From Octopus bimaculoides (taxonomy: Eukaryota): a DNA stretch of 42,935 bases. Below, piece by piece: positions 1-42,935 of this stretch (position 1 is the stretch's first letter; each line of letters begins with the position of its first letter). Made by a program: the position numbers and the translations under genes. Location of the stretch: positions 49,965,404 through 50,008,338 of the forward strand of contig NC_068986.1 of the NCBI RefSeq assembly GCF_001194135.2, read 5' to 3'. The notes beneath the pieces are model-generated. The model was not told where the DNA came from. It made no database searches and saw only the letters and a list, made by a program, of their open reading frames with translations.

Positions 1-37
<37 letters not shown>

Positions 38-170
38 TATAAATAAATATACATATATATATAAATATATAAACATACATACATACATAAATATACATAC
101 ATATATAAATATATATAAATATTATATAAATCTATATATACAAACATAAATATTATATAAATATACATAT
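1..170. repeat. (TA)n / (TACA)n degenerate microsatellite
   Basis: Directly visible. Confidence 0.95.
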
Positions 171-279
171 AAATATGGCAATTTTATATATACAAATAAT
201 TCTTTTACAAGTCACTGTCAGCTCTATTCTTGTAAAAGAATTATAAATATGTACTTTACAAAAAGAGTTGAGTAATCCT

Positions 280-740
280 TCAGTTAAATGTAAAATTGTT
301 CCCAACCACATGGTTGAAGGTTCAGTCCCATTCGTGACACCTTGGGCTAGTGTCTTGTGCTATAGCCTCGAATCAACCAAAGTCTTGTGAGTGAATTTGA
401 TAGACGGAAACTGAAAGAAGCTCGTCGCATACATATATATCTGGCAAAGATAAAGAACACGAACACTTGGTGGTTTTTAGGGTCAGCGTTGAGGCTACGC
501 CGAAAACGGGTGGTGTGCTTGTTCTTCACCTTCGCCTATATATTTGTGTGTGTTTGTCTACACCACCAGTACCACTTAATCAGTGCTGGTATGTTTACGT
601 CCCCGTAACGTAGCGATTCGGCCAATGCGACTGATAAAGTACCAAGCTTTAAAAATAAGGACTGGGGTCGATACATTCAACTAAAAATTCATCAAGGCGG
701 TGGCCCCAGCATGGCTGCAATCTAATGACTGAAACAAGAT
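280..740 (+). mobile_element. Octopus-type tRNA/CORE-like SINE (OR2-like), diverged, with a ~94-bp insertion in its central TA tract
   Basis: Contains family blocks seen in at least 10 other copies in this window: CCCAACCACATGGT, CACCTTGGGC-AGTGTCTT, GACGGAAACTGAAAGAAGC, TTTACGTCCCCGTAAC and the tail GGCGGTG-CCCCAGCATGGC...AATGACTGAAACAAG. The family name is from recall. Confidence 0.85.
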
Positions 741-1352
741 ATATATATATATATATATGTGTGTATATATATATATAATTTTATATATACACACACACAA
801 ATGCAACAATATATTATTCCAAAGGTAATCAATACATGTATGTGTCGCACAGAACATCACAGTTCTGATGTACGAGGGTAAAATTATAATAGGGAACATT
901 CAGAGAGAGAGAGAGAGAGAGATAACTTCAACCATCCCCATTGCACTGGGAGTCAGGGTTGCTATTGAGGACAGCCCTCACTGTGTGTACATACATACAT
1001 ACATATACATATATAAATAATATGTGAGTATATGCATATATATGTACATGTATGTACATACCTTCATCTACATGTACATATAGATACATATCTAGGTGGG
1101 CATTAAGTTATGTGTATTAATCAGCAGGTACATTCGAAAACAAAACTTCTCAACTGTATAAATTCTAATTTTTATTCTATAATCGCTGTCATTACAACCA
1201 ATTAATAACACTCATAATATAATTTACTTTACGTCCTGTTATTGGAACACTATGAATTAATAGTATATACACACAGAAACAGATAGATGCGTGTCTGTAG
1301 ATATACATTTTATGTGTATGTGCGTGTCTGTGTGTGTGTATGTATGTGTGTG

Positions 1353-1385
<33 letters not shown>

Positions 1386-2959
1386 GGATACACACTCGTA
1401 GAAATATCTAAGCAGTAAACTTCTGTAATGTCTCCGCAAGATAAAAGTGTGACAAACGTTTCGGAACAAAAACTGACTGTTTTCATTGTGTTTTTCGTTT
1501 TTTTTTTTTTTATCTAAACACCGTTATGTATCCTTTGTTTGTTTTCCTTGTGCCTCCCAGCCAGCACAAAATACTCCAATTCGACGGCGATGTCGATGAT
1601 GATAGTATCGCGTGGACATCTTTGCAAGTTTACACCCAACCAGAAAGAAAACAACTTGTTATTTATATAATTACATGAGGCAGATTACAGACAACTCACC
1701 ACACAAACGAACGTTAGTCGATTACGAAATATGGATGGCTAGAAAGGATACTACAGCAATATGTAGCCAGGCGTAGTGGTAGTTTATAGAATAATTACTT
1801 CGCAATTAGGTTTCACTTTATTTCTATTTCCGTTTTGTTGGTTTAATAACTCTTTTTATTGTTATTCCTGCTTGTTTTATTTCGTCTTATTAGGATTACC
1901 TACGTGTTAACAGTAACAAGGATGTCGAACAGAGATAAGAATTAGCTTCAGCAGAGATAATCTTTCGTATAAATAAATGCTTCAGTATATGCATCCATAG
2001 ATATACATGTATATACATTGTTTATCATACTTGCACACGAGTGCGCGTGTATACAAATATATATAACTATTAACACACAAATATAATCGGTTAGAGATAC
2101 TGAAATATATACAAGCATTTATTAAGGCTAACTAATCGTTTATAACGATCATTGTAATTGCTTGTACATTCGAGTGTGTGTATATTATTATGTCCGTTGA
2201 ATTTTCAATCCTTCCTATTAAACCAGAACATATACATATCTATACATATATCTATGTGTACGTCTTACATAGATTTATGCATATATAAATACATATATAC
2301 TTATGTGTACATATATATTCTTAGGTTATAGAGAGACATGCATGCACTACGTATAGACGGTATGTATATTCGTATTGTGTATATACATGTCTATAATTTA
2401 ACGGTGGTTTTAGTATGAGGAAAACATCAATCGCAGTTCAATTTTGTCCAACGTAGATGTATCTCTTATCGAGGTGGACACAAGTTTAAGATATTTCGGG
2501 TAGAGACCTGAGAGGGGTATATAAAGGTTTTATTGAAACAGTTGATCGGTTCAACAACTAACTAATGGACTTTAAGATTACTCCTCAACGATTCATTTGT
2601 CCACTGTATTTAATTTTAGAAAAAAAAAACTTGAAAGGGGGTTTAAAATAAATAATTTAGCATACCCTCTACCAACTAAAACGAAAACACCACCCCACTC
2701 GTAAAGAAAGAAAAAAATACCCCACACCCTATATATATACTCCGTAAAAACCTGGAATCATGAGAATTAAACGATGTATGAACGAAAAAGTAGAAATTAA
2801 ACAGAGTAAAAATAAAATATAATCCATTCTGTTGTTTTTTTACTCACTCTTTTTAAAAACTTGGGGGGAAAAACCAGCTCATAAAAATCGGCGGAAGTAG
2901 ATTTGTGGATGTGTGCGATAAGAAACAAGAGACACGCATGCGCAGCGACCTTTCGTTGG

Positions 2960-3325
2960 TTCTGTTCTTTCGTTATTTCTTTCTTTTTCTCTCACATTCA
3001 CTTAGCCTTTCTCCCTCTATGTATATCTATATTTCTCTCTCTCTTTCTTTTAGCCTTTCTCCCTATCTCACTCATTCATTCACACTTTCATTCTCTCTCC
3101 TCTCTTTCATTACTATGCTTTTTCTTTTTCTCCCTCCCATATTTCTAGCAATATCTTTCTTTCCTTCTCCCCTCTAATAATTTCTCCGAATCTCTTTTCG
3201 CCGTCTCATTCTTTTTAATCTATCTAAACTCCCCTTCACTTTGCTGTTTCTTTCACCACCTCTCTATATGTACTCTTAATCTTTTCTCCTCTCTCCGCTA
3301 CTCCTCTTTCTCTGTCTCCCTCTTT
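2960..3325 (+). repeat. CT-rich low-complexity tract immediately upstream of the CpG island
   Basis: Directly visible. It explains the L/S/F-rich spurious ORFs at 2903-3177. Confidence 0.85.
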
Positions 3326-3450
3326 GGCGCTCGCGCGCGAGTACGACCTGACCTAGGCGAAGCGTCTCCATGTACTTCCGGGTCGCCGGAGCGAAACGGG
3401 AAGGTCGGTCGCTCGCTTTTGGTCGGCGATTACGGTCAGTCGGCTGGTTG
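3325..3450 (+). promoter_or_regulatory. CpG-rich candidate core promoter of the + strand gene
   Basis: Abrupt CpG-dense island in AT-rich surroundings. Contains the palindrome CTCGCGCGCGAG (~3331-3342), an ETS-type ACTTCCGG (~3375-3382) and an arthropod-type initiator TCAGTC (3436-3441). It lies ~420 bp upstream of the ATG at 3858. The TSS position is an inference. Confidence 0.6.
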
Positions 3451-3857
3451 GTTGGTTTTGGTTTAGATTTCGTTCGGGTTTTTCTGTGGTTAGGTTAGGT
3501 TTGTTTGTTTGTGTGTGTGAGAGAGAGAGAGAGAGAGTGTCTTGGTTGTGTTGCGTTTTTTTATCCCCCCTCCTCTTTCTTCTCCTTCCTCTTCTTTTTT
3601 CTTCTCCGTTTCTGTGGGAGGAAGGAGGGAAGAAAGAAAGAAAGAGCGAGAGAGGGCCGAATGAAAGAAGGTGAGGGAATAGAGACGGCTTAATGGTTAA
3701 TGGTTAAACGTTAACAAAAAGGAAAAAAAAAAAAGAAAACAGAAAAGACAAAGTACGAAGCAGTAAGCCACATGCGGTTCATTTAAAATTATTATTACCC
3801 ATAGACCTCCTTCACATCGCTTTGGACGGTTGTTTCTTATACTTTTTTTGGTCGACA

Positions 3858-3897
3858 ATGCCTAGAAGAAAACAGAACTGCCCTAAACGTTTGAAAT
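3858..3897 (+). CDS. tsh: First coding exon of a probable teashirt/tiptop (TSHZ-like) zinc-finger repressor: MPRRKQNCPKRLK + 1 nt
   Basis: ATG CCT AGA AGA AAA CAG AAC TGC CCT AAA CGT TTG AAA T|GTAAGT: 40 coding nt followed by a consensus donor at 3898. The M-x-RRKQ-x-x-P motif is the FOG1/SALL/BCL11-type NuRD(RBBP4)-binding N-terminus. MPRRKQ specifically begins TSHZ1-3, which from recall also have a 40-nt first coding exon. ZNF827-like (MPRRKQEQPKRL) is the main alternative. No zinc fingers are visible in this window. Confidence 0.72.
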
Positions 3898-4751
3898 GTA
3901 AGTACGTTTACCATCTATATCATCATAATGTTCGTGTGTTCATTTTGCCCTTGTGGCTAATAAACGAAGAATTCTTTATATTATTAGAAAACATTAAAGA
4001 AAATATTAATATAAAGTAATAGTATGTGTTGTGGTTTTAATTTTTTTTTTTCTGTTACATATTCCCGTTTATATTTTTACTGTTTTCTTTTTTTTTCTCT
4101 TCGTTTCTTAATGCCATTTAGCGGTTGTTATTTAGTTGTTTGTCGTTAAATTGTTTTCACAATTGATTGTAGGAAAGGCATGAATGTCACACGAGCAAGT
4201 TGCCCCCTCATCCACGTAAATTCTGGCGGGTGACACATGCCGATGTAGAAAAAGAAAAGAAAAAAGCAAGCAAACAAATAAAACATTCATATTTTAGAAT
4301 ATTTTCATCTCCACCGTTTCTTGTTTGTGGGGTGGGTGGAGGTCTTTCCATCCTCATTTTATCGTTTTTTTATGCCTTTTTTTTTTCTCTTGTACACTCC
4401 GTTCCATTTCACATCATGNNNNNNNNNNNNNNNNNNNNNNNNNNNNNNNNNNNNNNNNNNNNNNNNNNNNNNNNNNNNNNNNNNNNNNNNNNNNNNNNNN
4501 NNNNNNNNNNNNNNNNNNNNNNNNNNNNNNNNNNNNNNNNNNNNNNNNNNNNNNNNNNNNNNNNNNNNNNNNNNNNNNNNNNNNNNNNNNNNNNNNNNNN
4601 NNNNNNNNNNNNNNNNNNNNNNNNNNNNNNNNNNNNNNNNNNNNNNNNNNNNNNNNNNNNNNNNNNNNNNNNNNNNNNNNNNNNNNNNNNNNNNNNNNNN
4701 NNNNNNNNNNNNNNNNNNNNNNNNNNNNNNNNNNNNNNNNNNNNNNNNNNN

Positions 4752-4794
<43 letters not shown>

Positions 4795-5906
4795 GTGTGT
4801 CTGTAGATATAGTTGTCAGTGTGGTAAGAGACATACATATGTTGGTTTATGTTTATTTTCATGGTTCAGCGTGATGGTGTTGGCGTGGAATTTGTTCTTT
4901 GGTTCCACCACCACCATCATCATCATCACCACTCTGTCTCCCTTTACACCTTGAAGCTTTGTTGTCTATTATTTTTATTTACCTTTATATATACCATCTT
5001 CATATACATTCTTGCGTCTTGTTGCTTAACACCCAACAGATCTGTCAACAGAATCAAAGATCTCTTACCATTTTTTGTAGCTGTTTATGTTTTTTGTTTC
5101 TTTCTTTTGAGTTTTTTGCTTTGTATTTGCTGAATTTTGTTTTTCTTTTTTGAAATTATCTTGGCGGGTAGTGATGCGATGATGATGTAGGCATGTGATG
5201 AAATTTGTGGGTATTTTTGTTCTAAAATGTTTGGTCGTGTGTATTATAATTTCCGCTGTCCTTATAGCTTACTGTCTATCTATGTACATGTGTGTGTGTG
5301 TGTGTTTGTGTAAGAGATTGAAGTTTGTATTCGTGCTTTTATTTTCTTCTACACTTCTGCGGTTTATTGTTTCTATGTGTGTGTATCTGACAGGCATTGT
5401 TTATTTATTTATTTACTTATTTGTTTCTGCTCCCAGTGAATGTGTGTGTGTGTGTGATCTGGCATGATTATTTGTTGTTGGCGGGTGGTGGTGATGGAAT
5501 GACTGAAAATTCTTAAACACGCACTTGCTGGCTGACTGCTGTGGCAGTAGTAGTAATAATAGTGTGTAAATGTGTGTGTGTGTGTGTGTGTATAATACAC
5601 TCACACATACACACACACACATATATATATATATATAGATAGATAGATAGATAGATGTCTATGCGTGTGTGTCTGTCTGACAGTTATACTGACATGTCCA
5701 CCCTGTACCATTATTCGAATTGCTGTGTTGTAATACACGCACCCTTATTTATTATTATTTTTTTTCACTTTGGAGACATAGGATGCTTATGTGTGTGTAT
5801 ACAGGAATACACGACAAGCTAGATAATATGATCCTTACTTTTCCGGGGTTTTTATTTCAGTTTGTTTTGGCTATCACATAATCTCAAACCATACTCACAC
5901 ACATAC

Positions 5907-5981
<75 letters not shown>

Positions 5982-7140
5982 CATACAAGAGCAGTGTGCT
6001 CGTGTGTTGCATTTAAGTGAAACAAATTGCTTGTTTTCGCCGTATGTCTTTGATTTCCAAATTCTCACACATGTCCATAATCCGTTGCAAATCCTAAATA
6101 CACACACTCGCACACGACGTGTGTGTGTGAACGAATTTATGTATGCATGCATGTGTGGATGGATGGATGGATGGATGGATAATATGAGTATGTACTGAGA
6201 GGTTGAAATGTTATTTTTTCGCTGACATCATATTCACATATATAACATCCACGCTCGCGCCAATACTTCGATGGTTTTCGACCCCCTTCTACTTACTATC
6301 ACCATTAGCATCATCATAGTTGTCATTAGAATTGTTTTTGTATTGCATTATCCTTCAGATTACAGTAACACCTCGAAATTTCTTCCTCGGTTTACAGACT
6401 TTACAATGTGTTCATTTCTGTGTGTGTGTGATTCTTATCGGCTTCTCCGGCCCTTTATAACAGCAGCAACCACCAATAAATAAGTCAATGTAAACCTTTT
6501 TTTTTTGTTTTCCTACGTGATCGCTCAACATGTTAAAAATGGCAGTTAAATTACCCCCCTAATTCACACCCCCACCCCCACCTTCATATATACAAGGATG
6601 AATACACGCATTAGGTGTTATGAGATAGCCGTTGAGCTGGTATGTTCGTTAAGAAAAAGAGGCAGGTTCGTCGTGGTCGGAATACCTTTGGTCGTACGAC
6701 AAAACGACCAATAACCATTTTACTCCTTTATTCTCTTTCACACACACACACACATTATATTCCGTCTCCTTAACCCCTTACCTGTGTATAGCATACTGCT
6801 GACAACCATCATTCATTCTAATCTATCCACATTTCCTTTATTTAACAAACACACGTACACATCTTATCTATCTGTCTGTCTGTCTGTCAATGTATTACAT
6901 TCCTAACTAGATAGCTAGCTAGCTATTTAGCTATTTATTATGTTTCTCTTGATTTTTATCTATCTTACATTGCTATGCTATGTACACTCATCATGTATAT
7001 ATATTACACTTTATATATATTTGTTTGTACGTATGCATAAATCTTATATACATGCCTAGATATGTATCAATCTCTCTATCTGTATACATCGTTTTGTTTA
7101 TACATATGCATAAACTGTATCTCAACGCTGTCTATCTATT

Positions 7141-7184
<44 letters not shown>

Positions 7185-7625
7185 CACATACATACATACA
7201 TCCATAATACACATCCATACATCCATACAGGTATGTCTACAGCACACAAGTATATCTGCATCATATACCATGTGTATATATATGCATATTTATAGGTGTT
7301 CGCATACACACACTCACACACGAATGACGGAGAGAGATAAGGGTGATCTCTAATTTTTGTTATGCACTGTTTGTCTATTAATTTTATATATCTGTCAAAA
7401 CCACTTATTTATTTTGCTGTTTATCAATATCTCGGAATATACCTATCTAGCCTATTTGTCTTTCATTGCCTTATCTTTCTTTCTCTCTTTTCTATTGATA
7501 CATCGTCTATTTTTTTTTTCTGCATGCCTGTCCGTCTCTCTATCAGTCAGTCAGTCTGTCTGCCCATCTTGATCGATTACTCTTTGGTTGTCAGCTCTTA
7601 CACAATCTGAGAGAGAAAGAATGGT

Positions 7626-7660
<35 letters not shown>

Positions 7661-8589
7661 AGCAGGCAAAGACCTTCTAGGTCCATTCTTCCGCTTGCTT
7701 GTCTTGTGGAGTGCGTGTGTGCGCGTCGCTGTCACTCAACGAAGCGTCACTGTTGGCAGCAAGCTTCTCTCGCTTTAAAAACCAGCATCATCATCATCAG
7801 TCCCTTATACCAGGCCTTTCACGGCTATTCTTGCACTTGTATAGCCACCCTTCTCTCTCTTTCTCTCTCTCTCTCTCTTTCCTTGTATCTTTCTCTCTCC
7901 CTCCCTCATCTCTCTCTCTCTCTCGTGCATGCTTACAAATAAATACCAGTTACATATAAATATATATACCCAGTTTTGATCTGGGTAGAAGCCTGTAATT
8001 CAAAAATGGATTCGTACAACTATTACGTAGAGTATATATTTTATTGTGATAGAGGGATGCCAAACATATATAAAGGCATGTATATATATGTGTGTGTGTG
8101 TGCATGTATGTATGTATATATGTGTGTATAATAAGTATGCGTACGTATAACTGTATATATATACACACTCGTTGACTTTACTATTTGATCCACGTTAAGC
8201 CCAGCTTGCGAGCCAACGAAGAAGCTCTGAAAGTGTAACCTCTCGATAGGCTGGAAATATCTGGACAGATCAGATAATGTTGTCCCAAAAGTCCCAGACA
8301 GCCCTAAAGAGCCGTGAAGGTCACGACTGGAATGCCTTTAATCGTAGTTTTTTGCTCGATCAGTGTTCAACTGGGTGCTAAACAAGCTTAACGTACACAC
8401 CCACCAAAATATGTTTTGCCATTCTGGTGTAGATATAACCTGTATGCATTCACACACAAACATGCACAAATTACATTCACACACAAACATGCTTACTTGT
8501 GTACATGCACGCGGACGTGCAAATACTAGGAAGATAGATAGATAGATAGAAAATCTATATCTATGCGAACGCACTACCCTTTATAACGG

Positions 8590-8770
8590 CACGAGTTTCT
8601 AGAAATAGCTGCCAAAAAGTCCCTCAAATTACAACCGTTTCGTGTTGAAAAAGAGAGAACGACGCATTGGAAAATACAGTCCCTAGATACAGAATCCAAG
8701 ATAAAGATGAGATGGCCATGGCCGAAACATTACTGTTCAGATTTTGTTGACCATGGGCGAAACAGCATAC
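8590..8770 (+). mobile_element. Decayed retroposon 3-prime fragment (family marked by CTAGAAATAGCAGCCAAA)
   Basis: CTAGAAATAGCTGCCAAAAAGTCCCTCAAAT here matches CTAGAAATAGCAGCCAAATTCCTCTCAAAT at ~24822. Both are followed later by a GATGG(C/T)CAT(G/A)GC-like block. Confidence 0.5.
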
Positions 8771-9602
8771 GCATACACGCGCGCATAGATAGATAGATAG
8801 ATACACACACACATATTAAGATCGCTGTTGCATTTTGTTTGGTAATTGTTGCTGTAGATGTATAATCTGTGGAAAAATCAATTTTTAAACCGTCCAAACT
8901 TAAAATCAGGAATGAAACATCCTCCGCCCTTACTCAATTCTCATAAATTCTTAATATGAAAAACGATAGCAGCTATAACAACAATAATAATTATTATATA
9001 TTTTTATTATTTATTTACCGACCAAGCGTACAAATGCACATAAACGACCTTTGTCTATCTATCTATCTATATATATATATATATATATATATCCATCCAT
9101 ATATTTATAATCTTAACACTTGTAATTGTGTGTGTCTACCAAAACATGGGCATCAAATAATCTACATATATTTAATTATATTAATTGGTTGAAGAGGTGA
9201 ATGACACATATGCATGTGTGCTTGTGTCTGTGTGTATATATACAGACATCTGTCTCTGCACGCGCGTGTACATATTATGTATGTATCTACATATATTCTG
9301 TGTTTGTTTGTGTGTGTATGTATGTGTGTGTGTGTGTGTGACTGCGATCTAATCGCTGGATTTAAACTAAAAACCATTTGTGTTAAAATCATTGTAATTT
9401 CGTAACACGCACACACACACACACACATATATACACACACGCACACAACTGTGAAAATTGGTTTTTCAACAGTTGTTTACTCTGATAATGTGAAACTCGG
9501 AGTAGAAGTGTTGAAAACCCACCATTCCTCTCTTGGATTGAGTGCCATTTCCCTTTCGTTTGTATTAACAACGATATAAATGCATATATATATATATATA
9601 AA

Positions 9603-9666
<64 letters not shown>

Positions 9667-11199
9667 CATATATGTATATATGTGTTTGTATACAGGTACG
9701 TATAAAGACATAGAAGTGTGCATTTTACAAACGTTTACCCACCAAAGTACATGTGGGTACTTTTCTTTCGTTTGTTAGTCTATATTTGTAATAATTGGGT
9801 ACACATTTGTGTATGCAATTTCGCGAATAAGTAGTCAAAAGAGTATACAGCAGAGAAGAATTGGTATCTGATTTGAACTTATTACTCTATCTCCTCTATT
9901 GTTTATTTATTGCAACTGAGTTTCCTGTCCCCGAATCTCAGAGGAATACATACATAATATGCTAGCTTGGAAAACGGACGTTAACTGGGGATTGATGTGT
10001 GTGTGTGTGTGTGTGTGTGTGATGTACACGCACGTGTGTGTATATTATGTTTGTGTATGTTGTTATTTAATATACAATAAACAGATAAGTAACTATGCTC
10101 TTAATCAGAGGCGGCAGTTTCGCTGTTTTGTTGCCAGGTTTTGTCAGGAAAAAAAATGTGGTGTTGGGGTATTAGCATTTTGTATTAGAGTATCTCTAAT
10201 CTGTCAGTGAGTACGCCCGTCTCGTTTACCACATTTTGACTTACTCTTTCACACGCAGAGGCCACCACGAAATATGTTTGCTGCGTAAGATCTGTGAATT
10301 AACGTGTCCAAAGCATTATGTACCTCGTGTACACACATTATCACCAACCAACTCACGGCTGTTTCATAGTACATATTATTATTATTATCTTTACATCACC
10401 CCTTCCTGAATCTGCCATTGCCATGCTGACTGATGGGTGACTTCGCCATTCCGATGTTGATGGTATTAGTGAATATGCTGGTGGGGTACATTATTATTGT
10501 TATTGATGGTGGTGGCGGTATTTTTGTGGTGGTGCTGTTGATGTTCTTTAGCTCCGGTGCAAACGCTGATGGAGCAGGTAGGCCGCATGATCGAAAATAT
10601 TCCACCCACGACCAGCCCGCCTGTTTTAAATTCCAGATAGTATATCAAACGGTACGCTGATTATTCAATAAGGTCTTGATTTAAAATAAGAAAGGGAAAG
10701 AAAGTAAAGACTTTATAGAGTAAATTTAGGGGTAGATTTTGGCTTCGTGTTTCTTGTCAGTCGACCGGACACGTTGCTTTTCCTTCTTTGGTTCGGTATT
10801 GTCATTACGGTTGCTGAACAGACCTGAATCGTCAAAAGCGTTTCCTCAAAAACCATTTCGTCCTTTTTTATATATTTTTTATTGTTTCAGTCCAGGGTAA
10901 GTGTATCCCAGACTGCATTATCCAACGTAATCTTTTCTGAGACGGTAGTGACGTGGTTTGGGAGAGACCTGGCTACAGTTTCTAGCTGGTCTACCCTTCC
11001 ACTGTGTAGAGGTTCCTCTACTTGTTTGTTTGTGGTGGAGTATTGATGATAATGGTATCGTTGTTGTTCTAAATACATAAACTATACCCTTCTTCCTTCC
11101 TTTTTTTTCTCCCCCCCCTCTCACATTTTTTCTTTTTATTTCCCTCTCACTCACATACGCACACAGACATTCCTTCTCTCTCTCTCTTTCATTAAATTA

Positions 11200-24560: not shown

Positions 24561-26187
24561 ATATAGGGACGAATTGTAAATGCCTAAGGAATTTATAAAT
24601 ATGCATGTAATGTTGGAAATATTAGATGTTTAGTTTCACAAATTCCTAGAGATACAGTGATACAATTTATATTGAATTGCTGTTTGGATCTTGAGAATTG
24701 AACTATTTACATAGATACAGACACACGGATTTCGTCAGGAGGCGGTTTCAAATTTGAATGGTGGCGATATTTCAATGTGCGATAGAGATTCCTTATTCTT
24801 GTTCTACATGGTTTAGACCTGCTAGAAATAGCAGCCAAATTCCTCTCAAATGTCGCCATCTACTCACACACTCAATACGTTAAAAATAGCTGTTAAATCT
24901 CTTAAATTATATCCTATCAAGCTTCAAGAAGTGCACATTGCATATGTACTTTTTTGTGTCCTAAGTACCCAGTATACTCCGGACACAAAGTGCCCGAAGA
25001 ATTGACGGGATGGTCATAGCATTGTAAGACTGACGAACAGCGACTGTTACCTTGACAATTAACGTCAATAAAGTAATTGGCACCAGGCTACTCTTCGCCT
25101 GGTACTGCCTCGTTTCATAACTATGACTAGATATACAAGATAAATTAGTACTGAATATGACTAAAAGTAAGATGGTATGGTCATGGCTGGAAGGCCCATT
25201 GAACGATGTGTTCCAGACATCCGTAAATATTTCCACGTGATACGTGCTAATGCCATCAGAGAACGACAGTCATTATGAATTGGTACAAAGTGGGCCCTAA
25301 AACACCTACAAAGGTAAGTGACATCCGAAGTCTTCAAAATACACAAACAAATCAAAGACCATTATTTACAAATAATCCAGAAAATATATGACTTCTTCAG
25401 GAAAAATAACAAAAACACGGACGTGCTGTTGTTATTTCCCTTGCCAGCGTGACAAACCCGCGCGTGGAATATACTTAAAAACAAACATTTCACACACGAT
25501 AGCAAACAAACGAAAAGAGAAAAAAATTCTACCATACATCATGAACGCTGTTAAAGTAATTTTTGATCGAAGTAAAAGATGTTTTCATTAGTCTCGGCAT
25601 TCGTAGCAATAATTCAGGAAGTGCTCTTTCTCCCAGAACACAAAACAGCAATTATTCCGAATCATTCTCAAATCAGACTAGACCAAACGTTTAATAAGGG
25701 AGTGATCTCCTAACAGATATGAAAAAAAAAAAAAAAAACTTGTATTCACTGCATAGCCATTATAAGGGACATCGTCACATGACAGAAAAGGGCTCTGCAC
25801 AAGAAATGCAAGTTATAACCACCGACAAGAAGCACAGCATATATATATATATATATATATATATGGTCTTCGCCAATTGTTCTATCGGGTTACCACACGT
25901 GCCTTTCATAGACAGTGGGCGATAATTCAATGCACTCAACATCTCTCCGTCTGTAAATAACGTAGATCACATGTTACAGCTAGCCCCCACTTTACTTCCT
26001 GAACAATGCACGCTGGCACGTACACACGCTTACCTCACCGAGCTAATTACAACAGTTCTTCCCTAAACATGACTTGCTTCTAGTCACTACGACCACTGGG
26101 CAAACAATTCTTCAATTTAGGCCAACTATCAATTTATCATCACAGCATATTCGGTCATTTTAGAATGGTCAAAATAAAAATAATTAA

Positions 26188-26310
26188 TCTTTCTACTATA
26201 GGCACAAGGCTTGAAAGTTTTTGGGTGAGATGCAAGTCGAAAGGATGAACAGCAAAGTCATCTTCGGTGGAATTCGAACTAAAAGCGTAAGGACAGACGA
26301 AATACCGCCT
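26188..26310 (-). mobile_element. MetaSINE-like fragment with internal deletion
   Basis: GGCACAAGGCTTGAAAGTTTT...GAAAGGATGAACAGCAAAGTC...GGAATTCGAACT...GACAGACGAAATACCGC, colinear with the copy at 30156-30300. Confidence 0.6.
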
Positions 26311-26493
26311 TGATAGTAAATATCATCAACAACAACAATTAAGCTCATTGGAACGTGTTCCATTAAAAATCAGAATTGAGTTTTTCAGAATTCAATTGCT
26401 CAGTTACAAACACGGTCACTTCATAATAAAGAGAAAAAAAAATATCAAAGAAGTAAATAAGGGGCTAAATATATAGATCTAAGGGTGGGAAGC

Positions 26494-26886
26494 AGGTGCA
26501 GGCATTGGGTATCTCGTTAAGAAGCTTGCTTTGCAACTACGTGGTTTTGAGTTCAGTCCCACTGCCTGGCACCTTGGGTAAGTGTCCTTTCCTATAGCTC
26601 TAGGCCGACCAGTGCCTTGTGAGTGATTTTGGTGGACGGAAACTTTTGAAGCCCATCATATATATATATATGTGTGTGTGTATGTCTTTGTATTTGTTCC
26701 TCCACCTCTTGGCAACCGGTGTTAGTTTGTTTACATCGCCGTAAAACAGCAATTCTACAAAAACAACCAATAGAGCAAGTACCATACTTAAAAATATAGA
26801 TATAATTACGCGGGGGTCGATTTGTTCGACTAAACCAAGCGGTGCCCCAGTTTGGCTGTAGACTAATGACTGATACAAGTAAAAGA
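26494..26886 (+). mobile_element. OR2-like SINE, near full length
   Basis: AAGAAGCTTGCTTTGCAAC...GTTCAGTCCCACTGCCTGGCACCTTGGG...GGGGTCGATTTGTTCGACTAA...GCGGTGCCCCAG...AATGACTGATACAAGTAAAAG. Confidence 0.88.
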
Positions 26887-27117
26887 TGAACATTTATTCA
26901 TAATTTAAACTGCGAAACCAACATTAAAACATTATATGGAGTTATTACCATCAGCAATAGTGGCACCACAACCCACGTCTCAATAATATCCTTAATACAT
27001 GCTCTGTGTAACACCAAGCAAACGCTCTTTTTCAAGCATTTCACAAAACGAAAATACTTCTCTTCCACATACAACACTATTTTAAGCCTTCCTTTTTATC
27101 AGACGCACACAAAGCAG

Positions 27118-27478
27118 TTGTTGGCACTCCGTCGCTTACGACGTCGAGGGTTCCAGTTGATCCGATCAACGGAACAGCCTGCTCGTGATATTAACGTGCA
27201 AGTGGCTGAGCACTCCACAGACACGTGTACCCTTAACGTAGTTCTCGGGGATATTCAGCGTGACAAGGCTGACCGTTTGAATTACAGGCACAGCAGAAAC
27301 AGGAAGAAAGTTGTGGTGAAAGAATACAGCAGGGTTCGCCACCATCCCCTGCCGGAGCCACGTGAAGCTTTAAGTGTTTTCGCTCAATAAACACTCACAA
27401 CGCCCGGTCTGGGAATCGAAACCGCGATCCTATGACTGCGAGTCCGCTGCCCTAACCACTGGGTCATTGCGCCTCCAC
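27118..27478 (-). mobile_element. tRNA-Arg-like SINE (OR1-like), near full length
   Basis: The reverse complement aligns end to end with the copy at 41319-41692. Imperfect 12-bp target-site duplication (CTGCTTTTTGTA / CTGCTTTGTGTG in element orientation). Confidence 0.92.
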
Positions 27479-28246
27479 TACAAAAAGCAGTAAAGAAATC
27501 TAAAAGCTCAGAATTTTCAGGGCCAGACAAAAACCGCAAATATATCCTTAAAAAACATATATGGCCTGAAGGAACCATTGCTTTGACCAACATCTACAAC
27601 CATTCATACTAACAACTGTTATCACATTTTCAGAATCGGGTGGATTTCCCTGTCTCAAAGGGTAGATGAGTGTTCCACAAATTATTGCTGAACAACCTAA
27701 CCTGTACAGCAGATTTGTTTATTGTGATTAAATGTAGATGTTGCACTTTAACTCTCTCCCTCCGTTAAACAGATGATTGACTGCGCGGATACGCAGTGTG
27801 CTACACACACACATCAGGTGCCGAAGCTATCGTATAGTGATATGAAATGAAGCGCCCGGCCCGGAGGTCACGAGTGTAACAACCCAACCATTAGGTTACA
27901 CGCCTTCACTCCCAGAATCTTGATGTTAGTTTAAAATATAACTTTTCCAAAACTCCACAAGTTCCACCACAACCATGTGACATACCAACGTATCACTTTC
28001 TTACGCCAAAATTCTAGAAAGGTTTATCCTTGACGTCAGTAACCAATACAATCCAGTCTCCCAGTCACAAAATACATTCAGACCACTACACTCAACCAAC
28101 ATACTTTTACTCACCAATCTATCGTAAAAAATAAAGAATGGCTTTAGCAAAGAAAATAAATTGTTGTCGATATAGCTAACCTTTCAACTCCATTTTCCGC
28201 TATGAAATGATCAATAGTACCTTAAGAAGAAGAGAGAAAAAACTAT

Positions 28247-28604
28247 AAGCTTGGCTGTGTGGTTAAGAAGCTTGTTTTGCAACTACGTGGTTTCGAGTTC
28301 AATCTCATTGCGCTGAACCCTGTCTTCTACTATAACCCCGCACTAACCAATGCTACGTGAGTGAATTTGGTAGACTGATACTGTGGAAGCCTTTCGTATA
28401 TATATATGTGTGTGTGTGTGTGTTCCCACTTCGCCGCTAGACAACAGGTGCTAGTTTGTTTTACATTCTCGTAACTTACCGTTTGGGCAAAAGATATCGA
28501 TAGAATAAGTGCCAGACTTTAAAAATATTAAGCTCGGTATGTTCGACTAAACCCTTCAAGGCGGTGCCCCAACATGACCGCAGTCCAGTGAGTGAAAAAT
28601 AAAA
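28247..28604 (+). mobile_element. OR2-like SINE
   Basis: GGCTGTGTGGTTAAGAAGCTTG head and AAGGCGGTGCCCCAACATGACCGCAGTCCAGTGAGTGAAA tail. Confidence 0.85.
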
Positions 28605-28986
28605 CTTTGGTTAGCAAACTGTCTGAGCACCAAGTCGATAAACTGGAGAACAACCACACTTCCAAAATCTGAAATTTCCTGAATGAAACGCCAAAACATT
28701 GATGGACATGAGAGGGGGTGTATGCAGGGGTACCCCTACTTTTCAGTTTACGGAGAGGGGTTGCTTATAGTGTCCAGTCTCGTCTTACCAACCTCAGCCT
28801 CTCTGGCCCTTAGCGTACTCACTTAGTTCCTAATATTCATTTTCTTCACTTTGTACCAAAACGAATCCGTTCTTTCGCCCTAGTTTCGCATTCTCCATAA
28901 AAACCTATGGACATTACGTTTATGCCGCCCGTTCTCCAGACACTCACAAATTTAAATCTGAAAACCTGTCTGCACAACAGTTTTAA

Positions 28987-29289
28987 CCCTTCGACTGCAT
29001 GTTTAAATTTCAGGGTCATACCTGTAATGATGTTAAATTATCTACTAAAAAAGTGGAATTGATAATTTCCTTTTCTGCAGTACGGTTTCAATATCTCCTG
29101 CTGGTATTGTTTTCATATCCATCACTAAAAATATTTTATTGTAATGTGAATTGTGAAAAAGTTAAACGAATCTGAAAAATTATCATTTAAAAAAGTATCC
29201 CTGCGTGGTATGTCTGCTCCTCGCAGTTAGTTTAAGGAGAAATTTTTTTTTCAATGTTGTAAGGTAAAACTGCCTTCCGCAGTTAACGG
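28987..29289. mobile_element. Possible decayed piggyBac-type MITE
   Basis: TTAA|CCCTTCGACTGC ... GCAGTTAACGG|TTAT. Short imperfect TIRs only. Confidence 0.3.
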
Positions 29290-29836
29290 TTATAAAATTT
29301 CGAGCCTATATATCTGTTACCCTCGATCAAATGGTTAAAGTAGCACTTTGTGAAATCTAACCTCTTACTTCTTACCAGCAGCCTAAAAAAAAATTATCTT
29401 TTTTTAAAGCAGGTAGAGCCAATCGTAGAAGTTGACAACGTAAACACGCCATACACACAGAAGACAGAAATTCTTGAAGCTAGAACACATATTACAATAC
29501 AAAGTAAAGTAAGTAAAAACAGCGCACCAAACGTAGTATTGAATGCAATCACAGTTGCAAGTATTTGGCCAACAGAAAGAAACCACTGCGTTATACAAAT
29601 ATAGTAACCGCAGCGTACACAATACCAGTCTTACCTTCTACCACCTAACAATCTCTCCAATACCAACTTGATGAAATCGCCAAATTACTCTACACATCAG
29701 ACCATACTCATGTCTAGAATCGAACTTGTGACCTTATGATCATAATCGTGAATCTAACAACCCCTAATTATTAGGTTACATGCCTTCATATACATGTGTG
29801 TGTGTGAGTATTTCTTTCGCTATATATCGGTTTCAA

Positions 29837-30155
29837 GTGAAGGCGCAATGGCCCAGTGGTTAGAGCAGCAGACTCGCGGTTTCGATTCCCAGGCGTTGTG
29901 AGTGTTTATTGAACGAAAACACCTAAAGCTCCACGAGGCTTCGGCAGGGGATGGTGGCGAACCCTGCTGTACTCTTTCACCACAACTTTCTCTCACTCTT
30001 ACTTCCTGTGCCTGTAATTCAAAGGGTCAGCCTTGTCACGCTGAATATCCTCGAAAACTACGTTAAGGGTACACGTTAATTTCACGAGCAGGCTGTTCCG
30101 TTGATCGGATCAAATGGAAGCCTCGACGTCGTAAGCGACGTAGTGCCAACAACAA
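29837..30155 (+). mobile_element. OR1-like SINE with several internal deletions and a 13-bp TSD
   Basis: Aligns to the 41319 and 27118 copies. Flanked by ATATCGGTTTCAA (29824-29836) and ATATCGGTTTCGA (30156-30168). Confidence 0.92.
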
Positions 30156-30300
30156 ATATCGGTTTCGAATTATGCCACAAGGCCGGCAATTTCAGGAGAT
30201 GGGGTAAGTCGATTACATCGACCCCAGTGTTCCATTTTTACTTACTTATTTTATCGATCCTGAAAGAATGAAAGGCAAAGTCGATCCCGGCGGAATTTCA
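30156..30300 (-). mobile_element. MetaSINE-like element, 3-prime half
   Basis: The minus strand reads GGGATCGACTTTGCCTTTCATTCTTTCAGGATCGATAAAATAAGT...CTGGGGTCGATGTAATCGACTTACCCC...GGCCTTGTGGC, resembling the Meta domain (from recall). A short related piece lies at 32170-32215. Confidence 0.75.
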
Positions 30301-31147
30301 TCTTTCGTCGTATTATATATATATATCGGTGCTATTTGAACAAAATCCTTAAGTTTATTATGAAGGCTATCCGTTTGTCGCTCATGCTGTTAGAAATGCT
30401 ATGAACCAGTCAGTAGCAACCTTCTTATTGGAATTCTGTAACGGCGCTATAGTTCACATGCTGCGATATATATGCAACAAAAAAATAATAATAATAATAA
30501 ATGCTAACTATAACAAATAAACAAATAAGGAATTATAAGTAACATCATGAACTTAGCACATCGCTACATTTGTATATAGGAATGGAAGGTCGCGCAAAGG
30601 AAATTACAAATGTATCTACTTCTACCCCCCCTCTCTCTCTCTCTCTCAGCCTTTTGTGCGCGCATGTGTGTGTCTGTGTATGTAATAATAATCATAATCT
30701 TTCCAGCGCTTCATACACACTTCTGACTGACTGTGCGTGCGTGCGTGCACGGCCATGTTATTTTGTATAGCACATATTCACATGTAGCTGTTTACTGACA
30801 GTCAGCCGCAACCCTGTCTATGTTGAATGCGTTTACATTACATACACACACACGTGAAGCTCTGTATACGCACACACACACACACACATACACACGTTCG
30901 AGGGCGCGCATACACACAAATCCACGTGTATCTGTTTACACGAAATCTAACTTACCACTTGCCGCATCTTATAGAACAATCGTCGGTGGGGAATTTTCTT
31001 TACTTCATCGGCTGTTACGTAAAGCAAAACTGTGGCTGCGATACTGGTGTTTATGGTAGCGATGGCGGTGATGAAAAATACTTATGATGGTGGTGGTGGT
31101 GATGGCAAGTCTAGTAGTGGTGGTGATGTAATATTTTATCTTGAATT

Positions 31148-31334
31148 ATTTTAGTGACTGGGCTGCGGCCTTGCTGGGGCACCCATTTCGAAAAGTTTAG
31201 CCGAAGAAATCAATCCCACTAATATTTTTTTTTCCTCTTTTAAAAACTGCTACTTATTGTATCGACATTCTTTTGCTGAGCCGCTAAGTTACGGGGACAT
31301 AAACAAACTGGTTGTTAGGCGGTGATGGGGGACA

Positions 31335-31367
<33 letters not shown>

Positions 31368-31520
31368 TGTGACCGGTTTCTTTCAGTTTCCGTTTTCCAA
31401 ATCTACGCATTAAAGGCTTTGGTCGGCCTGAGGCTATTGAAGGAAGCATTTGCCCAAGGTTCCAAGCCGTGGGACTGAACCCGGAACTATGTAGTTGGAA
31501 GCAAACTCCTCCCCCCCACA
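31148..31520 (-). mobile_element. OR2-like SINE
   Basis: The + strand shows reverse-complement family blocks GCTGGGGCACC, CTAAGTTACGGGGACATAAAC, CTTTCAGTTTCCG, TGCCCAAGG and GGGACTGAACCCGGAAC. Confidence 0.88.
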
Positions 31521-31991
31521 CACACACACACACATACACACGCACGCGTGCATATATTCGTAGATGCTATACGCTTATGTAAGCGGTCAGTCACATCCCT
31601 TACGTATTGTGTTCATGCTCACATTTACATGTTATAAAGAGTGTAATCGCACATGTGGGAATATATTTACTCACATGTAGGAATATTTATGCTTGTATAA
31701 ATTCAGATATACACCAGTGGAAACTAAGGTGGTATGTCAACATAGCTACTACTACTACACACACACACACACACACGTACATTCATATGCATACACAAAT
31801 ATAATTATATAAACGCAATCATTTATTTATACGTACATACATGCAGATAGCTTCAGACACATCATTACACACATTCATACGCATGAACACACACACACAC
31901 ACAGGCACACCAATTCGTTTAAGCACCCGCACAGTCTGGAGTTCGGATACTCTTTGAAATCATACGTATGTCCCCCCCTCTCTCTCTCTCA

Positions 31992-32022
<31 letters not shown>

Positions 32023-32583
32023 TCTCTCCCTCTCTCCCACACGCCAGCATGCATGCACGCACACAGAAGCACATACACATCCTCACGCACGCATTTCAAC
32101 CTGTTTAGACTCGCAGAAATCAACGGACGGTTCGCAGTTTGAGAGTAAATTTACACACGAATAACACATAGTCGATTACATCGACCTCTACTCATTACTC
32201 CACCAGTACTTTTTCTTTTCTTTTTTTATCAAAAACACAAACGCCAGCGTTATATATAGCAATTTAATGTTTGTGTACATAACACCATATACCATAAGCA
32301 CACACATACACACACGCGCGCACGCCAAATTTTCCATGCTCAGTTTGCACCGCCAGAACAGCAAAGCATACATACGTACTTACATATTAGATGCAGTACA
32401 TAATAGCTACATAACCGTGGCTCTCTCTATATAAGTCCTATCTAGGTGACCTGAAACTCGCTGCTTTGCTGGTATGTTAGAAGGGTGGAGCTCTGCTATA
32501 ACGTGGCACTTAACTATCCATCCAGACCACACACCCATGCATCCAGCCTTCATTCTTCAGATTTTCAGCTTTGTTTACAAACA

Positions 32584-32620
<37 letters not shown>

Positions 32621-32689
32621 TCACATGCATACACATCTCTATGGAATTCCTTTAGCTGTTGGGAAGTAATAGTAAAATTCGTCTCTAAT

Positions 32690-33322
32690 CTTTTGATTTG
32701 TTTCAGTCATTAGACTGCGGCCATGCTGGGACATCGCCTGGAAGAATTTTTTTGTCGATTGAATCGACTCCAGTACTTGTTTTTTGTTTTTTTTTCTTTT
32801 AAGTCTGGTATATATTCTATCAAATTTTTGCTGAACTGTTAAGTCACGGGGATGTAAACACACCAACACTGGTTCTCGAGCGGTGGTAGGGGACAAGCAC
32901 CGACACGANNNNNNNNNNNNNNNNNNNNNNNNNNNNNNNNNNNNNNNNNNNNNNNNNNNNNNNNNNNNNNNNNNNNNNNNNNNNNNNNNNNNNNNNNNNN
33001 NNNNNNNNNNNNNNNNNNNNNNNNNNNNNNNNNNNNNNNNNNNNNNNNNNNNNNNNNNNNNNNNNNNNNNNNNNNNNNNNNNNNNNNNTATATATATATA
33101 TATATATATATATGTTCAAAAAAGAAAAACGACATAAAAACAACAAAAAACAACAACGCAAGGACGTGATACAGATATTGTGTTAGTGGATGCTCAGAAA
33201 CACACACACACACGACGGGCTTCTTTTCAGTTTCCGTCTACCAAATCCACTCACAAGCCTCTGGTCGACTTGAAGCTATAGTAGAAATACTTGCCCAAGG
33301 TGCCATGCAGTGGGATAGAATC
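32690..33322 (-). mobile_element. OR2-like SINE spanning the N-gap 32909-33088
   Basis: The tail TTTCAGTCATTAGACTGCGGCCATGCTGG lies left of the gap; GACGGGCTTCTTTTCAGTTTCCGTCTACCAAATCCACTCACAAG...CTTGCCCAAGGTGCCATGCAGTGGGA lies right of it. Confidence 0.85.
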
Positions 33323-33522
33323 TTTAAAAAAAGAAACATTTTTACTGTAGTCAATGTGATACGTTAATATAGATTTACAAATGCGCCGGGATCGGTATGG
33401 TTGGAACGTCACTTATGTACATGTCTACTTCGATTACAAATGACCTGTGATTAAATATAAGTAACATATACAGCATATGCACACGTGAATACATATTTAT
33501 TGTACACTCTCGAATTCTGTAA

Positions 33523-33890
33523 CTTACTTGTTTCTGATACTGGACTGCAGCCATGCTGGAGCACCGCGTTGAAATGTTTAGTCCGCCCCAATACTTTTTT
33601 TTTTTTTCATTCTGCTACCTATTCTATTGATCTCTTGTGCCGAACCGCTAGGTGAGTTACGGAGGACGTAAATAAGCTAACACCGGTTGTCAAGTGATAG
33701 TAGAGGACAAACACGGACACACAATCACAGTTGTGTGTGTGTGTGTAGAACGAGCTTGCTCTCAGTTTCCGCCTACCAAATTCATTCAGAAAGCGTTGAT
33801 CGGCTCTAAGTCATAGTAGAAAATGCTTTGTAGTGAGACTGAACCCAAACCCTTGTGGCTGCAAAGCAAGTTTCTGAACAGTTATGCCAC
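33523..33890 (-). mobile_element. OR2-like SINE, diverged
   Basis: GACTGCAGCCATGCTGGAGCACCGC, GCCGAACCGCTA, CAGTTTCCGCCTACCAAATT and GAGACTGAACCC. Confidence 0.82.
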
Positions 33891-33994
33891 TCTCTATCTT
33901 TCTCCCATATATATATATGTATATGTGTGTACACACACACACCATGGCATACAAACTACAATGGTTACCATTATGTACATATTTCTGTGGATTC

Positions 33995-34145
33995 CTGGGC
34001 CGTCTTAGAGACAAATCAATGCACAAGGTTCTATAGTATTTATTTACTGATAGCGAACCACAGCATACATTGTCAGAATTGTGCTCCTGGACCCGTGAGG
34101 CTCCTGGGCAACTTCCCAGTGTGCCCATGCCTTACCACGGCAGTG
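33995..34145. mobile_element. Decayed hAT-type MITE
   Basis: Left CTGGGCCGTCTTAG and right TTACCACGGCAGTG are imperfect inverted repeats. Subterminal GGGCAACTTCCCAGTGTGCCCATGC. The 8-bp flanks GTGGATTC / ATGGATGT match 5/8. Confidence 0.45.
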
Positions 34146-34155
34146 ATGGATGTCA

Positions 34156-34186
<31 letters not shown>

Positions 34187-34327
34187 ATGGATATTAGCGT
34201 CAAAGCTCTCTTTTAAATTTAAAACTTTGGATATATAACCAAGGAGAACGATCCTTAAGGAGTCTACTTTAGACTTCTTGCGGTGAAATCTCTTGCTGTA
34301 TTGGTAACGATTACATGTTTTTCTATA

Positions 34328-34364
<37 letters not shown>

Positions 34365-34643
34365 TCTGATGGCTACTGGAGTATCGATGCGACTGTTACT
34401 ACCGTGGTATCAACACAAGAGTCGTGAACCATGATGGAGCTGTGGTTACTCAGCCTAGTAATTGGACTGTAGTCAATAATGCATTTATGTATATGTAGCT
34501 TGGTCTTTTTTCTTCTGTTTGGAGCAGGTGAGGTGGGGGTGTTTCAACTGTATGGATTGTCCCTTTGTCTCTGGTTGCAAGTGACGAATCCAACACTCAC
34601 CATGGCTTAAGAAGCGTTCAAGCAAACCAGCTGGATTTGCTTC

Positions 34644-36043
34644 AAACAATGTACAAAGCTAAATCCAGATTCCACAATATGCGAACTTGGAAAAACTAGT
34701 AAAATAGGTTCAAAAGTTGCTCATGGTTTGAGGGTATTTTGATAGATTTTTTTCCTTTTGTTTTGAAAAAAATCTGAATCTTTTCGGTTGGAGCCAAATT
34801 GTTCGTTCATTTAAAATAACCTGTACGTTTTAAACGGGCTGTACGTGAACGAAACAGCACCAATGAACATCACACTTGATCAGACATTATAATAGCTGTG
34901 GGTAACAACACACACATACAGGTGTGAATATTGATATGAACATAGAGCTGTAGGGATAACAAAGCACACAAATATGAGTACACAGTTCAATCATATACAA
35001 AGGGAGGAGCAGTTAGCAGTGCACACACAGCAGTGGGTGTTAATACGCACAGAACTTTTTGTGCCAACTCAGATAAGCTGAAAAACACTCACGCACGCCC
35101 GCTCGTACATCGCTGGCGGATACCAAACACGCACGAGACACTGAGTAGAAATACAGATACAACTATAAACACCAATGATATTGCTTCTGTATGCTAGGAT
35201 GTGTTACTCATGTCTGAAGTGGTTTTTCCAACCACCTCTGTATGTTCTGCTTTATCTTTGCTTTCATTTTCCTTTTTGTTTTTTTGTTTTTTTTTTTCAC
35301 GAACGAACTTTGAAAAGTTTGTAATTATGATTACCAATCAGTTTTTGCCCTATAGGTTTTTGTTCTTTTTGTATTTTTAATTGTTTGTCCAGTTCTTAGT
35401 ACCATTTGGCTTTGACAATATCGTCTGCGATTTTCAGCATTTCTTTTCTAGTTTTTCTTTCTACTTTCCGACACTCACCCATTTTCTATTTTTATTCACT
35501 AACTGTTTCTATTTCTGTCGGTTAGTCCTGTAACTTCTTTTCGAGCTTTTAACCCGGCTGTTTCTTCTGGTATTTTGTTTGAAGTTTCTTTGAAATAGGC
35601 TTATATACTCTGTCTATGCCGGGACTTCTCAAAGTGATCTATATAGACCTTTAGCTTTTTCTCTTTGTGGGAATAAATAAAGTTCGAGGGTTCACAGGGA
35701 TTAGATTTACTAGCTTGCATTTAAAAATCCCTTTATAACAGAACAAAATTCACTGAGTAATATATAATAGTTACCAGATATTGTCACACCTTGGAGAATG
35801 TCTGATCAAGTGTGATGTCCATTGGTGCTGTTTCGTTCACGCACAGCCCGTTTAAAACGTACAGGTTATTTTAAATGAACGAACAATTTGGCTCCAACCG
35901 AAAAAAATCCAGATTTTTTTCAAAATAGAATGAAAAAAATCTATCAAAATACACTCAAACCTTGAGCAACTTTTGAACCTATTTTACTAGTTTTTTCCAA
36001 GTTCGCATAGTGTGGAATCTAAGTTTAGCTTCGTACATTATTT
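34644..36043. mobile_element. 1.4-kb non-autonomous DNA transposon / foldback-like element with ~245-bp inverted arms
   Basis: 34644-34888 is the reverse complement of 35797-36043, with about 17 differences counted by eye (~93% identity). The spacer 34889-35796 is 908 bp. Confidence 0.9.
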
Positions 36044-36771
36044 ACTAAGCTAACAGAGTAGCACTCCAAACGTAGAATGTGGTGATGTCCGACTCAAACT
36101 CACTAACCTGCAATTTAATCTTCATGATCTTTTCAATGTTTACCAAACCCATCTACCTTGTTCAAAACTAATTCAAGCATTAGAAAAGCGTTTGTATTTT
36201 GAGTTTACTGATCTTTTTTCTTGTTAATTAAGCACTAGTACATCTGTTATGTTTTCTCATTGAATATTCGATGATTTTTTTTTTTTTTTTTGTTTAAGGT
36301 GAATGGAAATTAAATTTTGTAACAAAACATTTGAGAAATACTGGTCTACGGCCAATCGTCTCAAACTAACACTAAGATGCGAAAGTGAGCCTTGTATGTA
36401 TTTCAAATTTTGAACTACGTTTTTATCTGCAACTTTGTTCACATTATATCGTTGTATGTATGTATTAGTACAGTTGGACAGTGACGGACTCCGCCGGGTT
36501 TTAAAAGGGCGCCCAAGGCATGTTGTATGCCACGACGGCGCGTTTGGTTCTCCATCAAGAGTTGAAAGACCCATAATTCATTATCGCCTTCTGCTGGACG
36601 ATCATAATACGCCCTGAAAATATCTAGGACACCTAAGAACATGAAACTTCCAGTCACGATGTATTATCATTACTAGGCTATATGTATTTCACTATTTCCC
36701 CTCTTATGTATGCATTGAATATTTCAATTTTGTTCGTGTAAACACCTATAATTCATTATACATACGCACAC

Positions 36772-36806
<35 letters not shown>

Positions 36807-36989
36807 TCCCTACATTTTACTGCTGGTGTCCGCCCACCTCCCGTGCAGGCTGTCAATCATCTGTCAAGCCCGACTTTATGGCGCCACTCCACCCTATCTA
36901 CGTCACCATCAATCACCGAACGCTTTTATAGCTAATGTATTTGTTCAACACTGCAAACAGTCAGTTGAAACTGGCTGCTCTGCAATCTC

Positions 36990-37755
36990 TCTCCCACTAT
37001 CTCTCTCTTTCTCATTCTCTCTGACTCTCTCTTTCTCTCTCGCTACTCTTTCTCACTTTTTCTCTTTCTCTACATCCTTTTGCCTTACGCACACACACAC
37101 ACACACACACACAAACACAAACACATACACACACACACTTTATGCCTCTCTCTATTCCAGTATTATTATCTTCCCTTTTTCTCCCTCCATCCCCCCTCTA
37201 TCTTTCTCTATTTTTCTCTTGCTCACATACTCTCACTTGCTCATGCTTCTCTCTTTCTACTCTCTCTCCTCTTTCTACTCTCTCTCTCTCTCCTCTGTCT
37301 ACTCTCTCTACCCCGTGGTTCTTCTCTTATTCTCTCTCTCTCTTTACCTCCCCTTTCTGTTTTATCCCCCACCTCCTTTGCTCTCTCATTCGCTCTTCTG
37401 TCTTCTCTTTTCGTTTACTCACCTTTTCTCTCTCTCTATCACTTTCAATTGTTTTTGTCTTTCTCTGTCTTTCTCTCTCCTAATTGTTCTTCCTTTCTCC
37501 ATGTCCCTCCCTCCTCTGCTTCATTATCACTCTCGCTGTCTTTCTTTAGCTCTTTCACCCTCATTTACTCTGCTCTGTCTTCTAATTCTCTCTCTCTCTC
37601 TCTCTCTCTCTTCATTTGTTTGTGCTTCTTTTCTTTCTCTAAATCTCCTTTGCTCCTCGACTTCTCTTCCATCTCTCTCTCTCTCTTTCTCTCTCTCCAT
37701 TTGCTTCTTTTCTTTCACTGAATCTTGTTTACTCCTTTACCTCTCTATCCTCTTC

Positions 37756-37795
<40 letters not shown>

Positions 37796-38321
37796 NNNNN
37801 NNNNNNNNNNNNNNNNNNNNNNNNNNNNNNNNNNNNNNNNNNNNNNNNNNNNNNNNNNNNNNNNNNNNNNNNNNNNNNNNNNNNNNNNNNNNNNNNNNNN
37901 NNNNNNNNNNNNNNNNNNNNNNNNNNNNNNNNNNNNNNNNNNNNNNNNNNNNNNNNNNNNNNNNNNNNNNNNNNNNNNNNNNNNNNNNNNNNNNNNNNNN
38001 NNNNNNNNNNNNNNNNNNNNNNNNNNNNNNNNNNNNNNNNNNNNNNNNNNNNNNNNNNNNNNNNNNNNNNNNNNNNNNNNNNNNNNNNNNNNNNNNNNNN
38101 NNNNNNNNNNNNNNNNNNNNNNNNNNNNNNNNNNNNNNNNNNNNNNNNNNNNNNNNNNNNNNNNNNNNNNNNNNNNNNNNNNNNNNNNNNNNNNNNNNNN
38201 NNNNNNNNNNNNNNNNNNNNNNNNNNNNNNNNNNNNNNNNNNNNNNNNNNNNNNNNNNNNNNNNNNNNNNNNNNNNNNNNNNNNNNNNNNNNNNNNNNNN
38301 NNNNNNNNNNNNNNNNNNNNN

Positions 38322-38358
<37 letters not shown>

Positions 38359-38570
38359 GCCCTTTCCCCATTTGTATGCGTTTCTCTTCTTTCTCCATAT
38401 TTCGTTTGCCCCTCTACCCTCTTCTATTTCTCTCTCTCTATCTATCTATCTATCTATCTCCCTCTCTCAATACTAACCTTTTTCTCTTCACCTTTTTTCC
38501 TTTCACTCACACCCGGCCTCTCTCTCCCACTTCTCATCGTACTTCTTTCTTTTTACATTCACCTACTTCT
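36990..38570 (+). repeat. (CT)n-rich polypyrimidine block including N-gap 37796-38321
   Basis: Directly visible. Source of the 585-aa pseudo-ORF 36826-38583. Confidence 0.92.
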
Positions 38571-38884
38571 GATGACAGCTTGAGGCTACTCTCTGTGTCA
38601 ACACTCAACGCGTTTTACGCTGTCCCTCTCGTTGCCTTGCATTTCTGAGTGTAACTCTCGTCAGCGATTATGACATCATTGCTTTTCAGTACTGATTAAG
38701 TAAGTACCTAAGACCACTGGATTTGCAAAGACAGAATAGAGAGTCAGACAAAATACTTGGCTAGCACGTACCTGCAAAGGTAACTTCGTGGACACTCGAC
38801 TTCCTAGAAGTAGTAATCTAATCTCACGTAAATCAACCTTAACCGATTTAGCAAAAGAAACAACGGTTCTGTTTCCACTATATC

Positions 38885-39021
38885 TTTCATATTTTGTTTT
38901 TTGGACTGCGGTCATGCTAAGGCTCTATGTTGAAGGGTTTAATCAAACAGATTGTTCCAAGAATTTACGCTTTATTTGGAAGTTTTGTACTTATTTTATT
39001 GTCTCTTTTGCCGAACCGCTG
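38885..39021 (-). mobile_element. OR2-like SINE 3-prime fragment
   Basis: GGACTGCGGTCATGCT...GTACTTATTTTATTGTCTCTTTTGCCGAACCGCT. Confidence 0.7.
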
Positions 39022-39970
39022 TTTGATATAATTGACATCCCCTCCGACCCTACACCATCCTAAAAAAATTGAGCTCTTAATGCCTATCATAGATTCGTGT
39101 TTTCCTTCCCTGAAACAAAAGAAAAAAATTTTTCAAGCTACACAAAAAACTTTGTGTGACATAGACTAAGCCTTGTCGCGCAGTTTCGATCCTCCAATTA
39201 AATGTTTCCTCCACGCTCAAAAATATGAATGTTACAACATGACTATTTCCAGTGAGAAAATTGCAACAAGGCTGCGTGATAGTTGTGCCAGACGTGGTAT
39301 GCAGACCATCATAAAACTTGTTTTATGCCTCTCTTCCTGTGCATTGCGTTATTATCTTTCTCTTATAAAGGGGTCCGCAAGTCAAAAAGTTTGAAAACCC
39401 CTGTTCTAGAGGAAGAGATGGTTGAGTATTGAATGGGATTAGACAGGGATGGTAGTACGAAGCTTACTAGTTTAAAGAATAGAGCGGTTGTTGTAAGAGG
39501 TAGAGAGACAAGGAAAGGGAAGGCGAGAGAGAGATAGTGCATGTGTGAGTCTCTAACAACAGAGTATCTGTAGAATAATTGTTGTAGCGTATTGGTGAGT
39601 GGATCTCGATGGTCTTTAATTCTATTTATCGTATTTTTACTTATTTTTTTATGCGATTTTGCAATGTCTATGTATTGCAACAGCACCAACCCAATTTATG
39701 TGAACAATAGTCCAATATAGTTCCTCCGTTGCTTCTTGTAGAAAGGGAAAATTAATCAGACTTGAATTTTTTTTTTGTTGTTTTTTTTTGTTTTTGCTTT
39801 CAAGAGAAAGGTCCTTGGGATATGACAATAAAATCAACATAGTCTGTTTCAGTTGTCAAACAATATCATGATAGAAATTAAATATTGATGTATTTGTGTG
39901 GATTTTCTGATGAGAATCCGATCTGCACAGGACCGTTTCATCATCAACTTCAATGGAAAGTGTGTAATTT

Positions 39971-40046
<76 letters not shown>

Positions 40047-40051
<5 letters not shown>

Positions 40052-40110
40052 CCAGCATGGTCGCAGTCAAATGACTGAAACAAGTAAAATAATAAAAGAA
40101 TATATATAGG
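40047..40110 (+). mobile_element. Isolated OR2-like SINE tail fused to a (TA)n(TG)n microsatellite
   Basis: GTGCTCCAGCATGGTCGCAGTCAAATGACTGAAACAAGTAAAA. Confidence 0.75.
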
Positions 40111-40139
40111 AATAAGTAGCCTTCTTGCATATACATAAG

Positions 40140-40495
40140 CGCAGGCTTGGCTGTGCGTTTAAGATGCTTGCTTTGCAACCACGTGTTTTAGGGTTCAATC
40201 TATAACCTCGGCCCGAACAATGCCGTGTGAATGGATTTGGTTGACAGTATTGTGTGGGAATTCGTGTGTGTGTATGTGTGTGTGCGTGCGCCTTTATTTC
40301 TATCTTTGTCCCCACAATCACTTGATAAGCTGATGCTTGTATGTTTCGGGCCCCGTGACATAGCGGTTCGGCAAAAGATTCCGAGAAAATGAAATAGGTA
40401 CTGGGGTTGATCTGTTCAACAAAAACCCTTTAAGGCGATGCCCCAGCATGGCCATAGTCCAGTGACTGAAAGCAGTAAAAAATAAAAGATACTGA
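40140..40495 (+). mobile_element. OR2-like SINE with internal deletion
   Basis: GGCTGTGCGTTTAAGATGCTTGC head; AAGGCGATGCCCCAGCATGGCCATAGTCCAGTGACTGAAA tail. Confidence 0.85.
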
Positions 40496-40564
40496 AGTTT
40501 ATCCGATATCGAAACTTTATTCGTCGCTATCCTTTCTAATGTTATTGATTGAGATTCCGTTATC

Positions 40565-40971
40565 AGACGCTGGAGTGGCTGTGTAGTGAGAAGTTTGCTT
40601 CCCAACCACATGGTCTCGGGTTCAATCTCACTGCGTGGTACCTTGGGCAAGAGTCTTCTACTATAGCCTCGAGCCGACTAAAGCCTTTTGAGTGGATTTG
40701 GTAGATGGAAACTGAAAGAAGCCCGTCGTATATATGTATGCGTGTGTGTGTGTGTGCGCGCATCTTTTTGTCTGTGTTTCTCACTTCACCACCGCTTGAC
40801 AACTGGTGTTGGTGTGTTTACGTCTCTGTAACTTAGCGGTTCGGCTAAAGAGTGATAGAATCAGTAGCAGGCTTTTAAAATGTAAGTACTGGGGGTCGAT
40901 TCGTTTGAGTAAAGTTCTTCAAGGTGATGCTCCAGCATGGTCGCAGTCTAATGACTGAAACAAGTAAAAGA
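40565..40971 (+). mobile_element. OR2-like SINE, best-preserved copy in the window
   Basis: All family blocks are present in order: tRNA-like head, CCTTGGGCAAGAGTCTTCTACTATAGCCTCG (CORE-like), central TA/TG tract, and the tail ending AATGACTGAAACAAGTAAAAG. Confidence 0.92.
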
Positions 40972-41318
40972 TTTAAGATATATCGATTTGTAGATGAAGG
41001 ATACATTTACGTCACGTAAGCCTTGTTGAAACCACACAGGTCAAAGTTGAAGGGTTTATTTATTGTTCTTGCGGTGAGTGCGTCTTTTAGGGCAGGAAAT
41101 ATTGCTAGTGGTTGGGCCCTGTATAACAAAGAGCGTTGGTCGAGTGACATGTGAGCTCTGAATTGCCAAAAGGTCAGGGGTAAGGAATGCAGGTGAGAAA
41201 TTGACTGATTAATGCTTAGACCCTGTGTTAGCAAGATACCGTGAGTGGAATGATGGACAAACTGTGTAGGACAAAAATCATAGTTACAATGGTTTATTCG
41301 TTGTGGTAAAGAAGCAGT

Positions 41319-41692
41319 GTGGAGGCGCAATGCCCCGTGGTTAGGGCAGCGAACTCGCGGTCATAGGATCGCGGTTTCGATTCCCAGACCGGGCGTTGTG
41401 AGTGTTTATTGAGCGAAAAACACCTAAAGCTCCACGAGGCTCCGGCAGGGGATGGTGGCGAACCCTGCTATATTCTTTCACTACTCTTTCTTCCTGTTTC
41501 TGTTGTGCCTGTATTTCAAAGGGCCAGCCTTGTCACACTGTGCCACGCTGAATATCCCCCGAGAACTACGTTAAGGGTACACGTGTCTGTGGAGTGCTCA
41601 GCCACTTGCACGTTAATATCACGAGCAGGCTGTTCCGTTGACCGGATCAACTGGAACCCTCGACGTCGTAAGCGACGGAGTGCCAACAACAA
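41319..41692 (+). mobile_element. tRNA-Arg-like SINE (OR1-like), full length, with a perfect 11-bp TSD
   Basis: A-box-like TGGTTAGGGC and B-box-like GGTTTCGATTCC; ends GTGCCAACAACAA. TSD AAAGAAGCAGT at 41308-41318 and 41693-41703. Confidence 0.95.
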
Positions 41693-42599
41693 AAAGAAGC
41701 AGTATTAGAGTATTGGATACATGTCCTGTGAAGCAAGCAGCAGTGCCTTATATTCTGCCATGCAAAACGTTGTAGCATATATACTATAAACATGTAGAGT
41801 AAACATTCAAACCTTTCCAAATCCTGCTGCTTTTCACATGGAATTTTTGCTTCTTATAAATCGTTTTGAGGTATCAGTCAACCTACTTTTTTTTTTTTTA
41901 AACTTTATATTTTGGCATGAAAAATTCGAATTGTATCCCGGAAAATACGGTATTATAGTAGTGACATGTCTTGTGAAGCTAGAGCCAGTGGTCTTTGTGA
42001 AGTAAGGAAGCAAATCTCCCTGTGAGCAGAGATCATTCAGCTGTTTCAATTCGGAAACGTTGAACACATTTTACTTCTTTCACATAATCTACCTCCGGCG
42101 GTCAACTATCATAGGGAAGACAACTCCTTCTAGATTAAGTTAAGTTGAGACAGGTTTGAAATTTAAATCAAAAAGCGAAGAACGGCGTACAAAGTACACA
42201 CAATTTAATATTTCATTTTTCAGCACATTATAAAGATCTTAAAATTTCTGTTATTCTGCTAATGTCATTTGGTACGTAAACAATGTATTCACACCTTCCA
42301 TTCATTTCTTCCTTCTTTTAAAACATGGGTTTGATGGACCAAATCAAAAGAGAAACCATTATTTTTGCGTTAAATATGCTGTCCCGTTTCGATTCCCAGT
42401 TGAATTTTCATTGAATTGTCTCCTTTAATTCTCTTAATATGTCTTAAGAAAAACATGAATATCACAACTTCCCCATCCAATTTTTCTCATCCAGAAATCT
42501 AAAGCTTCGTTGTTGTCTCCTATATTTAAGTTTGTTTTTCAGTACAGTCTGTATTCAGTCCCCTATGAATAAGAATCTCCCACACACAAGCATACGCAC

Positions 42600-42887
42600 G
42601 CACTCGTATCAATGTCTTTCGCCTTCTCTTTTCGAATTCTCTCTCTCCCTTTTACCCTCTTTCTCTCTGACTTTCTTTCTCTCACTTCCTCTCTTTTACT
42701 CTCTCTCACTTCCTCTCATTTACTCTCTCTCTCTCTCTCTCTCTGTGACTTTCTTTCACTCTCTCTCTTACTCTCGCTAATTTCTATACGCTGTTTCTGT
42801 CATTCTCTGCCAACCGTTCATCCTCTCCATATTTCATTATCTTCTGTCAATCTAAGTCACTTGTCAGTTTCCTTTTCATATCTCTTG

Positions 42888-42935
<48 letters not shown>
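42600..42935 (+). repeat. CT-rich tract ending in (CA)n
   Basis: Directly visible. Confidence 0.9.

What the first reader, a model, noticed from the sequence alone, without database searches (positions are those of the whole stretch)
36845..36930. Compact PBX-MEIS + MEIS + HOX + PBX-HOX site cluster: candidate Hox-response enhancer
Seen within 66 bp of a GC-richer unique island between microsatellites: CTGTCAATCA (36850-36859, = TGATTGACAG), CTGTCA (36861-36866, = TGACAG), TTTATGG (36875-36881) and CCATCAATCA (36906-36915, = TGATTGATGG), plus TTTTATAG (~36924). Established: TGATTGACAG is the canonical PBX-PREP/MEIS decamer, TGATTGATGG the canonical PBX-HOX1/labial site, and TTTATGG a posterior-Hox/Cdx-type core. 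Paired PBX-HOX and MEIS sites define trimeric Hox enhancers such as Hoxb1 ARE, Hoxb2 r4 and lab550, and Drosophila tsh is Hox-regulated. Inference: a TALE-Hox enhancer of cephalopod tsh. Two exact 10-mers on the same strand 56 bp apart are unlikely by chance.
Basis: partly seen in the sequence, partly recalled or inferred. Interest (0 to 1): 0.72.

Follow-up and report, generated by a model that had tools for sequence, protein, structure and literature searches.

The report
Candidate Pbx/Meis/Hox site cluster, octopus tsh
A 66-bp stretch about 33 kb downstream of the first exon of an octopus teashirt-like gene holds textbook binding sites for the Hox cofactors Pbx and Meis and for a Pbx-Hox pair; this is rarer than chance predicts for one window, but it is only a plausible, untested enhancer candidate of a well-known kind.

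Summary
The 183-bp segment between microsatellites has no second copy in the window.

A tsh/TSHZ-type first exon (MPRRKQNCPKRLK plus a GTAAGT donor) lies 33 kb upstream on the + strand. A repeat in the window matches Octopus bimaculoides proteins.

The simple Pbx-Hox + Meis syntax is not surprising: it occurs in about 25% of simulated windows. The exact Pbx-Meis/Prep decamer with a Pbx-Hox site within 100 bp occurs in about 0.1% of them. That still implies on the order of 10^2 chance cases in a genome of about 2.7 Gb, and the motif choice was post hoc.

A decayed-minisatellite origin, an RNA gene and a coding exon were tested and not supported.

The decisive tests, conservation in other cephalopods and genome copy number, could not be run. 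No cephalopod genome was reachable.

Verdict: a credible but unproven TALE/Hox cis-regulatory candidate (about 40%), nearly matched by neutral chance (about 38%). It would be a new member of a known kind. Interest is modest.

The parts
36850..36859 (-). TGATTGACAG: exact Pbx:Prep/Meis 'DECA' heterodimer site
   Evidence: the only copy in the window. Motif identity from PMC6023610 and PMC3261376.
36861..36866 (-). TGACAG: Meis/Prep monomer 'HEXA' site, part of an 11-bp local duplication of the decamer's 3' half
   Evidence: It lies 39 bp from the Pbx-Hox site. There are 33 TGACAG in the window.
36875..36881 (+). TTTATGG: posterior-Hox/Cdx-like monomer core (weak evidence)
   Evidence: 3 copies in the window. 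The factor assignment rests on general knowledge and was not tested.
36906..36915 (-). TGATTGATGG: Pbx-Hox bipartite site that fits TGATNNATKR, with the class-1 (Lab/Pb-type) core TGATTGAT
   Evidence: one of 4 KR motifs in the window. Class assignment from PMC6689074.
36924..36931 (+). TTTTATAG: weak AT-rich Hox-like core
   Evidence: 2 copies in the window. It carries little weight.
36803..36985 (.). 183-bp non-repetitive segment between (TA)n and TC/CA microsatellites that carries the cluster
   Evidence: GC 0.49 and no second copy in the window. No RNA structure signal.
3858..3897 (+). Context: tsh/TSHZ-type coding exon 1 (MPRRKQNCPKRLK, phase 1), followed by a GTAAGT donor at 3898-3903
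   Evidence: N-terminus compared with the vertebrate TSHZ fragment P0020, MPRRKQQAPKR.
3301..3500 (.). Context: CpG island upstream of exon 1, the likely tsh promoter
   Evidence: 22 CpG in 200 bp, GC 0.56, o/e 1.40.

Best explanation
The cluster is a small intronic (or downstream) cis-regulatory module of the octopus teashirt-like gene that acts as a docking platform for TALE homeodomain proteins.

Proposed mechanism (inferred, not shown):
- A Pbx(Exd)-Meis/Prep(Hth) heterodimer binds the exact decamer TGATTGACAG.
- A second Pbx pairs with a Hox protein on TGATTGATGG, 56 bp away. The TGATTGAT core favours anterior, Hox1/Hox2-type proteins.
- The intervening TGACAG, and the TTTATGG / TTTTATAG cores, could add Meis and Hox-monomer or Cdx contacts.
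- Occupancy would open chromatin and give tsh transcription positional (Hox) input.

Shown: the sites, their spacing, the tsh context and their rarity under a sequence null.

Inferred: binding, enhancer activity, the Hox paralogue involved and the target gene.
For: - The motifs are exact at the stated positions.
- This is the only TGATNNATKR + CTGTCA pair in the 39.5 kb of non-N sequence, with gaps of 39 and 50 bp. That satisfies the experimentally derived enhancer syntax (PMC4489388).
- The decamer plus a Pbx-Hox site occurs in 0.12% of Markov-simulated windows, and in 0.01% when an extra hexamer is required (analytic range).
- The motif meanings rest on ChIP-seq, SELEX and reporter work.
- Prep1 binds about 3,300 sites at this 'highly specific decameric consensus' in the mouse embryo trunk (PMC4395233 abstract).
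- The tsh exon lies 33 kb upstream on the same scaffold.
- TSHZ3 and TSHZ1 loci rank near the top for conserved Pbx-Hox motifs in vertebrates. A fly tsh enhancer has homeotic response elements (title cited).
- The segment is not repeated in the window, not minisatellite-like, not RNA-like and has no real protein homologue.
Against: - There is no conservation, chromatin, binding or expression evidence of any kind.
- The motif definition was post hoc. About 0.1% per window still means roughly 80 chance decamer + Pbx-Hox pairs in a genome of about 2.7 Gb (genome size from my own knowledge). Real genomes are less random than a Markov chain.
- The window shows no general excess of Pbx-Hox motifs: 4 KR motifs against 5.8-12.5 expected.
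- The hexamer-to-Pbx-Hox gap of 39 bp sits at the edge of the validated range. It is wider than the roughly 10-20 bp of classic trimeric elements.
- There is no CCAAT box within 450 bp, whereas a subset of occupied decamers has one nearby.
- The extra hexamer comes from a local duplication.
- The surrounding intron is dominated by microsatellites and transposon copies.
- In the human genome most instances of the simple syntax lie in non-conserved DNA, with only 1.5-fold enrichment in conserved sequence.
Confidence: 0.4

Rival explanations
1. Neutral chance cluster. The sites arose by drift in non-functional intronic DNA and were picked out because they match famous motifs. They are not occupied, or occupancy has no regulatory consequence.
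For: - The simple syntax is expected in about 25% of such windows.
- About 10^2 decamer + Pbx-Hox pairs are expected genome-wide by chance (scaled to genome size).
- The motif set was defined after looking.
- The two 10-mers share 8 of 10 bases, and the extra hexamer is a local duplication.
- There is no enrichment of Pbx-Hox motifs elsewhere in the window.
- The surroundings are repeat-dominated.
- Most syntax instances in the human genome are unconserved.
Against: - The per-window probability of the decamer + Pbx-Hox pair is about 10^-3, and about 10^-4 with the hexamer.
- The location is in a gene whose fly and vertebrate homologues are documented Hox/TALE targets.
- The exact decamer is a high-specificity site in vivo in vertebrates.
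Confidence: 0.38
2. The segment is a fragment of an interspersed repeat (transposon or SINE relic). The motifs would then be copied many times in the genome rather than being a locus-specific element.
For: - The window is rich in repeat families. One also occurs inside seven O. bimaculoides gene models at 80-96% identity.
- A 1.4-kb long-inverted-repeat element ends 800 bp upstream.
- A possible 10-bp target-site duplication (CACATTATAT at 36440 and 36769) flanks the adjacent 329-bp segment.
- The metagenome contig L003 shows the same motifs in what looks like a repeat-bearing region of another eukaryote.
Against: - There is no second copy in the window.
- None of the six reading frames of the segment or its flank hit anything real in two protein libraries, while the known repeat did. 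This is weak, because cephalopod non-coding DNA is evidently not in those libraries.
- There is no tRNA-like or Rfam signal.
Confidence: 0.12
3. Relic of a (CTGTCAATCAY)n minisatellite. The two 10-mers would be diverged units of one former tandem array, as seen in other eukaryotes.
For: - A collection scan for the arrangement found three contigs (L001-L003). In L001 and L002 it is produced by tandem arrays of CTGTCAATCA-type units with a roughly 10-11-bp period, in which CCATCAATCA occurs as a variant unit; L003 is a looser repeat-bearing region.
- In the window, CTGTCAAtcat / CTGTCAAgcc is a 1.6-unit tandem duplication.
Against: - The 39-bp spacer shows no similarity to the unit (P = 0.56-0.96).
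- There is no period-11 signal (P = 0.11).
- Local alignment of the two halves finds only the shared TCAATCA (P = 0.21).
Confidence: 0.04
4. The segment is a transcribed functional element of another sort: a small RNA gene, or an alternative coding exon of tsh. A pyrimidine tract followed by CAG|G at 36830-36850 resembles a splice acceptor.
For: There is an acceptor-like sequence just before the decamer. Open frames cross the segment.
Against: - Spliced in phase to exon 1, the frame stops after about 27 codons, at 36929-36931.
- There is no credible donor.
- Folding is no better than shuffles (z = 0.02 and 0.58).
- There is no Rfam or tRNA match.
- The protein-library hits are repeat artefacts.
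Confidence: 0.02

Closest known systems
Vertebrate PBX-HOX + MEIS/PREP enhancers in conserved non-coding elements, including those at TSHZ3 and TSHZ1 (Parker et al. 2011, PMC3261376; Grice et al. 2015, PMC4489388)
   Same: It has TGATNNATKR plus CTGTCA within 40-100 bp. It sits in the non-coding landscape of a teashirt-family gene. One published meis2 element also carries a TGATTGACAG decamer beside the pair.
   Different: Those elements were defined by deep sequence conservation and validated in zebrafish reporters. Here conservation is unknown, the host is a mollusc and nothing has been assayed.
Trimeric Hox-Pbx-Meis response elements (Hoxb1 ARE, Hoxb2 r4 enhancer, Drosophila lab550)
   Same: It has a bipartite Pbx-Hox site of anterior-Hox type and a separate Meis/Prep hexamer on the same short fragment.
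   Different: - In the classic elements the hexamer lies about 10-20 bp from the Pbx-Hox site (one search reports an offset of about 10 bp). Here the gap is 39 bp.
- The core is TGATTGAT rather than the TGATGGAT of the Hoxb1/lab elements (my own knowledge).
- This element is not at a Hox gene.
- It also carries a full Pbx:Meis decamer.
DECA (TGATTGACAG) elements bound by Pbx:Prep dimers, with or without an adjacent NF-Y CCAAT box (Ladam et al. 2018, PMC6023610; bioRxiv 10.1101/720102)
   Same: The decamer is exact and lies near a developmental transcription-factor gene, about 33 kb from its promoter.
   Different: There is no CCAAT or ATTGG within 450 bp. About 17% of TALE-bound sites are of the composite type, so this does not exclude the TALE-only type. 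Occupancy is unknown.
Drosophila teashirt enhancer with homeotic response elements (McCormick et al. 1995, Development 121:2799)
   Same: It would represent Hox input into a tsh gene through a non-coding element (title confirmed; the content is from my own knowledge).
   Different: The fly element responds to trunk Hox proteins (Antp, Ubx). The site type here is anterior class 1. There is no sequence relationship and none is expected.

Membership tests
PBX-HOX + MEIS/PREP enhancer syntax (Grice 2015, hb_40 / hb_100) | Canonical Pbx-Hox motif TGATNNATKR | tested here: met
   TGATTGATGG at 36906-36915 on the minus strand, one of 4 such motifs in the window.
PBX-HOX + MEIS/PREP enhancer syntax (Grice 2015, hb_40 / hb_100) | CTGTCA within 100 bp of the Pbx-Hox motif (within 40 bp for the stringent class) | tested here: met
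   The gaps are 39 bp (36861-36866) and 50 bp (36850-36855). This is the only such pair in the window. By chance it occurs in about 25% of windows.
PBX-HOX + MEIS/PREP enhancer syntax (Grice 2015, hb_40 / hb_100) | Both motifs evolutionarily conserved (the predictive power came from conserved co-occurrences) | not testable with these tools
   No cephalopod genome or orthologous intron was reachable.
PBX-HOX + MEIS/PREP enhancer syntax (Grice 2015, hb_40 / hb_100) | Reporter activity that depends on the two motifs | not testable with these tools
   This is an experiment.
DECA / TALE-dimer element | Exact or near-exact TGATTGACAG | tested here: met
   36850-36859 on the minus strand, unique in the window. 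A decamer is expected in 6% of windows.
DECA / TALE-dimer element | Adjacent NF-Y CCAAT box (composite DECA-CCAAT subtype only) | tested here: not met
   There is no CCAAT or ATTGG between 36400 and 37400. It is therefore not the composite subtype; the TALE-only subtype remains possible.
DECA / TALE-dimer element | In vivo co-occupancy by Pbx and Prep/Meis | not testable with these tools
   This needs ChIP or CUT&RUN in cephalopod embryos.
Trimeric Hox-Pbx-Meis response element (Hoxb1 ARE / Hoxb2 r4 / lab550 type) | Bipartite Pbx-Hox site with an anterior-Hox core | tested here: met
   TGATTGAT is the class-1 (Lab/Pb) core.
Trimeric Hox-Pbx-Meis response element (Hoxb1 ARE / Hoxb2 r4 / lab550 type) | Meis/Prep hexamer closely juxtaposed to the Pbx-Hox site (about 10-20 bp) | tested here: not met
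   The nearest hexamer is 39 bp away. The typical offset is about 10 bp.
Trimeric Hox-Pbx-Meis response element (Hoxb1 ARE / Hoxb2 r4 / lab550 type) | Hox- and TALE-dependent expression | not testable with these tools
   This is an experiment.
Interspersed repeat / transposon fragment | Multiple dispersed copies | tested here: inconclusive
   There is no second copy in the 42.9-kb window and no hit in the protein libraries, while a known repeat did hit. Genome-wide copy number could not be measured.
Minisatellite (CTGTCAATCAY)n | Head-to-tail units, or a recognisable decayed array, across the cluster | tested here: not met
   Only 1.6 units are present. The spacer is unlike the unit (P > 0.5) and there is no period-11 signal.
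tsh/TSHZ gene (context of the finding) | Short first coding exon encoding MPRRKQ..PKR, followed by a splice donor and a long intron | tested here: met
   ATG at 3858, MPRRKQNCPKRLK, GTAAGT at 3898, and a CpG island upstream. Compare the vertebrate MPRRKQQAPKR.
tsh/TSHZ gene (context of the finding) | Teashirt-type zinc-finger exon downstream | tested here: inconclusive
   No such exon lies within the window. It would lie beyond 42935, so placing the cluster inside 'intron 1' is an inference.

The most novel reading that the evidence does not exclude
The cluster is a conserved, functional enhancer through which an anterior (Hox1/Hox2-type) Hox protein with Pbx and Meis controls teashirt in cephalopods. 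The Hox/TALE-to-tsh link, known from flies and suggested for vertebrates, would then be an ancestral bilaterian wiring. It would have been retained in a lineage whose Hox genes are dispersed (the dispersal is from my own knowledge).
Probability: 0.12. Interest if true: 0.55.

Novelty: new member of a known kind. Interest (0 to 1): 0.3.

Why it matters
Almost nothing is known about individual enhancers in cephalopods. A validated TALE/Hox module at tsh would give a concrete, mutable element for asking how Hox input is read in a mollusc. It would also show whether the Hox-to-teashirt connection seen in flies, and implied by motif-rich vertebrate TSHZ conserved elements, is ancient.

The test is now practical. 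Cephalopod ATAC-seq, conserved-element sets and transgenesis are reported (PMC9023564 and PMC13652810; a bioRxiv preprint on a transgenic cephalopod is listed).

If the cluster is only a chance match, it is a useful reminder that exact textbook motifs occur about 10^2 times in a multi-gigabase genome.

Tried and rejected
1. Searching for related called ORFs across the segment. Six-frame pieces of 36805-37050 gave no hit against 5.8 billion proteins. Flank ORFs from 36260-36663 gave no hit, while a control repeat hit seven O. bimaculoides proteins. These nulls say little. Exact look-ups of three window ORFs and of one Octopus protein found nothing on record, so cephalopod non-coding DNA is not in the collections.

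2. Reaching the orthologous tsh intron through the protein. A TSHZ zinc-finger query written from memory returned only chordate fragments.

3. HMMER search of the longest frame against 1.84 billion representatives. The four hits are artefacts: weak matches summed over tandem repeats in repeat proteins.

4. Metagenome scan for the motif arrangement. It found three contigs: minisatellites in L001 and L002, and a looser repeat-bearing region in L003. They are not homologues. This suggested the minisatellite-relic idea, which was then rejected by alignment, periodicity and spacer tests.

5. RNA gene: no Rfam family at the gathering threshold. Only (TA)n-driven microRNA matches appeared, far below threshold. 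There was no tRNA and no folding signal.

6. Segmental duplication of a decamer + TTTAT module: not significant.

7. CpG-island character of the segment: none.

8. DECA-CCAAT composite: absent.

Full report
**Observation.**
- CTGTCAATCA at 36850-36859
- CTGTCA at 36861-36866
- TTTATGG at 36875-36881
- CCATCAATCA at 36906-36915
- TTTTATAG at 36924-36931

Read on the minus strand, the order is TGATTGATGG, then CCATAAA, then TGACAG, then TGATTGACAG. Each 10-mer occurs once in the window. The motifs lie in a 183-bp segment, 36803-36985. It is bounded by (TA)14.5 upstream and by TC-rich and (CA)n arrays downstream. Its GC is 0.49 against 0.38 window-wide, and its CpG o/e of 0.69 is unremarkable. 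It has no second copy in the window.

**What the window is.** It is eukaryotic DNA full of microsatellites, assembly gaps and interspersed repeats, with no long coding exon. One repeat family (27118-27390, with a second copy at 41344-41704) matches segments of seven Octopus bimaculoides UniRef proteins at 80-96% identity. The source is therefore Octopus, most likely O. bimaculoides.

At 3858-3897 an ATG opens MPRRKQNCPKRLK and runs into a consensus donor, GTAAGT. A strong CpG island lies just upstream, at 3301-3500. Vertebrate TSHZ proteins begin MPRRKQQAPKR (P0020), so this is a teashirt-type first exon. The cluster lies 32.95 kb downstream on the same strand. No zinc-finger exon is in the window, so 'inside intron 1' is an inference.

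**Is it more than chance?** I trained Markov models on the window.
- The published simple syntax (TGATNNATKR plus CTGTCA within 40 bp) has an analytic expectation of 0.23-0.66 instances per window. It occurs in 24.6% of order-3 simulations. On its own it means nothing.
- The exact decamer appears in 6.2% of simulated windows.
- The decamer plus any TGATNNATKR within 100 bp appears in 0.12%.
- Adding an extra hexamer gives 0.01%.
- The decamer plus the exact TGATTGATGG appears in 0 of 10,000 simulations. The analytic range is 0.7-12 x 10^-5.

Four things temper it:
- The motifs were chosen after looking.
- The two 10-mers share 8 of 10 bases.
- The extra hexamer belongs to an 11-bp local duplication (CTGTCAAtcat / CTGTCAAgcc).
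- A rate of 0.12% per 39.5 kb still predicts roughly 80 such pairs in a genome of about 2.7 Gb (genome size from my own knowledge). Real genomes are lumpier than a Markov chain.

The window as a whole shows no excess of Pbx-Hox motifs: 4 against 5.8-12.5 expected.

**Alternative origins tested.**
- *Minisatellite relic.* A scan of metagenome contigs for the arrangement returned three eukaryote-like contigs. In L001 and L002 it is generated by minisatellites of CTGTCAATCA-type units, with CCATCAATCA as a variant unit; L003 carries the motifs in a looser repeat-bearing region. That raised the possibility of a decayed array here. It does not hold up. The 39-bp spacer is unlike the unit (P = 0.56-0.96). 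There is no period-11 signal (P = 0.11). The two halves share only TCAATCA (P = 0.21).
- *RNA gene.* This is not supported. There is no Rfam family, no tRNA, and folding is no better than shuffles.
- *Exon.* A reading spliced in phase to exon 1 stops after about 27 codons.
- *Protein homology.* The protein-library hits to the translated segment are repeat artefacts.
- *Transposon fragment.* This reading cannot be excluded, because copy number in the genome could not be measured. Transposon-like features lie nearby: a 1.4-kb long-inverted-repeat element at 34644-36043, and a possible target-site duplication around 36440-36769.

**What the motifs mean, from the literature.**
- TGATTGACAG is the DECA site, bound by Pbx:Prep/Meis dimers. 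It is the predominant motif at Prep and Pbx peaks in early zebrafish embryos, and in mouse the sites bound by Prep1 share a highly specific decameric consensus.
- TGACAG near a Pbx:Hox site marks Hox-cofactor enhancers.
- TGATNNATKR is the stringent Pbx-Hox consensus.
- TGATTGAT is the core preferred by class-1 Hox proteins, Lab and Pb. Converting a site to it conferred lab-dependent expression in vivo.
- Vertebrate TSHZ3 and TSHZ1 loci rank near the top for conserved Pbx-Hox motifs, and several TSHZ3 elements drive hindbrain expression.
- A fly tsh enhancer with homeotic response elements is on record by title.

- The classic Hoxb1/lab sites use TGATGGAT, not TGATTGAT (my own knowledge).
- The architecture is not that of the tight trimeric elements. 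The hexamer is 39 bp from the Pbx-Hox site, against an offset of about 10 bp reported.

No CCAAT box accompanies the decamer. That excludes only the DECA-CCAAT composite subtype, which accounts for about 17% of TALE-bound sites.

**Most likely mechanism.** I favour, at about 40%, a small TALE-factor docking module.
- Pbx-Meis/Prep sits on the decamer.
- Pbx with an anterior-type Hox sits on TGATTGATGG, 56 bp away.
- The hexamer and the TTTAT cores may add Meis and Hox-monomer or Cdx contacts.
- Together they would give positional input to tsh.

Only the sites, their spacing, the gene context and their rarity are shown. Binding, activity, the Hox paralogue and the target gene are inferred.

A neutral chance cluster is almost as likely (about 38%). 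A repeat-derived origin takes about 12%, and the remaining readings a few per cent. I put it at roughly 20%.

**What could not be done.**
- Conservation and copy number: no cephalopod genome is reachable with the tools.
- Chromatin state: published cephalopod conserved-element and ATAC-seq resources exist but cannot be queried by position from here.

**Verdict.**
- Function is unproven.
- If real, the cluster is a new member of a well-known class rather than a new kind of element.
- Interest is modest.

Noticed in passing
window 3301-3903: A tsh/TSHZ-type first coding exon (ATG at 3858, MPRRKQNCPKRLK, GTAAGT donor at 3898), preceded by the strongest CpG island in the window (3301-3500; 22 CpG per 200 bp). 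This is probably the tsh promoter and 5' end.
   Followed up: partly
window 17001-17300: A second strong CpG island (20 CpG per 200 bp, o/e 1.4-1.7, GC about 0.5) inside the presumed intron. Its nature is unknown; an alternative promoter, another gene's 5' end or a young repeat are all possible.
   Followed up: no
window 34644-36043: A 1.4-kb element with long inverted terminal arms (34644-34900 and 35785-36043, 86-93% complementary). It looks like a foldback or long-TIR DNA transposon and ends about 800 bp upstream of the cluster.
   Followed up: no
window 27118-27390 (+) and 41344-41704 (-): Two copies of an interspersed repeat. Its translation also occurs inside seven annotated O. bimaculoides proteins at 80-96% identity, including models named for FMRFamide, an RGM domain and an MFS transporter. 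This suggests repeat exonisation or mis-annotation in those gene models.
   Followed up: partly
window ~156-359, ~21650-21780, ~33820-33900, ~40560-40680: A SINE-like family, recognisable from translations such as EPETMWLGSKLL and EPETTWLQNELL. ARAGORN finds no tRNA-like part.
   Followed up: no
window 36440-36794: CACATTATAT occurs at 36440 and again at 36769, flanking a 329-bp segment that is richer in GC and CpG and lies just upstream of the (TA)n array. This may be the target-site duplication of an insertion next to the cluster.
   Followed up: no
window 36894-36905: Two short motifs lie between the TALE sites: CTATCT (reverse complement AGATAG, a GATA-type core) and ACGTCA (reverse complement TGACGT, a CRE half-site). 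Both are short enough to be chance.
   Followed up: no
L001 587-1000, L002 1423-1603, L003 2330-2500: Metagenome contigs Ga0209781_1063137 and Ga0209458_1063236 (L001, L002), from unidentified eukaryotes, carry minisatellites of CTGTCAATCA-type units with CCATCAATCA variants, that is, tandem arrays of perfect Pbx-Meis decamers. Ga0209365_1026323 (L003) carries the same motifs in a looser repeat-bearing region.
   Followed up: partly
window 11000-15500 and 36986-38600: Long, strongly strand-asymmetric CT-rich low-complexity tracts (GC skew down to -0.78). They contain many of the window's CTGTCA hexamers, which inflates the hexamer count (33 observed against 16-25 expected).
   Followed up: no
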